Shown here: positions 1 to 64,000 of the stretch, one piece after another
Position numbering within the stretch: position 1 is the stretch's first letter
Layout of the letters: each line of letters opens with the position of its first letter
Assembly (NCBI GenBank): GCA_963666985.2
Contig: CAXXIA010000002.1
Location: 2,944,001 to 3,008,000 of the forward strand
DNA from: Spirochaetia bacterium
GTDB lineage: Bacteria > Spirochaetota > Spirochaetia > DSM-2461
Length of the DNA stretch: 64,000 nt
Reading direction: 5' to 3'
Notes under the pieces: model-generated
Seen by the model: only the letters and a program-made list of their open reading frames with translations
What the model was told of the DNA's origin: nothing
The model's database searches: none
Position numbers and translations under genes: made by a program

Positions 1-4
1 CGAT

Positions 5-1255
5 CTAGATTTCCTTCTGCTCCTGGTGAAAAGCCTTTTCGGCGGCTTTTTCTTCGGCGAGTATCCGTTTGAGTTCGGCCTTTTCTTCAGCCTTCATCCG
101 GGCGTAAGTTGATTTCATTTCCGCTTTTGTTTCCGATATCTCTTTCTTCTTTTTGGCGGCGGCCTCTCCGCCGAGTCCCGCCAGTTCTTCCTTCAGCCGC
201 GCGAGTTTCACCAGTTCTCCGTTCCGATAGGCGGCCGCCGGGGTGAGAACTTTTACCTCGGAAGCTTTCTTGTTCCGGTATTGGTCGAGAAGCACGGCGC
301 CGATAACGACCACACCGGTGAAGAAGGTCTGGTAATGAGCCTGCAGATCCATGGAGGGCAGTCCCACGCGGAGGATGCTCATGATGTACACGCCGATAAG
401 GGTGCCGGAGATGGTTCCCATTCCGCCGGAAAGGGAGGTTCCGCCGATAACGGCTCCCGCGATGGCGTAGAGTTCGAATCCGGCGCCTTGAGCCGGCATA
501 ACGGTGGTGTAAACCGCGGCGAAGGCGATGCCGCCGAAACCGGCCATAATGCCGCTGACCACATAGGCCATCAGTTCCCATTTCCGAACGTTTACTCCGG
601 AAAGCCGGGCGGCTTCCTTGTTGGAACCGACGGCGAAAATGTAGCGGCCCATTTTTGTTTTTGTCAGAATCAGGGCGCAGATGACGGCGACGACGATGAG
701 AATCATGAACCCCGTGGGAATGGTCGTCCCGTCATCACCGAGGTACTTGAACATGCTTTTAAACCAGCCGTCCGCCTCGGATCGGGTGGGGAAGGTGGCG
801 CTCCGTACGTTCGAGACGATGGAACCGAGACCTTTGGAGATCATCATGGTTCCGAGCGTTGCGATGAAGGGAGGAAGCTTCCACCAGGCCACCATGATTC
901 CGTTGACGATGCCGAAGAGTGTCGCCACCACCATAATCAGCACCAGGGAGAGCCACATGGACCATCCCCAGGTTTTATAGGCCGTGCCGCCGATGATGGC
1001 CGCGCACATCATGATGGTTCCGCAGCTGAGGTCGATGCCGCCGGTGATGATGACGAAGGTGACGCCGATGGCGATGAAGCCGATATAATACGAGGCGTCC
1101 AGAATGTTGATCAGCGAAACGTACGAGAAGAAATTTCTTCCGAAGATGCCGAAGAAGATGTAGAGGATTAGCAAAGCGGCGGGGGCCAGGAATTTCAGCA
1201 GCCCGATTTCCCGAATTTTGTCGCCCATGCTTTTTCGAATACCGATATCGCTCAT
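5..1255 (-). CDS. Monosaccharide ABC transporter permease (RbsC/BPD_transp_2 family) with charged C-terminal extension
   Basis: Motifs TFVIITGGIDLS, LPPFIATLG, GRYIFAVGSNKEAARLSG, ELYAIAGAVIGGTSLSGG; many TM segments. Confidence 0.93.
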   Translation of the reverse strand: MSDIGIRKSMGDKIREIGLLKFLAPAALLILYIFFGIFGRNFFSYVSLINILDASYYIGFIAIGVTFVIITGGIDLSCGTIMMCAAIIGGTAYKTWGWSMWLSLVLIMVVATLFGIVNGIMVAWWKLPPFIATLGTMMISKGLGSIVSNVRSATFPTRSEADGWFKSMFKYLGDDGTTIPTGFMILIVVAVICALILTKTKMGRYIFAVGSNKEAARLSGVNVRKWELMAYVVSGIMAGFGGIAFAAVYTTVMPAQGAGFELYAIAGAVIGGTSLSGGMGTISGTLIGVYIMSILRVGLPSMDLQAHYQTFFTGVVVIGAVLLDQYRNKKASEVKVLTPAAAYRNGELVKLARLKEELAGLGGEAAAKKKKEISETKAEMKSTYARMKAEEKAELKRILAEEKAAEKAFHQEQKEI

Positions 1256-1275
1256 GATTGTTATTTCTCCCGTTC

Positions 1276-2778
1276 TTACGCCGACTCACGCATGGTGGCG
1301 AATTTCATGATTTTTTCCTGACTGGCTCCCTCGATATCGAGTTCGCCGGTTACCCGCCCTTCGCACATCACCACGATGCGGTCGCTCATGCGGAGCACCT
1401 CGGGCAGTTCCGAGGAAATCATGATGATGGATTTTCCTTGTGCCGCCAGTTCGTTCATCAGGGTGTAGATTTCACTCTTGGCGCCGACGTCGATGCCGCG
1501 GGTGGGCTCGTCGAAAATGAGAATTTCCGCGTCGTTTATAAGCCATTTCGCGACGACCACTTTCTGCTGATTCCCGCCCGAGAGATTCTTCAGAAGCTGA
1601 TCCAGCGAGGGAGTTTTAATGCTCAGCATTTTGACGTATTCGTCGGTAATCTCCCGGACTCTGGCGGCGTGGATAAAGACGCCTCTTTCGTATTTATCGT
1701 AGGAGGCCATCAGGGAGTTTTCGATAACGTTCAAGCCGACGGCCAGTCCGAATCGTTTGCGGTCTTCCGAAAGGTATCCGATTCCGTGGTTTACGGCGTC
1801 TATGGGGCTGGTGATTTTAACGGGTCTGCCTTTCACTTTGATGGTGCCGCTTTGAATCTCATCGGCGCCGAAAATGGCGCGGGCTGTTTCGGTGCGGCCG
1901 GCGCCCATAAGACCGGCGAATCCGAGTATTTCACCCCGGCGCAGATAAAAGCCGACGTCTTTCACCAATTTCCCGGCATTCAGATTGCGGACTTCGAGAA
2001 CCACTTCGGCGTCCGGCTTAACGTTGCTTCTCTCCTTGGGCTTCTCGTAAATGATTCGGCCGACCATCATGTTGATGATGTCTTCCTTGGTTGTTTTCTC
2101 CGTGTCGCTGGTTCCGACGTATTCGCCGTCGCGCATTACGGTAACCCGGTCGGTAATCCGGCCGATTTCATCCATTCGGTGGGAAATGTAAATCATCGCC
2201 ACGCCTTTGGAGGCCAAATCCCGCATGATGACAAAGAGTTCTTCGATTTCCGTTTCCGTCAGCGCCGCCGTGGGTTCGTCCAGGATGAGCACCTTCAAAT
2301 GATGGGAAACGGCTTTGGCGATTTCCACCATTTGCTGTTTTCCAATGGTCAGACGGCTCAGGGTTTCGGCCGGATTGATGTTCATGTTGAGCCGATCGAA
2401 GAGTGCCTCGGCCCGTTTGTTCTGGCGTTTTTCGTCAAGGAAAAGTCCGCCCTTCATGGACTCGCGTCCGATGAAGATGTTCTGGGCCACCGTGAGATGC
2501 TCCATCATGTTGAGTTCCTGATGGATAATGCCGACGCCGGCGTTAAGTGCCTGTTTCGGATTGTGCGGATGAAACAGCTTTCCCTGGAAATGGATTTCGC
2601 CGGAGTCTTTTTCGTAAATGCCGGTGAGGACTTTCATCAGGGTGGATTTTCCGGCCCCGTTTTCGCCTACCAGGGCATGAATTTCTCCGGCCCGAAGTTC
2701 GAAATCCACGCCTTTAAGGGCATGGACTCCCATGAATCGTTTATGGATGTTCTTCATCGAAAGGACGATTTCGCCCAA
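1276..2778 (-). CDS. Sugar ABC transporter ATP-binding protein (RbsA/MglA type, two NBDs)
   Basis: Walker A GENGAGKST, LILDEPT, SHR, LSGGNQQKV, DEPTRGIDVGAK. Confidence 0.96.
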   Translation of the reverse strand: MGEIVLSMKNIHKRFMGVHALKGVDFELRAGEIHALVGENGAGKSTLMKVLTGIYEKDSGEIHFQGKLFHPHNPKQALNAGVGIIHQELNMMEHLTVAQNIFIGRESMKGGLFLDEKRQNKRAEALFDRLNMNINPAETLSRLTIGKQQMVEIAKAVSHHLKVLILDEPTAALTETEIEELFVIMRDLASKGVAMIYISHRMDEIGRITDRVTVMRDGEYVGTSDTEKTTKEDIINMMVGRIIYEKPKERSNVKPDAEVVLEVRNLNAGKLVKDVGFYLRRGEILGFAGLMGAGRTETARAIFGADEIQSGTIKVKGRPVKITSPIDAVNHGIGYLSEDRKRFGLAVGLNVIENSLMASYDKYERGVFIHAARVREITDEYVKMLSIKTPSLDQLLKNLSGGNQQKVVVAKWLINDAEILIFDEPTRGIDVGAKSEIYTLMNELAAQGKSIIMISSELPEVLRMSDRIVVMCEGRVTGELDIEGASQEKIMKFATMRESA

Positions 2779-2914
2779 TACGTCCCCCTTGTCGGATGAG
2801 CACGGTATCGCCTTCGCGGTTGGCGATTCGGCTTGTCGTGAGTCTATTATCCGACCGGTTTTAGTGAACGCGAAATCGAGAATATTACGATGATTGTTGA
2901 AAAACGTCCGGCGG

Positions 2915-3902
2915 TTACTCGTTTACCGGAAACAGCAGTTCCTGATACTCCCGCTGGAACATGTTTTTCTGCGGTAATAAGAACCGATCCTGTGTCGATG
3001 ATCGGCTGCACTTCGTGCCCCTTCAGATATTCCACGGCCGTGAGAACGGACATGTAGCCCATGTTGTACGGCCGCTGCACCACCAGCGCGTCGATCACGC
3101 CCGTTTCCAGGAAAGCCAGTTCCTTGGGCGCGTTGTCGAATCCGACCACGAAAATCCGTTCGGCGGCGCCCGCGTCGGCTACGGCCTGTCCCGCGCCCAA
3201 AGCGACGATTTCATTGAGCGCCACGATTCCTTTAATCGACGGAATCTTCAGGATTTCCATCGTGTTTTCGTAAGCGATACTCTCGTCGATTTCACAGAAC
3301 CAGGTACCCGCCACCGTACTCATGGGCAGAGTCTGCCGAACGCCCGCCTCCCTCTCGATGGCGGTGGCCGTTTCCCGGCTGTGGCTGACGATGGCCACGG
3401 AAGCGGGTTCGGGATTCTCCAAAAGCCGCGCAATCTCCCCTCCGGCCTTAACTCCGGCCTGAAGATTGTCGGTTGCTATGAAGGAAACCGGATAGGAGGA
3501 GTTCACGCCCGAGTCCAGAGTGATAACGGGGATATTCTTTTCGGCCGCTTTTTTTAAAGGCTCGGCCAAAAGGTAATAATCCGAAGCCGCCAGGATGATG
3601 AGCGGGGGATCTTCTTCGATAACGCGCTGTAGGATATTCAGCTGCCGATTAATCTGTTTTTCATGGTCGGGACCCGTGATGACAACTTCGACGCCGAATT
3701 CCTTGGCGGCTTCTTTCATGCCTTCCTGTGCCACGTTCCAGAAATTCATGGGCTGGCCTGTAACGGTCGCTTTAAAAATCGCCACGATGGGTTTGTCCAG
3801 GTTCAATTCGTCGGATTTCCCCGGCTCCAGGGAAAAAGTCAGCACAAGAAAGAGCGTCAGAGCGAGGATGAGGCCGCCGAGAAAAAAAAGGAAGTACTTC
3901 AT
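2915..3902 (-). CDS. RbsB-fold sugar-binding protein with N-terminal membrane anchor; +1 indel near the 3' end
   Basis: IPVITLDS, FIATDNLQAG, VVGFD, VQRPYNMGY. Removing one base from the T5 run at 2964-2968 gives a typical C-terminus ENMFQREYQELLFPVNE* (stop at 2915). The uncorrected ORF runs to 2847. Confidence 0.85.
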
Positions 3903-5675
3903 GCCGTTTCGCTCCTTTCGGCGGGAAGGCGAATGGTGATGACGGTGCCTTTTCCCGCTCCGCTGTCGTAGGTGAGTCCGTATTCCCTGCCGAAGTAGAG
4001 CCGGATGCGTTCGTGAACATTGCGGATACCCGTTCCTTCCCGTCTCTGCGGATCGGGTTCTTCCTCGTCGTCAACACTGTTGAGCATCGCCGCCAGCTGC
4101 CGAACGTCCATGCCTTCTCCGTTGTCTTTTACGGTGAGAATCAAGGAGTTTCCGTTCCGGCTTCCTCTGATTTCGATAAGCCCTTCGTAATCGACGCTGC
4201 GGATTCCGTGGTAGATGGCGTTTTCCACCAGCGGCTGGAGGGTGATTTTGAGCACGGAAAGATCCAGAAGGTCTTCGGAAATATCGATCAGGTAGCGGAA
4301 CTTGTTTTTATAGCGCATTTCCTGGATGGTCAGATAGGAGCGGACATGTTCGAGTTCGTCGCGCAGGGAAATGATTTCATGCCCTTTGCTGATGGAAATG
4401 CGGAAAAGGCGCGAGAGCGCGGAGGTCATTTTAACGACTTCTTCGTGCTTTTCCATTTCGCCCATCCAGATGATGGAGTCCAGCGTGTTATAAAGGAAGT
4501 GGGGATTAATTTGCGCCTGCAGCGCTTTGAGATCGCTTTTTCTTTTAAGCTCCTGTTCCCGAATGTTTTCTTCCATGAGTTCCCCGATGCGGCCCACCAT
4601 CAGATCGTATTCTTTCGCCAGTTCACGAATCTCATCGGTGGCTTCCAGTTCTCCGGCCTTCTTGAAATCACCGGTTTCAACGCTTCTCATGACGAATTGG
4701 AGCTGCCTGAGCGGCTTCGTGATGCCTTTGGTGATGAGGTTGGTCGCCAGACCGACGATGATGAAAAGGATCAGCCCGACCAGGGCGTTCATCATTTGGA
4801 CATAAGGGCCGCCGGTTACCAAATCGCTGTCGTAGGAAACACTGACCACGTACCATCCCGTGCTGGCCGATTCCGCGGCGATATAATTGCGCCCTTTCGT
4901 TCTTAAGAGGGGTTTTTCGGTATTGAGGGTTTTCCCGGACGGCGGCGATCGGTTCCTGTTTAATTTCACTGTAAACGAGCTGCTGTGACGGATGGAACAC
5001 ATAATTTCCGAATTTGTCGATGATGAAGTCGTATCCCTTTCGGCCGATTACCAGCGATTCGCAGAGTTCCTTAATGCGATTGAATTTCAAATCAACGAGG
5101 AGAACTCCCGCCGGAGAACCGTCGTCTCCGAAGATTTCGGTGCTCAGCGAAACAACCCAGGAGTACCGGCCCGGGACAAGGTTTTGAACGTACGCCGTCG
5201 AGGCGACTGTTTTTCCTCCGGCCTTCAGGGTTTCGCGATACCATGCGGCGTTTTGATAATCCGAGAATTCGGCGGGATCGGTGCCGTCGCCGCAGACGGC
5301 GTCTCCATCGCCGCGAAAAAGGATGATGGAGGAAATGTCGTCACGGGCTTTGATATAAGAGGCCAGTCGTTCTTCCAGGATACGGCGCGGATCGGTATCG
5401 GTGTCGAAGGATTTCGAGGTAAGAAACGCCCTGGCATCCTTGTCGTCGATAACCGCGCGGGTGATTCGTTCCATACCGGCGATGTAGCTGTCGATTTGTT
5501 CCACAAGCTCTCCGAGCAGCAGGCGATTGTTTTCCAGAGCGGCGTTTCGTACCGAACTGATGGTGAAGCGCGTGGAAATTATCTGCATGGTGAGAATGGT
5601 GCTGAAGAAAATCAGTGTGAAAATGAGGTAGAACCGGGATTCCAATGTTCCGAAACGGCGCAGCAGATGCGGCAT
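3899..5675 (-). CDS. YesM-like sensor histidine kinase (dCache-HAMP-His_kinase-HATPase), split by one frameshift near 4930
   Basis: ORF 4677-5675 encodes TM plus Cache domain; ORF 3899-5002 has ALQAQINPHFLYNTLDSI, LQPLVENAIYHG, VKDNGEG. The two join by removing one base at the run near 4930-4933. Confidence 0.9.
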
Positions 5676-7249
5676 CAGCGTTCCATCTCCCTGCGATATT
5701 CGGTCGTGGTGAATCCGGTGACTTTCTTGAAAATGCTTGAGAAATAGCGGGGATCCTGGTAGCCCACGGCCTCGGCCACCTCATAGCTCTTCATGTCCGT
5801 TGTTTTCAGCAGCCGTTTGGCTTCGTCTATGCGGGCTTCGGTGAGGTATTCCACGAATGTTCTGCCCGTTCCCTCTTTAAAGAGGGTGCTGAACTGACTG
5901 GTGCTGAGGTACAGTTCGGCGCAGATATCCCGAAGAGAGAAGCTTTTTTCAACGAAACGCCGGGCGATGATTCCTCGGGCTTTATCAATGCGTGAGTGGA
6001 CGGCGTCAAGCCGTCTTTTTCTGATATGTTCCTCGATGGAAAGGATTTGTTCCCTGTAGAAATTATGGGCCTCCGTGAGCCGGGCGAAACGCCGGGGTTC
6101 GGCGGTGAGGGAAAGATCGTTTAAAACTCCTTCGGAACCGAGATTCATTTCATCGACAAAATCCGAGAGATGGTATTGAAGCCGCGCCAGATAATCGACG
6201 ACATCCGAAGAGGTCAGATAGCTTTCATTGAAAAGAGCGAAGATGCTTTCAAGGGCCTCGACGGATGAACGGCCGACTCCTTCCCTCAGAGCCGTCATCA
6301 GGCGGCGTATGCGGCTGATGAACGCTTCCTGCGAAACACGGCTTTTTCGTCTGATATCCTCAATGGATTGAATTCGTGAAAGCCCCAGTATCTTTGCATG
6401 ATCTACGGCGGATCCGGCTCCCAGGTAGCTGCTGTTGACATCTTCGAGATGGTTTACGGTTTCTCCGATACCGATGATAACGGGTGTTTCCCCCAGAGAC
6501 AGAGCCGCGGCGAAGAGGTCTTCGGCGACGGAGTTTGCTCGTGTTTCCAGAGGCGCCTCTTCGGATTCTTGAAAAAGAATAACCAAGTCTTCGTTTCTAT
6601 TGCTGAACACCGCGTCACGGGTTTCGGTTTTTTCCTTGGCCTTTTCGGCCAGGGCCAGCCGCATGATTTCGTTCCATTCGTCCGGATAGCAGACGATCAT
6701 CGTTTTGCAGAATCCGCATTCGTTTTTCCAACCGAAGTACGGCAGACGGCGGTGTATATCCTCCGGATTTATTCTTCCCGAGACCAGGCGATAAAAAAAG
6801 CGCTCTCTGAGCAGAGGCAGACTCCGCTCCAGAAGCTCCTTCAGCCTCTCCCGCTCTTTCTCGGCTTCCGCGAACCTGTCGAGTTCGGTTTTCGTTCGTT
6901 CCAGAACATCGGTCAGTTCTTCGGCGGTGATGGGTTTAAGGAGAAACTCCTTAACCCGGTTCCTTACCGCTTCCTGGGCGTACTCGAATTCGTCGAATCC
7001 CGTTAGAAGCAGGATCTGTACCCGCGGGTGTGTTTCGGCCAGTTTCCGGCTGAGCGTAAGCCCGTCCATTTTCGGCATGCTGATGTCCGAAAGAACGACG
7101 TCCACTTCGTTCTCTTGAATAAACTCAAGCGCCGCCAGACCGTCGCCGAACACGCCGGTCAGTTCGAATCCGTTTTCGCCCCATCGGATGCGCGATGAGA
7201 TGCCTTCCCGGATAATGTCTTCGTCGTCGACGAAGATGAGCTTATACAC
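5675..7249 (-). CDS. YesN-like response regulator (REC plus AraC HTH)
   Basis: VDDE, SDISMPKMDG, FLLKP; C-terminal YEVAEAVGYQDPRYFSSIFKK. Confidence 0.95.
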   Translation of the reverse strand: MYKLIFVDDEDIIREGISSRIRWGENGFELTGVFGDGLAALEFIQENEVDVVLSDISMPKMDGLTLSRKLAETHPRVQILLLTGFDEFEYAQEAVRNRVKEFLLKPITAEELTDVLERTKTELDRFAEAEKERERLKELLERSLPLLRERFFYRLVSGRINPEDIHRRLPYFGWKNECGFCKTMIVCYPDEWNEIMRLALAEKAKEKTETRDAVFSNRNEDLVILFQESEEAPLETRANSVAEDLFAAALSLGETPVIIGIGETVNHLEDVNSSYLGAGSAVDHAKILGLSRIQSIEDIRRKSRVSQEAFISRIRRLMTALREGVGRSSVEALESIFALFNESYLTSSDVVDYLARLQYHLSDFVDEMNLGSEGVLNDLSLTAEPRRFARLTEAHNFYREQILSIEEHIRKRRLDAVHSRIDKARGIIARRFVEKSFSLRDICAELYLSTSQFSTLFKEGTGRTFVEYLTEARIDEAKRLLKTTDMKSYEVAEAVGYQDPRYFSSIFKKVTGFTTTEYRREMER

Positions 7250-7362
7250 GCCGATACTCCCGATGGAACATCAGCATAACATATCAATCGCTTCGGCGGG
7301 TCAATCGATATTCGCCGAAGCCGTCTTGAGCCTATGCTCACCGCTTCGGCGGAGATCGGTTC

Positions 7363-8289
7363 CTACCTGTCGCCCCTGACGAAGGCTTCACCCAGGGTGG
7401 CCGGAGCATTCATTCTGCGCTGACCGGATTTTGAGAGGCCGTAAAGGAAGAGCACCACCAGCGTGGAGAGGTAAGGCAGCATGGCCAGGATGTTCGGAGA
7501 AATGCCCAGGGGCTGCAGCATGTACTGCAGAACGAAGATTCCTCCGAAAAGATAGGCTCCCACGAAGGCCATGCCCGGCTGCCACAGAGAGAAGATGGTC
7601 AGCGCGATGACGATCCAGCCCCGTCCCGCGGTCATTCCTTCGTTCCAGGATCCGCTGTAAGCGGTTGAAAGGTAGGCGCCGGCCATTCCGGCCAAGCCCC
7701 CGCCGGCCATAACGGCAAGATATTTCACTCTGTTGACGGGAATCCCCTGTGATTCGGCGGCCTTGGGGTTCTCGCCGACCGAACGCAGGGTAATGCCCAG
7801 ACGCGTGTGCTTCAGAAGGAACCAGGCAATGATGCCGATGAGCACCGAGAGGTACACATAGGCGTCGTGCTGAAAAAGAATCGAACCTACCACGGGCAGA
7901 TCGGAAAGACCGGGAATGTTCAAAAACGGCATTTTATTCTGCAGAGGGTGGCCGATGTAGGGCTTGCCCCAGAGACCGCTGATTCCCAGTCCGAGCATGG
8001 TCAGGGCCAATCCGCTGACCACCTGGTTCGCACGCAGGCCGATGCAGACAAAACCGTGCAGACTCGCCAGGAGCATTCCCACGAGTATGGCCGCCAGGAG
8101 TCCCAGCCATGGGTTTCCGGAAGTGAAGGTAACGATGAAGCCCGTAACCGCACCCGCGGACATCAGTCCTTCCATGCCGAGATTCATGATTCCGGAGCGT
8201 TCGGTGATGATTTCTCCCAGGGTACCCAGAAGCAGGGGCGTTCCGGCGATGATGGTTCGGGTAAGAACGGATACGAAGAGATTAAGCAT
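7363..8289 (-). CDS. Nucleoside/purine ABC transporter permease (YufQ/NupC-like)
   Basis: ERSGIMNLGMEG, ANQVVSG, LRSVGENPKAA, GRGWIVIAL, MLPYL. Confidence 0.9.
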   Translation of the reverse strand: MLNLFVSVLTRTIIAGTPLLLGTLGEIITERSGIMNLGMEGLMSAGAVTGFIVTFTSGNPWLGLLAAILVGMLLASLHGFVCIGLRANQVVSGLALTMLGLGISGLWGKPYIGHPLQNKMPFLNIPGLSDLPVVGSILFQHDAYVYLSVLIGIIAWFLLKHTRLGITLRSVGENPKAAESQGIPVNRVKYLAVMAGGGLAGMAGAYLSTAYSGSWNEGMTAGRGWIVIALTIFSLWQPGMAFVGAYLFGGIFVLQYMLQPLGISPNILAMLPYLSTLVVLFLYGLSKSGQRRMNAPATLGEAFVRGDR

Positions 8290-9370
8290 GGACGGCGGCT
8301 CCTTTCCGGATGCGGATTCTGTGACTGATGAAGAAATCCCCCATAATCAGGAACGTCAGGATCATTCCGTTGAAAACATTCACCGTGGCGGCGGGCATCT
8401 GCATCGAAATCTGAATGGCGTCTCCGCCGACGATAATGCCCGCGAAGAACAATCCTGAGATAATGGTGTAGGCCGGATTCAGTCTGGCCAGCCAAGCCAC
8501 GATGATGGCGGTGAATCCGTACCCGGCGCTCAACGTTTCCGGATAGCTTAAGTAGTGATGGATGGACATCAGTTCTCCGGCTCCGGCCAGTCCCGCCATG
8601 CCTCCGGATATGGCCATAAGAACCAGGGAGGTGCGGAAAAAGTTTATTCCGGAATACCGGGCGGCATGGGTATTCTCGCCGATGACTCGAATCTCATAAC
8701 CGAATCGGCTGCGGTACACCAGCCAGCCCAGAATCAGCGCTCCGGCGGCGGCGAGAATGAGCAGAACCGGAGAAATGCGGGAGTAGGGCAGATGTTTCAA
8801 AATCCCGGCCGCCGGCAGATCGTCCGTGTAGGGATATCCGCCCTTTGTGGCGCCTTTCCAGGGACCGACCACGAGAAACTTGACGAATTCGGCCGCGATG
8901 TAGTTCAGCATGAGGGTGGAAATCACTTCGTTGATTCCGAATTTGATTTTCAATACCGCCGGAATCATTCCCCAAAGTCCGCCGCCGATGAAGGCGACCA
9001 GGAACATCAGCGGAACCAGAACCACGGCCGGCAGATGGGGGCCCCAGTTCAGGCCTGCCCAGGTTGCGAAAATGCCGCCCACCAAGAGCTGGCTTTCGGC
9101 GCCGATGTTCCAGAATTTGGCTTTATAGGCCATGGCCAGTCCGCTTCCGATCAGGATGAGGGGGATGGCCTTTGTAATGGTTTCCTTAATGCCGTACAGA
9201 CTGCCGAAGCATCCTTTGAAAATGGCGAAGATGGCGGCGGCCGGATTCACACCGTTGAGGGCGAAGACAACGCTTACGGCCAGCAAACCCGCGATGAGCG
9301 AGGTTACTAGGATGAGGAGGTTCAGCGCCGGCGTGGTGCGTTCCCTCGGGAACAGATCGATTTGCATCAC
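8282..9370 (-). CDS. Nucleoside/purine ABC transporter permease (YufP/NupB-like)
   Basis: FWNIGAESQ, NEVISTLMLNYIA, GYEIRVIGEN..AARYSG, GYGFTAIIVAWL. Confidence 0.9.
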   Translation of the reverse strand: MMQIDLFPRERTTPALNLLILVTSLIAGLLAVSVVFALNGVNPAAAIFAIFKGCFGSLYGIKETITKAIPLILIGSGLAMAYKAKFWNIGAESQLLVGGIFATWAGLNWGPHLPAVVLVPLMFLVAFIGGGLWGMIPAVLKIKFGINEVISTLMLNYIAAEFVKFLVVGPWKGATKGGYPYTDDLPAAGILKHLPYSRISPVLLILAAAGALILGWLVYRSRFGYEIRVIGENTHAARYSGINFFRTSLVLMAISGGMAGLAGAGELMSIHHYLSYPETLSAGYGFTAIIVAWLARLNPAYTIISGLFFAGIIVGGDAIQISMQMPAATVNVFNGMILTFLIMGDFFISHRIRIRKGAAVHA

Positions 9371-10929
9371 GCGTCCTCCTTGGGCAGGGATGCTTCGGCT
9401 TCCGTGGGATTCACTTCGGAAGCGGACGAACCGGCCATCATCAGGCCGATTTCTTCGATGGTGCAGGCATCCGGGGTGACTTCACCCATAAACTTGCCCT
9501 CGAACATAACCGCGATTCGATCGCAGACCATGAACAGCTCATCCAGATCTTCGGACACCAAAAGCACGGCGCCTCCGCCGTCCCTCAAGGCGATAATCTG
9601 TTTGCGCACGTATTCGGTGGCGCCGACATCCAGACCGTATGTGGGGTGGGCCGCGATGAGCAGATCCGGTTCACCGGAGATTTCACGGCCCAGGATGAGC
9701 TTCTGAATATTTCCGCCCGAAAGGCTTTTTACCTGAATGTTGATGGACGGGGTATCAACCTGGAATCCGTCGACGAGTTTCTCGGCATGGTCCTTGATTA
9801 CACCGTAATTCATCTGAAGCCCATTGCTGAACGGAGCGTCGCGATGCTGCTTGAGTACGGAATTTTCATAAAGAAGCAAATTCGGGACGATTCCGTATTT
9901 AATCCGTTCTTCGGGAACATGCGTGATGCCGAGTGTGTGGGCTTTCCGGGCGTCGGCATGGTCCAGAGGCTTCCCCTTCATCGTTATGGTGCCGTTCAGC
10001 GGGGTGCGCAGACCGGTAATCGTTTCCACCAGTTCCTGCTGACCGTTTCCCGAAACACCGGCGATTCCCAGGATTTCTCCGCTGCGGACTTCCAGGTTCA
10101 GATTACGGACCGCCGGCAGCCCCCGGTCCGAATCAACATCCAGATTCGTTACCTTCAGCACCGTTTTTCCGGGAGGTCTGTCGGCTTTGGGATAAGCCGT
10201 GGCAATCTGCCTCCCGATCATCATTTCGGCCAGCTTTCCTTTATTCACGTCTTTAATGGAGGCTTCTCCGGTTACTTGGCCTTTGCGGAGAACCATCACC
10301 CGGTTGCAGATGCTCAGGATTTCTTCGAGCTTGTGACTGATCAGGATGACCGAATGCCCCCCCGAACACATTTTTTTAAGAATCTCGAAGAGTTCGTCCG
10401 CTTCCTGCGGAGTAAGAACCGAAGTCGGTTCGTCCATGATGAGCAGGTCGGCGTTTCGGGAAAGAGCCTTAATGATTTCCACGCGCTGCTGCTCACCGGC
10501 GGAGAGTTCCCATATGGGCTTGTCCGGATCCACTTCCAGTCCGTATTGAGACGAGAGTTCCCTGATTCGTCCCCGCAGCTTCTTATGCGGAAAGAAGAAC
10601 GGCGCGTCTTCGTATCCCAAGGCGATGTTTTCGAGAACCGAATGCTTCTCCACCAGCATGAAGTGCTGATGGATCATGCCGATTCCCGCTCTCATGCTGT
10701 CCTTGGGGCTTCGAAGCCGTATCAGTTCGTTGTTGATCAGGATGTCGCCTTCATCGGGGTAGTAAAGGCCGAAGAGGATGTTCATCAGCGTCGTTTTTCC
10801 GGCGCCGTTTTCGCCGAGCAGTCCCAGGATTTCCCCGGATTCCACTTTGAGGTTAATATCCCTGTTTGCTTTTACCTCAAGAAAGGATTTGCTGATGCCC
10901 CGCATTTCGAGTGACTGGATTCTGTTCAA
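9367..10929 (-). CDS. Nucleoside ABC transporter ATP-binding protein (YufO/NupA-like)
   Basis: [42 protein letters not shown]. Start placed at TTG 10929, 5 nt after GGAGG; the ORF-track extension to 11259 is probably not coding. Confidence 0.92.
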   Translation of the reverse strand: MNRIQSLEMRGISKSFLEVKANRDINLKVESGEILGLLGENGAGKTTLMNILFGLYYPDEGDILINNELIRLRSPKDSMRAGIGMIHQHFMLVEKHSVLENIALGYEDAPFFFPHKKLRGRIRELSSQYGLEVDPDKPIWELSAGEQQRVEIIKALSRNADLLIMDEPTSVLTPQEADELFEILKKMCSGGHSVILISHKLEEILSICNRVMVLRKGQVTGEASIKDVNKGKLAEMMIGRQIATAYPKADRPPGKTVLKVTNLDVDSDRGLPAVRNLNLEVRSGEILGIAGVSGNGQQELVETITGLRTPLNGTITMKGKPLDHADARKAHTLGITHVPEERIKYGIVPNLLLYENSVLKQHRDAPFSNGLQMNYGVIKDHAEKLVDGFQVDTPSINIQVKSLSGGNIQKLILGREISGEPDLLIAAHPTYGLDVGATEYVRKQIIALRDGGGAVLLVSEDLDELFMVCDRIAVMFEGKFMGEVTPDACTIEEIGLMMAGSSASEVNPTEAEASLPKEDA

Positions 10930-11218
10930 GGGAACCTCCGTACCGCTTTTCGTCCCGGCGAAAATGGGGCCGGCCGCGGTGATGCGGCTGCCGGAATCGT
11001 CCGTAATCGGCCACGGCTCCGGCGACAGCCCTAGGCTATCAGTCCTAAGGCAGGTGCACAATAAAAGAGAATACCATAGCTTCAGCGTTTCGATGAGTAC
11101 CTTTTGTTTTTTCCAAAGAACGCGCTTTGAGGCGGGAGACACTTCAAGACCGTTTCGGCGTAGCGGAAGATGCCGCGGGAGCCTGAGAAGCGCCGCCCTC
11201 CGGTCGGGCCGTACGGGA

Positions 11219-12421
11219 TTAATCGACGGCTTCGGCCGCCGGCTTAATTTCTTCCGCACCGACAGATTCGATCGGCGTGAAATCGAAGCGTTTGTAAATA
11301 TCGGAAAACAAACTCCGGACGATCTCTTCCGAAAAGCCGATCTCTTCGGGATCCAGGCGTTTGGGATTGGCGTACTCGTCGGTTTTTTTCGATTCCCGTT
11401 TCAGCCGCTCTTCAAAATCGTCGGTCATGGGAAGGTTGAAATGGGCATAGAGATTCCGGATGGTGCGTGCCGGCCGGGCGATGAGATTTCTGTATTCGAT
11501 GATAAGCCGATCCTCACTCGGCATTCCGTCGAGAACCTCCAAAGGATATTCGTACCAGTGGCGCGTCATCTGAAGCAGTTCGTTCCGAAACGGATAATCA
11601 TCCGTGGGCGATGCGAAATAGTGCCAGCAGAAAGAAAACCATGCCGACTGCGACACGAGGACTTTGGCCGGATCTCTGACTAAATAGACAATACGAGAAT
11701 CGGGGAAGGCCTCTTTCAAACTTTGCAGCTTGGGCGTGAAGGCCGGATTCTTCGACAGGTAGACCGGGGCGTTCGGATGGCAGTAGAGATGGCGGCGGAT
11801 ACAGGCGCGATAAAAAGCATACTTTCTTTTCTGGCGGCGAGGACTCATTTCCCTATCGGCGTACTGGTAGTCTTCGATACCGTCCGTATCGGGGAAAAAA
11901 AACCAGGTGAACAGAGAATCCCAGAGGAAAAGGAGGAGTCCTTCATCTTCCTCCTCTTTCCAAAGTCCCACTTGGTGCAGCTGGATATCGCCGAGACTGC
12001 CCGAATCGTAGTTTTTAAGTCGTTTAATAATCGGTGACCCGACGAGTGAATCCAGTTTCTTCCAAGCTTTAAGAATTTTCCTTTGAAGAATGGAAGGCGC
12101 GAGATAAATCTCCCAGGTTTTGAAGGTACTGAAGTTCTCCGAATCTCCGGCGAGAAGCCGGTGCAGGAACGTGGTGCCGCTGCGGAACAGGCCGGTTATA
12201 AAGAGCGGCTTGTTGATGACGGTTTTTCTCCATCGGGGGAAGAAGATGTTGTCCAAAAAAAAGCAAAGACGGGTAACGATTTGATGCGGGATGAACAGAA
12301 TCCAGAATATGAGGAGGACTTTGATCCGATGACACGTCAGGCGGCGGTGCGTCCCTCTCGTGCCGAAGACGGACCTGACGGCCTGTCTTCCCAGGTGCCT
12401 TATGTTGAAAGGCATCGCCAT
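11219..12421 (-). CDS. PAPS-dependent sulfotransferase (Sulfotransfer_3 family)
   Basis: 5'-PSB loop PLFITGLFRSGTTFLH, LSKNP, FPDSRIVYLVRDP (3'-PB), EY..LI.RP. Confidence 0.85.
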   Translation of the reverse strand: MAMPFNIRHLGRQAVRSVFGTRGTHRRLTCHRIKVLLIFWILFIPHQIVTRLCFFLDNIFFPRWRKTVINKPLFITGLFRSGTTFLHRLLAGDSENFSTFKTWEIYLAPSILQRKILKAWKKLDSLVGSPIIKRLKNYDSGSLGDIQLHQVGLWKEEEDEGLLLFLWDSLFTWFFFPDTDGIEDYQYADREMSPRRQKRKYAFYRACIRRHLYCHPNAPVYLSKNPAFTPKLQSLKEAFPDSRIVYLVRDPAKVLVSQSAWFSFCWHYFASPTDDYPFRNELLQMTRHWYEYPLEVLDGMPSEDRLIIEYRNLIARPARTIRNLYAHFNLPMTDDFEERLKRESKKTDEYANPKRLDPEEIGFSEEIVRSLFSDIYKRFDFTPIESVGAEEIKPAAEAVD

Positions 12422-12423
12422 CG

Positions 12424-13464
12424 TTAGCGGCGTGTTTTACGGTTTTGGGAACCGCCCTTGCCTGACTTCGCCGGTGTTTTTTTCGAAGATTGTCCCCCGT
12501 GCGCTCCGGATGCGGACGTTTTGGCCGCCGAGGACTTTCCGCTCGGCCGTTCATCCGGGTTTCCGTAAACGGCGTTGGGTACGTTTTTCCGAAAACTCAT
12601 CAAAAGGCCGAGGGCGCCCGCCAGCACCATGGGAACGCTGAAAAGCATGCTGAGCGTAAACCAGTTCCCCGCGATAATGGCCGAATGACTGGTGGGGAAG
12701 CGGTAGAATTCCATCCAGAACCGCATCAGACCGTAGCATAAGAGGAAAAGACTTAAAATCGATCCGCGCGGCTTCGGCTTCCCGACGTTCCGGAACGCCA
12801 GAAGAATGAAAAAGAGAATGATGCCTTCAAGAATCAATTCATAGAGCTGTACCGGATGCCGCGGCAGGTTCACCAATCCCGAAGGCGGAGTTTTCATACC
12901 GATTTCAGCCATCCGTTCGGACACCCAGGGAACGGACGGATCGAATCGGTTTGCGTTCGGAACCGTTGAAAACACCATGGCCCAGGGCGCTCGGCTCGGT
13001 TTTCCCCAGAACTCTCCGTTGATGAAATTCCCGAACCGTCCGAAGGCCAGGCCGATGGGGGCCGGAATGATGATGAGATCGGCCACGTCCAGGTAATTAA
13101 GATCCGTCTTTCGGATGGCCAGCCACGGCAGAAACATGGCGGCGATGAGCCCGCCGAAGAAATACATCCCGCCGTCCCAGACATGCAGGATTTGAAGAGG
13201 GTTGCTTAAGTAGTAGGAGGGATGGACGAACAGACAGAATCCGAGACGTCCGCCTGCCAGAACTCCCAGGAAAATGAGAGCGATGATGTTCGAAAATTCA
13301 TCCGAACTCATAACGATTTGTTTGCGTTTGATGTGCCGCTGGACGAAAAAATAAGCGAAAAGGAATCCGCAGAGATACATCATCCCATACCAGCTGACGG
13401 CCAGCGGGCCGGGAAGCTCGAGAAGAATAGGATTGAATTGAGGGGCCGTCAGGTAGGACTTCAT
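12424..13464 (-). CDS. lgt: Prolipoprotein diacylglyceryl transferase
   Basis: WYGMMY, GGRLG, GRFGNFINGEFWG, RHPVQLYE, RFWMEFYR. Confidence 0.96.
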   Translation of the reverse strand: MKSYLTAPQFNPILLELPGPLAVSWYGMMYLCGFLFAYFFVQRHIKRKQIVMSSDEFSNIIALIFLGVLAGGRLGFCLFVHPSYYLSNPLQILHVWDGGMYFFGGLIAAMFLPWLAIRKTDLNYLDVADLIIIPAPIGLAFGRFGNFINGEFWGKPSRAPWAMVFSTVPNANRFDPSVPWVSERMAEIGMKTPPSGLVNLPRHPVQLYELILEGIILFFILLAFRNVGKPKPRGSILSLFLLCYGLMRFWMEFYRFPTSHSAIIAGNWFTLSMLFSVPMVLAGALGLLMSFRKNVPNAVYGNPDERPSGKSSAAKTSASGAHGGQSSKKTPAKSGKGGSQNRKTRR

Positions 13465-13952
13465 TGATGTTCCTCAGTGTAGCGGTCCAACTCCGGGGTG
13501 GCAACGGGCCGGAGGGATTATCGCGCCTTTGCGCGGCTCTTTCTTATGAGCCTCAGGCATAAAACCAAGAATCCCTTGACTGACGAATCGATAATAATCC
13601 CAAAGAACGAACAGTTCCGGAGCCGTCATAAGGCTGGAGGCGATAAAAAGAGATGCGTTATTTCGGTGTTCGGGATTTCGATTTTTTACAAGCCGGGAAT
13701 AAAAGAACCTTCCTCATGCAGAAAGGCGAGAAAAATATTTCTAAACGTCATAATCGTCTGAAAAAAATACTGTACATATCCCGGCATATCTTCATCTTAT
13801 CAACTCGGCTGAGATCGAAAGATTTTCCTGTTTCTCATAAAAAAGCGATATTAGACGGGAATGATGAAAAACGCGTCATTATAATTGGAGAATTGGAGAA
13901 TCATAGAAGCCGGGCCGAAGAGGAACTCTTGATTCCCGCGGACGATTTATTC

Positions 13953-14003
13953 TTTCGAATCGGCATCGGCCGGGGAAGCCTCCGCTCCGATGCCGATTCG
14001 AAA
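13953..14003. repeat. Perfect 17-bp inverted repeat immediately upstream of the MATE gene RBS
   Basis: TTTCGAATCGGCATCGG (13953-13969) is the exact reverse complement of CCGATGCCGATTCGAAA (13987-14003). Confidence 0.85.
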
Positions 14004-14020
14004 CCTTAAAGGGAAAATTA

Positions 14021-15382
14021 TTGAGCAATACGGAACAAAGAACGGAACGTCTCGATCTGGGAATAGCCCCTATCGGGCGGATGCTGCTGAAATTATCGCT
14101 GCCGGCAACCTTCGCCATGGTTGTGAATGGTCTGTACAATTTGGTGGATACGTTTTTCATCGGAAGAAGGGTCGGTACGAACGGCATCGGAGGATTGGCG
14201 CTGGCTTTTCCCGTACAGATGATCGTTATGGCCGTCGGTCTCGCCGTCGGGCAAGGAACCGCATCGGTCGTCTCCAGGAATCTCGGCGCGAATAATGAAG
14301 AAAAAGCACGCCGCGCCGCGGGCGTCGCCGTCGCCATGTCCCTCACTTTCGGATTGGTTATTTTCATCGCGGGAAAGATTTTTCTGGAACCGCTGCTGAA
14401 CATTCTGGGAGCCACGGAAGCTCTGCACGAATATGCACGCAGCTACTTGAACGTGATTCTCTTCGGGTTTCCCGTAATGACGATAACGATGACCTTTAAC
14501 AATCTTTTGCGTTCCGAAGGCATGGCCAAACAGTCCATGACCGTCATGCTTATCGGCGCATTAACCAACATCGTCTTAGATCCTCTGTTTATCTTTGTTT
14601 TCAATATGGGCGTGGCCGGCGCCGCGTGGGCGACCGTTATCGGACAGGCCTTTTCGCTGCTCTATGCCGCCTATTTTTACCTAATGAAGAAAACCCATGT
14701 CACGATAGGGCTTAAAGATTTAATTCCGGAAGTCTCGGTGATGAAGGAAATCTTCGGATTGGGCCTTCCGTCCTTTGTGCGGCAGGCGGGGCAGAGCATC
14801 GTCGCCATGATGATCAACAATCTCTTGGGACGCTACGGCGGCGATCTTTACATTTCGGCGTACGGAATCGTGTATCGAATCGTGATGTTCTGCTTCATGC
14901 CCATGTTCGGTTTGGTTCAGGGATTCCAGCCGCTTGCGGGCTATAACTACGGAGCAAAATTGTACGGCCGCGTCAGGCGAACGTTAAAAGTAACCATATC
15001 CGCGGCGAGCGTGTATTCGGCCGCCGGCTTTCTGATGATGTTTTTGTTCCCGGGACTTCTGGCCCGGATTTTCACAACGGACGGCGCACTCATCGATACC
15101 TCCGAATATGTTATGAGGCATATCGTCCTTATGTTTGCCCTCTTGGGAATGCAGGTTGTCGGCGGACAGTACTTTCAATCGACCGGGAAGCCCTTTCCGA
15201 GTTTGATCCTGAATCTTTCCAGGCAGTTTATCTTTTTGATTCCTCTGCTTCTGTTCATGCCCGGACTTTTCGGAATCAAGGGGATTCTGCTTTGCTTTCC
15301 GATCGCCGACGTTCTTTCCGTCGCGCTGACGATGACATGGCTTCTGGCTGATTTGAGGCGTCTGCCGAAAAAAGACGGCTAA
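14021..15382 (+). CDS. MATE family efflux transporter (MepA-like)
   Basis: LYNLVDTFFIG, NIVLDPLFIF, MGVAGAAWATVIGQ, QPLAGYNYGA; about 12 TM. Confidence 0.95.
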   Translation: MSNTEQRTERLDLGIAPIGRMLLKLSLPATFAMVVNGLYNLVDTFFIGRRVGTNGIGGLALAFPVQMIVMAVGLAVGQGTASVVSRNLGANNEEKARRAAGVAVAMSLTFGLVIFIAGKIFLEPLLNILGATEALHEYARSYLNVILFGFPVMTITMTFNNLLRSEGMAKQSMTVMLIGALTNIVLDPLFIFVFNMGVAGAAWATVIGQAFSLLYAAYFYLMKKTHVTIGLKDLIPEVSVMKEIFGLGLPSFVRQAGQSIVAMMINNLLGRYGGDLYISAYGIVYRIVMFCFMPMFGLVQGFQPLAGYNYGAKLYGRVRRTLKVTISAASVYSAAGFLMMFLFPGLLARIFTTDGALIDTSEYVMRHIVLMFALLGMQVVGGQYFQSTGKPFPSLILNLSRQFIFLIPLLLFMPGLFGIKGILLCFPIADVLSVALTMTWLLADLRRLPKKDG

Positions 15383-15584
15383 ACGGCCGATTAAGGCCCC
15401 AATCCGATTTTAGAAGGGCAGCGAATCCGGCTCTCCGCTCAAACGGCCTTATCCGTCCCGCTTTTCCGGCTCCGCTCGTCCGCTCCGCCGGTGCTGGTCG
15501 GAAGCCAACGGCTTCCTGCTCGCACATGCAGCCGGACCGGACGGGCCCGTAACCGCTGCGATCCGGGCTGCATCATAATGTCCC

Positions 15585-16817
15585 CTAAATAACGAAGCGG
15601 CCCTCCCTCATTATCGGAATCTCTCCGCCGCCGGCGCTTCGGCCCGTGACTTTCGTTGCGGGCGATCCGATCATGAAGTCCAAGTGGACCAGCGAAGCAT
15701 TGCAGCCGGCGGCGAGTTTCGCCGCATCGTCGGTGAGTTTTTTCCCGTCCTCCAGGCATCCCGTGTATCCCGCTCCCAAGGCGATATGACACGAGGCGTT
15801 TTCATCGAAGAGGATGGAGGCGAAGTTCAGGCCGCTGGAGGCGATGGGCGAGTCGCCGCCCACCAATGCCACCTCCCCGAGGCGGCGGGAGCCCTCGTCG
15901 GTTCCGGCGAATCCTTCCAGCGCGGCTTCTCCGGCATCGGCGCTCCAGCCCGTGAGCAGGCCGCCCTCAAAGGTCAGGCGGGCCCCTTCCACGAGAGTGC
16001 CGCGAATCTCCACCGGACGGGTTACCCGGACCGTGCCTTCCGCGGCGAGGCGGTCGGGAGTGGTGAACACCTCTTCGGTGGGGATGTTCGGCATGGTCCG
16101 AATTCCGTCGGCGGTTTCCGGACCGCCTTTCCAGCGCGACCGATTTAAAAGCCCCACCGTCAAATCGGTCCCGTCATCCTCAAAATGCAGACTTGAGAGG
16201 CTCAGACCGTTGAGCCGTTCGGAGCGTTCCAGGAGTACCTGCGCTTTTTGAATCCAGGCGGCCGACGGATCGGGTTGATCCAGAAGCAGGATGGGCTTGA
16301 GAATGCGCCAAAGATCGTTTGTTTCGGCCTGCGGTCCGAGAATCTGTTTCGCCCACCGCGGTCCGGGTACGGCGGCGACGCACCAGGGAATGGAATGAGC
16401 CGTAACGGCATCGCGGAAGCGTCTGATGTTCGACCGGTGGTTTTTTTCAAGGATCATCAAAGCCTTCTGGTCCGCATCGGCCAAAAGACCGATATCCTCA
16501 TGTGATTCCAGCGCCAAATAGGCCCATTTTTCATCAACGACTGTTTGTTCCCAGGCGGCCGTCCAGCCGGGAAAGGCGGCCAGGGCCTCTTCGTTTCCGG
16601 CCTGTGCGGCGATTCTTGCTTTCGTCAGATACGGATCGACGGGCTGCATTTCAACGATTCGGGCCCCGCGGGCATAAGCGGTCTCGGCGCATTTCCGCGC
16701 CAGCAGGGTTCCTTCGGCGTGGTACCTGATAATCAAGCTGCGTCCTTTCTCGAATCCGAGACCGGCGTTAAGAAGAAGGTCCGCGTAGGGACCGTAGTCA
16801 ATTTCGGGTATATTCAT
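15585..16817 (-). CDS. Aminopeptidase, M29 family (AmpS/AmpT)
   Basis: PNIPTEEVFTTP, RLGEVALV, LFDENASCHIALG, HLDFMIG. Confidence 0.94.
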   Translation of the reverse strand: MNIPEIDYGPYADLLLNAGLGFEKGRSLIIRYHAEGTLLARKCAETAYARGARIVEMQPVDPYLTKARIAAQAGNEEALAAFPGWTAAWEQTVVDEKWAYLALESHEDIGLLADADQKALMILEKNHRSNIRRFRDAVTAHSIPWCVAAVPGPRWAKQILGPQAETNDLWRILKPILLLDQPDPSAAWIQKAQVLLERSERLNGLSLSSLHFEDDGTDLTVGLLNRSRWKGGPETADGIRTMPNIPTEEVFTTPDRLAAEGTVRVTRPVEIRGTLVEGARLTFEGGLLTGWSADAGEAALEGFAGTDEGSRRLGEVALVGGDSPIASSGLNFASILFDENASCHIALGAGYTGCLEDGKKLTDDAAKLAAGCNASLVHLDFMIGSPATKVTGRSAGGGEIPIMREGRFVI

Positions 16818-17006
16818 CGTAAGGAAACTATAGCGTGTTTAACCTCGTGTGTAACGGAAGAGAAGGCGTTACCATGTAGGGATAAAGGATAAAAAATGCG
16901 GTTCTGCGAAACAGATAAAGAAGAAAGGGGCCGATTTTCGGCTTTTAAGAAATCCGGTGATTCTTATTTTTCGGCGCTGATTCGGAATTTCGGCCAAGCG
17001 GCGTTT

Positions 17007-18458
17007 ATGCTCGTCATGGTGTTTCTCCTCGTTCTCCCTCTGGAGGCCGGAGCGCCCCGTTACCCCAGACTGGTTCCGGGAGAAGAGGCCCAGGGCATTA
17101 TTCGGCCGTCGGCGGACGGCGGCCGCTATCGGACCTTTATTCTCGATGTGCCTCCCGATGCTTCGGCCATTCGAATCCGAATTACCGAAGCGGCCGCCGA
17201 TTTGGATCTTTTTCTGCGCTGCGGTGAAGAAATGGAGGACTATTCGGAGGCCGATTTCTTTTCCGAAGAGGAAGAATGGCTGGAGGAGCTTCTTGTCTAC
17301 AAGGTCTATGAAACTCAATTCTCTTCCGGGCGCTACTACCTTGATGTGGCTTATCAATGGGATGAAGTTCCCCGCCGCAACGGAGAGATTCAGGAAGAAG
17401 TTCCTTTTTCCCTTATTTATGATGTTATTGACGCACCTTCCTTCGCGAAGGAATTAAAACCCGATATCGATGCGGATATGACGTTGAATTCGCGCAATCT
17501 CTATCTGGCCCATTTCTTCATCGATGTTCCCAAGCGAATCCCGGCGCTGCGTTTCGATGTGCTGGACACACCGGGTGATATCGATCTTTTTCTTTCCCGG
17601 GATAATCCGGCTCCCGAGCGGGACGGATACCTGCTGATCGGTGAAACATGCCTTGGACGGGAATCCATTGTGTATAACGGTGAGGGACGTCCCATCGAGC
17701 CGGGCCGATACTGGCTGACGGTTATCGAAGCTTCGGAGAAGGATTATCCGGTACCGGTTCGAATCACGGCGGGCTTCGGAACCGAAGCTCCGCTATCCGT
17801 GCCGAGTCCTCCCAACCTCCCCATTCCTCCTTTGGGACCCGAGACGGCACGTTTGGCGACGGTGCAGCTGGTTAATGAAACAGGCATCGGTTCCGGCTGT
17901 CTCGTGAGCGGCGACGGCCTGATTATCACCAATCATCATGTTGTCGCGGACGATGAGGGTTCCATGGATTCCGAGCTTTACGTCGCGATTTCGCTGGATC
18001 CTTTCGAGGCGCCGGTGGAACTGTTCGTCGCCCAAATCGTTGAAAGTCTGCCGGAGGACGATCTGGCTCTGCTGCGGATTACCGGGGACCGCTGGGGGCG
18101 GCCTCTCCCCGAGGGGTACCGATTCCCCGCGTGGCGCATCGGAACACCCGAAACCCTGGCTCCCGGTGATGCCCTCTTGCTCATGGGATATCCCTGGATG
18201 GGGTCCGGTTTATCCCGATCGTATTTCACGCTAACGCGCGGCATCCTTTCCGGCGGGGAACGGACTCCGCGGGGAATCGTGTACAAAACGGACGCGGTTA
18301 TCGCCGGAGGCAGTTCGGGCGGAGCCGTAACCGACGGGAATTGGCGTTTGCTGGGCTTTCCCACCTTTGTCGTCAGTCAGGATTCGGCTCAGCTCAGTTA
18401 TTTTGTTCCCGTGGACCGCATCCCCCGGGGGTGGCGTGTTCTCTTCAGATATGAATAA
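17007..18458 (+). CDS. Exported trypsin-like serine protease with two N-terminal PPC-like domains
   Basis: Signal-like N-terminus; repeated D(L/I)DLFL and GRY(Y/W)L motifs; catalytic TNHHV, DDLALL, GSSGG. The ORF is open from 16896. Confidence 0.8.
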   Translation: MLVMVFLLVLPLEAGAPRYPRLVPGEEAQGIIRPSADGGRYRTFILDVPPDASAIRIRITEAAADLDLFLRCGEEMEDYSEADFFSEEEEWLEELLVYKVYETQFSSGRYYLDVAYQWDEVPRRNGEIQEEVPFSLIYDVIDAPSFAKELKPDIDADMTLNSRNLYLAHFFIDVPKRIPALRFDVLDTPGDIDLFLSRDNPAPERDGYLLIGETCLGRESIVYNGEGRPIEPGRYWLTVIEASEKDYPVPVRITAGFGTEAPLSVPSPPNLPIPPLGPETARLATVQLVNETGIGSGCLVSGDGLIITNHHVVADDEGSMDSELYVAISLDPFEAPVELFVAQIVESLPEDDLALLRITGDRWGRPLPEGYRFPAWRIGTPETLAPGDALLLMGYPWMGSGLSRSYFTLTRGILSGGERTPRGIVYKTDAVIAGGSSGGAVTDGNWRLLGFPTFVVSQDSAQLSYFVPVDRIPRGWRVLFRYE

Positions 18459-18479
18459 TAGGCTTTCGCGGAGAAACTC

Positions 18480-18929
18480 ATGAGATTCAGAATCTTTCCA
18501 ATTCAATTTCTGCCCGCCCTTTTTCTTTTGTGGTCCTGTGCCACCGTACCCACGGGACAAACGACGGCACTGCACCAGGCGGCCGAAACCGGTGATTTGG
18601 GAGTTCTTGAGTCGCTCATCACCAAAGAATCGGATGTGGATGCCCGGGATGAGAGGGGCCGTTCGGCGCTGCATCGAGCCGCTATTGCGGGAGATTTGAT
18701 GGCCGCCGCGGCGCTTCTGGACGCCGGCGCCGATCAGAATTGTATCGACCGGGATGGAAGAACTCCCCTGCATTACACCGTATTTTCAAGGCAGCCGGAT
18801 CTGGTGGCCATGCTTCTCGGCGCGGATGCCGATCCTTCCATCCTCGACAAGGAAGGCAAAACTCCCCTGGATTTGGCGGAGGATGCCGGATACGAGGAAA
18901 TCATTCAGACGATTCTCTCTTCGATGTAG
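18480..18929 (+). CDS. Ankyrin-repeat lipoprotein
   Basis: Lipobox-like LLWSC; repeats TALHQAA, GRSALHRAA, GRTPLHY, GKTPLDLA. Confidence 0.9.
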   Translation: MRFRIFPIQFLPALFLLWSCATVPTGQTTALHQAAETGDLGVLESLITKESDVDARDERGRSALHRAAIAGDLMAAAALLDAGADQNCIDRDGRTPLHYTVFSRQPDLVAMLLGADADPSILDKEGKTPLDLAEDAGYEEIIQTILSSM

Positions 18930-18957
18930 AGGGCTCTCGGGGACTGTGAGCCTAACC

Positions 18958-19584
18958 TCAGAGGCGTCTTTTCCTGCCGGATTTCTCCGTCTTGGATTCT
19001 TTTTGTTTCACTTCCACGCCGCCCATTAGAGCGAATCCCCGAACCTCGAGCGTCGGAGCGTTCGGTGTTCCCGAACCGGCTTTGTTTTCGAAACCGCCCA
19101 TGAGCGGAATGCCCGAAACATCGGCGTTGATTCCCGGCGGAATAATCACTTCAAGGCCGCCCATGATGCAGCCGGTGTTGATTCGAATGCCTTCACGCGG
19201 AAAATCCGCTTCCCGGAAATCCAGCTTGATGCCGCCCATCAGGGAAAAACAGGTTATCTGCCGCGCCGGCTGCCATCGTCCGGTTTTTTCCGAACCTCCC
19301 AGAACGGCGAAAAAGGATTCGCTCTCCCGGGGGATGCGGTCATTCTCGTTCCAGGTTCTTTCACTCTTTGCACCGGCGCCCGCCGACTTCCCCGCGGGAG
19401 CCGGGATATCCGCCACAAGGGCGATCAGCGTCTCTTTGTTCTCGGCTCCCGTGGCGTCTTTCAGCCGTCTTTCCAGCGTATCGACGCCGATGCGGCCGTC
19501 GGCATAGGCCTGTTTGAGCAGAGAAATCGTTTCGGCTTTAAGTTCCTCGACGCTCATCCTCTGAAAGGAATCAATAAATCCCAT
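18958..19584 (-). CDS. DUF1707 (SHOCT-like) plus LiaF-like beta-strand domain protein
   Basis: LKQAYADGRI...LERRL; MGGIKLDFREA, MGGLEVIIPPG, GFALMGGVEV; GGAGG precedes ATG 19584. Confidence 0.8.
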   Translation of the reverse strand: MGFIDSFQRMSVEELKAETISLLKQAYADGRIGVDTLERRLKDATGAENKETLIALVADIPAPAGKSAGAGAKSERTWNENDRIPRESESFFAVLGGSEKTGRWQPARQITCFSLMGGIKLDFREADFPREGIRINTGCIMGGLEVIIPPGINADVSGIPLMGGFENKAGSGTPNAPTLEVRGFALMGGVEVKQKESKTEKSGRKRRL

Positions 19585-19810
19585 ATGTTTTCCTCCATCT
19601 TTCCTCGTGTGCATTGTACCCCGATGAAGTACAAGATGGAAACGCCGTTTATGATCGGATCGGCCGCCGCGATCGGATTTTGACGAGTATGCGATAGTTT
19701 ATTTTAACGGGGATCGGTCCGGCTGAACTTCGCCGGGGACTCATTCTAATAACGTTCGGCGGTCCGGAAACCGGCCGAACATCAGGAGATACTCAATTAC
19801 TCATCAGCCG

Positions 19811-22213
19811 CTACTCTTTTGCCGCTTCGAGCCTTTTCGCCGTTTTCGGGAGCGCCAGGGCGATAACGTCCCGCAGTTCCGAAACGGGATGGAAGGTGAT
19901 GCCCTTTTTCACATGTTCCGGGATTTCCTCAAGATCGCGGAGGTTGGCTTCCGGAATGATGACGTTCTTTATTCCGTGGCGCCGTGCCGCAATGGTTTTC
20001 TCTTTCAGTCCTCCGATGGCCAGAACCTTCCCCGTCAGGCTCAGCTCTCCGGTCATGGCCAGTCCCGCTTTAATGCGTTCACCCGCGGCCAAGGAGAGGA
20101 GGGCTGTGGTCATGGTGATGCCGGCCGAAGGACCGTCTTTGGGTGTGGCGCCTTCCGGGATATGAAGATGAACCTCATGCTTTTCGAAGAAGTCCGAAGG
20201 CTCTTCTTTCCCTTCGGAGAATTCGTTTGAGCCGATGATTTTCTTTGCCCGCGTATAGGCGATGGCCGCCGATTCCTTCATCACATCGCCCATTTGGCCG
20301 GTGAGTTTAAGATGCCCTTTCCCTTTTACGGCGTCGGCCTCTATAACCAGAACGTCTCCGCCCATGTTGGTCCAGGCCAGCCCCAGGGCCATGCCCGGCA
20401 GTTCCGCTTTTTTCAGACCGTCTTCCCTGAAATAGGGTTTTTTCAGGTACTCCTCAAGAGTGTCGGCGGTGATGCGGATGGGAAGTTTCTCTTTTCCTTC
20501 CACAACCGTCCTGGCCACTTTCCTGTGAATGCGGTCGACGGCTTTTTCATACGTCCGCATTCCCGCGTCCCGGGCATATCCTTCGGCAATGGCTTTGAGA
20601 GTTGTCGCGTTATAGCGGATTTGACCCTTTTTGAGGCCATGTTTCTTCAAGCTTTTCGGGATGAGGTAGCGCTTGGCGATTTCGACTTTTTCTTCAACGA
20701 CATACCCCGAGAGCCGAATCATTTCCATGCGGTCGAGCAGCGGCCTCGGGATGCTGTCCAAGGTATTCGCCGTGGCGATGAAAACCACGTGGGACAAATC
20801 GAAAGGCAAATCAAGGTAATGATCCCGGAAACTGATGTTCTGTTCCGGATCGAGGACTTCCAGGAGCGCCGAGGACGGATCGCCCTGGTAACTGCTGCCG
20901 AGCTTGTCGATTTCATCGATCATGAACACGGGGGCTCGGGATTTCACGATTTTCATGCCTTGAAGAATCTTTCCGGGCATGGCCCCGACATAGGTGCGCC
21001 GGTGCCCCTTAATTTCGGCCTCGTCCCGCATGCCTCCGACGGAAAAACGAAAAAACGGCCGTCCCATGGAGCGGGCGACGGATTTTCCAATGGAAGTTTT
21101 GCCTACGCCCGGGGGGCCCACCAGAAGAATGATGGAGCCCTTTGAGTCTTGTTTCAGCTTGCGCACCGCGAGGTATTCGAGGATGCGCTCTTTCACGTCT
21201 TCCAGACCGTAATGGTCTTCTTCCAGGATTTCCGAAGCCGCTTTCATGTCGATTTCGTCCGCTTTGGGTTCGGCCCAGGGCAGAGAAACAATCCAGTCGA
21301 GATAGCTGCGGGTAACGATGTATTCGCTGGAGGAAGGCTCCATCACCTGGAATTTATCCAGTTCGCGTTCCACCTGTTCGGCGATTTCCCCTTCGAATTC
21401 GAAGGCGTCGATGGCTTCTTTGAATTTCTGATATTCACTGGAACGGGCGTCGGTGGGCTCGCCCAGTTCTTTTTTTATTGCTTTTAATTCTTCCCGAAGA
21501 AAGTAGTCCCGCTGGCTTTTTTCAATTTTCTCGTTGATTTCCCCGGCGATGCGCTTTTGGATTTTGGCCAGTTCGTGCTCTTTTTTGATGTAAACGAGCA
21601 CCATCTCCATGCGTTTCTTCACATCCAGCGTTTCGAGGATTTCCTGCTGCTTTTCCCTGTCCACATTGAGGATGCTGGTAATGAAATCCGCGATTTTTCC
21701 CGGATTATCGATATTCACCATGTTCAGCCTCATTTCTTCGGAGAACATGGGATTATCCTCGCTGATCTGCTTCATTTCGGTCAAAAGCGCCCGAGTATAC
21801 GCTTTCAGTTCCTTATCGTCGGGATCGTAGTCGTCGTCCAGGTAGTCGACAACGGCGGAGTAAGGGCTTACTTCGTTAAGGATTTTAATGGTTTTGAAGC
21901 GCCGAAGAGTGCTGATAAAGATATTGATTCCGCCGTCGGGCAGGTTGATGCGTTTGACGATTTTCGCGGCCGTTCCTATGGAGTGCAGTTCTTCGGGCAT
22001 GGGAGAATCCGCACCGGGATCGGTGGTGAGCACCAAACCGACGACTTTATTGGTTTCCATCGCCTTATCGATAACGGCAATGTCTTCGGCCCCGGTGATC
22101 ATTATGGGTGTGAAAATTCCGGGAAAAATCGGTTTTCCCTGGAGCGGAACGACATAAATGTTCTGCGGCAGTATTTCCGCCGCCGAGATGACTTGGTTGT
22201 TTTCATCGGACAT
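19811..22213 (-). CDS. lon: ATP-dependent Lon protease
   Basis: DHYGLEDVKERILE, GPPGVGKTS, GHRRTYVGAMPG, PKDGPSAG, GGLKEK. Confidence 0.98.
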   Translation of the reverse strand: MSDENNQVISAAEILPQNIYVVPLQGKPIFPGIFTPIMITGAEDIAVIDKAMETNKVVGLVLTTDPGADSPMPEELHSIGTAAKIVKRINLPDGGINIFISTLRRFKTIKILNEVSPYSAVVDYLDDDYDPDDKELKAYTRALLTEMKQISEDNPMFSEEMRLNMVNIDNPGKIADFITSILNVDREKQQEILETLDVKKRMEMVLVYIKKEHELAKIQKRIAGEINEKIEKSQRDYFLREELKAIKKELGEPTDARSSEYQKFKEAIDAFEFEGEIAEQVERELDKFQVMEPSSSEYIVTRSYLDWIVSLPWAEPKADEIDMKAASEILEEDHYGLEDVKERILEYLAVRKLKQDSKGSIILLVGPPGVGKTSIGKSVARSMGRPFFRFSVGGMRDEAEIKGHRRTYVGAMPGKILQGMKIVKSRAPVFMIDEIDKLGSSYQGDPSSALLEVLDPEQNISFRDHYLDLPFDLSHVVFIATANTLDSIPRPLLDRMEMIRLSGYVVEEKVEIAKRYLIPKSLKKHGLKKGQIRYNATTLKAIAEGYARDAGMRTYEKAVDRIHRKVARTVVEGKEKLPIRITADTLEEYLKKPYFREDGLKKAELPGMALGLAWTNMGGDVLVIEADAVKGKGHLKLTGQMGDVMKESAAIAYTRAKKIIGSNEFSEGKEEPSDFFEKHEVHLHIPEGATPKDGPSAGITMTTALLSLAAGERIKAGLAMTGELSLTGKVLAIGGLKEKTIAARRHGIKNVIIPEANLRDLEEIPEHVKKGITFHPVSELRDVIALALPKTAKRLEAAKE

Positions 22214-22478
22214 GTTCTAAAAATAAGCCGTTAGAGGTAACGGGGCAAACCGAAAAATCAGGAAGGATTGGAAAAGCGGGCATTCCGAAGCACCGAAGCC
22301 TTTCAAAAGGGTTTTTCGGAGGCCTCCGATACTCTTTAAGCGGCGATTCTATTCTTTTCGGCCCGATTTTTTTCTCCGGTTTGGACGAATGCATCACGGC
22401 CGGCTTTTGCCCGGCGGCGTTTTCGTCTTATGAAGTCCCCCTCTTGCCGAGCCGCCTTCTACACGACATCATCACCCC

Positions 22479-23225
22479 ATGACCCGCGACATCAAGGCAC
22501 CGGCACTCATTCTTAAGATGAATCCCGTAGGTGAAAATCATCGGGGGATTTCCATGCTGGTGAGCGGCGAAGGGCTCCTTCGTCCTTTCGCTTATGGGGC
22601 TCAAGGGAAGCGCAGCGTTCTTCGCGGAACCGCCGTGCCCTATAATCGCGGCATCGCGGATCTGCATTTCGACGGGACAAAGAGCCGATGGCGCTTAACC
22701 GCTTTCGATCCCGAAAACACCCATGACGGCCTTCGTGAAGATTTGGACCGGTTTTATACGGCAACCACCTGGGCGGAGATTTTGCTCGGAACACACGGCG
22801 GAGGCGGGGAATCGGCCGAACTTTTCGAACTCGCCGCCGATGCTTTCAGGCTGCTTTCCGATTGCGTTCCCAAGGATCGGATGCGGCTGGATGTCGGTTT
22901 TCTCTGGCGTTTTCTTGAAATCGAAGGCGTCCGGCCCGATCCGCTGCACTGCGGTCAATGCGGGCGTGCATTACCCCTCGGCGGATCGGCCTCTCCGGCC
23001 CGGTTTCGTTCCGACGGATTCTTGCTCGGCCCCTGCTGCTGTGAAGGCCGGGGAGAGGAACTCTCCGACGGCGCCCGGCGCTGGCTGGAGGCCGTGAGCG
23101 GCAATGAACTTGAAGCGTCTCTGTTCATAGGACTGCCGCCGTCCGCCGTCTCTTCCGCCCGTCACTGGCTGGTGGTTCTGATTCAGACAATGCTGGAGCG
23201 TCCTCTTCGAAGTCTTCGAATCTAG
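22479..23225 (+). CDS. recO: DNA repair protein RecO
   Basis: N-terminal OB-type ALILK..PVGENHR...AYGA; CGQCG...PCC zinc motif; 248 aa. Confidence 0.8.
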   Translation: MTRDIKAPALILKMNPVGENHRGISMLVSGEGLLRPFAYGAQGKRSVLRGTAVPYNRGIADLHFDGTKSRWRLTAFDPENTHDGLREDLDRFYTATTWAEILLGTHGGGGESAELFELAADAFRLLSDCVPKDRMRLDVGFLWRFLEIEGVRPDPLHCGQCGRALPLGGSASPARFRSDGFLLGPCCCEGRGEELSDGARRWLEAVSGNELEASLFIGLPPSAVSSARHWLVVLIQTMLERPLRSLRI

Positions 23226-23423
23226 CAAAAAACCGGTGCGAACTAAGAGAAGCCGGCATATTTATGCGATGAACTCCGGAAGAGCTCGGGGGACAGGGAT
23301 AAAACCAACTCATCGGACACAGGCCCTTTCCTGAGTGATGATGAACGACATCAACAAGGAGCTTCAATTTCGACTCTTAGAGAAAGCTGCTTGATAGAGT
23401 GGATGTGGAATTTCAAACAGCCC

Positions 23424-24656
23424 TTAATCGGAAAGATCTTCGCGGATTCGTAATGCCGGTTTGAAAGCGGGATCTATCCGGAGTACCGTATCGCAGTCGG
23501 CCGCCGCACTCTCCCTGTCGCCTGCGGCCAGGGCTGTTTCGGCCCGAGCGGTGAGGTATTCCAGGTTGTAGGGATCGGAACGTATGCACGCTTCCAGGTC
23601 GCGGTACGCTTCTTCGAAATGTCCGTCCAGCCGGGACTGGACCGCCCGATAGTAGCGGGCTTTGGAGTGTCCCGGATCCAAACGGAGGGCCTGATCGAAA
23701 TCCGCCGCCGCTTCGGCGGTCCCGCCTTGGGAGAAGAACGCCATGCCCCGGTGAACCAGGATGATGGATCGGATGCGGGTTTCAAGTTCTCTTTCGAGAA
23801 TCTCCGAATAGATCGCGATGGCCTTTTCATACCGTCCTTCGTTATGCAGCAGGAGCCCCTGAAGGAGGAGGGCGTCGATTGTATTTTTGGACGGATCGGC
23901 CGAGATTTCGGGCGTCTGTGTAGAGCGGCGGTGATTCTCATCATCTTGGCCGCCGTTCGTACGAATCAGCTTGTAAAAGTCCCAGCTCCGTTTTTTTAAT
24001 GCGGTATGGAGATCTTTCTGATAGTCCCGGATTTCCTGAAACATGATGTCCGAAAGAGTCAGGTTCGCGTTCAGCGCCGCCAGCTTCCGCCTAAGGGGTT
24101 TGTCCAGCGGAGAGAATTCCGATTTATAGACAAGTTCGTGTTCCACTTCCGCCCAGGCTTCCTGAAGAATCGTCCGTATCTGTATTTCGCATACCGGTTT
24201 TTTGGGGAAGAATTCCGGGATTGGTTTCGACGGAAGAAATCCCGGCGGCACATCGATGAGAAAATGTTCCGATTCATAACCGAAATGACCGGATGCGTAA
24301 TCCGCGCCCTTAATTTCCCGTTCCCTCACGGTGAAAATCTCTTGGAGCATCAGTGAAACCTGGTTCACCTCCTCTAAAAAGGGACAGACAATCCGAATCC
24401 CCAGCACATCGGTAATCCGCAGGTGCCGGTCCGCCGAATCACAAGATTCCTCCGGTACGCGGTGAAGGAGTTTTTTATACCAGCTGGAAAAGTCTTTGAC
24501 CCGATACCGAAGGGTTGCCGACAGATTGTTTCCGGCGGCCGCCGCACGGATGGATTTAACCAGTTTCTCCAGGACTTCTTCGTAGAATGGCGCGCATGCG
24601 GCGTATCGCTTTTCCAGATCTCCCATGGACGGGAGAGGAAACGAGATTTTCATCAT
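23424..24656 (-). CDS. Small alarmone (p)ppGpp synthetase (RelA_SpoT domain) fused to C-terminal TPRs
   Basis: RVKDFSSWYKK, DVLGIRIVC, FGYESEH, EIQIRTILQEAWAEVEHELVYK, followed by TPR helices. Confidence 0.9.
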   Translation of the reverse strand: MMKISFPLPSMGDLEKRYAACAPFYEEVLEKLVKSIRAAAAGNNLSATLRYRVKDFSSWYKKLLHRVPEESCDSADRHLRITDVLGIRIVCPFLEEVNQVSLMLQEIFTVREREIKGADYASGHFGYESEHFLIDVPPGFLPSKPIPEFFPKKPVCEIQIRTILQEAWAEVEHELVYKSEFSPLDKPLRRKLAALNANLTLSDIMFQEIRDYQKDLHTALKKRSWDFYKLIRTNGGQDDENHRRSTQTPEISADPSKNTIDALLLQGLLLHNEGRYEKAIAIYSEILERELETRIRSIILVHRGMAFFSQGGTAEAAADFDQALRLDPGHSKARYYRAVQSRLDGHFEEAYRDLEACIRSDPYNLEYLTARAETALAAGDRESAAADCDTVLRIDPAFKPALRIREDLSD

Positions 24657-24767
24657 AAGAATACTGTACAATAAAATCGCTTTGAACGGAGCCTCGGATT
24701 AAAGCTTTCGGCCTTCGTATTCGGCCTTCGGGCGCCTCGCGGAAGCGGCGGGGAAAGAGCGAAAAAG

Positions 24768-25460
24768 CTATGGCTGTTTGGGAATCGGCCGCACCCATAT
24801 ATTCGAGGCGATTTCCAGTGAAAGCGAAACCATGCCGTATACCCCGGACACCGCCACGGTGCCGGTTCCTTCTATCCGTTCCAGCCTCAGACGCTTCCCC
24901 GGACTGATGCCCGCCTTCTCCAGAGCTCGAAGGAGTTCCGGGCTTCGATCGGGAATACGGATCAGCACCGCTTCACACTCCCTCATCAAAGTGTTCAGTG
25001 GCACCTCTCCTTCGGATTCGGAGAACCGCAAATCCTTATCCGGGATTAAACCTCCGTGGGGATCGCGCAGGGGACGGCCCAGAAAATCCCAAAGCCTGTT
25101 GATAACCGTATCGGAAACCCCGTGTTCCATGCACTGAGCTTCTTCATGAACCACCGACCAGTCCATTCCCAAACTTTCCACCAGGAAGGTTTCCAGCACG
25201 CGATGACGCCTGAGGGTTCGAAGGGCGATACCGCGTCCTTTCTCGGTAAGAGTGCACCCTTTTCGCGGCTCATACACCGTCAGTCCGTCTGTGGTGAGAC
25301 GCTGAACCATGGTGGTGACCGTTCCGGGAGTCAGCGAGAGGGTTTCGGCGACCAGCCCCATGGGCGCCAAATCCGTATTCCCGGCCTGGAGAACTTCCAA
25401 GATGGCCTTGAGGTAATCTTCCGCGGTTGAAGAATGAACCGGAGCCTTTTTCTTCCTCAT
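24768..25460 (-). CDS. troR: DtxR/MntR-family metal-dependent repressor with FeoA-like tail
   Basis: EDYLKAI, PGTVTTM, RRHRVLETFL, EAQCMEH, DPHGGLIP. The ATG overlaps the troD stop. Confidence 0.88.
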   Translation of the reverse strand: MRKKKAPVHSSTAEDYLKAILEVLQAGNTDLAPMGLVAETLSLTPGTVTTMVQRLTTDGLTVYEPRKGCTLTEKGRGIALRTLRRHRVLETFLVESLGMDWSVVHEEAQCMEHGVSDTVINRLWDFLGRPLRDPHGGLIPDKDLRFSESEGEVPLNTLMRECEAVLIRIPDRSPELLRALEKAGISPGKRLRLERIEGTGTVAVSGVYGMVSLSLEIASNIWVRPIPKQP

Positions 25461-26574
25461 CCGACCATGGCTTCTCGGGCCAGAGAAACACCCTCGTCCG
25501 TCAGCAGAAGCAGCGAGTTTCGTTCCCGTATCAGATTCCGGCGTACGGCGCTCTTCACCACCTTTTCCGCGAATGATTCGGACCAGGCGATATGCTTTGT
25601 CAGATGATCCCGGAGGCACTCAACCTCGTCATTTTCGCCCTCTCCGCAGTCGCTGTGGTGGCTTAAATGAACAATCAGCATCCGAATCCCCAAATCCAGC
25701 TTTTGTTCGTTGCGCAGCAGTTTTTGAGACAATAAACCGCGGATCGGAGCGAAAATGAGTACCAGGGTGAAGGCGATTCCGCAGAACGTTGCCATGGAGC
25801 CGGCGATGGACACGTCCAGCGCGGCGGCCGCGCCGTATCCGAAGGCGGCGGAAAAAGCTCCGATAAGGGCGGCCAGCATCAGCATGATTTCGAGCCTGCG
25901 GGTCAGCAGGGAAGCCGCCGCGGCCGGAGCGATCATCAGCGCCACGACAAGAATGGATCCGACGCTGTCGAAGGCACCCACCACGGTAATGCTCACCATG
26001 GCCATCAATCCGTAATGAAGGAGGCCCGGTCTGAAACCCTGGGCCTGGGCCAGCCCGGAATCGAAAGTGGAAAGCTTCAATTCCTTAAAGAAGACGAGAA
26101 TGAGGACCAGGTTCAGAATCAAAATGGTTCCCATGGACCAAAGACTCCGGGGCCCCAAGTCGTAACCGTTCACGACGAAGCGGTCGAAAGGCGCGAAGGC
26201 CAATTCGCCGAGCAGAACCGCATCGGTATCCAGATGGACATTCCCGGCGTGCCGGGAAACGAGGATAACGCCGATGCTGAAAAGTACCGGGAACACCAAA
26301 CCGATGGCCGCATCTTCTTTTACCAAGCGGGTTCGGGTTTAAAAGTTCGGTAAACCAAGCGGTAAAGAGGCCGGCCAAAACAGCACCGAGCATCAACAGC
26401 GGCGAGGAAATATTTTCAGTCAGGAAGAATCCTAAAAACAATCCCCGGAAGAACAGCATGACTGATGGCATCGCTGATGAGAGCCCGTTTGCGCAGCAGC
26501 AGAAACGTTCCGGGCAGGGCGCAGGCTACGGCGACCACGACGGCGATAAGAAGAATCTCAAGATGGGCGTTCAT
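25457..26574 (-). CDS. troD: Mn/Zn/Fe ABC permease TroD; two +1 indels (near 26436 and 26336)
   Basis: Reconstructed MNAHLEIL...DAISHAVLPGIVLG...VKEDAAIG...HLDTDAVLLGE...FKELKLSTFD. Confidence 0.85.
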
Positions 26575-27687
26575 ACGGTACCTCCCCGCATGTTTTCGGC
26601 ATAATCCCGTCCCTCGGGCGTCAGAGCAAATCGGCCCTGTTTGTCCCTGCTGACCAATCCTCTTCCTCGAAGCGCTTCGAGTCCTCCGTCCACGCTTCTG
26701 GGACGCTCGGGAACGAGCACCCTTAGGGTTTTCAGACTGTGGGGATGATCGAAACTGTCGTGGTTCATCGCCAGTTTCCAGAGTCCTTCGAGGATTTTAT
26801 CCGCCGCGTAGGTTTTGCGGTTTCTCGCCCGGAGAATTAATCGGGAGATCAGCCCCCTTCCGGGAGCAAGCAGAATGGACAGTCCGGAAACGGCCCCCAA
26901 GGCGAGCACGATGGCCGGACCGGTGGGCAGTTTTGAAACAAAACTGGAAAAAAGAGCTCCGGTAATACCGGCCGCGGCCCCGATGATTCCGCTCAATACC
27001 ACAATGGTTTCCAGACGGTTCGTCCACTGTCGGGCCGAGGCGGCGGGAGCCACCACCATAGCGCTCATAAGAACCACACCTACGGTCTGTAGGCCGATAA
27101 CAACGGCGGCGACGATAAGAAACGTTAATAAGTATTCCAGTTTTCGAGCCGGGAAGCCCTGAGATGACGTGTAGTCCGGATCGAAAGAGAGTATTTTGAA
27201 TTCTTTCCAGAAGATAATCATCAAAAGAAGAGCAAGTGCGCCGACAACGCTCATGGCGATAATATCTTCGGTCATCAGAGTCGCCGCCTGGCCGAAAAGG
27301 AATTTATCCAGACCGGCTTTAGCCGCCGTGGGCATCCTTTGGATTTTTGAAAGCAGCACCAGACCGAATCCAAAAAAGACGCTGAGGATGATTCCTTGAG
27401 CGCCGTCTTCGTGAATGGCTGTTTTTCCTGTAATGAGGAGAATCATCCATGTTCCCAGCCAGCCGGCCAGAGCCGCTCCGATAAGCAGGATAAAGGGGGG
27501 CTTTGCTTCCGGTGATGATAAAAGCCAGAGCAATTCCCGGCAGGGCCGCATGCGACATAGAGTCGCCCAGAAGGCTCCGCTGGCGGAGAACCGCAAAGCT
27601 GCCCAGGGTTCCTGACACAATCCCTAAGACCGCGGATCCCAACACCACGTTCCGTAGCGTGTAATCCGAAAAGATTTGTTGAATCAT
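26571..27687 (-). CDS. troC: Mn/Zn/Fe ABC permease TroC; +1 indel in the G6 run at 27495-27500
   Basis: [44 protein letters not shown]. Confidence 0.87.
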
Positions 27688-28447
27688 GCTGCGCCTCCGA
27701 CATTTTCCTTGAGGAAGGATATGCGGCCGCCGAAGGCCTTGCGCAGATTTTCCGGAGTGAAGGTTGTTTCCACGGGCCCCGATGCGATGCGTCTGACGTT
27801 CAGCAATGTGACCCAATCAAAATATTCGGGAACGGTTTGCAAATCGTGATGGACGCAGATAACCGTTTTGCCCGAGTCCCGAAGTTCCTGCAGCAGGGAG
27901 ATGATGGCTCTTTCGGTGGTGGCGTCCACGCCCTGGAAGGGTTCGTCCATCATGTAAAGATCGGCGTTTTCCAAAAGAGCCCTCGCCAGAAAGACTCGCT
28001 GCTGCTGTCCTGCCCGAGAGCTGGCTGATTTGTCTGTAGGAGAAATCCGTCATACCCACTTTTTCCAGGGCGGCCATGGCGGCCGCTTTTTCTTTTTTCC
28101 CCGGCCGTTTGATCCAGCCGAGTGCTCCGTAGCTGCCCATGAGAACAACATCCATCGCGGTTGTGGGAAAGTCCCAATCCACCGCGGTGCGCTGGGGAAC
28201 ATATCCGATTCGGCGTCTGTTTTCCTTCAGGGAACCGCCGAATGCGGACACTTCTCCGGCCGTGGCCGGAATGAGTCCCAGCATGGCCTTCAAAAGCGTG
28301 GTTTTACCGGCGCCGTTGGGGCCCACGATGGCCATAAGAACCGCCGGCGGCACCGCCAAGTCGATATCCCAGAGAACCCGGTTTTTCGTTGTACGAGACG
28401 GTAAGGTCTTCGATCCGGATAACGGCGTTTTCAGCGTATTCCTTCAT
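27684..28447 (-). CDS. troB: Mn/Zn/Fe ABC ATPase TroB; two +1 indels (near 28378 and 28011)
   Basis: [35 protein letters not shown] (after correction), MDEPFQGVD. Confidence 0.88.
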
Positions 28448-28448
28448 T

Positions 28449-29375
28449 TTATTCCTCTCCCTGCAAAGCCTTGGCTATGGTATCCGCGTTATGAGTGACC
28501 ATTCCGATATAGGTTCCTTCAAAGGTGCCTTCCGCGCCCATGGCGTCGGAATAAAGCTCTCCGCCGATTTGAACATCAAATCCCCGATTTTGAACCGCGG
28601 CCTGGAGAGCCTCGATGTTTTTTTTCGGGACCGAGCTTTCGATGAAAATGGCCCTAATCTTTTTTCCCGCGATGTAATCCGCCAGATTCTGCACATCCTT
28701 GGCTCCGGCTTCCGTAACGGTGCTGATGCCCTGGAGTCCCCGGACTTCCATGCCGTAGGCGCGTCCGAAGTAATGGAAGGCATCATGGGCCGTAATAAGA
28801 ACCCGCTGATGTTCATCGATGGAGGAAATTGTATCCCGGACGTATTGATCCAGCTCTTCGAGTTTGGAACGGTAAGCCGCGGAATTGGCTTCATAGGTGT
28901 CTTTGCCTTCGGGATCCGCTTTAACGAGGGCTTCGGTTATGGTATCGGCAACAACCATCCAATTTGATACGTCGAACCAGATATGCGGATCGTGGGTGCC
29001 TCCGAAGCTTTCATCACTGATGAGTTTCGATTCATCCAGGGATTCCCCGACGGCGACGACGGGACGATTTGCGGAAATCTTCTCCAGCATATCTCCCATG
29101 CGGGCCTCCAGATGGAGTCCGTTGAACAGGATCAGATCGGCCTTCTGCAGTCTGTCGACATCTCCGGCGCTGGCCTTGTAGAGATGGGGATCCACACCGG
29201 GTCCCATCAGGGCGACAGCATCAACCCGTTCTCCGCCGATTTCGGCGGCGGTATCGGCAATCATGCCGATTGTTGTTACGACGAACAGTTTGCCGTCGTC
29301 GTCTTTTTTCTCGGCCGGGCCGCATCCCGCAAACAGAATGGTCAGCAATAACGATGTATATAAAAACTTTTTCAC
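28449..29375 (-). CDS. troA: Metal-binding lipoprotein TroA
   Basis: Lipobox LFAGC; GPGVDPHLY, DPHIWFD, TAHDAF.YFG, ELYSDAMG; GTG start after AAGGAG. Confidence 0.93.
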   Translation of the reverse strand: MKKFLYTSLLLTILFAGCGPAEKKDDDGKLFVVTTIGMIADTAAEIGGERVDAVALMGPGVDPHLYKASAGDVDRLQKADLILFNGLHLEARMGDMLEKISANRPVVAVGESLDESKLISDESFGGTHDPHIWFDVSNWMVVADTITEALVKADPEGKDTYEANSAAYRSKLEELDQYVRDTISSIDEHQRVLITAHDAFHYFGRAYGMEVRGLQGISTVTEAGAKDVQNLADYIAGKKIRAIFIESSVPKKNIEALQAAVQNRGFDVQIGGELYSDAMGAEGTFEGTYIGMVTHNADTIAKALQGEE

Positions 29376-29397
29376 GGCACAACTCCTTGATAGTGCA

Positions 29398-29426
29398 AAA
29401 TTAGCATTTTGATTATTCAAAGTCAA
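29398..29426 (-). promoter_or_regulatory. Sigma70 promoter of the tro operon with overlapping dyad operator (putative TroR box)
   Basis: Minus strand TTGACT-17 nt-TAATTT; dyad ACTTTGA-ATAA-TCAAAAT (29406-29423) covers the spacer. Confidence 0.75.
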
Positions 29427-29587
29427 GAGAGTTGATAATAATAAAAATAGTTATAACTAACAAAACGAAATTCCGGTATGGGGGTTTTTACGACGCGGAA
29501 AATCCATTGGCTTATTTCGTCGAACAGGAAATCCCGATCTTCATTTTACCCAATCCCGACACTTGCACTCACCGGTCCTGCGGGGTC

Positions 29588-30169
29588 ATGATGGAAAAGA
29601 TGAGGACTTTTCTGGCCGTATCTCCTCCGGCTGATACGGCTCGCGATATTTACACAGAACGCGCTTTGCTGCGGGCCGCCTGGTCCGGCGTTCGGTGGAC
29701 CGATCCGTCTTCTTTTCACATCACACTCGTTTTTCTCGGGGAAAACGATGAGTTTACCGTCGAAAGAATCAGGGAATCATCAGGCGCCGTTCTTATGGAA
29801 TACGAATCTTTCGATGTCGAATTCAACGGCACGGATTATTTCGGCAGTCTTCATCACCCGAAACTTTTCATTGAGAAAGTGGGTGAGGGCTTTCGGGAAC
29901 TTTCGGAATTGAGGGAAGCCCTTCGGCCCGCTTTGCAGCCCATTGCGGGATGGGAAGGGCGAACATATCGTCCTCATCTGACTCTGGGACGGCCGAAACG
30001 GCGCGGCTGTGAGGGGCCGGAAGGGGGAGGATTGTTGCCTCCGGGTGTAAAAAACGATACCGTGTGGACTTTCCGAGCCCGGGAGGTTGTTCTGTATCAA
30101 TCGATACTCCGTCCCGAAGGTCCGGAATACAGCCCTTTGGAGATTTGGCCGCTGAAGGAGGCCTCATGA
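29588..30169 (+). CDS. thpR: RNA 2',3'-cyclic phosphodiesterase (2H family)
   Basis: MRTFLAV, HITLVFLG, PHLTLGR, LYQSIL..GPEY. Confidence 0.9.
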   Translation: MMEKMRTFLAVSPPADTARDIYTERALLRAAWSGVRWTDPSSFHITLVFLGENDEFTVERIRESSGAVLMEYESFDVEFNGTDYFGSLHHPKLFIEKVGEGFRELSELREALRPALQPIAGWEGRTYRPHLTLGRPKRRGCEGPEGGGLLPPGVKNDTVWTFRAREVVLYQSILRPEGPEYSPLEIWPLKEAS

Positions 30170-31491
30170 ACGATTCATTACGAACCGTAGACATTATTGC
30201 CGCGAAGCGAAACGGCGCGGTACTGACGGAAAAGCAGATTGAGACGTTCATCAAGGGATACGCCGACGGGAGCATCCCCGATTATCAGGCGGCGGCTTGG
30301 TGCATGGCTGTGTTTCTGAAAGGGATGAGTCCCGAAGAAACGGGTTTTCTGACACGGGCCATGATTCATTCCGGGGATATCATCAACCTCTCGGGATTGA
30401 AGGGGCCTTTCGTCGATAAGCATTCCACCGGCGGCGTGGGCGATAAAATTTCACTGATTCTGGCACCCCTGGCGGCCGCCTGCGGACTGAAAGTGCCCAT
30501 GATGAGCGGCCGCGCTCTCGGACATACCGGAGGAACTCTGGATAAACTGGAATCCATTCCCGGATATACCACCGCGCTTTCTCCGGAACGCTTTATCGAA
30601 GGCGTGGAGCGTATCGGTTACGCCATGACCGGACAAAGCGAATCCGTGGTGCCCGCCGACCGAAAGCTGTACGCGCTCAGGGATGTTATCGCCGCTGTGG
30701 AGTCCGTACCGCTGATTACCGCCAGCATCCTTTCAAAAAAATTCGCCGAAGGCTCGCAGGCTCTGGTTATGGACGTGAAGTGCGGCGGCGGGGCTTTTAT
30801 GAAAACCCCCGAAGAGGCGTCGGCCTTGGCGGACTCCCTGGTTCGGACCGGCGAGAGTCTGGGACGGAAGGTTGTGGCCGTTCTGACGGATATGTCCGAG
30901 CCCCTGGGCCGAATGGTGGGAAATTTTCTGGAAGTGGAAGAGTCTCTCGCCGCTCTCAGGGGTGAAGGTCCCGCGGATATCATGGAGCTGACCATCGGAC
31001 TTACGTCCTGGATGATTGTCGCGGGCGGACTGGAAACCGATGTATCCGCGGCCCGGGAGCGCTGCCGGAAAGCTTTGGCGGACGGATCGGCCATGGCGAA
31101 ATTCAGAAAAAACGTCGAGTTTCAGGGCGGCCGGCTTGAAGAACTCGATTCCATGCTGGGAAGCGCCCGGGCGGCGTACTTCCGGGACATTATGGCCTCC
31201 GAATCGGGTTATGTAACGGGCATCGACGCTTTTGCCGTCGGCATGGCCGGTGTGGCTCTGGGCGTGGGGCGCGATACGGCGGCCGACTCCGTGGAAGCAC
31301 TGGCCGGAGTTGAGTTTTTTCGAAAGACCGGTGAAAAAGTTGCTTCCGGAGAACCTTTGATGCGTCTTTACGCGGAAGATGAGGCTCGGCTGGATGCGGC
31401 CGAAACGCGGCTGGAAGGCGCCGTTGCGATTGGGCGTACACCGCCGCCGGAACGGAAAAGTCTGATACTTCGGGAGATTGTTCCGGAATGA
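30166..31491 (+). CDS. pdp: Pyrimidine-nucleoside/thymidine phosphorylase
   Basis: DKHSTGGVGDK, SGRALGHTGGTLDKLESIPG, ASILSKK. Confidence 0.94.
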   Translation: MNDSLRTVDIIAAKRNGAVLTEKQIETFIKGYADGSIPDYQAAAWCMAVFLKGMSPEETGFLTRAMIHSGDIINLSGLKGPFVDKHSTGGVGDKISLILAPLAAACGLKVPMMSGRALGHTGGTLDKLESIPGYTTALSPERFIEGVERIGYAMTGQSESVVPADRKLYALRDVIAAVESVPLITASILSKKFAEGSQALVMDVKCGGGAFMKTPEEASALADSLVRTGESLGRKVVAVLTDMSEPLGRMVGNFLEVEESLAALRGEGPADIMELTIGLTSWMIVAGGLETDVSAARERCRKALADGSAMAKFRKNVEFQGGRLEELDSMLGSARAAYFRDIMASESGYVTGIDAFAVGMAGVALGVGRDTAADSVEALAGVEFFRKTGEKVASGEPLMRLYAEDEARLDAAETRLEGAVAIGRTPPPERKSLILREIVPE

Positions 31492-33617
31492 AATGGGTGA
31501 AGCCGCCCATCGAGGGTGAGAGGGTTCGCGCCCTCGCGGCATCGCATAATCTGGATCTCTTAACGGCATCCATCCTTACCAGGAGGGATCTGACGGCTCC
31601 CGAACAAATCGCGTTTTTTCTGGAAGAAGATGAGAGATTCCTGCACAATCCTTTTCTGTTTCCCGATATGGAAAAGGCCGTGGACCGGATTCTTGCCGCC
31701 GCCGAAGAAGGCGAGAAAATCCTGATCTGCGGCGATAAGGACGCCGACGGCATCACCTCGACGGTTCTGATGATGGAAGCCTTGGCGGGAGTGGGACTGA
31801 ACGCCGAATGGCGCGTTCCCTTGGGTGATGACGATTACGGATTGAATTCGGACGTTCTGCTCCGAATGGCGGACGAAGATGTTACGCTCGTGATTACGGT
31901 CGACTGCGGAGTCACGGATTTTCAGGAGATCGCCCTGGCCGGAGAACTCGGCATGGACGTTCTTGTGTTCGATCATCACGTTCCGCGCTCCGAAGGTCTT
32001 CCCGACGCTTATGCCGTGGTGAATCCGAAAATTCCCGGAGATTATCCTTTTGGAGGATTGTGCGCCGCGGCTGTTGTGTCGAAGTTCCAATGGGCCCTTT
32101 GTTTGGCGGGAACCGATCTTTGGGGCGAAGAATTCTGTCTTGTTCTTGCCCGCCGGGAAGGCGATTCAATCGTTCTTGAAGCGGCCCGGATGAAAAATCT
32201 CATGGAAACCGGCAGAATCCGTGCGGAAAGCGGCACAATAGAGGATAAGGATCGTTTCCTTCGCTTTATCGAAGGGCTGCCCCTGTTTACTTACGGCGCG
32301 GGGGAACAGGTGCCGCTGATTTCGGCCTTCTTCGGAGGCGCCGAGGTGCATATCGCGGATATCACCGATCGAATCATCGCCGCCTTTCCGGCGTTTCGCG
32401 GCCGTTCTTTGGACGATTTGGAAAAAGGCAGCCGCCTGGCCCGTTATTTCCCCGGAAAAAGCGGGAGTCTTTCCTCCCTGGTGAATCTGCTGATTACCCT
32501 CCAATACCGCTCGATTTCCGATGCTTTTAATCCCTGGAGAAGAGGACTGGATTTGGTGGCCGTCGGCACGTTGGCCGATTTGATGCCTCTGGAAGATGAG
32601 AACCGCATTCTCGTCAGGCTGGGACTGGATCGGCTGAACGCATCGGACGGCATGCGGGAGAGGAGAGCCGCGATCCGGGAGCTGCTTGTTCGTCAGCGTC
32701 TTCATGAGGGACGCATCGGAGCGACGGAACTGGCATGGCAGATATGCCCCCTTATCAATGCTTCGGGCAGGATGGGACGTGCGGATATCGGTGTGGAACT
32801 GCTGCTGGAGAAGGATTCGGCGAGAATCGCTTTGCTTGCGGACAGTCTGATGGATCTGAACAAACAGCGGCGATCGCTGGGCGAGAGCGCTTGGGAGCGA
32901 ATCCGTCCAAAGGCTTATGCCTCGGCCGAGGAACTCGGAGGGCGCATGGTTCTTGTAACCGATGAACAGGCTCCGCGGGGCATTACCGGTATTTTGGCCA
33001 CGCGTCTTCAAAAAGCACTTGACGCGGCGGCCATCGTTATTTCGGTCCGGGGTGAGGCGTCTTCCGGATCCATCCGCTGTGACGAAGGGATGAACGCTCT
33101 TGATTGGCTGGAAACCATGGCGCCGCTTTTGGACGATTTCGGAGGGCATCCCCGGGCCGGAGGATTTCGGATTAAAGCTGAAAAAATCGAAGATTTGATT
33201 CGGCGGACGAAAACGTGGCTCGAAGATGAATCCCACGCGCCGGCCGAGACCGAAACGCTGACCGTCGATGCCGAGCTGACTCACGGAGAAATCGCCAAGC
33301 TCGGTCCTCAAGGATTGGAAAAGCTTTTGGAAAGCCTGGAACCGTATGGAGAAGGATTCCGCCCGCTGACGTTCCTGACCCGTTCCGTACGGATTCATCA
33401 AGCCGATTTGGTCGGCAAACCCGATAACAATCATTTGAAGCTTTCCGTATCGCTCGGCGAAAATCGCTGGCCGGCGCTGTGGTGGGACGGCGCCGAACGA
33501 TATGGAACCGTCATCAAGAAAGACTCGGACGTCGATTTGGTGTATCGAATCGACCGGGACCGCTGGAGGGGCGCTCACGCCCGCAGACTCACTGTTCTGG
33601 AGGCAACGCCGTGCTGA
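31488..33617 (+). CDS. recJ: ssDNA-specific exonuclease RecJ (long form)
   Basis: GDKDADG, TVDCG, DHH, GTLADLMPL..ENR, PLINASGR, FGGH. Confidence 0.93.
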   Translation: MKWVKPPIEGERVRALAASHNLDLLTASILTRRDLTAPEQIAFFLEEDERFLHNPFLFPDMEKAVDRILAAAEEGEKILICGDKDADGITSTVLMMEALAGVGLNAEWRVPLGDDDYGLNSDVLLRMADEDVTLVITVDCGVTDFQEIALAGELGMDVLVFDHHVPRSEGLPDAYAVVNPKIPGDYPFGGLCAAAVVSKFQWALCLAGTDLWGEEFCLVLARREGDSIVLEAARMKNLMETGRIRAESGTIEDKDRFLRFIEGLPLFTYGAGEQVPLISAFFGGAEVHIADITDRIIAAFPAFRGRSLDDLEKGSRLARYFPGKSGSLSSLVNLLITLQYRSISDAFNPWRRGLDLVAVGTLADLMPLEDENRILVRLGLDRLNASDGMRERRAAIRELLVRQRLHEGRIGATELAWQICPLINASGRMGRADIGVELLLEKDSARIALLADSLMDLNKQRRSLGESAWERIRPKAYASAEELGGRMVLVTDEQAPRGITGILATRLQKALDAAAIVISVRGEASSGSIRCDEGMNALDWLETMAPLLDDFGGHPRAGGFRIKAEKIEDLIRRTKTWLEDESHAPAETETLTVDAELTHGEIAKLGPQGLEKLLESLEPYGEGFRPLTFLTRSVRIHQADLVGKPDNNHLKLSVSLGENRWPALWWDGAERYGTVIKKDSDVDLVYRIDRDRWRGAHARRLTVLEATPC

Positions 33618-34546
33618 ATCCCGGGCGATTCCTTTTTATAACTCTTTTAACGGTGTTCGCATCCGCTCTTGCGGCCGGTTCGGAGCCGGTGCTTTATTGC
33701 GCGGATTACGCGGAAGCCGGCGATGTTGTGCAGCTGGTCGTCTCCGGAGGAGACTTGGAAGATATCGTTGTTTCCTTAAGGGACTCGTCGGACCGTGCGG
33801 TGAGCCGAACCGAGGGCTTCCTTTGGACCACTCCGACGGGACGAACGGCGTCGGTGGCCCTTCTCGGCGTGCCTGTTTCGGCCGTTTCGGGCCGATATCG
33901 TGTGGTTCTGGACGCAAGGCAGGGCCGGGCGGAATGGCGTTTGGAAAAGACCGTTTCCGTTGTAAGGCCCGAGTTCCGGGAAACCGTCGTTGAGATGGAC
34001 GGAACCATGGACGCTCTGTATTCCGATGAATCCGAGAGGAAAAAAGCGGAGGCGAGGATTCTTTGGTCGGTTTTAACTTCATTCGACGGCAGAGCTTTGT
34101 TTCATATGGGGCCGTTAATCCGGCCGCTGGACGAGGCCGTCAGAACGGCGGGCTTCGGCGATCGCCGCCGGTATCGATCTCCCGAGGGGGCGGAAACGGC
34201 CGCGATTCATTTCGGCGAGGATTACGGTGCCGAGAAAGGTACGCCGGTTCGCGCGAGCGGCAGCGGCCGGGTGATGATGGCGAGCGAACGTCTGATGACG
34301 GGCAACACGGTTGTTTTGGAGCATCTGCCGGGTGTGTATACGCTGTATTATCATTTGGATTCCATAGAAGTACGGGAAGGGGAGAAAACGGATCAGGGGG
34401 ATATTATCGGCCGGGTTGGGGAAACCGGTTTCGCCACCGGGAATCATCTGCACTGGGAACTTCGTGTCGGGGCCGTCCCCGTGAATCCTCTGCATTTTCT
34501 CAGTCGTCCTCTTCTTGACACATCCATGATCATGAGTAATATGTAG
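33611..34546 (+). CDS. M23 family metallopeptidase, exported
   Basis: HFGED, YYHL, GETGFATGNHLHWE; signal peptide after GTG 33611. Confidence 0.88.
   Translation: MLNPGRFLFITLLTVFASALAAGSEPVLYCADYAEAGDVVQLVVSGGDLEDIVVSLRDSSDRAVSRTEGFLWTTPTGRTASVALLGVPVSAVSGRYRVVLDARQGRAEWRLEKTVSVVRPEFRETVVEMDGTMDALYSDESERKKAEARILWSVLTSFDGRALFHMGPLIRPLDEAVRTAGFGDRRRYRSPEGAETAAIHFGEDYGAEKGTPVRASGSGRVMMASERLMTGNTVVLEHLPGVYTLYYHLDSIEVREGEKTDQGDIIGRVGETGFATGNHLHWELRVGAVPVNPLHFLSRPLLDTSMIMSNM
34515..34542 (+). promoter_or_regulatory. Putative sigma70 promoter for rpsU inside the end of the M23 gene
   Basis: TTGACA-16 nt-TAATAT. Confidence 0.55.
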
Positions 34547-34605
34547 TGGCATTTTACGCCGTTGATTTCGGCGGGATTTACAGGTGCAAAGGGAGGTGAT
34601 TTCAC

Positions 34606-34815
34606 ATCGCCTACATTCGAATTAACGACGAAGAGCCTCTTGAAAAGGCCATTAAGCGCTTCAAGCGCATGGTTGAGAAAGAAGGCATTATCCGGGAATA
34701 TAAGCGGCGGGAGTATTTCGAGAAGCCTTCCACCATCAAAAACCGGAAAAAGAAGGCTTTGGAGCGCAAGCAGATGAAGAAGATCCGCAAGGCTCAGAGT
34801 CAGAACCGGTATTAG
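34606..34815 (+). CDS. rpsU: 30S ribosomal protein bS21 (ATC start codon; absent from the ORF track)
   Basis: Manual translation (M)[79 protein letters not shown] 5 nt upstream. Confidence 0.95.
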
Positions 34816-34855
34816 TCCGGCTTAGTTTGATTGATTACCGTTCTCGGTAAAGATG

Positions 34856-34881
34856 AACCCGACTTCAGGTCGGGTTTTCTT
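34856..34881 (+). terminator. Intrinsic terminator after rpsU
   Basis: AACCCGAC-TTCAG-GTCGGGTT followed by TTCTT. Confidence 0.7.
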
Positions 34882-34911
34882 ATGCCCTCCGAACGGGTAT
34901 ATTGGCTCATT

Positions 34912-35337
34912 ATGCCTCTTTATGTTCTGATCGCCGCCGTCGGTGCGGCCGTTCTTTTTTTCTTACTGCTGTCGGCTTCGGTGGTTCGTCTCCGGCGGAA
35001 AGCCGGTACGAACCGCGAAATAACGGAGCTTATCGGTCAGGATCAGTACGAATACACAATCATCGACGTCAGAGAACGCGACGACTTTTCCAGATCCCAC
35101 ATGCCGGCCGCGAAAAACATTCCCCACAATACGTTCGACGGAGGTTTGCCGACGGAGAATATGTTCGAGAAGATTTTCGTGTACGGACCCAACGGACGCA
35201 TCGCCCGGCGAATCGCCAGAACACTGGACCGAACGGGATATTTCAACGTAACCTGCTGCGGCGCCTTTCGCGGCTGGAAAGGGCCCGTTGTTTCCGATAT
35301 CGCAATTGAGCCCGACTCCGAAGGATCATCATCATGA
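34912..35337 (+). CDS. Membrane-anchored rhodanese-like domain protein
   Basis: N-terminal TM; IIDVRE..F..SHMPAAKNIP; GAF.GW. The active-site Cys is not evident. Confidence 0.8.
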   Translation: MPLYVLIAAVGAAVLFFLLLSASVVRLRRKAGTNREITELIGQDQYEYTIIDVRERDDFSRSHMPAAKNIPHNTFDGGLPTENMFEKIFVYGPNGRIARRIARTLDRTGYFNVTCCGAFRGWKGPVVSDIAIEPDSEGSSS

Positions 35338-38267
35338 AAACGAATTTCGATAACCGGGGATTCGAGACACTCTCGGCCGATCCCCTGGATGAATACAGGG
35401 CCGAAGGTCTCTTTCTTCGGCATAAGCGCACCGGCGCCGAAATCTACAGCGTTCACGCCGACGACGAGGAGAACCTCGTTTCTTATGCCTTTCGTACTCC
35501 GCCTTACGACCATACGGGAGTGCCTCATATTTTGGAGCATACGGTTCTCTGCGGCTCCGAGCGGTATCCGCTGAAAGATCCTTTCCTGGTTATGCTGAAA
35601 GGGAGCGCCCATACCTTCCTGAACGCCATGACTTACCCGGACAAGACCGTTTATCCGGCGGCCAGTACCGTCAAAGCCGATTTCTTGAATCTGCTTCGCG
35701 TTTACGGCGACGCCGTGTTCTTTCCCCTGCTGAAGAGAGAAGCTTTTGAACAGGAAGGACACAGGCTTGAGTTTGAAGAGAACGGAGATTTGGTGCGGGC
35801 CGGCGTTGTTCTGAACGAAATGAAAGGAAGTTATTCCTCGGTGGAGTCCGTCGCGGGAGACTGGACTCTTCGATCGCTGTTTCCCGATTCCCCGTACGGC
35901 TGGGACTCCGGCGGAGATCCGGAGCATATTCCGTCCCTCACCTATGAAGCCTTCCGGGCCTTTCATGCCGAATGGTACCATCCGTCCAACTCCCGAATCT
36001 TCCTCTACGGCAATCACGATTTGGATGAGGTTCTTTCCATACTCGACGGAGAATTTTTAAGCCGTTTCGATTACCGCGACATCAAATCGGAAATACCGCT
36101 GCAGCCGCGCTGGAATGAACCTCGGTGCATGGAAACGTTTTGGCCTTCTTCGCCCGAAGATTCCGCGGATCGAAAAACAACGATCAGCGTAAACTGGCTT
36201 TTGGGAGAATCGACCGATCCTCTTTCGGTTCTCTCCAGTCAGGTGCTTTCTTTCATTCTTCTGGGACACGGCGGGGCTCCTCTGCAGAAGGCCATTGTCG
36301 ACAGCGGTCTCGGAGAGGATGTTTCGCCCGTGAGCGGGCTTGAGACCGAATTACGGCAGATGGTTTTTTCCGCCGCCCTCCGGGGAACCGATGCCGATTC
36401 AAGGAAGGCTTTCGAGGAGCTGGTAACCGCAACTTTGGAAAAAGCGGTGTCCGGACTGGATGCCGATCTTATTGAAGGCGCTTTGCGGACCGTGGAATTC
36501 CGTGCTCGGGAAATCCGCGGGGGATCTCCCTTCGGAATGCGTCTGATGAAGCGGGCGCTCAGGGGATGGCTTCACGGCCGTCCGCCTTTGGAGAGTCTGG
36601 CATTCAAGGAACCTATGGCCGAACTGCGCCGACGGGCGGTTCCGGGATATTTCGAGAATATCATCCGGCGGGATCTCTTGGAAAATCCTCACAGGTCCAC
36701 GGTCGCGGTGCTGCCCGATCCGACACTGCAATCCCGACGCGACGCAGAGGAAAAAAAGAGTCTCAGCGAACTCCGCGCGGCTTTCTCTCCGGCGGATTTT
36801 GAACGGCTTGAATCCTCTCTGGAGGCACTTGATGAGTTTCAGGAAGTGCCTGACTCCGGTGAAGATTTGGCGCGCATTCCCTTTCTTTCCCGTGAGGATT
36901 TGCCGAGAAACGTGCGGATACTGCCTTTGACCGAAGGTGTCCGAGAAAATCTTCGCTGGTTTCGGCACGATACCTACGCCAACGGTGTGGGCTATTTGGA
37001 AACGGCCTTTAATTTGGAAGGCCTTGCTCCGCAGCTTCAGGTCTGGATGCCGCTTTTCGGCAGAGCCCTTACCGATGTCGGTCTTCCGGGCCGGGGCTTC
37101 GACGATGTGGCCCGGGATTTGGCGATGAAGACCGGAGGGCTGGGCTGTTCTTTGGAAGCTTCTCCGATTCATCCCGATGCCGGAGGCGGCATCAAACTGT
37201 CGCTGTTTGTGCATCTGAAAGCTCTTTCTTCGCAATGGGATGAAGCTCTGGGGATAACTTCCGCGCTGCTTAATTCGGCGGATTTTACGGATGAGGATCG
37301 CATTTGGGATTTGTTGGTTGAACTGCGCAACGATTTCCGTTCCGCTGTTGTTCCCTCAGGACATTCTTTCGCCGCATTAAGGGCTTCAACAAGGCATTCG
37401 CCGACGGCACCGTGGGAAGATCTTTGGTACGGCATCGATCAGCTGAGGTTTCTGCAAAACGCCGTCGACGGCGGAAAAAAAGGCGCTGCGGCCGCTTGCC
37501 GGGCGCTTGAAGGCATCCGGGACGCGGTGATTCGGCGGGGGAATCTTACCCTGGCGGTTACCGGTGATCCGCAGGAGTCCTCGGAACTGCTGGAGAAAGC
37601 TCTTGCCGCGGCGGAGTCGCTTCCCGGCGGCGTCTGCGAACCGGCCGATGCGCCCCGGCTTTTTAGGCATGAAACACGGGGAGAGTCCCTGACCGTACCG
37701 TCGGCGGTTTCTTTTTCGGCCGTGAGTTTGCCGGCGCCCATTCTGGGCAGTCCCGAGCATGCACGGGCCGGATTGCTGGCGCATATTCTTAAAACGGGAT
37801 ATCTCTGGGAGCATATCCGCATGAAGGGCGGCGCATACGGTGCCTCCGCGTCGGTGTCCAGTCTGGAAGGGAATTTCGTTTTTACGACATATCGGGATCC
37901 GTCCATCGCACCGAGTCTGGAAACATTTCGTGAAGCCCTGAAATGGGCCGCTGAAGAGCTGGATGATGAAACGGTTTCCATGGCGATCATCGGTTCTGTG
38001 GGGAAGGAACTGCGCCCTCTGGGACCCGGCGAGAGCGGGGCGGTTGCCTTTAAGAGAAAACTGTACGGAATCGATGATGAAATCAGACAAAGGCGGCGGG
38101 ATGTTCAGCTTGCCGCTTCCGCGGATGATTTACGCGGCGAGGCAAAGGCTCTTCTGGAGGGCTGGGAGAAACGGTCGGTGACCGTCGTGGCCGGCGGTGA
38201 TGCCCTGGACGAAGCCGCTGCGGCCTGCCCGGAGCTCGCCGAATCACGGATCGTACTTCCTTCATGA
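35334..38267 (+). CDS. Insulinase-family M16C peptidase (PreP/Cym1-like)
   Basis: HILEH inverzincin motif, FLNAMTYPDKT, VVLNEMKG, IRMKGGAYG, YRDP. Confidence 0.95.
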   Translation: MKTNFDNRGFETLSADPLDEYRAEGLFLRHKRTGAEIYSVHADDEENLVSYAFRTPPYDHTGVPHILEHTVLCGSERYPLKDPFLVMLKGSAHTFLNAMTYPDKTVYPAASTVKADFLNLLRVYGDAVFFPLLKREAFEQEGHRLEFEENGDLVRAGVVLNEMKGSYSSVESVAGDWTLRSLFPDSPYGWDSGGDPEHIPSLTYEAFRAFHAEWYHPSNSRIFLYGNHDLDEVLSILDGEFLSRFDYRDIKSEIPLQPRWNEPRCMETFWPSSPEDSADRKTTISVNWLLGESTDPLSVLSSQVLSFILLGHGGAPLQKAIVDSGLGEDVSPVSGLETELRQMVFSAALRGTDADSRKAFEELVTATLEKAVSGLDADLIEGALRTVEFRAREIRGGSPFGMRLMKRALRGWLHGRPPLESLAFKEPMAELRRRAVPGYFENIIRRDLLENPHRSTVAVLPDPTLQSRRDAEEKKSLSELRAAFSPADFERLESSLEALDEFQEVPDSGEDLARIPFLSREDLPRNVRILPLTEGVRENLRWFRHDTYANGVGYLETAFNLEGLAPQLQVWMPLFGRALTDVGLPGRGFDDVARDLAMKTGGLGCSLEASPIHPDAGGGIKLSLFVHLKALSSQWDEALGITSALLNSADFTDEDRIWDLLVELRNDFRSAVVPSGHSFAALRASTRHSPTAPWEDLWYGIDQLRFLQNAVDGGKKGAAAACRALEGIRDAVIRRGNLTLAVTGDPQESSELLEKALAAAESLPGGVCEPADAPRLFRHETRGESLTVPSAVSFSAVSLPAPILGSPEHARAGLLAHILKTGYLWEHIRMKGGAYGASASVSSLEGNFVFTTYRDPSIAPSLETFREALKWAAEELDDETVSMAIIGSVGKELRPLGPGESGAVAFKRKLYGIDDEIRQRRRDVQLAASADDLRGEAKALLEGWEKRSVTVVAGGDALDEAAAACPELAESRIVLPS

Positions 38268-38277
38268 AGGTATTCGA

Positions 38278-38931
38278 ATGAAAATTCTATGCCCCGGATG
38301 CTTTGAGCGGATTCCGGAAGATGACCTCAACATCGGCAAGGATTTGGCCTATTGCCGTAAATGTGACGAAGCCTTTTCGGTTTCGGAGCTTTTGAGAACA
38401 ACATCCAAGCAGGATGACGACGAACTGCTCACGCCTCCGAAAGGGGCATGGTTTCAGGAAACGGTGTATGGATTTACCGTCGGTGCCACAACACGGTCTC
38501 CTGTTGCCTTTTTTATGGTTCCTTTCATGCTGGTTTGGTCCGGAGGATCTTTGGGAGGAATCTACGGAACACAAATCGCTTCCGGTGAGTTCAATCCGCT
38601 TCTTTCTTTATTCGGGATTCCTTTTTTGCTCGGTTCGATCCTCTTTTGGTCTCTTACACTGCTCTATATCTGGGGAAAAGTGGAAGTTGTAGTCGGCAGT
38701 GAGAGTTATGTCTTCGTAGGCGTTGGAACTATCGGATGGAAGCGGCGATTTGATTGGGATGAAATTGAATCAATTCGAGAATCATCGGCTTCCGGTTTTT
38801 CTTCAAATCGCTACAGCGCGATTTATTTGGAAGGCCAAACGCGCATCAAGTTCGGACAGTATTTATCAAATGAATCCCGCAAGTTTTTCTTGATTGATAC
38901 ACTTCGGAAAAAGCTGAATTCCCGGCGCTAA
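38278..38931 (+). CDS. Hypothetical membrane protein with N-terminal Zn-ribbon and 2 TM segments
   Basis: CPGC...CRKC, two hydrophobic segments, clean ORF between co-oriented genes. Confidence 0.7.
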   Translation: MKILCPGCFERIPEDDLNIGKDLAYCRKCDEAFSVSELLRTTSKQDDDELLTPPKGAWFQETVYGFTVGATTRSPVAFFMVPFMLVWSGGSLGGIYGTQIASGEFNPLLSLFGIPFLLGSILFWSLTLLYIWGKVEVVVGSESYVFVGVGTIGWKRRFDWDEIESIRESSASGFSSNRYSAIYLEGQTRIKFGQYLSNESRKFFLIDTLRKKLNSRR

Positions 38932-38990
38932 TAAGGTCGGGAGATTTTTCGACTGTTTTCGCTTCTGAAAATTCATCATATTCTTTACTC

Positions 38991-41438
38991 ATGGCGGAAT
39001 TACTGGCACCGGGCGGCGGTTTCGAGGCGGCCGTGCGGGCTTTTGAGAACGGCGCCGATGCGGTGTATCTGGGATTGAGTGAATTCTCCGCGAGAAAAAG
39101 CGCGGTCAATTTTTCCATGGACGATCTTCGCCGTCTTCGCCGTTTTCAACCCGATAAAAAGCTTTATTTGGCTTTGAACACTTTGGTTCCCGATAAAGAT
39201 CTCTCTGGGGCCGGCGCGATCCTTCTGGATGCCCGGGATGCCGGAATTGATGCGGTGATTGTTCAGGACGCAGGGATTGCGAATTTGGTTCGGCGCCTTA
39301 CCCCGGAGCTTGCTCTTCACGCGTCCACGCAAATGGCCGTGCATAACGTTGAGGGGGCCCGGGAAGTCTTGGACGAGGGATTCACGCGCGCCGTTTTAGC
39401 GCGGGAATGTACATTGAAGGAAATCCGGGAGATACGGCGCGCCGTTCCGGAATTGGAACTGGAAGTGTTCGTTCACGGCGCGCTTTGTTTCGGTTTCTCC
39501 GGATTATGCCAGGCTTCGCAGTTTCTTCTCGGCCGTTCGGCCAATCGGGGAGAATGCGGACAGATCTGCCGCACTTGGTTTGAATCGGAAGGCCGAGCCG
39601 TGTATCCGTTCTCTCAAAACGATTTGGCGCTGGGAGGCCGGGTGAGGGATTTAGCCTCGGCCGGAGTTGCTTCCTTAAAAATCGAAGGGAGGATGAAGGG
39701 GCCGCAATATACGGCTTCGGTTTGCCGCTGGTACCGGATTCTTTTGGACGGCGATGATGATTCTGCCGGCGGAACCGATGCCGGCGGTCTCGGCGTGGGT
39801 ACGACGGGCGGTGAGAACGTTTTTAAGAAGCGCGGCGGTAAAAAAAACGGTACGGATACCGGCTGCGGCGCCGGATGTCCCGCCGAAGCCGGAGGGGATT
39901 ATCGCGAACCGGCCGAAGAGGCGGCGCTGAGTTTCTCCAGGAATCAAACGATCGGCCGGCTGGACGGCGGCAAGGGAAAAGACTTGCTGAATCCGGTTTA
40001 CCCCGGGCCGACCGGTTTGTTTGCCGGGAAGGTGCTGCGGCGGGACGGAAAGGGCGTGTTTCTTCGGGCCGGGAGGGATTTGGAGAGACGGGACGGTCTT
40101 CTTTGGTTTACAGCTGGTGCGCCCGGTGCCCCGCCTGAACCGCACAAGGGCGGCCTGATGTTCAGAGACGGGAAAAGATCTTCGGTTAAAAAGGGAGAAT
40201 CCGCCTGGATCGATCTGGTTAATCCTCCAAAAGAGGGTGAGGAAGTCCGCCTTCTTTCCCGGAGCGGGGATCATCCGAAAAAAGTAAATGCCGCTTCTTT
40301 CGGTTTGTATAAAACACCGATCGGCCTTCGGATTTCCCTCCGGGAAAATCGTTTGCATCTGCTGGGGACGTGCTTTGAGTTTTCCCGGGAGATGAGTGAT
40401 TCCGCGCCGGCGGAGGAAGCCCGGGCGCAGGGGCGTTTTATTCCGGCTGTAGAGAAGGCTTTTTCCGGTTCGGGAGAATCGGATTTCGTCTGTTCTCCTG
40501 TGATTGTTGAATCGCTAAAGTCTGCGGAGATGAAAAATGGTGGTGCGGCGGGTGAACCGTTTATACCGCCGGCTCGTTTGAAAAGGATAAGAAGAGAGTT
40601 CCTGAACGATTTTTCTAAGGCCTACGGGAATTGGAAAGAACAGCGGCTGAAAGCGGTGCTTCGGGAAATCGAGGAATGGAGCGGTGGTTCGGATTCTTGC
40701 GCCGCCCCGGCCAAACCGACGCGAACCATGATGATTTCGCCCTCATGGCTGCCTCTCCCTTTTCCGGCCGCCGTATCGGATTCTGATTTACGGGCCTCGG
40801 ATTTACCGGTGATCGGCGGTGTGTCTTTTCTGCCCCTGCCTCCGGTGGAGTTTCGTTCGGGGATTCTTCGGGAGCGGATTGAATCTTTGATTGAAGAGGC
40901 CTTCGGAAATGAGACGCGAAGGCTCTGCATCGGATTGAATAATCCCTCTCATGTTTATCTTGCCCGGCGGTTGGCGGAATGCAGGCCGGATGATATTGGA
41001 AGCGGACGTCTTTCGTTTTTTCTGGATTATGGACTTTATACGGTGAACCGCGCGGCTTGGGAATGGTACCGTCGGCGGGTGCCGGGTTTGATGTTTTTCG
41101 TCGAGTCTCTTGAATCGGAACAAGACGGCTGGGTTAGGCGGTATGCGGAAATCCCCGCGGTCCGGCTCGGTGAGGATTTTCCCATGCCTTTGTTTATTTC
41201 CCGGACTTGTCCGGTCCGTCATGCCGGTCTGAACGGGAATACGAAAATCGGGGAATGTCCCGTTTCGTGTAATGGGAATCGGGATTTTGTTCTCACGCAG
41301 AACGGACGAGAGTATCGAGTTCTCATGCGCAGCTGTTTGTGTTATGTCCTCTCCGGAAGTGTTTTGAGAGAGGAGTCCTTCTACCGTATCCAAAAAAAGG
41401 CGGAGAAAAAGGAAGAAAACATACCCTTCAATTCTTGA
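38991..41438 (+). CDS. U32 family protein (RlhA/TrhP-like Fe-S hydroxylase, long form)
   Basis: ELLAPGG, GADAVYLG, HASTQM, EVFVHGALC..SGLC, NRGECGQICR, KIEGRMK. Confidence 0.9.
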   Translation: MAELLAPGGGFEAAVRAFENGADAVYLGLSEFSARKSAVNFSMDDLRRLRRFQPDKKLYLALNTLVPDKDLSGAGAILLDARDAGIDAVIVQDAGIANLVRRLTPELALHASTQMAVHNVEGAREVLDEGFTRAVLARECTLKEIREIRRAVPELELEVFVHGALCFGFSGLCQASQFLLGRSANRGECGQICRTWFESEGRAVYPFSQNDLALGGRVRDLASAGVASLKIEGRMKGPQYTASVCRWYRILLDGDDDSAGGTDAGGLGVGTTGGENVFKKRGGKKNGTDTGCGAGCPAEAGGDYREPAEEAALSFSRNQTIGRLDGGKGKDLLNPVYPGPTGLFAGKVLRRDGKGVFLRAGRDLERRDGLLWFTAGAPGAPPEPHKGGLMFRDGKRSSVKKGESAWIDLVNPPKEGEEVRLLSRSGDHPKKVNAASFGLYKTPIGLRISLRENRLHLLGTCFEFSREMSDSAPAEEARAQGRFIPAVEKAFSGSGESDFVCSPVIVESLKSAEMKNGGAAGEPFIPPARLKRIRREFLNDFSKAYGNWKEQRLKAVLREIEEWSGGSDSCAAPAKPTRTMMISPSWLPLPFPAAVSDSDLRASDLPVIGGVSFLPLPPVEFRSGILRERIESLIEEAFGNETRRLCIGLNNPSHVYLARRLAECRPDDIGSGRLSFFLDYGLYTVNRAAWEWYRRRVPGLMFFVESLESEQDGWVRRYAEIPAVRLGEDFPMPLFISRTCPVRHAGLNGNTKIGECPVSCNGNRDFVLTQNGREYRVLMRSCLCYVLSGSVLREESFYRIQKKAEKKEENIPFNS

Positions 41439-41523
41439 ATTTGAGAGAATAGGATAAAATTCCTGAGATTGGCCTGATGAATCTCCAGAAAACCTTAAGA
41501 CTTGAACAACCGGAAGAAAACGC

Positions 41524-42504
41524 ATGGCGGATACGGAATTAATAAGAATTGAAATCTCGAATGAATATAATGTCTGTGTTCTTACAAAACCAATCCCTGA
41601 ATTGAAGCCGACTCAAGCATTGGCTAAAACTCGATATTCCCTTATAAGTCCCGGAACGGAGCTGGCAATATATCAGGGAACACATACAGGGCTGAAAGAT
41701 AAAGAGAACCACTGGGCTTCGTTCCCTTTTTCTCCGGGATATGCGGCGGTTGGTGAAGTTGTTCAAGTTGGAGAGGATTGTCAAAGCCTGACCGAAGGAG
41801 ATTTGATTTATTACGAGGGAAATCACGCATCGCATCAGGTTCTTAACGACAGTGATTTCACCGTAAAACTTGATGAGAATCATCCCTTGGAGAAAGTTGT
41901 TTGGGCGCGTTTCGCGCAGATAGCATATACGAGTCTGGCCGTAAATCCGGAGAAGCCGCCGGAAGTGCTGATTTTCGGGGCTGGAATGATTGGAAATCTC
42001 GCGGCTCAGCTCAGCAGGGAGATTTGTAAGAACCGAGCGTTTATTACCGACATTGTGGAATCGCGTCTGTCGATTGCCGAGAAGTGCGGCATTATGGTAT
42101 CAAGATCCTCTGATAATGATAAGAAATGGCCATGTATTATCGATGCGACAGGCTTGCCTTCAATGATTTCTCCGGAGCTGAACTTGTTGGAGAAAGAAGG
42201 AACTTTGATTCTCTTGGGATCAACTCGGGGGAATCTTGCTGATTTTGATCTCTATAATTTAATTCATAGAAAATGCAGCCGAATTCTTGGAGCTCATGAA
42301 TCTTTTATTTCTCCGGAACAAAAATCCATCAAGAGAAATAAGCGGCTTATTGTCGAGAAACTGATTAACCTTATCGCGGAAGACCGGATTATTGTCGCGC
42401 CTTTAGTAACGCATTCGATTACATGCAATGAAATCAAAGACGCCTATGAGGGGTTAATTAACGAGAAAGAAAAATATATGGGTGTTCTTATCAGGTGGGA
42501 ATAA
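41524..42504 (+). CDS. MDR-superfamily (zinc-binding alcohol dehydrogenase-like) oxidoreductase
   Basis: SLISPGTE, PGYAAVG, GAGMIG, IDATG, LVTH. Confidence 0.85.
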   Translation: MADTELIRIEISNEYNVCVLTKPIPELKPTQALAKTRYSLISPGTELAIYQGTHTGLKDKENHWASFPFSPGYAAVGEVVQVGEDCQSLTEGDLIYYEGNHASHQVLNDSDFTVKLDENHPLEKVVWARFAQIAYTSLAVNPEKPPEVLIFGAGMIGNLAAQLSREICKNRAFITDIVESRLSIAEKCGIMVSRSSDNDKKWPCIIDATGLPSMISPELNLLEKEGTLILLGSTRGNLADFDLYNLIHRKCSRILGAHESFISPEQKSIKRNKRLIVEKLINLIAEDRIIVAPLVTHSITCNEIKDAYEGLINEKEKYMGVLIRWE

Positions 42505-42511
42505 TCTTCTT

Positions 42512-44206
42512 ATGATTCTACGGCGTTCTCTCTCAACAATCTTAAGAAATCTGACAATAAAAAAACGTTTGAGAATGTCATACTATCTATTGTCCATTGT
42601 CCCTATTCTTATTTTAGTTACTATTTTTTATGTATACGGTTATAGAAATCTGAAAGTTAACAATACGGTCTATACATCGAATATGCTGGGCCAGATTAAA
42701 GAACGATTTGATTTCTATATGATTAAGCACATCGAAATTTGTGTGAAGATTTCCATGGATAAAAGCCTTATTCGGTTTCTTAAAGAATACGAGGTTTCGG
42801 ATGAAAATCGGGCGGGATATATAAGAAAAGAAATTTACGATTACATTGTCAATAATACAGGATATTCTTTCGAACCCATTTTTCTTGAAATTTATAAGGA
42901 TGGTGCTCCGATTATAAGTGAACCGCATCCTCTGATTTCGAATGAGTTTTACTCGGCCCATGTTTTTCCGGCACTTTCCGATGGATTGTACCATAATGCT
43001 TATTTTATTTATGAAGGTGCGGAAACCGAAGGGAAAGCGTATTCAAAATATATTCTGATCGTTCGAAATATCATGGAGATCGGGCGGACGAAAATTCATG
43101 GTCAGGTAATTTATGGACTGATCAGTCCTTTCTCCATATCGGCGGACGACAAGGAAAATTATTTCTACGTTGCGGATGACTCACACCGGAAGCTCCTCGC
43201 GTTGTCTCAGGACCGGCAAAATAAAATACCGGAATTGTTTGATGAAAATCCCCGTGATTATATCAAGCGCAGTGTGATTTCCGAAACGACGGGCTGGACG
43301 ATTTTTGCTCTTACAAATAAACGGGAGGTATTTAAAGAAACCAGAATCGTTTCGATTACGGCCATAATAATTATTGTTGCTATTTTAGTAATGGTTTCCA
43401 TGCTTTTTTCATTCGTTACGAATTCAATTGATATCCCACTTAGAGTTCTCTCCGAGAAATTGGAGAAATACATCTCATCGGGGTATGTTTCGGATTTATC
43501 AGTCAGCGGTCATGACGAATTGGCGAAAATATCTCAAGATTTTGGACGTATTCTTCATCGATATAATATACTCAATAAAAAGTTTGAGCATTCCGAGAGA
43601 GCTTATAAATCGGAACATTTCAATTATCTTCAATCCCAAGTCAATCCGCATTTTCTCTATAATGCACTCGATTCTATAAACTGGATGGCATACCTGAATC
43701 AAAATCAACAGATTTATTCGGTTGTAAAGAATCTATCAACGTATTTCCGGCTCCTTTTGAATAACGGGAAGGATATTTATCCGTTGGAAACGGAGATACG
43801 GCTTATAGAAAGCTACTTGGAGATTGTGAACTCAACAAGGAATGAGAACATCAACTGCCATTTCGATATCGCAGAGGAATGTAAGAGTGCTTATATCTTG
43901 AAGCTCATGATTCAGCCTTTGGTTGAGAATTCGATTAAACATGCCTTTCAAGATGAAACGGATTGCCACATATACGTTTCCGCGATAAAAAAAGTCGGAT
44001 TTCTAGAAATCCAAGTTTCCGATAACGGTTCGGGGCCCAAAAAAATTCCGTTTGAGTTAAAAGAAAGTGATTTCGGTTTATCAAATATCGCTGAAAGGAT
44101 TCATCTATTTTATGGTAACCGTTCCGACATAAGTTTCGGGAAAGATCGTCGGTACGGAGGCTTCCAAATCACCATTACCATACCCTTCAAACCGGATGAG
44201 AGTTAG
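42512..44206 (+). CDS. YesM-like sensor histidine kinase
   Basis: 2 TM plus HAMP, LQSQVNPHFLYNALDSI, IQPLVENSIKH, VSDNGSG. Confidence 0.92.
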   Translation: MILRRSLSTILRNLTIKKRLRMSYYLLSIVPILILVTIFYVYGYRNLKVNNTVYTSNMLGQIKERFDFYMIKHIEICVKISMDKSLIRFLKEYEVSDENRAGYIRKEIYDYIVNNTGYSFEPIFLEIYKDGAPIISEPHPLISNEFYSAHVFPALSDGLYHNAYFIYEGAETEGKAYSKYILIVRNIMEIGRTKIHGQVIYGLISPFSISADDKENYFYVADDSHRKLLALSQDRQNKIPELFDENPRDYIKRSVISETTGWTIFALTNKREVFKETRIVSITAIIIIVAILVMVSMLFSFVTNSIDIPLRVLSEKLEKYISSGYVSDLSVSGHDELAKISQDFGRILHRYNILNKKFEHSERAYKSEHFNYLQSQVNPHFLYNALDSINWMAYLNQNQQIYSVVKNLSTYFRLLLNNGKDIYPLETEIRLIESYLEIVNSTRNENINCHFDIAEECKSAYILKLMIQPLVENSIKHAFQDETDCHIYVSAIKKVGFLEIQVSDNGSGPKKIPFELKESDFGLSNIAERIHLFYGNRSDISFGKDRRYGGFQITITIPFKPDES

Positions 44207-44956
44207 ATGTTCGTTTTTATTGCGGATGATGATAAATATTTAAGGGAAGGAATTGCAACCTTTCTTAAGAAAAGCTATGGCTCCGATGTCTCCGTTAAGA
44301 TGTTTGCCAATGGTGTGGATGCATTGAATGCAATTCGTAAAAATGTGCCGGATGTACTGATTACCGATATTAAAATGCCGCTTCTTGATGGATTAACCCT
44401 TGTTTCTGAGATTGATAAGAATATTCATATTATTATTCTCAGCGCATATCGGGATTTCGAATTCGCGAAGCAGGCCATTTCTTTGAGAGTTGATGCGTTT
44501 ATTACAAAACCGATTGATCTTGATGAACTGGGGGCGAGTTTTGAGCAAATCTATCGTGATTTGTCCTGTATGAAAAATTCGTGTTCCGGATTAAGCATTC
44601 TTTTGGATGAACATTGTCATGCCGGAAAGGAAAACTCGATTATTCAGAGAATCTATGACCTAACGAAAGAAGAGAAAGGGAATATCTCATTGAATCTATT
44701 AAGTTCCGAATTATCAATGAACTCTTCCTACTTGAGCGTTGTTTTTAAAGAAAAGACGGGTAAGAATTTTAATCGGTGGCTTCGGGAAATTAAGGCGACC
44801 GTGGCGAAATACTATTTAAAAGAAACTTCTCGGACGATTTATCAGATTAGTGAAATTCTGGGATATTGTGACGCCAAAAGCTTTTCCGGTATGTTTAAGA
44901 AGGAAACAGGCTATACACCTATTTATTATAGAAAAAAAGTATTATCAAAAGAATAG
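44207..44956 (+). CDS. Response regulator (REC plus AraC)
   Basis: IADDD, TDIKMPLLDG, KP, ISEILGY...FKKETGYTP. Confidence 0.92.
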   Translation: MFVFIADDDKYLREGIATFLKKSYGSDVSVKMFANGVDALNAIRKNVPDVLITDIKMPLLDGLTLVSEIDKNIHIIILSAYRDFEFAKQAISLRVDAFITKPIDLDELGASFEQIYRDLSCMKNSCSGLSILLDEHCHAGKENSIIQRIYDLTKEEKGNISLNLLSSELSMNSSYLSVVFKEKTGKNFNRWLREIKATVAKYYLKETSRTIYQISEILGYCDAKSFSGMFKKETGYTPIYYRKKVLSKE

Positions 44957-45042
44957 TTCGCAAAAACTGAATTTATCCTACCTTTTTTAGTATCCGAAAC
45001 AGAGCATAAACTATTTTAAGAAAGTCTTATAGGAGGTTTCAT

Positions 45043-46347
45043 GTGAAAAAAATACTTATGGGTTTTGTTCTGTTATCCCTCGCTGCCGGAATGCTTGCGG
45101 CTTCGGGACAGTCGGATAAAAGCACCGAATCGGCCGTCAAAGAACTGATATTCTGGGACATGGTTTGGGGACCGGCGGATACGTATGCCGAAGCGTCCCG
45201 GCAGGTCGCGGATGAGTTCAATTCGTCACAAGACGGCATCCAAGTAACGGTCCAATCAACGCCATGGAATTCATGGTATGAGAAATTCTTAACGGCGGTA
45301 ACCAGCGGAACCGCTCCTGATGTCGCGACATGCAGTTCGTCGGCGCCATATTTGTTTGGTAATATGGGAGAGCTGCTGGATCTTTCGGACATTGTTCGTG
45401 AATGGAAGGATGATGGAGATATCAATCAGGTGTATTTCGATACCTACAATTATGGAGGTAATCAGTTCGCCATTCCTTGGAACGTCGATACACGCTGCTT
45501 TTATTACAGAACCGATGTTTTTAGCGATTTGGGTATTGATCCGGCGGGAATTAAGACCTGGGATGATTTTCTGGACGCACTGAGAAAGGTCCGGGACAAT
45601 ACGGAACTCATTCCGTTCTCAGTCGCCGGTGCCGATAATATGGCCAAGCATTTCGGTTATCAAATGATGCTCAGCAATGCAATCGGTATGGTTGACCGAG
45701 ATTTAAACGCGGATTTGGACGCCCGTGCGAATATTGAGATTGGTGAATTCTATAACGAACTTGTTAAGGAAGGTCTTATTCTCGACGGAACCATCGGTTA
45801 CAAAGAAACGGATTCACAGCGATTGTATTATCAAGGGGATGCGGCCGTTCTTTTCCATACCGTTGGAACCGAAATCCTTCAGTATTCTGAAATTGCCGAT
45901 AAGTCCGCTATTCTGCCCGTTTTTCACGGCCCGAGCAGCGATACGCCCAGAAATGCGAGTTTCATCAATCCCATCGTTGTTTTCTCGCAATCCGATACAC
46001 CCGATGCGGCAATCTCATTCGTAAAGTGGTGGTCGAAGAACAATACGAAACTGTGGACTGAAGGCCGCGCCAGCAGTATGCCTGTCCGTAACAGCATCCT
46101 GGCCGATCCGTATTTTTCATCCAACTGGGTAATGAAAGAAACAAAAGACTTGCTTTTGCCCTACAACGCATCGGCCGGATTCTACCCATTAAAATCGGAA
46201 TATCCCGGATTCGCGGCGCTGAACGGAGAAAAGTATGCGGCTTTATATTTTCAATCCGTTATCGCGGAAAACGGGAAAGCTGATGTGAAAGGCATTGCTT
46301 CGGATCTCAACGAAAAGATCGGTTCTCTTCTTTTGGAATCCAAGTAA
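45043..46347 (+). CDS. Carbohydrate ABC transporter substrate-binding protein (CUT1)
   Basis: Signal peptide, SGTAPDV, AIPWNVD..YYRTD, TWDDF; AGGAGG RBS. Confidence 0.92.
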   Translation: MKKILMGFVLLSLAAGMLAASGQSDKSTESAVKELIFWDMVWGPADTYAEASRQVADEFNSSQDGIQVTVQSTPWNSWYEKFLTAVTSGTAPDVATCSSSAPYLFGNMGELLDLSDIVREWKDDGDINQVYFDTYNYGGNQFAIPWNVDTRCFYYRTDVFSDLGIDPAGIKTWDDFLDALRKVRDNTELIPFSVAGADNMAKHFGYQMMLSNAIGMVDRDLNADLDARANIEIGEFYNELVKEGLILDGTIGYKETDSQRLYYQGDAAVLFHTVGTEILQYSEIADKSAILPVFHGPSSDTPRNASFINPIVVFSQSDTPDAAISFVKWWSKNNTKLWTEGRASSMPVRNSILADPYFSSNWVMKETKDLLLPYNASAGFYPLKSEYPGFAALNGEKYAALYFQSVIAENGKADVKGIASDLNEKIGSLLLESK

Positions 46348-46419
46348 TTAATGCTGTCTGCCGTAGGGGGACTCCCCTGCGGCTTATTAAACGCGATCAT
46401 TTCACGAAGGCTTTTATTC

Positions 46420-47310
46420 ATGTTGAGTTCCCAGAAACTGCTTTATAGCCGAAAAATCGGTTACCTTTTCTTATTCTTGCCTTTTTCTATTCTTGCGGTT
46501 ATTCGACTCTATCCGATGCTGAGGGGCATTCTGCTGAGTTTCACCGATTTCAGCCTTCTTTCGCCGAAGGACGTTAATTTCATCGGTTTTCAGAATTTCA
46601 AAAAGGCTCTGACCGGAGATAAAGAATTTTATTCGGTTATCTATTTCAGCGTTCTCTACACATTTTCAGTGGTTTTACTGAGCTATGTTTTCGGTCTGTT
46701 CCTCGCTTTGCTTTTGAATACGGATATTAAGTTGAAAGGATTGTTTCGAGTTTTGATTCTTCTTCCGTGGGTTATCCCTCCCGCGGTCGCCGCGACGAAC
46801 TGGCTATGGCTGCTTAACGATCAAAACGGTCTTATTAATCTTGCATTACTCAGGCTGGGTATAATCGATAGTCCTATTTTGTTTTTCGCCAGTAAGGAAA
46901 TGGCCCGCTTTACCGCGATTATGTTCGGTACTTGGAAGTCCATGCCGTTTATGATGATTGTTCTTTTGTCGGGACTTCAAACGATACCGAGTCATCTGTA
47001 TGAATCGGCGGTTATCGACGGCGCCGGAGTCTTGCGGCAATTCTTTCGAATCACATTACCCCTTCTTCGGAATGTATCAATTGTCTGTATCAGTTTGATG
47101 TTCATTTGGACATTCAATGATTTTGAGCAGATATACCTCCTTACGGAGGGAGGACCGATTAATGCGACGTATGTCCTGCCGATATACTCCTATTTCCTCG
47201 CATTCTTTCGGCTGAAGATGGGTTACTCATCGGCTATTTCCGTCATCGCTTTGTTCTTTCTTTCCATTGTTTCGACAATCAATGTTCGACAGCAGCGGGA
47301 CAATTTTTAG
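46420..47310 (+). CDS. Carbohydrate ABC permease (MalF-like)
   Basis: FIGFQNF, LPWVIP, GLQTIP..LYESAVIDGA (EAA motif). Confidence 0.93.
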   Translation: MLSSQKLLYSRKIGYLFLFLPFSILAVIRLYPMLRGILLSFTDFSLLSPKDVNFIGFQNFKKALTGDKEFYSVIYFSVLYTFSVVLLSYVFGLFLALLLNTDIKLKGLFRVLILLPWVIPPAVAATNWLWLLNDQNGLINLALLRLGIIDSPILFFASKEMARFTAIMFGTWKSMPFMMIVLLSGLQTIPSHLYESAVIDGAGVLRQFFRITLPLLRNVSIVCISLMFIWTFNDFEQIYLLTEGGPINATYVLPIYSYFLAFFRLKMGYSSAISVIALFFLSIVSTINVRQQRDNF

Positions 47311-47319
47311 GGTGCAATT

Positions 47320-48141
47320 ATGAGTGATCAGCGAAAAATCATCATATATATTTGTCTTATCTCGGCCGTGTTTATTATCAGTCTCCCAACGCTTTCAATG
47401 CTTGGGACATCATTTAAATCCGCCGGGGAGATTTTAACGAGTCATAAACTGCTTCCGAGTCACTTTACAATAGTGAATTATCAGAAGGCCTTGAAGCAGG
47501 CCGGATTCGGAATCAATATCCGGAACAGCCTTATTTATGCGGTTACCGTGACGGCTTTGTGTCTTTTCGTCGCATCCATGGGCGGATACGCGATCTCCCG
47601 ATTTAAGAATCCGGAATTCAGGGGATTCGCGTTTCTTCTTCTCATCTACCAGATGTTTCCCGCGATGCTGTTTATCATTCCTTTGAATCTGCTATTCAAG
47701 AAGCTCGGCCTTCTCGATACCCCCTATTCCGTCATTCTCGGATATCTTTCCTCATCCCTGCCTTTTTCAATTTGGATGCTGAAGGGGTACTTCGACAACA
47801 TTCCCACGAGCATGGAAGAATCGGCGATGATGGACGGCTGCAGTCATTATCAGACTTTGTTCAAGATTATTTATCCTGTTTCACTTCCGGGCATGGCGGC
47901 GGTTGCCATTTTTACGTTTATTCGTGTGTGGAATGAGTATCTTCTCGCCAGCATTCTGCTTCAAAGCGAAAAATATATGACATTGACGGTTGGCCTGCAG
48001 AAATTCGTTCAGGAGTTTCAGATCGACTGGGGAGGCTTGAGTGCGGCGTCATCGTTGTCCATTGTTCCGTCGCTTATTTTCATGCTGTTTTTTCAAAAGT
48101 ACCTCATTTCCGGTTTAACCTCGGGGTCTCTTAAAGGGTAA
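47320..48141 (+). CDS. Carbohydrate ABC permease (MalG-like)
   Basis: NSL, GYAISRF, IPTSMEESAMMDG, WNEYL, FQKYLISGLTSGSLKG. Confidence 0.94.
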   Translation: MSDQRKIIIYICLISAVFIISLPTLSMLGTSFKSAGEILTSHKLLPSHFTIVNYQKALKQAGFGINIRNSLIYAVTVTALCLFVASMGGYAISRFKNPEFRGFAFLLLIYQMFPAMLFIIPLNLLFKKLGLLDTPYSVILGYLSSSLPFSIWMLKGYFDNIPTSMEESAMMDGCSHYQTLFKIIYPVSLPGMAAVAIFTFIRVWNEYLLASILLQSEKYMTLTVGLQKFVQEFQIDWGGLSAASSLSIVPSLIFMLFFQKYLISGLTSGSLKG

Positions 48142-48202
48142 GGAAAACGCAATTCATGGACGGGCTGAAATCTTATAAGACAAAGAATATAAGGAGAATT
48201 AC

Positions 48203-48991
48203 ATGGTAGAACCCAAATCTCAAATTGCGGTTACGCTGTATGGTCTGCGCGACTTTTGCCGGACTCGAGATGAGTTGGATATGACGGTGGCGAAAGTCAA
48301 AAGCATAGGATATCAAGCTGTTCAGATATCCGGCATCGGTCCGATTTCACCGGAAGAGGTCAGGAGTATTCTGGAAAAACATGATATGTACTGCTGCGCC
48401 ACTCATGAAAATTTGAATGCATATGAAAATCACTTCGACGCGGTTGTTGCGAAAATGAAACTTTGGGATTGTCCGTTTACCGCTCTGGGATATCCGGGTG
48501 ACGATTTCTGGCGTCCGGATGGGGCTTTGGAGTTAGCTCAGCGTCTGCAGGTTATAGGCGATATGTTTCATAAGAAGGGGATTACGTTCGGCTATCACAA
48601 TCATCATCATGAGTTCGTTCGTTATGGAGAAGTCACTTTTCTCGATGAAATTTATCAACGTACCGATGATGTTCTTTTTGCCGAACTCGATACCCATTGG
48701 ATTCAGAGGGGAGGCGGTGATCCCATCTCTTGGATTCGTAAGATGAAAGGGCGGCTGTCGGTGATTCATCTTAAAGATTTTGCCGTTAAAAATGACGATA
48801 AACTGCCGGCGGTTCCCGAATATGCCGAAATCGGCGAGGGGAACCTTCCTTGGCCGGAGATTCTGAAGGCCGGGGAGGAGTGCGGAGTTCGGTGGTATGT
48901 TGTCGAGCAGGATGAACCTCGTATGGGGCGGGATATTTTCGATTCAATACGGATTTCGTTTGAGAACCTTCGAAATTTCGGTTTGAATTAG
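48203..48991 (+). CDS. Sugar phosphate isomerase/epimerase (AP_endonuc_2 TIM barrel)
   Basis: YHNHHHEF, ELDTHW, HLKD, GEG.LPW, VEQD. Confidence 0.88.
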   Translation: MVEPKSQIAVTLYGLRDFCRTRDELDMTVAKVKSIGYQAVQISGIGPISPEEVRSILEKHDMYCCATHENLNAYENHFDAVVAKMKLWDCPFTALGYPGDDFWRPDGALELAQRLQVIGDMFHKKGITFGYHNHHHEFVRYGEVTFLDEIYQRTDDVLFAELDTHWIQRGGGDPISWIRKMKGRLSVIHLKDFAVKNDDKLPAVPEYAEIGEGNLPWPEILKAGEECGVRWYVVEQDEPRMGRDIFDSIRISFENLRNFGLN

Positions 48992-49110
48992 TGCCCCATA
49001 CGCGCCTCGGCACGGCGGAATCGTGATGCGGCGAGAGTTGTGCCGAGAAATCAGGCGAGTGATCTTTCCGATACCCGCAATATGAACCGCGAGAACCAAT
49101 AGTGCACTGA

Positions 49111-51207
49111 TTGGACAATCGGTCTACACTGCCCCTTATGTCCTCCCGGCGAATCCTTATCCATACGGCGCTGTTGGCCGAAGCTCGGCCTTTCATCGAT
49201 TTTTTCGGCTTGAAGCAGTACGAAACCAAGCCGTTCAAGGTTTTTCGAGGGAATGGCGTAACGCTGGTTGTATCCGGTGTGGGCGCGGAGAAAACGAAGG
49301 CTGCCCTGGCGTTTGTTCTGGAAAAAGCCGCTTCCGACGGTGCGGGTTTTAGCGCTGCCGTGAACGCCGGAATCGTCGGATGTTCCGATCCTTCGATTCC
49401 TTTGGGAAGTTTGTTTTGTGTTCGGGGAGAGAACGGCGGGATTCCCGTTTTGCCGCTTGTCTCGGTCGATACGCCCGCTCTTCGGGAGCAGGTGAGCTTC
49501 TTCGAACCGACTCTGGTGGATATGGAGGCCGGCGCCTTTCTGGAAGCCGTTACGTCGGAAGTCGTCGGCGAGGTTAGGGGAGATGATTCGCTCGGAAGCG
49601 CTGATGCGGCCGGCGGCGTTGGGGCGCCTGATGAAGAACTTCCGGGGCACGGCCAATCGGCCGGGACGAACGGTAAATCCGCTCCGCGCATCAATCCCGA
49701 TAAAATCTGGATTTTTAAGGTGACTTCCGATTATCTCAGCGATGAGATTCTGCCGAAGGAACGGGTTCGTGAGCTGATCGAAGGTGCGATGGAATGGATC
49801 GCTATGGCCGTGCCGGGGGATTCAAAACTGGACGGACTGATGGATGTTTCGGGATACCGCAGGATGCATCCGGCCGATCGTTTTGCCCTTTGGCGGGTTG
49901 CGCGGGAATTCGCCAAAGGTAAAAAAACGAACGATACCGACGGCAGTCACGGCGGCTCCCGGCAGGCGCGTGTGTCGAAGATGTCCTTTCAGGAACTCCG
50001 GCTTCTTATCGATATGGCACTGGATTTCCGTCAGTGGGGTGAGACGCCGCTCTGCGAACTGATCGGCGGCGAGGGGGATGGGGCGGCCGCCATTGAGACC
50101 GGTACCGCCATAAAGCATTCGACCGCCGACAGCATAGGATCTGCCGCGAAGTACACAGCCGCTGAGTCCCCCTATAAACGCATCCGCGCAACTTGGGAAA
50201 ACCTGCGCAGCGCCCCCAAGTCCTATCGCGGCTTTACCGGACAAATCCCCGAAGATCTGAAGAAACTGGAAATCCGCAGCGCTCAAACCCCGCCCGGACT
50301 GGGACACTGCCCGGTGGAATCGGAAGGCACCCGATGCTGCCGTCTGACCACCCTGGACGTGGTGGAGGGCTGCGCCTTCAACTGTAGCTACTGCGCGATT
50401 CGCGGTTTTTACAGTTCGGACCGAATCACCTTCCATGAACACCTTGCGGAAAAATTGGAGAAGCTCGATCTGGATCCGAAAATCACCTATCACATCGGCA
50501 CCGGGCAGTCCTCCGATTCCCTGCTCTGGGGAAACCGCTGCGGCCTCCTGGACGACCTCTTCCAGTTTGCCGTCTCTCATCCCAGTGTGATTCTGGAACT
50601 CAAAACCAAAGCGGCGGACATTACCTCTCTGGCGGACCGCTCCATCCCGCCCAACGTCCTTTGCACCTGGTCGCTGAACACACCCACAATCATTGAAAAT
50701 GAAGAACACGGCGGCGCCGATCTTCCCTCCCGACTGGACGCGGCCCGCGCCGTCGCCGACAAGGGCACTCTGGTCGGCTTTCATTTTCATCCCATCGTGG
50801 ATTATGAAGGCGGCCGGGAGGAATACGCACAAATCATCAAGCAACTCATCACCCGCTTTAAACCCGAAGAAATCGCCATGATCTCCTTCGGCACGCTCAC
50901 CTTCACCAAGCCGGTGATTCGCGCCCTGCGCGAGAGAGGCGGCCGCAGCAAAGTTCTCCAAATGCCGATGTCCGAAATCGCCGGAAAGTTCTCCTATCCC
51001 TTCGATGTGAAAAAAGAAATGTTCGCCCACGCCTACCGCGCCTTCGCCGAGTGGCACGGAAAAGTCTTCTTCTATCTCTGCATGGAAGATGTTGAGCTCT
51101 GGGAGCCGTGCCTGGGGCATTCCTATCCGAACAACGAAGCCTTCGAATCCGCGATGATTCAGGCCTACAAGGACAAAATCGATGAAAAACGTCTATCTCA
51201 CCGGTAG
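49111..51207 (+). CDS. Fusion of a nucleoside phosphorylase/nucleosidase-like domain and a spore-photoproduct-lyase-like radical SAM domain
   Basis: N-half: TAL.AEA, SGVG, NAGIVG, VDMEA, KVTSD. C-half: CAFNCSYC, GTGQSSDS, ELKTK, WSLN, GFHFHP, YLCME. The start may be ATG 49138. Confidence 0.8.
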   Translation: MDNRSTLPLMSSRRILIHTALLAEARPFIDFFGLKQYETKPFKVFRGNGVTLVVSGVGAEKTKAALAFVLEKAASDGAGFSAAVNAGIVGCSDPSIPLGSLFCVRGENGGIPVLPLVSVDTPALREQVSFFEPTLVDMEAGAFLEAVTSEVVGEVRGDDSLGSADAAGGVGAPDEELPGHGQSAGTNGKSAPRINPDKIWIFKVTSDYLSDEILPKERVRELIEGAMEWIAMAVPGDSKLDGLMDVSGYRRMHPADRFALWRVAREFAKGKKTNDTDGSHGGSRQARVSKMSFQELRLLIDMALDFRQWGETPLCELIGGEGDGAAAIETGTAIKHSTADSIGSAAKYTAAESPYKRIRATWENLRSAPKSYRGFTGQIPEDLKKLEIRSAQTPPGLGHCPVESEGTRCCRLTTLDVVEGCAFNCSYCAIRGFYSSDRITFHEHLAEKLEKLDLDPKITYHIGTGQSSDSLLWGNRCGLLDDLFQFAVSHPSVILELKTKAADITSLADRSIPPNVLCTWSLNTPTIIENEEHGGADLPSRLDAARAVADKGTLVGFHFHPIVDYEGGREEYAQIIKQLITRFKPEEIAMISFGTLTFTKPVIRALRERGGRSKVLQMPMSEIAGKFSYPFDVKKEMFAHAYRAFAEWHGKVFFYLCMEDVELWEPCLGHSYPNNEAFESAMIQAYKDKIDEKRLSHR

Positions 51208-51826
51208 CACAGGCGGTATCGGACGCGCCCTCTTTGCTCTCCTGGAAACCTCCGGCTATAACGTGATTCGGGTAACAAGCCGGCTGGAGGATACGGAGGC
51301 TCTGACGAAGGAAGTGACTGATCTCCTGAAGGCTCATCCGGCGGATGTTCTGATTAACTGTGCGGGCTTCGGCGTTTTTCGCCCCCATGAGGAAATCCCC
51401 GTTGAAACCATCACAAAGCTGATCGCGGTGAATCTGACCGCTCCGATGATTTTGAGCAAGCTTTGCTTGCGACCCCTCAAAGCCCGGCGGGGTGCCATCG
51501 TCAACATAACCTCGGTGGAGGCCACCCGGCACGCCCGCAATTCCGCGCTCTACACCGCGGCCAAAGCGGGCCTTCGGCACTTTTCCCTGGCCCTCTTCGA
51601 AGAAGTCCGCCGCGCCGGAGTCCGCGTTACCTCCGTTAACCCAGGAATCACCCGGTCCGGCTTCTTTACCGACCTGGATTTCGAGCCCCGAGAGGATGCC
51701 GACTATGCCCTGGAACCGGAAGAGGTTGCCCGCCAGGTTCTGGCCGTTCTGGAATCCGAAGCGGCCGTTACCGATGTAACCATCCTGCCGCAGAAAGAAG
51801 GCGTGGAGCGTAAAAAAAGGCCATGA
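51182..51826 (+). CDS. Short-chain dehydrogenase/reductase
   Basis: TGSTGGIG, INCAG, NITS, YTAAK, VNPG; overlaps the upstream gene by 26 nt. Confidence 0.92.
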   Translation: MKNVYLTGSTGGIGRALFALLETSGYNVIRVTSRLEDTEALTKEVTDLLKAHPADVLINCAGFGVFRPHEEIPVETITKLIAVNLTAPMILSKLCLRPLKARRGAIVNITSVEATRHARNSALYTAAKAGLRHFSLALFEEVRRAGVRVTSVNPGITRSGFFTDLDFEPREDADYALEPEEVARQVLAVLESEAAVTDVTILPQKEGVERKKRP

Positions 51827-51839
51827 GAAATTTAATAAA

Positions 51840-51979
51840 GGCTCAATGGAAAAATTGTGGATTTGTGTTCGGAAGCAAGGCCACCGGAGCGCAGAAAGCG
51901 CAAAGTAGTAGAGCTACATGAGCATTTCGAGCACCGCTGAACGCAGCCTACGGACCAAAGGCGCATTTTTACATGAGCC
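51840..51979. mobile_element. About 140-bp palindromic element (RPE-1-like/MITE-like)
   Basis: Imperfect terminal inverted repeats GGCTCAATGGAAAAAT / ATTTTTACATGAGCC; internal GAGCGCAGAAA...GTAG-TAGAG-CTAC...TTTCGAGCACCG. Confidence 0.6.
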
Positions 51980-52955
51980 GTCCCCCAAGGTCAGCGTCAT
52001 CATTCCAACCCACAACCGCGGCTGGTGCATTAAGCGGGCCGTTGAATCGGTCCTGGCTCAAACCTTTCGGGATTTCGATCTCTGGATTATCGACGACGGG
52101 AGCACCGATGGAACGAGTGAGCTCGTTCGGCACATAGCCGCAACGGAACAGGGCATCCCGGTTCATTACCGACGCATTAATCATCAGGGCGTATCGGCCG
52201 CCCGAAATACCGGCGCGCGGCTCTCTTCCGGCCGATATCTGGCCTTTCTTGATTCGGACGATGAATGGATGAAGGAAAAACTGGCGCTTCAGGTGCCCCT
52301 GCTTGATGAGTATCCCGAGGCGGCTCTGGTTCATACCCGCGAGCAATGGATTCGAAACGGCAAGCGGGTCAACATTCCCAAAGCTTATGAAAAGTCCGGC
52401 GGCTGGGTGTACCGGCAATGCCTGCCGCTCTGCATGATTGGGCCGTCAACGGTTGTGATTCGCCGAGAAGTGTTCGATGAGGCCGGCGGCTTTGATGAAT
52501 CCTTTCCGGCCTGTGAAGACTACGATCTTTGGCTCAAAATCACTTCCCGCCGGCCGGTTGTTCTCTGTGATGAAGAACTGATTGTGAAATACGGCGGGCA
52601 CAATCAGCTTTCTACCCAAATGCCGGTTCTGGATTCCTGGCGCATCAAAGCCCTCTGCGGGAGTCTTGAAGATTTACGCACTCGGGCAGACGTTCGGCCT
52701 GACCAAGCTGCTCAGTCTGACTCTGTCGCCCAGACCACCCGCATTTCCCGTGACTCCCGGACAAGCGGCAATGATGTCGCACCAGCTCCCTGTGGCGGAG
52801 AAACTTCTGCCGACCGGATTGCCGCGACAATCCGGGAAATCAAGAAAAAAGCGGCCGTGGTTATCAACGGTTACAGGAAGCACGGCCGACCGGAAGAAGC
52901 GGAAAAACTCTCCCGGGAAATCCAAACGGTGCTGGGGAATACGGCGGACATCTGA
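51918..52955 (+). CDS. Glycosyltransferase family 2
   Basis: VSVIIPTHNR, IDDGSTD, GVSAARN, FLDSDD, CEDYDLWL. Confidence 0.93.
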   Translation: MSISSTAERSLRTKGAFLHEPSPKVSVIIPTHNRGWCIKRAVESVLAQTFRDFDLWIIDDGSTDGTSELVRHIAATEQGIPVHYRRINHQGVSAARNTGARLSSGRYLAFLDSDDEWMKEKLALQVPLLDEYPEAALVHTREQWIRNGKRVNIPKAYEKSGGWVYRQCLPLCMIGPSTVVIRREVFDEAGGFDESFPACEDYDLWLKITSRRPVVLCDEELIVKYGGHNQLSTQMPVLDSWRIKALCGSLEDLRTRADVRPDQAAQSDSVAQTTRISRDSRTSGNDVAPAPCGGETSADRIAATIREIKKKAAVVINGYRKHGRPEEAEKLSREIQTVLGNTADI

Positions 52956-53039
52956 GTCAGTGTTTTCCTGTAGGTTTCGGCATTTCTCGGCAGTTCGTGA
53001 TAGAATAAACAATATATCACTGATATCCCGGAGGCTCCC

Positions 53040-54264
53040 ATGATACTCCGTCGTTTTGCTCTTGGCGCCATAGTTCTGTTTGCCGCTGTTTCCTCACTTT
53101 CTTCTCAGGAGAACAAGACCGCGCTGATCATCGGCAACAGCTCTTACTCTCATTTCTCGCGATTAACTCAGCCGGTGGGCGAGGCCCGGCAGATGAGCGC
53201 CGCCTTGCGGCGTCTGGGGTTTGATGTGACTTTGCTTCTGGACGGGACTCAGGATGAGATGTACGGAGCCTTGACCGATTTTGAGTATAAGCTCAAATCC
53301 CGTGGCGGCCTGGCATTTTTTCATTTCGGCGGGCACGGCGTGCAGGTGGACGGGGCGAATTATCTCATTCCGGTGGACTCTGAAATTCCCGACGAGAGGC
53401 GGGTGAAGAGCCGGGCCCTGGATGTGGACGAAATCCTCGGTTTGATGGAATCATCGGGCAGTGATACCAATGTGATAATTCTGGATGCCTGCCGGGACAA
53501 TCCTCTTCCCGCCGGTAGCCGCAGCGGAACCCGCGGACTGGCCGCGGTGCACAGGCCGCCGCCGAACTCTATCATCGTCTATGCCGCCGATGCCGGAGAC
53601 ACCGCGCAGGACGGACTTTTTACACCGACGCTGCTGAAGTATCTCGAAACTCCCGGCGGCACTTTCCGGATGGGCTCGAATAATGGCGATGATGATGAGA
53701 AACCTATCCATAGCGTGACGGTGAGTGATTTCTGGATTGGAGAGCATGAGGTAACGCAGGGTGAATGGCGGGAGGTGATGGGCACCACGATCAGCCGGCA
53801 GAGAGACAAAGCGAATCCCGACTGGTCCTTAAAAGGAGAATATCAGTTGCAACTTCAACGCGAACGGGTACCGTCTGCCAACCGAGGCCGAGTGGGAGTA
53901 TGCGGCTCGGGGAGGTGCATCCGGCAGGGATACTACGTATGCGGGCGGCAATTCTCTTGGAAATTTGGGCTGGTATAGTGATAATTCGGGAAGGAGTACT
54001 CATCCGGTAGGCCGGAAGGCTCCCAATGAGCTGGGTCTGTACGATATGAGCGGCAATGTCTGGGAGTGGTGCTGGGACTGGTATGGGAGTTATTCTTCGG
54101 GGAGCCAGAATAACCCGGCCGGTACGCCCTCGGGCTCGATCCGTGTGAGACGCGGCGGCAGTTGGGACTTTCGCGCTTCGTTCTGCCGGACGGCCGATCG
54201 GGACTACGGCAGTCCGGGTATCCGCTTCGACTACCTGGGCTTCCGCCTGGCTCGCCGCCCCTAG
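53040..54264 (+). pseudogene. Signal peptide + caspase-like (C14) + FGE-sulfatase/CLec domain gene with internal deletions and a frameshift; probable DGR target
   Basis: ALIIGN, HFGGHG, ILDACR, then GTFRMGS, EVTQ. After a frame change near 53838: YRLPTEAEWEYAARGG, NELGLYDMSGNVWEWCWD, RGGSW, LGFRLAR. Confidence 0.8.
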
Positions 54265-54352
54265 TACGACCGGGGAAAAATACGTACTTTTTCGGATAAA
54301 ATACTTTCACATAACTAAGCGGTAGAGTCGAAATGAAAAAGAGAAAGAGCCT

Positions 54353-55537
54353 ATGCGTAAAGAAACCAGCAAACTGATTCTAAAAAAAGGAAGAGAGAAA
54401 GCGGTATTAAATCATCATCCCTGGCTTTTCTCAGGGTCGGTACAGGAAATCATTGGAACACCGGTTAACGGCGACATTATTCAGGTCTGCGACAGTAAGC
54501 ACAATTATATCGGTACCGGTTTTATGAATCCGGGGAAGTCTTTGACGGTCAGGTTTCTGAGCTTCGAGGATTTGCCGATTAACGGGGCTTTCTGGGAAAA
54601 TCGCATAGAAAGAGCACTTGGTTTCCGTAAAAATCTTATCAATGAGAACACCGATGCCTACAGGCTTATCCATGGAGAGGGCGATATGATGCCCGGGCTG
54701 ACCGTGGATCAATATGCCGATTATCTTGTAACTCAGATATCGACAAGCGGCATGGAAAGGGTGAAAGAGCAACTATACGAGATTCTGCTGGAAAAAACCG
54801 GGGCCCTTGGACTCTACGAAAAAAACAACTTTTCCTCGCGGAAATCTGAGAAATTGCCCCTATACGAGGCTGTTTTTCAGGGAAGTATTCCCGAAGAGAT
54901 TCCAATAACGGAAAACGGATATAAGTTTCAGGTCAATATAAGAACCGGACAAAAAACGGGATTCTTTCTTGATCAACGGGATAACCGTACCTGCGTTAAG
55001 AACTTATCCGAAGGGAGAAAGGTTTTAAATGCCTGCTGCTACACCGGCGGATTTACCATTTACGCCGCCGCCGGTGGCGCTCGGAGCACATTAAGCTTGG
55101 ATATTTCGGAAAACGCGTTGAAGGCGGCGCAAGAGAATATGCGTCTTAACGGGTTTGACTCTGAAAATCACGGATATGAAACCGGAAACATATTCGACAA
55201 GCTGAAAACATACAAAGATGAGAATTTTAACCTGATCGTGCTGGATCCGCCGGCCTTTGCGAAAAGCAGAGAAACGGTAAACTCGGCCGCAAGGGGATAC
55301 AAGGAAATCAACAGGCAGGCTTTGAGCATCATGGCCCCCGGAGGGATTCTTGTTACCTGTTCCTGCTCACAGCACGTGGATAGAAATCTGTTTCAAAAAA
55401 TCGTTCACGACGCGGCAATCGAGGCCGGAAGATTTATCAGAGTGATTGAATATCGATCACAAGCATCGGATCATCCGATAAGCATGGATCTTCCCGAAGG
55501 GGAATATCTGAAATGCCTGATTGTATATGTGGAATGA
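54353..55537 (+). CDS. rlmI: Class I SAM-dependent rRNA methyltransferase (RlmI-like)
   Basis: HPWLFS, GQKTGFFLDQR, YTGGF, LDPPAF, TCSCS, YLK. Confidence 0.88.
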   Translation: MRKETSKLILKKGREKAVLNHHPWLFSGSVQEIIGTPVNGDIIQVCDSKHNYIGTGFMNPGKSLTVRFLSFEDLPINGAFWENRIERALGFRKNLINENTDAYRLIHGEGDMMPGLTVDQYADYLVTQISTSGMERVKEQLYEILLEKTGALGLYEKNNFSSRKSEKLPLYEAVFQGSIPEEIPITENGYKFQVNIRTGQKTGFFLDQRDNRTCVKNLSEGRKVLNACCYTGGFTIYAAAGGARSTLSLDISENALKAAQENMRLNGFDSENHGYETGNIFDKLKTYKDENFNLIVLDPPAFAKSRETVNSAARGYKEINRQALSIMAPGGILVTCSCSQHVDRNLFQKIVHDAAIEAGRFIRVIEYRSQASDHPISMDLPEGEYLKCLIVYVE

Positions 55538-55551
55538 ATCTTCGAATGGAA

Positions 55552-56838
55552 TCATCCGGCCCTGCTGATTCTCTTTCTCATCATTTCCCTCAGCCATAAC
55601 CCCGGCCTTGAAGCGGTCAGCGTTAATGGAGCGTAAAACGCCCAGAAAGCGGAGCAGTCCTGAACGACGATGCCGGCGGCCCTAAGGAACATCGCGGCGA
55701 TCAGCCCCAAAAGATTCACCGTCCAGAACCAGGAAAGAACGATTTGAGCTTTTCGGCGCCGCTCTTCGGATGATTTTCGGCCGAGGAAAACAGACAAAGG
55801 CACCAGGGCGAACAAAATCGTGGGAAAAGCCGGCCAGAGATTCAAGTTGCCGTGAGCCGCGAAATGGTCGGTGAAGGCCATGAGAAATCCGAGCAGACCC
55901 CCGGGGAGTCCGACGATAAGGATAATCAGGGTTCCTGTAATTCCTGCCGTGGCGTGTTTCCAACGGCCGGCACCGGAGTGTTGAGGCGGCCGAAATAAAA
56001 ACGCCCAAAGAACGGAAAGCAGCAGGCCGAAGAGAGCGGCAATCGGCCAAAGAACCTTCGGCGAATCGGGAACCGGCGGACGCGTCGAGGTTTTCAGAAC
56101 GAGAGGATCGCCGGCCAATGTCCTCCTGATGCCGCCGCTGTCGATATAGGTGAGTTTCATCGATTCCTCGGCCACACGCTGCGGAAGGAACATCATGTCC
56201 CATTTATCAACCGGTACATCCGATGAAGGACCGAGGAGAAAATGAAGAAGAAATTCGGCGGCAACAGACTCATGCGCTCCTGTTCTGGCGTAATGCCGAA
56301 AGGTTAAATCCGGCCGGTTTTCCGTCGCGGCCTTCAATTGACCGCCGGTGGAATCGTTTAAAATGTCGCGGATAATCGTGGAGCAGTTATTCAGAAAGTA
56401 GTCGTAAAGGTATTCTCTGTTTTCGGGCAGAACCCACCGGCGCAGTACCCGCCGGAGTTCTTGAATCTCGTTATCGCCGAGATTCAAAGGATAAACGGTC
56501 AAATCCCGATCTTCCATCTGAGAGTAGCGGAGAAAGGTGTCCGTCGGGGTTTTCAGGCCGAGGTAGATCATCTTCCCCATGGCGAAATCCCTATAGAAAT
56601 TCTCTGAATAAAACGAAAAATTACCAAAGTCGTAAAACAGGCTCTCTCCCGTATCGGTTTGCTCGATAGCGAGGCCGATGTGTCCCCAATAGGTATAAAT
56701 AGGATCCCCCGGACCGACGATGATCAGCTCCGCTTTCAGGTTTTTATCGGCAAAAACGGGTATGAGAGACGAAACGAAGAGCAGGAAGATCAAATTTAGA
56801 CGAAAAAAGTGGTTTTTAGGGCGAAGAAATGACGTCAT
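55552..56838 (-). CDS. DUF4105/Lnb-like membrane protein (putative lipoprotein N-acyltransferase)
   Basis: GPG..IY..WGH, YDFG.F, YLYDYFLNNCST.IRD, MFLP; C-terminal TM helices. Confidence 0.75.
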   Translation of the reverse strand: MTSFLRPKNHFFRLNLIFLLFVSSLIPVFADKNLKAELIIVGPGDPIYTYWGHIGLAIEQTDTGESLFYDFGNFSFYSENFYRDFAMGKMIYLGLKTPTDTFLRYSQMEDRDLTVYPLNLGDNEIQELRRVLRRWVLPENREYLYDYFLNNCSTIIRDILNDSTGGQLKAATENRPDLTFRHYARTGAHESVAAEFLLHFLLGPSSDVPVDKWDMMFLPQRVAEESMKLTYIDSGGIRRTLAGDPLVLKTSTRPPVPDSPKVLWPIAALFGLLLSVLWAFLFRPPQHSGAGRWKHATAGITGTLIILIVGLPGGLLGFLMAFTDHFAAHGNLNLWPAFPTILFALVPLSVFLGRKSSEERRRKAQIVLSWFWTVNLLGLIAAMFLRAAGIVVQDCSAFWAFYAPLTLTASRPGLWLREMMRKRISRAG

Positions 56839-56887
56839 AGAATAATCATAGGTCTCTTTAGGGGAGGACGGGAACCGGGATTAGGGG

Positions 56888-56919
56888 TATAATATGGAGA
56901 ACTACTGTCAACGAAGGAG
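56888..56919 (+). promoter_or_regulatory. -10 box and RBS of the histone gene
   Basis: TATAAT at 56888-56893; AAGGAG at 56914-56919, 6 nt before the ATG. Confidence 0.6.
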
Positions 56920-56925
56920 CCCGCA

Positions 56926-57111
56926 ATGGCTGAAAAAGAAACCTTGGTAATTGCCTCGAAAGTGAAGGCATACATCAAAACGACCGCCGACATGAAGTGT
57001 TCGGCCGCCGTCATCGACGTCCTCTCCGATAAAATTCGCGAAATGTGCGATACAGCTATCGAGAATGCCAAGGCCGCGAAAAGAAAGACTGTCCAAGACA
57101 AGGATTTCTAA
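56926..57111 (+). CDS. Bacterial histone-fold protein (Bd0055/Leptospira-type singlet)
   Basis: LVIASKVKAYIK...M.CS...ID.LS.KI..MC..AI..AKAAKRKTVQDKDF; has the histone L2-loop RKTVxxxD signature. Confidence 0.88.
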   Translation: MAEKETLVIASKVKAYIKTTADMKCSAAVIDVLSDKIREMCDTAIENAKAAKRKTVQDKDF

Positions 57112-57160
57112 AAGACTTTCTTTTCCGAAACCGGAAATACCGGATTTACACATTTATTTG

Positions 57161-57190
57161 AAAAGGCTGTCCGTGAGGGCGGCCTTTTTT
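57161..57190 (+). terminator. Intrinsic terminator after the histone gene
   Basis: AAAAGGCTGTCC-GTGA-GGGCGGCCTTTTTT. Confidence 0.85.
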
Positions 57191-57369
57191 GCTTTTTTTC
57201 TTATGGGCGTTCCCGAGAAAATCATTTTTGGGAAAATCTCATTAGGGTATTCCGCGTTCAACATCAGCTGTGATAAATTGATGGAAAGCTGGGCTGGGGC
57301 CGGTATTCCGTATCATAGTGATTAATATTCGGTTGTCAGTGGTTCGAATCCTAAAAAGAGTTAATTATA

Positions 57370-58532
57370 ATGAATCATCAGCGATTGCTGGATAAAATCA
57401 ACCGCCTTTATTTTGACACCATAGACGATTCCATCTACCCCGACCTTTATTCGCACGGTTATTCCAGGCTTCCTTCGCTGAGCTTGGAAGAAAACAGGCA
57501 GTGGAATATCTGGCATAAGATTGTCAGTGACGACACGATGGATCATGGGATGAAAACCGAGAGTCTCTGCGCCGTTTTGTACGAGATTGATCGGGATACC
57601 AATAAATTCAACCGGCGAACCGCGGTTCTGTACCAACAGCCGGAGATTATCGATCAGGATTTTATCGACGGATTTCGCGGAGATCTGAAAACACTGGCGG
57701 AAACGGTTGTCTATAATCCTCAGACGGAAATCGCCCTCTCGGACAATCATACTCCTTTTACTCATGAACGGCGCTCTCGGGGATGGCGCTGGTTTCTTAT
57801 TGGGCTTGCGGCTGCTCTGATTGAGGGCGCCGCCGTTTGGTACGACATTTCCAAGGTCTCGATTACATTCCCTATAACAGCAGCATTCTTTGGGGTGTTT
57901 TCGGACTGTTTCCCCTTTTGGCCGGACTGGGAGCCGCCGCTTTGTCGCGAATCCGAAGATCTCGGCGCGCGGCGGTCAGTCACCGGCGTTATCGCCGGGA
58001 TTATGCCGTCGTCGTGGACAGACTCAATCTCGCGATTTTCAGCGGCAGCGGTTATGCCTTCGGCGCCGATGTCGTTAAAGAGCTGAACATCCGCAAAGAG
58101 CTGGAATTGGCGGAAGCTCGGAAACGGATTGAGGAACAGCAGGCTCGGATTCGCGAAAAAGAGCTCGTCGACGTCGAGCATAATCTGGATCATCGGGAAA
58201 AAATGCGCATTTTCGAGGAAATGGAATTCCAGATGAAGCTCGATGATGCGGAAGTAAAAAGCCTGCACCTTCAGGTATCGACTCTCATCGAATGCATGAA
58301 CCTGTTGAAAATCATGAAAGAAACTCCGGAACTGTACGAAGAGGCTCGGGAACGCTTCGGCCTGGAGCATATGCAGAAGCTCATTGAGTATGCCGTTGGT
58401 ACGGATTTACCGATTCCGGAAGATTTCGACGACTCCAAGAAACCGGCGAAGATGGAAAGTTCCGAAGAAGATCACGAAACCGTAAAAAGCATAAAGGGAT
58501 CGGGAAGAGCGGGAAAGAAAACCGTCCGCTAG
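57370..58532 (+). CDS. Hypothetical 2-TM protein with coiled-coil C-terminus, split by a +1 indel near 57900
   Basis: ORFs 57370-58086 and 57837-58532 join (FFGVF|GLFPLLAG) on removing one T. Confidence 0.6.
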
Positions 58533-59042
58533 AGTGTTTTCTTCTCAAATGGTGATGATTTTATCACTCAAGGAGAGGGCCTTAAGGATTTAAAGCCGAT
58601 GGCCGAATCGGCGGTTCGAGCAGCGGCGATACCGGTGTGGTATCCCGGATATTCTTTCATAGGAAATCGGCTTGCGGATACGCATCGTTTTGTTGCGAAA
58701 ATGCCCAAAGAGACGTTGATAATTCCCCGTCGAGCTCAATCCGTTCCGTAATCCGTATGAGAAATATTTACTGGAATTCATAAGAAGTTCTTCCGGTATA
58801 AAATAAAAGCCGGCAATAACAATCGTTCAATGATGAACATCAAGATATTTTATCGCTCAAACCAAGCGAAAAATGATGCGTGGAGAAGTGCATTAAGCCG
58901 AAAGGAAATAGAGTTGACTCTGAACCGCATTGAAGAAAGTCTGCATCAATATTTGGATGAACAACATTGAAAAATGAAAAGTTTGACGGGTTTTTTTTAG
59001 TCTGAGGTTTTGTTAATTTCTCGGGAAGACTGGCCGTACCCG

Positions 59043-59985
59043 CTACATATAGTTAAACAGTTTTTGGAGACGATCTTCGACTGTGCCGGCAATACAGGGA
59101 TGAACCACATATTCACCAATAATCTCCGGATGTCTGGAAATTTGATGATGGGGAATAACGGTTATTGTGGAATTGTAGCGTTTGCAGGTAAGAGCGAAGG
59201 GCTCTTTGAAAAGATGGACGGTTGATTTGCGGAACTCCATATCATGAAATGGAATAGATTGACGAAAGACATGTTTCCGTTCTATTTGCGAAAGCAGCAG
59301 AAAATTGAAAACGACTTGGTCGTCCTGAAGACCGAACACCATTAATATGGCCTTTTTCAGGATTCTTTTTGTTCTTTCGTTTGAGTCGACACGAAAAAAG
59401 CCGCAGCAAAGAGTGAATCCTGTTTTGTTAAGGATTTTTCTGGGGAGTGTTAATCCTTGAGAAAAAATAAAGTCGCTATTGAAAGAATCCAGAATCTCCA
59501 TGGGGTTTTTCTTCCAGAGGGCATCCGTATCGGAATGAATGAAAGAAATACCGTTATTGATTAATTCGTAAAATATTTTAGTTCTTACTATCCAGATGAT
59601 GTTATTGTTTATTTCACTGAAAAATCTTGAAATATCGACGATTTTCAGTCCGTGACGACTGATTTCAGATTGTACTTTATCATCAAGGGCAAAGATGATG
59701 ATATTCTGAAATTCAAATTCTTTTTATTGTTTTAAACCATTGTCCGAATAACGGAAGAAAATTGGAATCGATGAATGAAATAATAACCTGATTTCTAAGT
59801 GATGTTTCTTTTATCGTATCAATATCTTTTTCAGTAAGAATATTCTTAAACAGATAGGGTTTTCTTAACCTCAGATGGACTCCTCTCCATATTGAATAAA
59901 GAGATGATTTATAAAAACGTTTAATTTTTTTCAGCGGAAAGAAAAGGTATTTTCTTAATGACATAATTATCCTGAAGCCGTTCAT
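59043..59985 (-). CDS. Nucleotide-diphospho-sugar transferase (GT77/Nucleotid_trans-like); +1 indel at 59721-59725
   Basis: Reconstructed IIIFALD...WIVRT...L.NNG..FIHSDTDALWKKNP...LCCGFF...DDQVVFN; AT-rich. Confidence 0.7.
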
Positions 59986-60121
59986 AGATGAATCGCTTCT
60001 TTTCAGAGGACGATTTAACAATTTTTTAAGGATAATCTTAACGGTATAAGTAAATCAATACAAACTTTTTCTCAAACACAAATGCCGTCTGTGGCTCCGC
60101 ATATTTTATGAGGGCATAACG

Positions 60122-60814
60122 CTATTTAATCCTGTTGAAGAGCGGCCGCCGTTTTCCGAGTTTTTTATCCAGCTGAAGCTGTTCCGCGGCTTTTTTCTTT
60201 TCTTCGCGAATTTTTCGCATTTCCTTAAGCCGTGCTTCTTCGTCCAAAGCCATAATCCAGGGACTTAAGGGGCCTTGTTCTTCATCCTCGCTGTCTGTAG
60301 GGGCGTCCGATGTTTTTGATCGGACTTTGACTCGAACTTTCATTTTGGCGCCTTTACGGGATGTGCCGGTCATGGAGGCTCCGTCCATGGAAGCATCGGT
60401 TAAGTCGGCTCCTTTGAGAATTGCCCCCGAAAGGTTCGCCCTGTGAAAATCGGCGCCTCGTGCCCGAATGTCCGTCATTCGGGCGTTTTCAAGATTCGCG
60501 TCCGTTAATACCGCCCGGTTCATTCTCGCTCCGCTCAAGTCCGCTCCGCTCAAATCCGCTCCGCGGATTCGGGCATTGCTCAGATCGGCTCTGATAAGGA
60601 TGGAAGCCGAAAGGTTCGCGTCGCTCAGGTCCGCTCCGGAAAGATTGGCTTCACCGAGTTTCCTGCCGGCCAGATCCGCTCCGGCAAGGCGGGCCTGAAA
60701 CGAAGGACCGTTTTTTCGGACAAAGGTATTCCAGGAGGATATGTCGTCTTTATCCAGGGCTTCGATAAGAATGGCGAGGTGTCGGGGATTCCCTCGGAAG
60801 TCGTTATTCGGCAT
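60122..60814 (-). CDS. Pentapeptide-repeat protein
   Basis: Tandem A(D/N)LxG repeats (ADLAG, ANLSG, ADLSD...). Confidence 0.92.
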   Translation of the reverse strand: MPNNDFRGNPRHLAILIEALDKDDISSWNTFVRKNGPSFQARLAGADLAGRKLGEANLSGADLSDANLSASILIRADLSNARIRGADLSGADLSGARMNRAVLTDANLENARMTDIRARGADFHRANLSGAILKGADLTDASMDGASMTGTSRKGAKMKVRVKVRSKTSDAPTDSEDEEQGPLSPWIMALDEEARLKEMRKIREEKKKAAEQLQLDKKLGKRRPLFNRIK

Positions 60815-60884
60815 GTCGGATCTCCTCGGTTCGAGGATGAATACTAGGCTATCGGCCGCTTCGTCTCAAGACGGCTCGATCGAT

Positions 60885-61448
60885 TTATTCCCACCCGATG
60901 GTAAGCCTGATCAGCGTGAGTTCCGCATCCTTGCGAACGGCTTCGGGAGGATCCAGCTCTATGAGTTTTTCAAGAATATTGATTCTTTCTTCGCGGAGTT
61001 CCGCATCTCGGAAAGAAAAGCTGAGCGCATAGAACGTTCTGTAATCCGTTGGGGAGAGCCGCATCGACCGCTGGAGCAGATTGTGTCCCTCCTTATGGCG
61101 GCCTTCCATGCCTTCCAGAATACCGAGGTTTCTGAGTGCCGACGGATTGTCGGGCAGGAGTTCAAGCGAGTTTTTTAAGCATTCCCGAGCCGCTTTCAGA
61201 CTTCCCGTACGAAATCTGGCGCAGCCGAGGGCTTCCCATGCATAGGGATTGGACGGATCTTTGGAAATGTAGTGTTCCAGGGCACGGATTGCCTTGAGAT
61301 TCTCTCCGGTTTCCGTATAGGCGATACCGATATCGCAGATGGCTCTTATATCGTCGGGATCGTCGGAGATGATTTCGGAAAGAATAACTTTAGCCTGTTG
61401 AAACGCACCTTCCCTCATAAGGTGTTCGGCTTGATCGACAGTCGGCAT
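60885..61448 (-). CDS. Tetratricopeptide-repeat protein
   Basis: Repeats AICDIGIAY, AWEALGCA, ALRNLGIL with DP/PD turns; AGGAGG RBS. Confidence 0.85.
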   Translation of the reverse strand: MPTVDQAEHLMREGAFQQAKVILSEIISDDPDDIRAICDIGIAYTETGENLKAIRALEHYISKDPSNPYAWEALGCARFRTGSLKAARECLKNSLELLPDNPSALRNLGILEGMEGRHKEGHNLLQRSMRLSPTDYRTFYALSFSFRDAELREERINILEKLIELDPPEAVRKDAELTLIRLTIGWE

Positions 61449-61645
61449 CGGCGCCCTCCTGCGTTTCTTATCGGTCGATTTCTTAATTGACTGTACCCTT
61501 CGGGTATGAAGGACCGGTGGAAAAAGTGTGTATTTCATGTACCGATATCGAGGATGCGTCTCTATGAAGCGTTATGCTTGTCTCCCCTTTGAATCGCCTG
61601 ATATACTGGCGTCGTTTCCGGAAGAGTTCGCGTGGAGGACTCAAC

Positions 61646-62578
61646 ATGCTAAATTTAGACCCCGCCATGAAAAATCTTCTCATTGAAACCGTAGGTGGGA
61701 GTATGGTTGCCGATCAGGTCGAGGCTTTGGGGCAAATGCTCATCGCCGGCCTGAATATTCACGATTTAAGTGGAAAACGCAGTAACTTTACTTTATCGCC
61801 GAGGATGGCGGCTCAAGTATTAATCGAGCATCTTACGGGTCGTGGGCAGCTCGGTGATTTTATTAAACTGCTTGTGGAGATGGATGAGGAAGTGATCCTC
61901 GGAAAAGAGCTCCGAATAGACGGACTTGCATATTTTCTCCAGAAGCTTACAGAAACAGGACTTATTTACGACTCAAAAAAACGCAAGGTTATTCCTTTAA
62001 AGGAAGATCTCGCCAAAAGACCGGACTGGGGAGCTTTGAAAAACGGCGGAACTTATGATGTTACCGTCGGAAGCATGGACATCGTCGGCAGTTCGGAGCT
62101 TGTCAATAAAATCGGCCGGAAGAAGATGGAGAAGTTCTTCTCGTTTTTCTGGTCGAATCTGGCGGAACGTCTCGGGCCTTATAACGGCAGAATTTGGTCG
62201 TGGGCCGGCGACGGAGGGATTATTGCCTTCGCTTTCAAGCAGCATCAGGTGCGCGCGGTGCGTTTCGCTTTGGAAATGCAGCGGGTTATGCCGCTGATTA
62301 ACGCCCACCATCTCAATCCCATCGACGAGGATGTGTCCATTCGCATTGGAATGCACTGCGGAAAGGTCGGATTTATGGTGGATACGGGCAAGATTATTTC
62401 GGATGTGATTAATCTTGCGGCGCATCTGGAGAAAAAAGGAACAAATCCGGGTTCCGTTTCGATAACCGAGACCGTTTGGAAGCCTCTTCCGGATAAAATA
62501 CGTGATTTTTTCGATCCCGTGGGTGATTTCGAAGGGCAGCTCCAGTTAAAAACACACGATAGGCTCGACGTTATATAA
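61646..62578 (+). CDS. Class III nucleotide cyclase-domain protein with helical N-terminal domain
   Basis: MDIVGSS, WAGDG, IRIGMHCG, SDVINLAAHLE; GGAGG RBS. Confidence 0.85.
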   Translation: MLNLDPAMKNLLIETVGGSMVADQVEALGQMLIAGLNIHDLSGKRSNFTLSPRMAAQVLIEHLTGRGQLGDFIKLLVEMDEEVILGKELRIDGLAYFLQKLTETGLIYDSKKRKVIPLKEDLAKRPDWGALKNGGTYDVTVGSMDIVGSSELVNKIGRKKMEKFFSFFWSNLAERLGPYNGRIWSWAGDGGIIAFAFKQHQVRAVRFALEMQRVMPLINAHHLNPIDEDVSIRIGMHCGKVGFMVDTGKIISDVINLAAHLEKKGTNPGSVSITETVWKPLPDKIRDFFDPVGDFEGQLQLKTHDRLDVI

Positions 62579-62730
62579 CGAGTCTCCAAAGGCTCCATTT
62601 CGCTTCCATCGGGATGATTTCTCCATAAAAAGGGATACAATGGGAACCCGACGGTAACGGGAAGAAGCCGGATGACCGATAATTCGGGTACAGGCCGTTC
62701 CCTAAACCCGGGATCTGAGTCGGAGGTACC

Positions 62731-63324
62731 ATGAGGCGAAAGATCCTTCTGATTCTTATTATTTTCTCATCCGCTGCCGCTTCGGTTTCCGCCGTTGAAG
62801 GTCTTTTTCAGCTGAATTCCGTTTTCATGAAGATGAGTTATCCTCTTTACGGCAGCGGCGGGAAAGATGTTATTCGCCATTCTTCCGCGGGAATCGGCAT
62901 TAAAAGTACCAGAGGTGATACGATTCAAGGTGTTATCGACCTGAATCTACTTTTCCCGTACAAGATGAAAGAGAAAATGTATCCGGCAAAAAGCTTTTCC
63001 ACACGGTCTGTCGACGGTCAGCCTATCGGACTTGATTGTTTGATCGGCGTGGGTTACAGCTTTGATGTGGATCCTCTCTATTGTTTCGTTTCGGCCGGTC
63101 TGCATACCGGCGCCTTAATGGAAGGCGGTTCCATGCTGGTGGCCTTCGGACTGGGCGTTGACGCTCAGGCGCAAGTCAGGCTGGGAAAGGCGTTTACCTC
63201 TCAGCTGGGCTTGAAAGCGTCGATGGATTTTGCCGGGTATCAAAATTTTGTTTCCGGCTCCAATCAGTTCGCGGGGCTTCCTTTCGGCATCGGCATTTAT
63301 ACCGGAATCGGTATCCAGCTCTAA
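62731..63324 (+). CDS. Exported protein, probable small outer-membrane beta-barrel
   Basis: Signal peptide; alternating amphipathic beta-strand pattern up to the C-terminus. Confidence 0.6.
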   Translation: MRRKILLILIIFSSAAASVSAVEGLFQLNSVFMKMSYPLYGSGGKDVIRHSSAGIGIKSTRGDTIQGVIDLNLLFPYKMKEKMYPAKSFSTRSVDGQPIGLDCLIGVGYSFDVDPLYCFVSAGLHTGALMEGGSMLVAFGLGVDAQAQVRLGKAFTSQLGLKASMDFAGYQNFVSGSNQFAGLPFGIGIYTGIGIQL

Positions 63325-63407
63325 TCCGTTTTTTAATCCTCTTTTTGTTTTAGCGGAGCCTGCTGAATTGGCCGGAATATCGCCGGTTTAAGAAAAAGGA
63401 CTGATTT

Positions 63408-63998
63408 TCAGAATATTTCGGAATCCATGAGAAGAACATCAAAGGCGGCCCTGTTCTCCTGCCAGAGCCAGTTGAACCTGAATCCGATGCTGAATCCCGA
63501 AAAGCTGTTTAATGCGGCAAAATCCATGTTGAGGGCGGCTCCGGAACTCCACAAAGGATTAAGCGAATTATCGTAGAAGCCGAAGTCTCCGTAAAATCCG
63601 AGGCGGAAGCGCTGAATAAAGAGAACCGGACCCAGGGGAAGATCGGGGTAGAGAATGGGAAGTTCATAATCGGCTTTTGCGAGAAGCTGCCGTTTAAAAT
63701 CAATATCGGAATAGCCGCGGGGACGGGATGTTATGGCGCTGAAGTCTTCCCGCCGCATTTCCCACGCTCCGCCCAGAACCAGTGCGGCATGAGGCACCAG
63801 TCCGGGGAAATAAAGTGAAAGCGCGGCTCCGGCCGCATCGGCTTCATTCTCAAATGGAAGATGACTGTATCCCGCCGTGATATTCCAGCCCCAGCGGGGG
63901 TGAATATCGCGATAACAGAGTTCTCTTGTCCGTATCCACTGCGTACCGTAGGAGAGATATGGATAGGCACCGCCGGTGCTTTTCCATAGAAGTCCTCC
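63408..63998 (-). CDS. C-terminal part of a probable outer-membrane beta-barrel protein (5' end outside the window)
   Basis: Frame open to the window edge: RDIHPRWG, YFPG, PRGY, DYELPILYPD, FYGDFG; terminal Phe. Confidence 0.65.
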   Translation of the reverse strand, partial: GGLLWKSTGGAYPYLSYGTQWIRTRELCYRDIHPRWGWNITAGYSHLPFENEADAAGAALSLYFPGLVPHAALVLGGAWEMRREDFSAITSRPRGYSDIDFKRQLLAKADYELPILYPDLPLGPVLFIQRFRLGFYGDFGFYDNSLNPLWSSGAALNMDFAALNSFSGFSIGFRFNWLWQENRAAFDVLLMDSEIF

Positions 63999-64000
63999 CT

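Follow-up and report, generated by a model that had tools for sequence, protein, structure and literature searches.

A 61-residue protein encoded in a 64,000-nucleotide stretch of Spirochaetia DNA (the window) is, as judged from its sequence and predicted structure, an α3-truncated histone in the sense of Schwab 2024 (PMC11390915), since an AlphaFold2 model, Foldseek and the phmmer matches to solved structures all agree. The gene is a good, ordinary member of the catalogued HBb-type family rather than the sign of a novel chromatin type. The reading favored here, with a probability of roughly 0.75, is that the product forms an HBb-like handshake homodimer that binds the DNA backbone and bends DNA alongside HU. 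In this model, two histone chains would pair into a dimer that binds without sequence preference, making contacts through the N-terminus and lysines of α1 (S11, K12, K14 and K18) and through the paired loops L1/L2 (K24, S26, K54 and T55), with loop 2 held in place by an R53-D60 clamp. A lone dimer of this kind would bend DNA as HBb does rather than wrap about 60 bp as the HLp tetramer does, and the protein would act as a nucleoid-associated protein beside HU, produced from its own promoter and terminator.

The gene appears to be a self-contained unit (Table 1). The first-pass annotation had described a Lys-rich 61-residue ORF equipped with TATAAT, AAGGAG and a strong terminator, and all of these elements are present (56888-57199, + strand). 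The open frame comprises 72 codons, of which the ATG at 56926 is the earliest start, and the TATAAT ends 32 nt before it. The hexamer alone is weak evidence for a promoter because the -35 region is poor (GGACGG-like) and a consensus scan called no sigma-70 promoter 5′ of the ORF. The stem of the terminator contains 6 G-C pairs among its 13 and a loop of 4, followed by TGCTTTTTTT, and begins 49 nt 3′ of the stop codon. As the histone region holds 2 terminator-like sites against 1.6 +/- 1.3 in shuffled sequence, a count not above chance, the call carries weight because of the strength of the stem and its position past the stop codon rather than the number of sites. The flanks were compared across 17 sequences, namely the window and 16 genomes from the 20 sampled in its family. 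A -10-like hexamer at a similar distance is found in 17/17 of these, a raw count taken without a shuffled control, with several being TG-extended TAGAAT hexamers that end 32-33 nt before the ATG; a Shine-Dalgarno sequence is likewise present in 17/17, and a hairpin with T-run lies within 120 nt past the stop codon in 14/17. On the 5′ side lies a divergent gene for an Lnb-like membrane protein (55552-56838, - strand), and no further + strand ORF begins before 57370, beyond the terminator. The arrangement of neighboring genes and the 3′ terminator both agree with a monocistronic gene, as had been proposed. Its own transcription unit is thus the natural reading of the sequence. An Rfam scan of the whole window gave 0 matches, and hence no known leader or sRNA around the histone gene.

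Table 1. Positions of the histone gene, its signals, two conserved neighbors and the predicted structural elements of the protein
Feature	Position	Strand	Basis
Histone CDS, 61 aa, ATG start, stop included	56926..57111	+	ORF list, translation
-10-like hexamer TATAAT, no good -35, no TG extension	56888..56893	+	read from sequence
Shine-Dalgarno AAGGAG, 6 nt 5′ of ATG	56914..56919	+	read from sequence
Intrinsic terminator, 13-pair stem (57160-57189) and T-run (57190-57199)	57160..57199	+	terminator scan
Pentapeptide-repeat protein	60122-60814	-	conserved in relatives
TPR protein	60885-61538	-	conserved in relatives
Predicted α1	residues 10-21		AF2 model
Predicted loop 1	residues 22-26		AF2 model
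Predicted α2	residues 27-50		AF2 model
Predicted loop 2	residues 51-57		AF2 model
Predicted α3	residues 58-60		AF2 model

The kinship to Bd0055 and the Leptospira histone that had been read from motifs is borne out by sequence searches and by superposition of the model. Against solved structures, phmmer gives nearly equal matches (E about 9e-10 each) to HBb/Bd0055 (8fvx/8cmp; E 8.5e-10, 41.7 bits, residues 5-60) and to HLp of Leptospira perolatii (E 9.2e-10, 41.6 bits), followed by Thermococcus HTkC (E 9e-4). The general histone profiles score below their cut-offs, with 20.7 bits for Pfam PF00808 (cut-off 21.4) and 23.5 bits for NCBIfam archaea_histone (NF043032; cut-off 50). The AlphaFold2 model, built with 57 homologues, has a pLDDT of 86.9, an α2 of 24 residues and a DSSP helix at 58-60 just before the chain end at 61, and α3-truncated histones are described by Schwab 2024 (PMC11390915) as having an α3 of 3-4 residues and an α2 shorter by 4-5 residues. 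With this model, Foldseek returns the HBb chains first (TM 0.86-0.92, rmsd 0.5-0.6 Å, 50% identity), HLp second (TM 0.84-0.92, rmsd 1.0-1.1 Å, 40% identity) and HTkC third (TM 0.83-0.88, 28% identity); every one of the top 9 matches is a bacterial or archaeal α3 histone, and nucleosomal and eukaryotic histones are far behind (TM about 0.55-0.65, rmsd at least 2.4 Å). The motifs SKVK..IK, M.CS and RKTV...D and the DF end that had suggested a bacterial histone are all in the 61-residue protein. The RxTxxxxD clamp motif is present as R53-K-T55-V-Q-D-K-D60, and its residues are nearly invariant among the best 120 of the 135 sequence clusters recovered (R53 in 116/120, T55 in 119/120, D60 in 119/120). 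In the phmmer alignment, the stretch 'AKA(A/D)KRKTV' is nearly that of HBb.

Set beside the known systems, the protein is in structure closest to HBb of Bdellovibrio bacteriovorus (8fvx, 8cmp, 9ezz, 9f0e), with which it shares the short α2, the 3-residue α3, the RKT....D clamp motif, the absence of the FtF Arg/Asn pair, a core Cys and co-existence with HU. It differs in ending at F61 without the few extra C-terminal residues of HBb, in an α1 closer to that of Leptospira HLp and in its host, a member of the Spirochaetia rather than a predator. The FtF tetramer of Leptospira, represented by HLp (9qt0-9qt2) and by LA_2458 of L. interrogans, comes from the same phylum and has an identical α1 stretch 'ASKVKAYIK', the RD clamp and the DF chain end in common with it; the differences lie in the residues of the tetramer interface, in a loop 1 that differs in length by one residue ('one residue longer') and in the Lys-rich N-terminal tail of the Leptospira histones, which is lacking here. 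HTkC of Thermococcus kodakarensis (9f2c), an archaeal FtF histone, shares the α3-truncated fold but is tetrameric. The archaeal nucleosomal histones of PF00808 (HMfB, HPhA) have the histone fold and the RxTxxxxD clamp in common with the protein, but superpose far less well (TM about 0.6 and rmsd 2.8 for HPhA), and the truncation of α3 here leaves no four-helix-bundle interface for hypernucleosomes. HU (PF00216) is unrelated in fold but would be expected to do the same job, that of a small basic dimer that bends DNA independently of sequence, and HBb has itself been likened to HU (Hu 2024, PMC11317129).

The two characterized bacterial relatives differ in assembly, HBb being described as a strict dimer that bends DNA (Hu 2024, PMC11317129) and HLp as a preformed tetramer that wraps about 60 bp with the help of R49, S52 and N53 (PMC12701072). 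FtF histones are recognized by an Arg/Asn pair at the C-terminal end of α2 (R49/N53 in HLp, R48/N52 in the sequence logo), which form a hydrogen-bond network between dimers (PMC12701072, PMC11390915), and Schwab 2024 (PMC11390915) describes bacterial dimers as lacking both R48 and N52. In the phmmer alignment, R49, S52 and N53 of HLp correspond to N47, A50 and A51. Among the best 120 of 135 clusters, Arg occupies position 47 in 2/120 and Asn occupies position 51 in 0/120, and the two residues together occur in 0/182 domains of the best 150 representatives. K12, K14 and K18, the counterparts of K11, K13 and K17 in the bacterial-dimer logo, are each present in 120/120 of the same best clusters. 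The first-pass annotation had likened the protein to the Leptospira type by virtue of its DF end; that end also occurs in Bdellovibrionota/Myxococcota relatives, and by its N47 and A51 the protein is probably, like HBb, one of the bacterial dimers, a category that is defined by sequence clustering.

The predicted assembly is a handshake dimer. A four-copy complex prediction with ESMFold2 scored 0.85 compared to 0.00 for the best of 3 controls, using a custom alignment and four copies, both of which depart from the setup of the calibration, in which the mark was reached by 20/30 proteins solved as same-chain pairs and by 1/23 solved as single chains. Agreement between runs is at least 83% of contacts, with a partner pLDDT of at least 86, and the pass may reflect memory, as like complexes are already solved. 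The predicted handshake contacts include residue 41 with 13/16/17 of the partner and residues 23/24 with 55/56. All confident contacts listed for the scored copy are with a single other copy. The four-copy list shows no dimer-dimer interface of that confidence, although absence from it is not evidence of absence. In addition, the class definition uses AlphaFold-multimer, whereas the four-copy test relied on another predictor.

The opposing possibility, that the protein is an FtF histone like HLp, in which a closed tetramer of two dimers wraps about 60 bp through an interface perhaps independent of the Arg/Asn pair, appears unlikely. It draws on the shared phylum, on an α1 almost identical to that of HLp together with the DF chain end, on the retention of the HLp interface residues F61 and R53 (query numbering) and on a tree in which the Leptospira-type clade shares the query's side of the sole starred deep branch. 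The equal phmmer scores to HLp and HBb and the HLp-like α1 likewise speak against a plain filing under HBb. The replacement of R49/S52/N53, the scarcity of Arg and the absence of Asn at the corresponding positions in the best 120 clusters and the confinement of confident four-copy contacts to one other copy all argue against a tetramer. Schwab 2024 (PMC11390915) moreover describes an N-terminal tail as always present on Leptospira histones, and names the class Spirochaetia as a main home of bacterial dimers. A further qualification concerns the template itself, as the binding mode of HBb is disputed, with an end-on filament described by Hocher 2023 (PMC10627809) and bending by Hu 2024 (PMC11317129).

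The host had been taken for a non-Leptospira spirochaete, and the nearest loci agree, coming from metagenome-assembled genomes (MAGs) labelled Spirochaetes, Spirochaetaceae, Spirochaeta, Treponema and Sediminispirochaeta and from an Olavius spirochaete symbiont. In a sample of 401 genomes of the phylum, including the window's own, 95 have a histone match at E <= 1e-5. Of these, 72 fall in one family (72/75 genomes), are of the Leptospira type and have weaker scores, and 22/325 other genomes also have a match. A class sample of 301 genomes, again including the window's own, yields matches in 63/301 genomes and 28/135 genera. The gene is found in 20/20 sampled genomes of the window's own family and in 5/5 of its genus, and several large families of the class sample have no histone match (e.g. 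0/21 and 0/17). By these sequence searches, the histone is persistent within some free-living Spirochaetia lineages, and the same searches did not recover it from others. In a tree of 101 rows and 61 columns, whose bootstrap had not settled, the Leptospira-type clade forms its own long starred branch, with one member near-identical to HLp (E 3.7e-33), and the Bdellovibrionota/Myxococcota clade is starred as well (99/98), both apart from the query; the query itself sits inside an unresolved Spirochaetia polytomy, outside the latter clade and on the side of the former. As far as this tree indicates, descent does not put the query inside the HBb clade.

Several observations made among the relatives concern other histones. 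Three loci labelled Spirochaetaceae (L058, L064 and L070) carry a Myxococcota-type histone with 'MKTS', that of L070 being identical to L072 from a Myxococcota MAG, which points to mis-binned or mislabelled contigs or to transfer. Two further loci from other families of the same phylum (L097 and L098, in genomes G069 and G006) encode very divergent histone-fold proteins (profile E 1e-10 and 3e-7) with a shortened loop 1 and 'NGRKTLKPQDL' ends on their own starred long branch, which by sequence is another histone type within Spirochaetota. One genome of the same class (G539) has an intact histone copy on contig C27 and a second match on another contig (C60:4135-4316) in two adjacent pieces that cover residues 1-19 and 19-61, which may be a frameshifted paralogue. 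Many of the top protein representatives, including P0121-P0142, are 120-270 aa long with two matched stretches and, to judge from their sequences, are doublet (two-domain) α3 histones with 35-50% identity to the query. In six loci from Bdellovibrionales/Oligoflexia MAGs (L050, L057, L063, L065, L066 and L068), the histone domain ends frames of 184-200 aa, and the Cys/His-rich N-terminal part of L050 is possibly that of a ZZ-type zinc-finger histone as in Schwab 2024.

The surface through which a dimer would contact DNA is largely that of HBb. Of the ten HBb residues with the most DNA contacts in published simulations (Hu 2024, PMC11317129), seven are identical in the phmmer alignment (S11, K12, K14, K18, S26, K54 and T55), and the others are replaced by K59 (R57 in HBb), K24 (N22) and A10 (T8), the last as in HLp. 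Both R53 and D60 of the clamp are retained, and Hu 2024 (PMC11317129) reports that the DNA-binding residues of HBb are conserved in Spirochaetota relatives. DNA binding is thereby well supported by likeness, and we infer that the protein would also bend DNA, be abundant and serve the nucleoid.

Codon usage offers little guide to abundance. With weights calculated from the genome's own ribosomal operon (20 genes for ribosomal proteins and EF-Tu), the histone gene has a CAI of 0.71. This value ranks at the 51.5th percentile among 3592 ORFs no shorter than 150 aa and at the 47.4th percentile of length-matched windows. The average value gives no support for the high expression that the first-pass annotation had read from the sequence and is not evidence of low expression either, because the ribosomal-protein genes barely separate from background (median 0.74 compared to 0.709); selection on codons is weak here, and a gene of 61 codons gives a noisy sample. 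A search for sequencing runs that cover 54300-59300 listed none of RNA; its five rows of unspecified kind, from two studies, were contigs. The same genome contains two HU-family genes, of which HU1 has a CAI of 0.795 (99.5th percentile). The second HU-family match (G000:C3:16573-16848, - strand) is on the 200-kb third contig within a 293-aa open frame and may represent either a copy carried by a plasmid or a larger protein with a fused HU domain.

That the protein is instead a minor or conditional histone-fold DNA binder or regulator, e.g., specific to a stress or a stage, with HU organizing the nucleoid, is judged quite unlikely. The two HU-family genes, the far higher codon-usage rank of HU1, the poor -35 with no sigma-70 promoter called and the growth-phase regulation of HBb itself (PMC11317129) would all fit such a role. 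Against it stand the fixation of the gene in all sampled genomes of its family under strong purifying selection, the retention of the DNA-contact residues and the conservation of a strong Shine-Dalgarno sequence and terminator, and the codon-usage argument is blunted by how little the ribosomal-protein genes stand out. Both characterized relatives, moreover, are described as abundant nucleoid proteins (Hocher 2023, PMC10627809). It is from these relatives in Bdellovibrio and Leptospira that we infer that the spirochaete may use histone-based chromatin, as the first-pass annotation had also proposed.

The two cysteines, for which redox or metal control had been suggested, turn out to be of different kinds, as C41 is a dimer-core residue found in HBb too and only C25 is specific to the clade. 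C41 aligns with C39 of HBb and is Cys in 115/120 of the best 120 clusters and in 119/182 of the wider domains. Its contacts with residues 13/16/17 of the partner in the ESMFold2 prediction place it in the predicted dimer core, and in this model it is a structural, buried residue. C25, by contrast, aligns with a loop-1 Thr (T23 in HBb, T27 in HLp) and is Cys in 118/120 of the best 120 clusters, with Thr in 153/182 of the wider domains. It is, by sequence comparison, the sole clade-specific feature of the histone. A disulfide or metal site formed by Cys25 and Cys41 was considered as well and is unlikely by geometry, with C41 in the dimer core and the two residues about 14 helical residues apart.

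A redox role of C25 is speculation, and it enters into a broader proposal that is rated very unlikely, in which the Spirochaetia 'KCS' clade would add a third type, distinct in function, to the known bacterial histones, oxidation or modification of the loop-1 Cys would loosen or cross-link the protein, and the clade would form a sequence bridge between the Leptospira tetramer and the HBb dimer. The Cys may be on the solvent side at the L1/L2 site, at a position that contacts the DNA backbone in HLp, where T27 is reported to contact DNA (PMC12701072). If true, this reading would imply a redox-responsive nucleoid in mostly anaerobic spirochaetes.

The histone gene is single-copy in a three-contig genome of 4.86 Mb, and its product contains 10 Lys and 2 Arg among 61 residues, with a pI of 8.62 and a net charge of about +2. 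Compared to 16 orthologues of the family, replacement changes are few (pN 0.10-0.21) and synonymous sites have reached saturation (pS 0.66-1.0); dN/dS could be computed for 2/16 pairs and is 0.08-0.09 there, and by these sequence measures the gene is under strong purifying selection. A word-indexed protein search returns 135 clusters at E <= 1e-3, of which the best 120 are 67-97% identical to the query, an exhaustive search returns 447 representatives at the same threshold, and in the GTDB collection relatives are encoded by no fewer than 571 species genomes. A chance ORF is refuted by this breadth and by the substitution pattern, and a eukaryote-like NF-Y/HAP3 transcription-factor subunit, the title 'NFYB/HAP3 family transcription factor subunit' or 'hypothetical protein' on some public records of cluster members notwithstanding, has a negligible chance of being right, given that the top structural matches are bacterial histones rather than NF-Y and that a genome with one histone-fold gene provides no partner subunit.

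The novelty that the first-pass annotation had seen in such a histone does not hold up, as Spirochaetia histones already appear in Table S1 of Hocher 2023 and in Schwab 2024. That table (PMC10627809) lists a protein of Spirochaeta sp. LUC14_002_19_P3 that is our cluster P0004 and 89% identical to the query, as well as histones of Spirochaetaceae and Treponema MAGs, and public records already title members 'histone-like protein' or 'histone H3/H4'. As the literature already contains the family, its occurrence in Spirochaetia and sequences nearly identical to this one, the gene alone changes nothing that is known. Its interest lies in the fact that experiments on bacterial histones cover two lineages only, with HBb in Bdellovibrio and HLp in Leptospira, which differ in assembly and in DNA-binding mode; searches of the bacterial-histone literature turned up no experimental study of such a protein from a spirochaete other than Leptospira. 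The Spirochaetia histones are equally similar to HBb and HLp and are fixed in whole free-living families beside HU. Work on a cultured member would usefully add a third case, from which to learn how a dimer-type histone and HU divide the nucleoid between them and at what point the tetramer interface appeared.

The gene neighborhood was also considered as a clue to function and provides no functional link. The divergent Lnb-like membrane protein gene recurs at 9/80 loci and two downstream genes recur at 8/80 and 6/80, with this recurrence confined to the nearest relatives. Between the histone terminator and the conserved pentapeptide-repeat and TPR genes (Table 1) lie about 3 kb of ORFs without a Pfam match (57200-60100), and the G+C content drops to 0.30-0.34 at 59.4-60.2 kb compared to 0.45-0.57 in the surrounding sequence. 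Less than 3 kb separates the pentapeptide gene from the histone gene in the nearest relatives, and the segment at 57200-60100 therefore looks, from the sequence comparison, like a strain-specific insertion.
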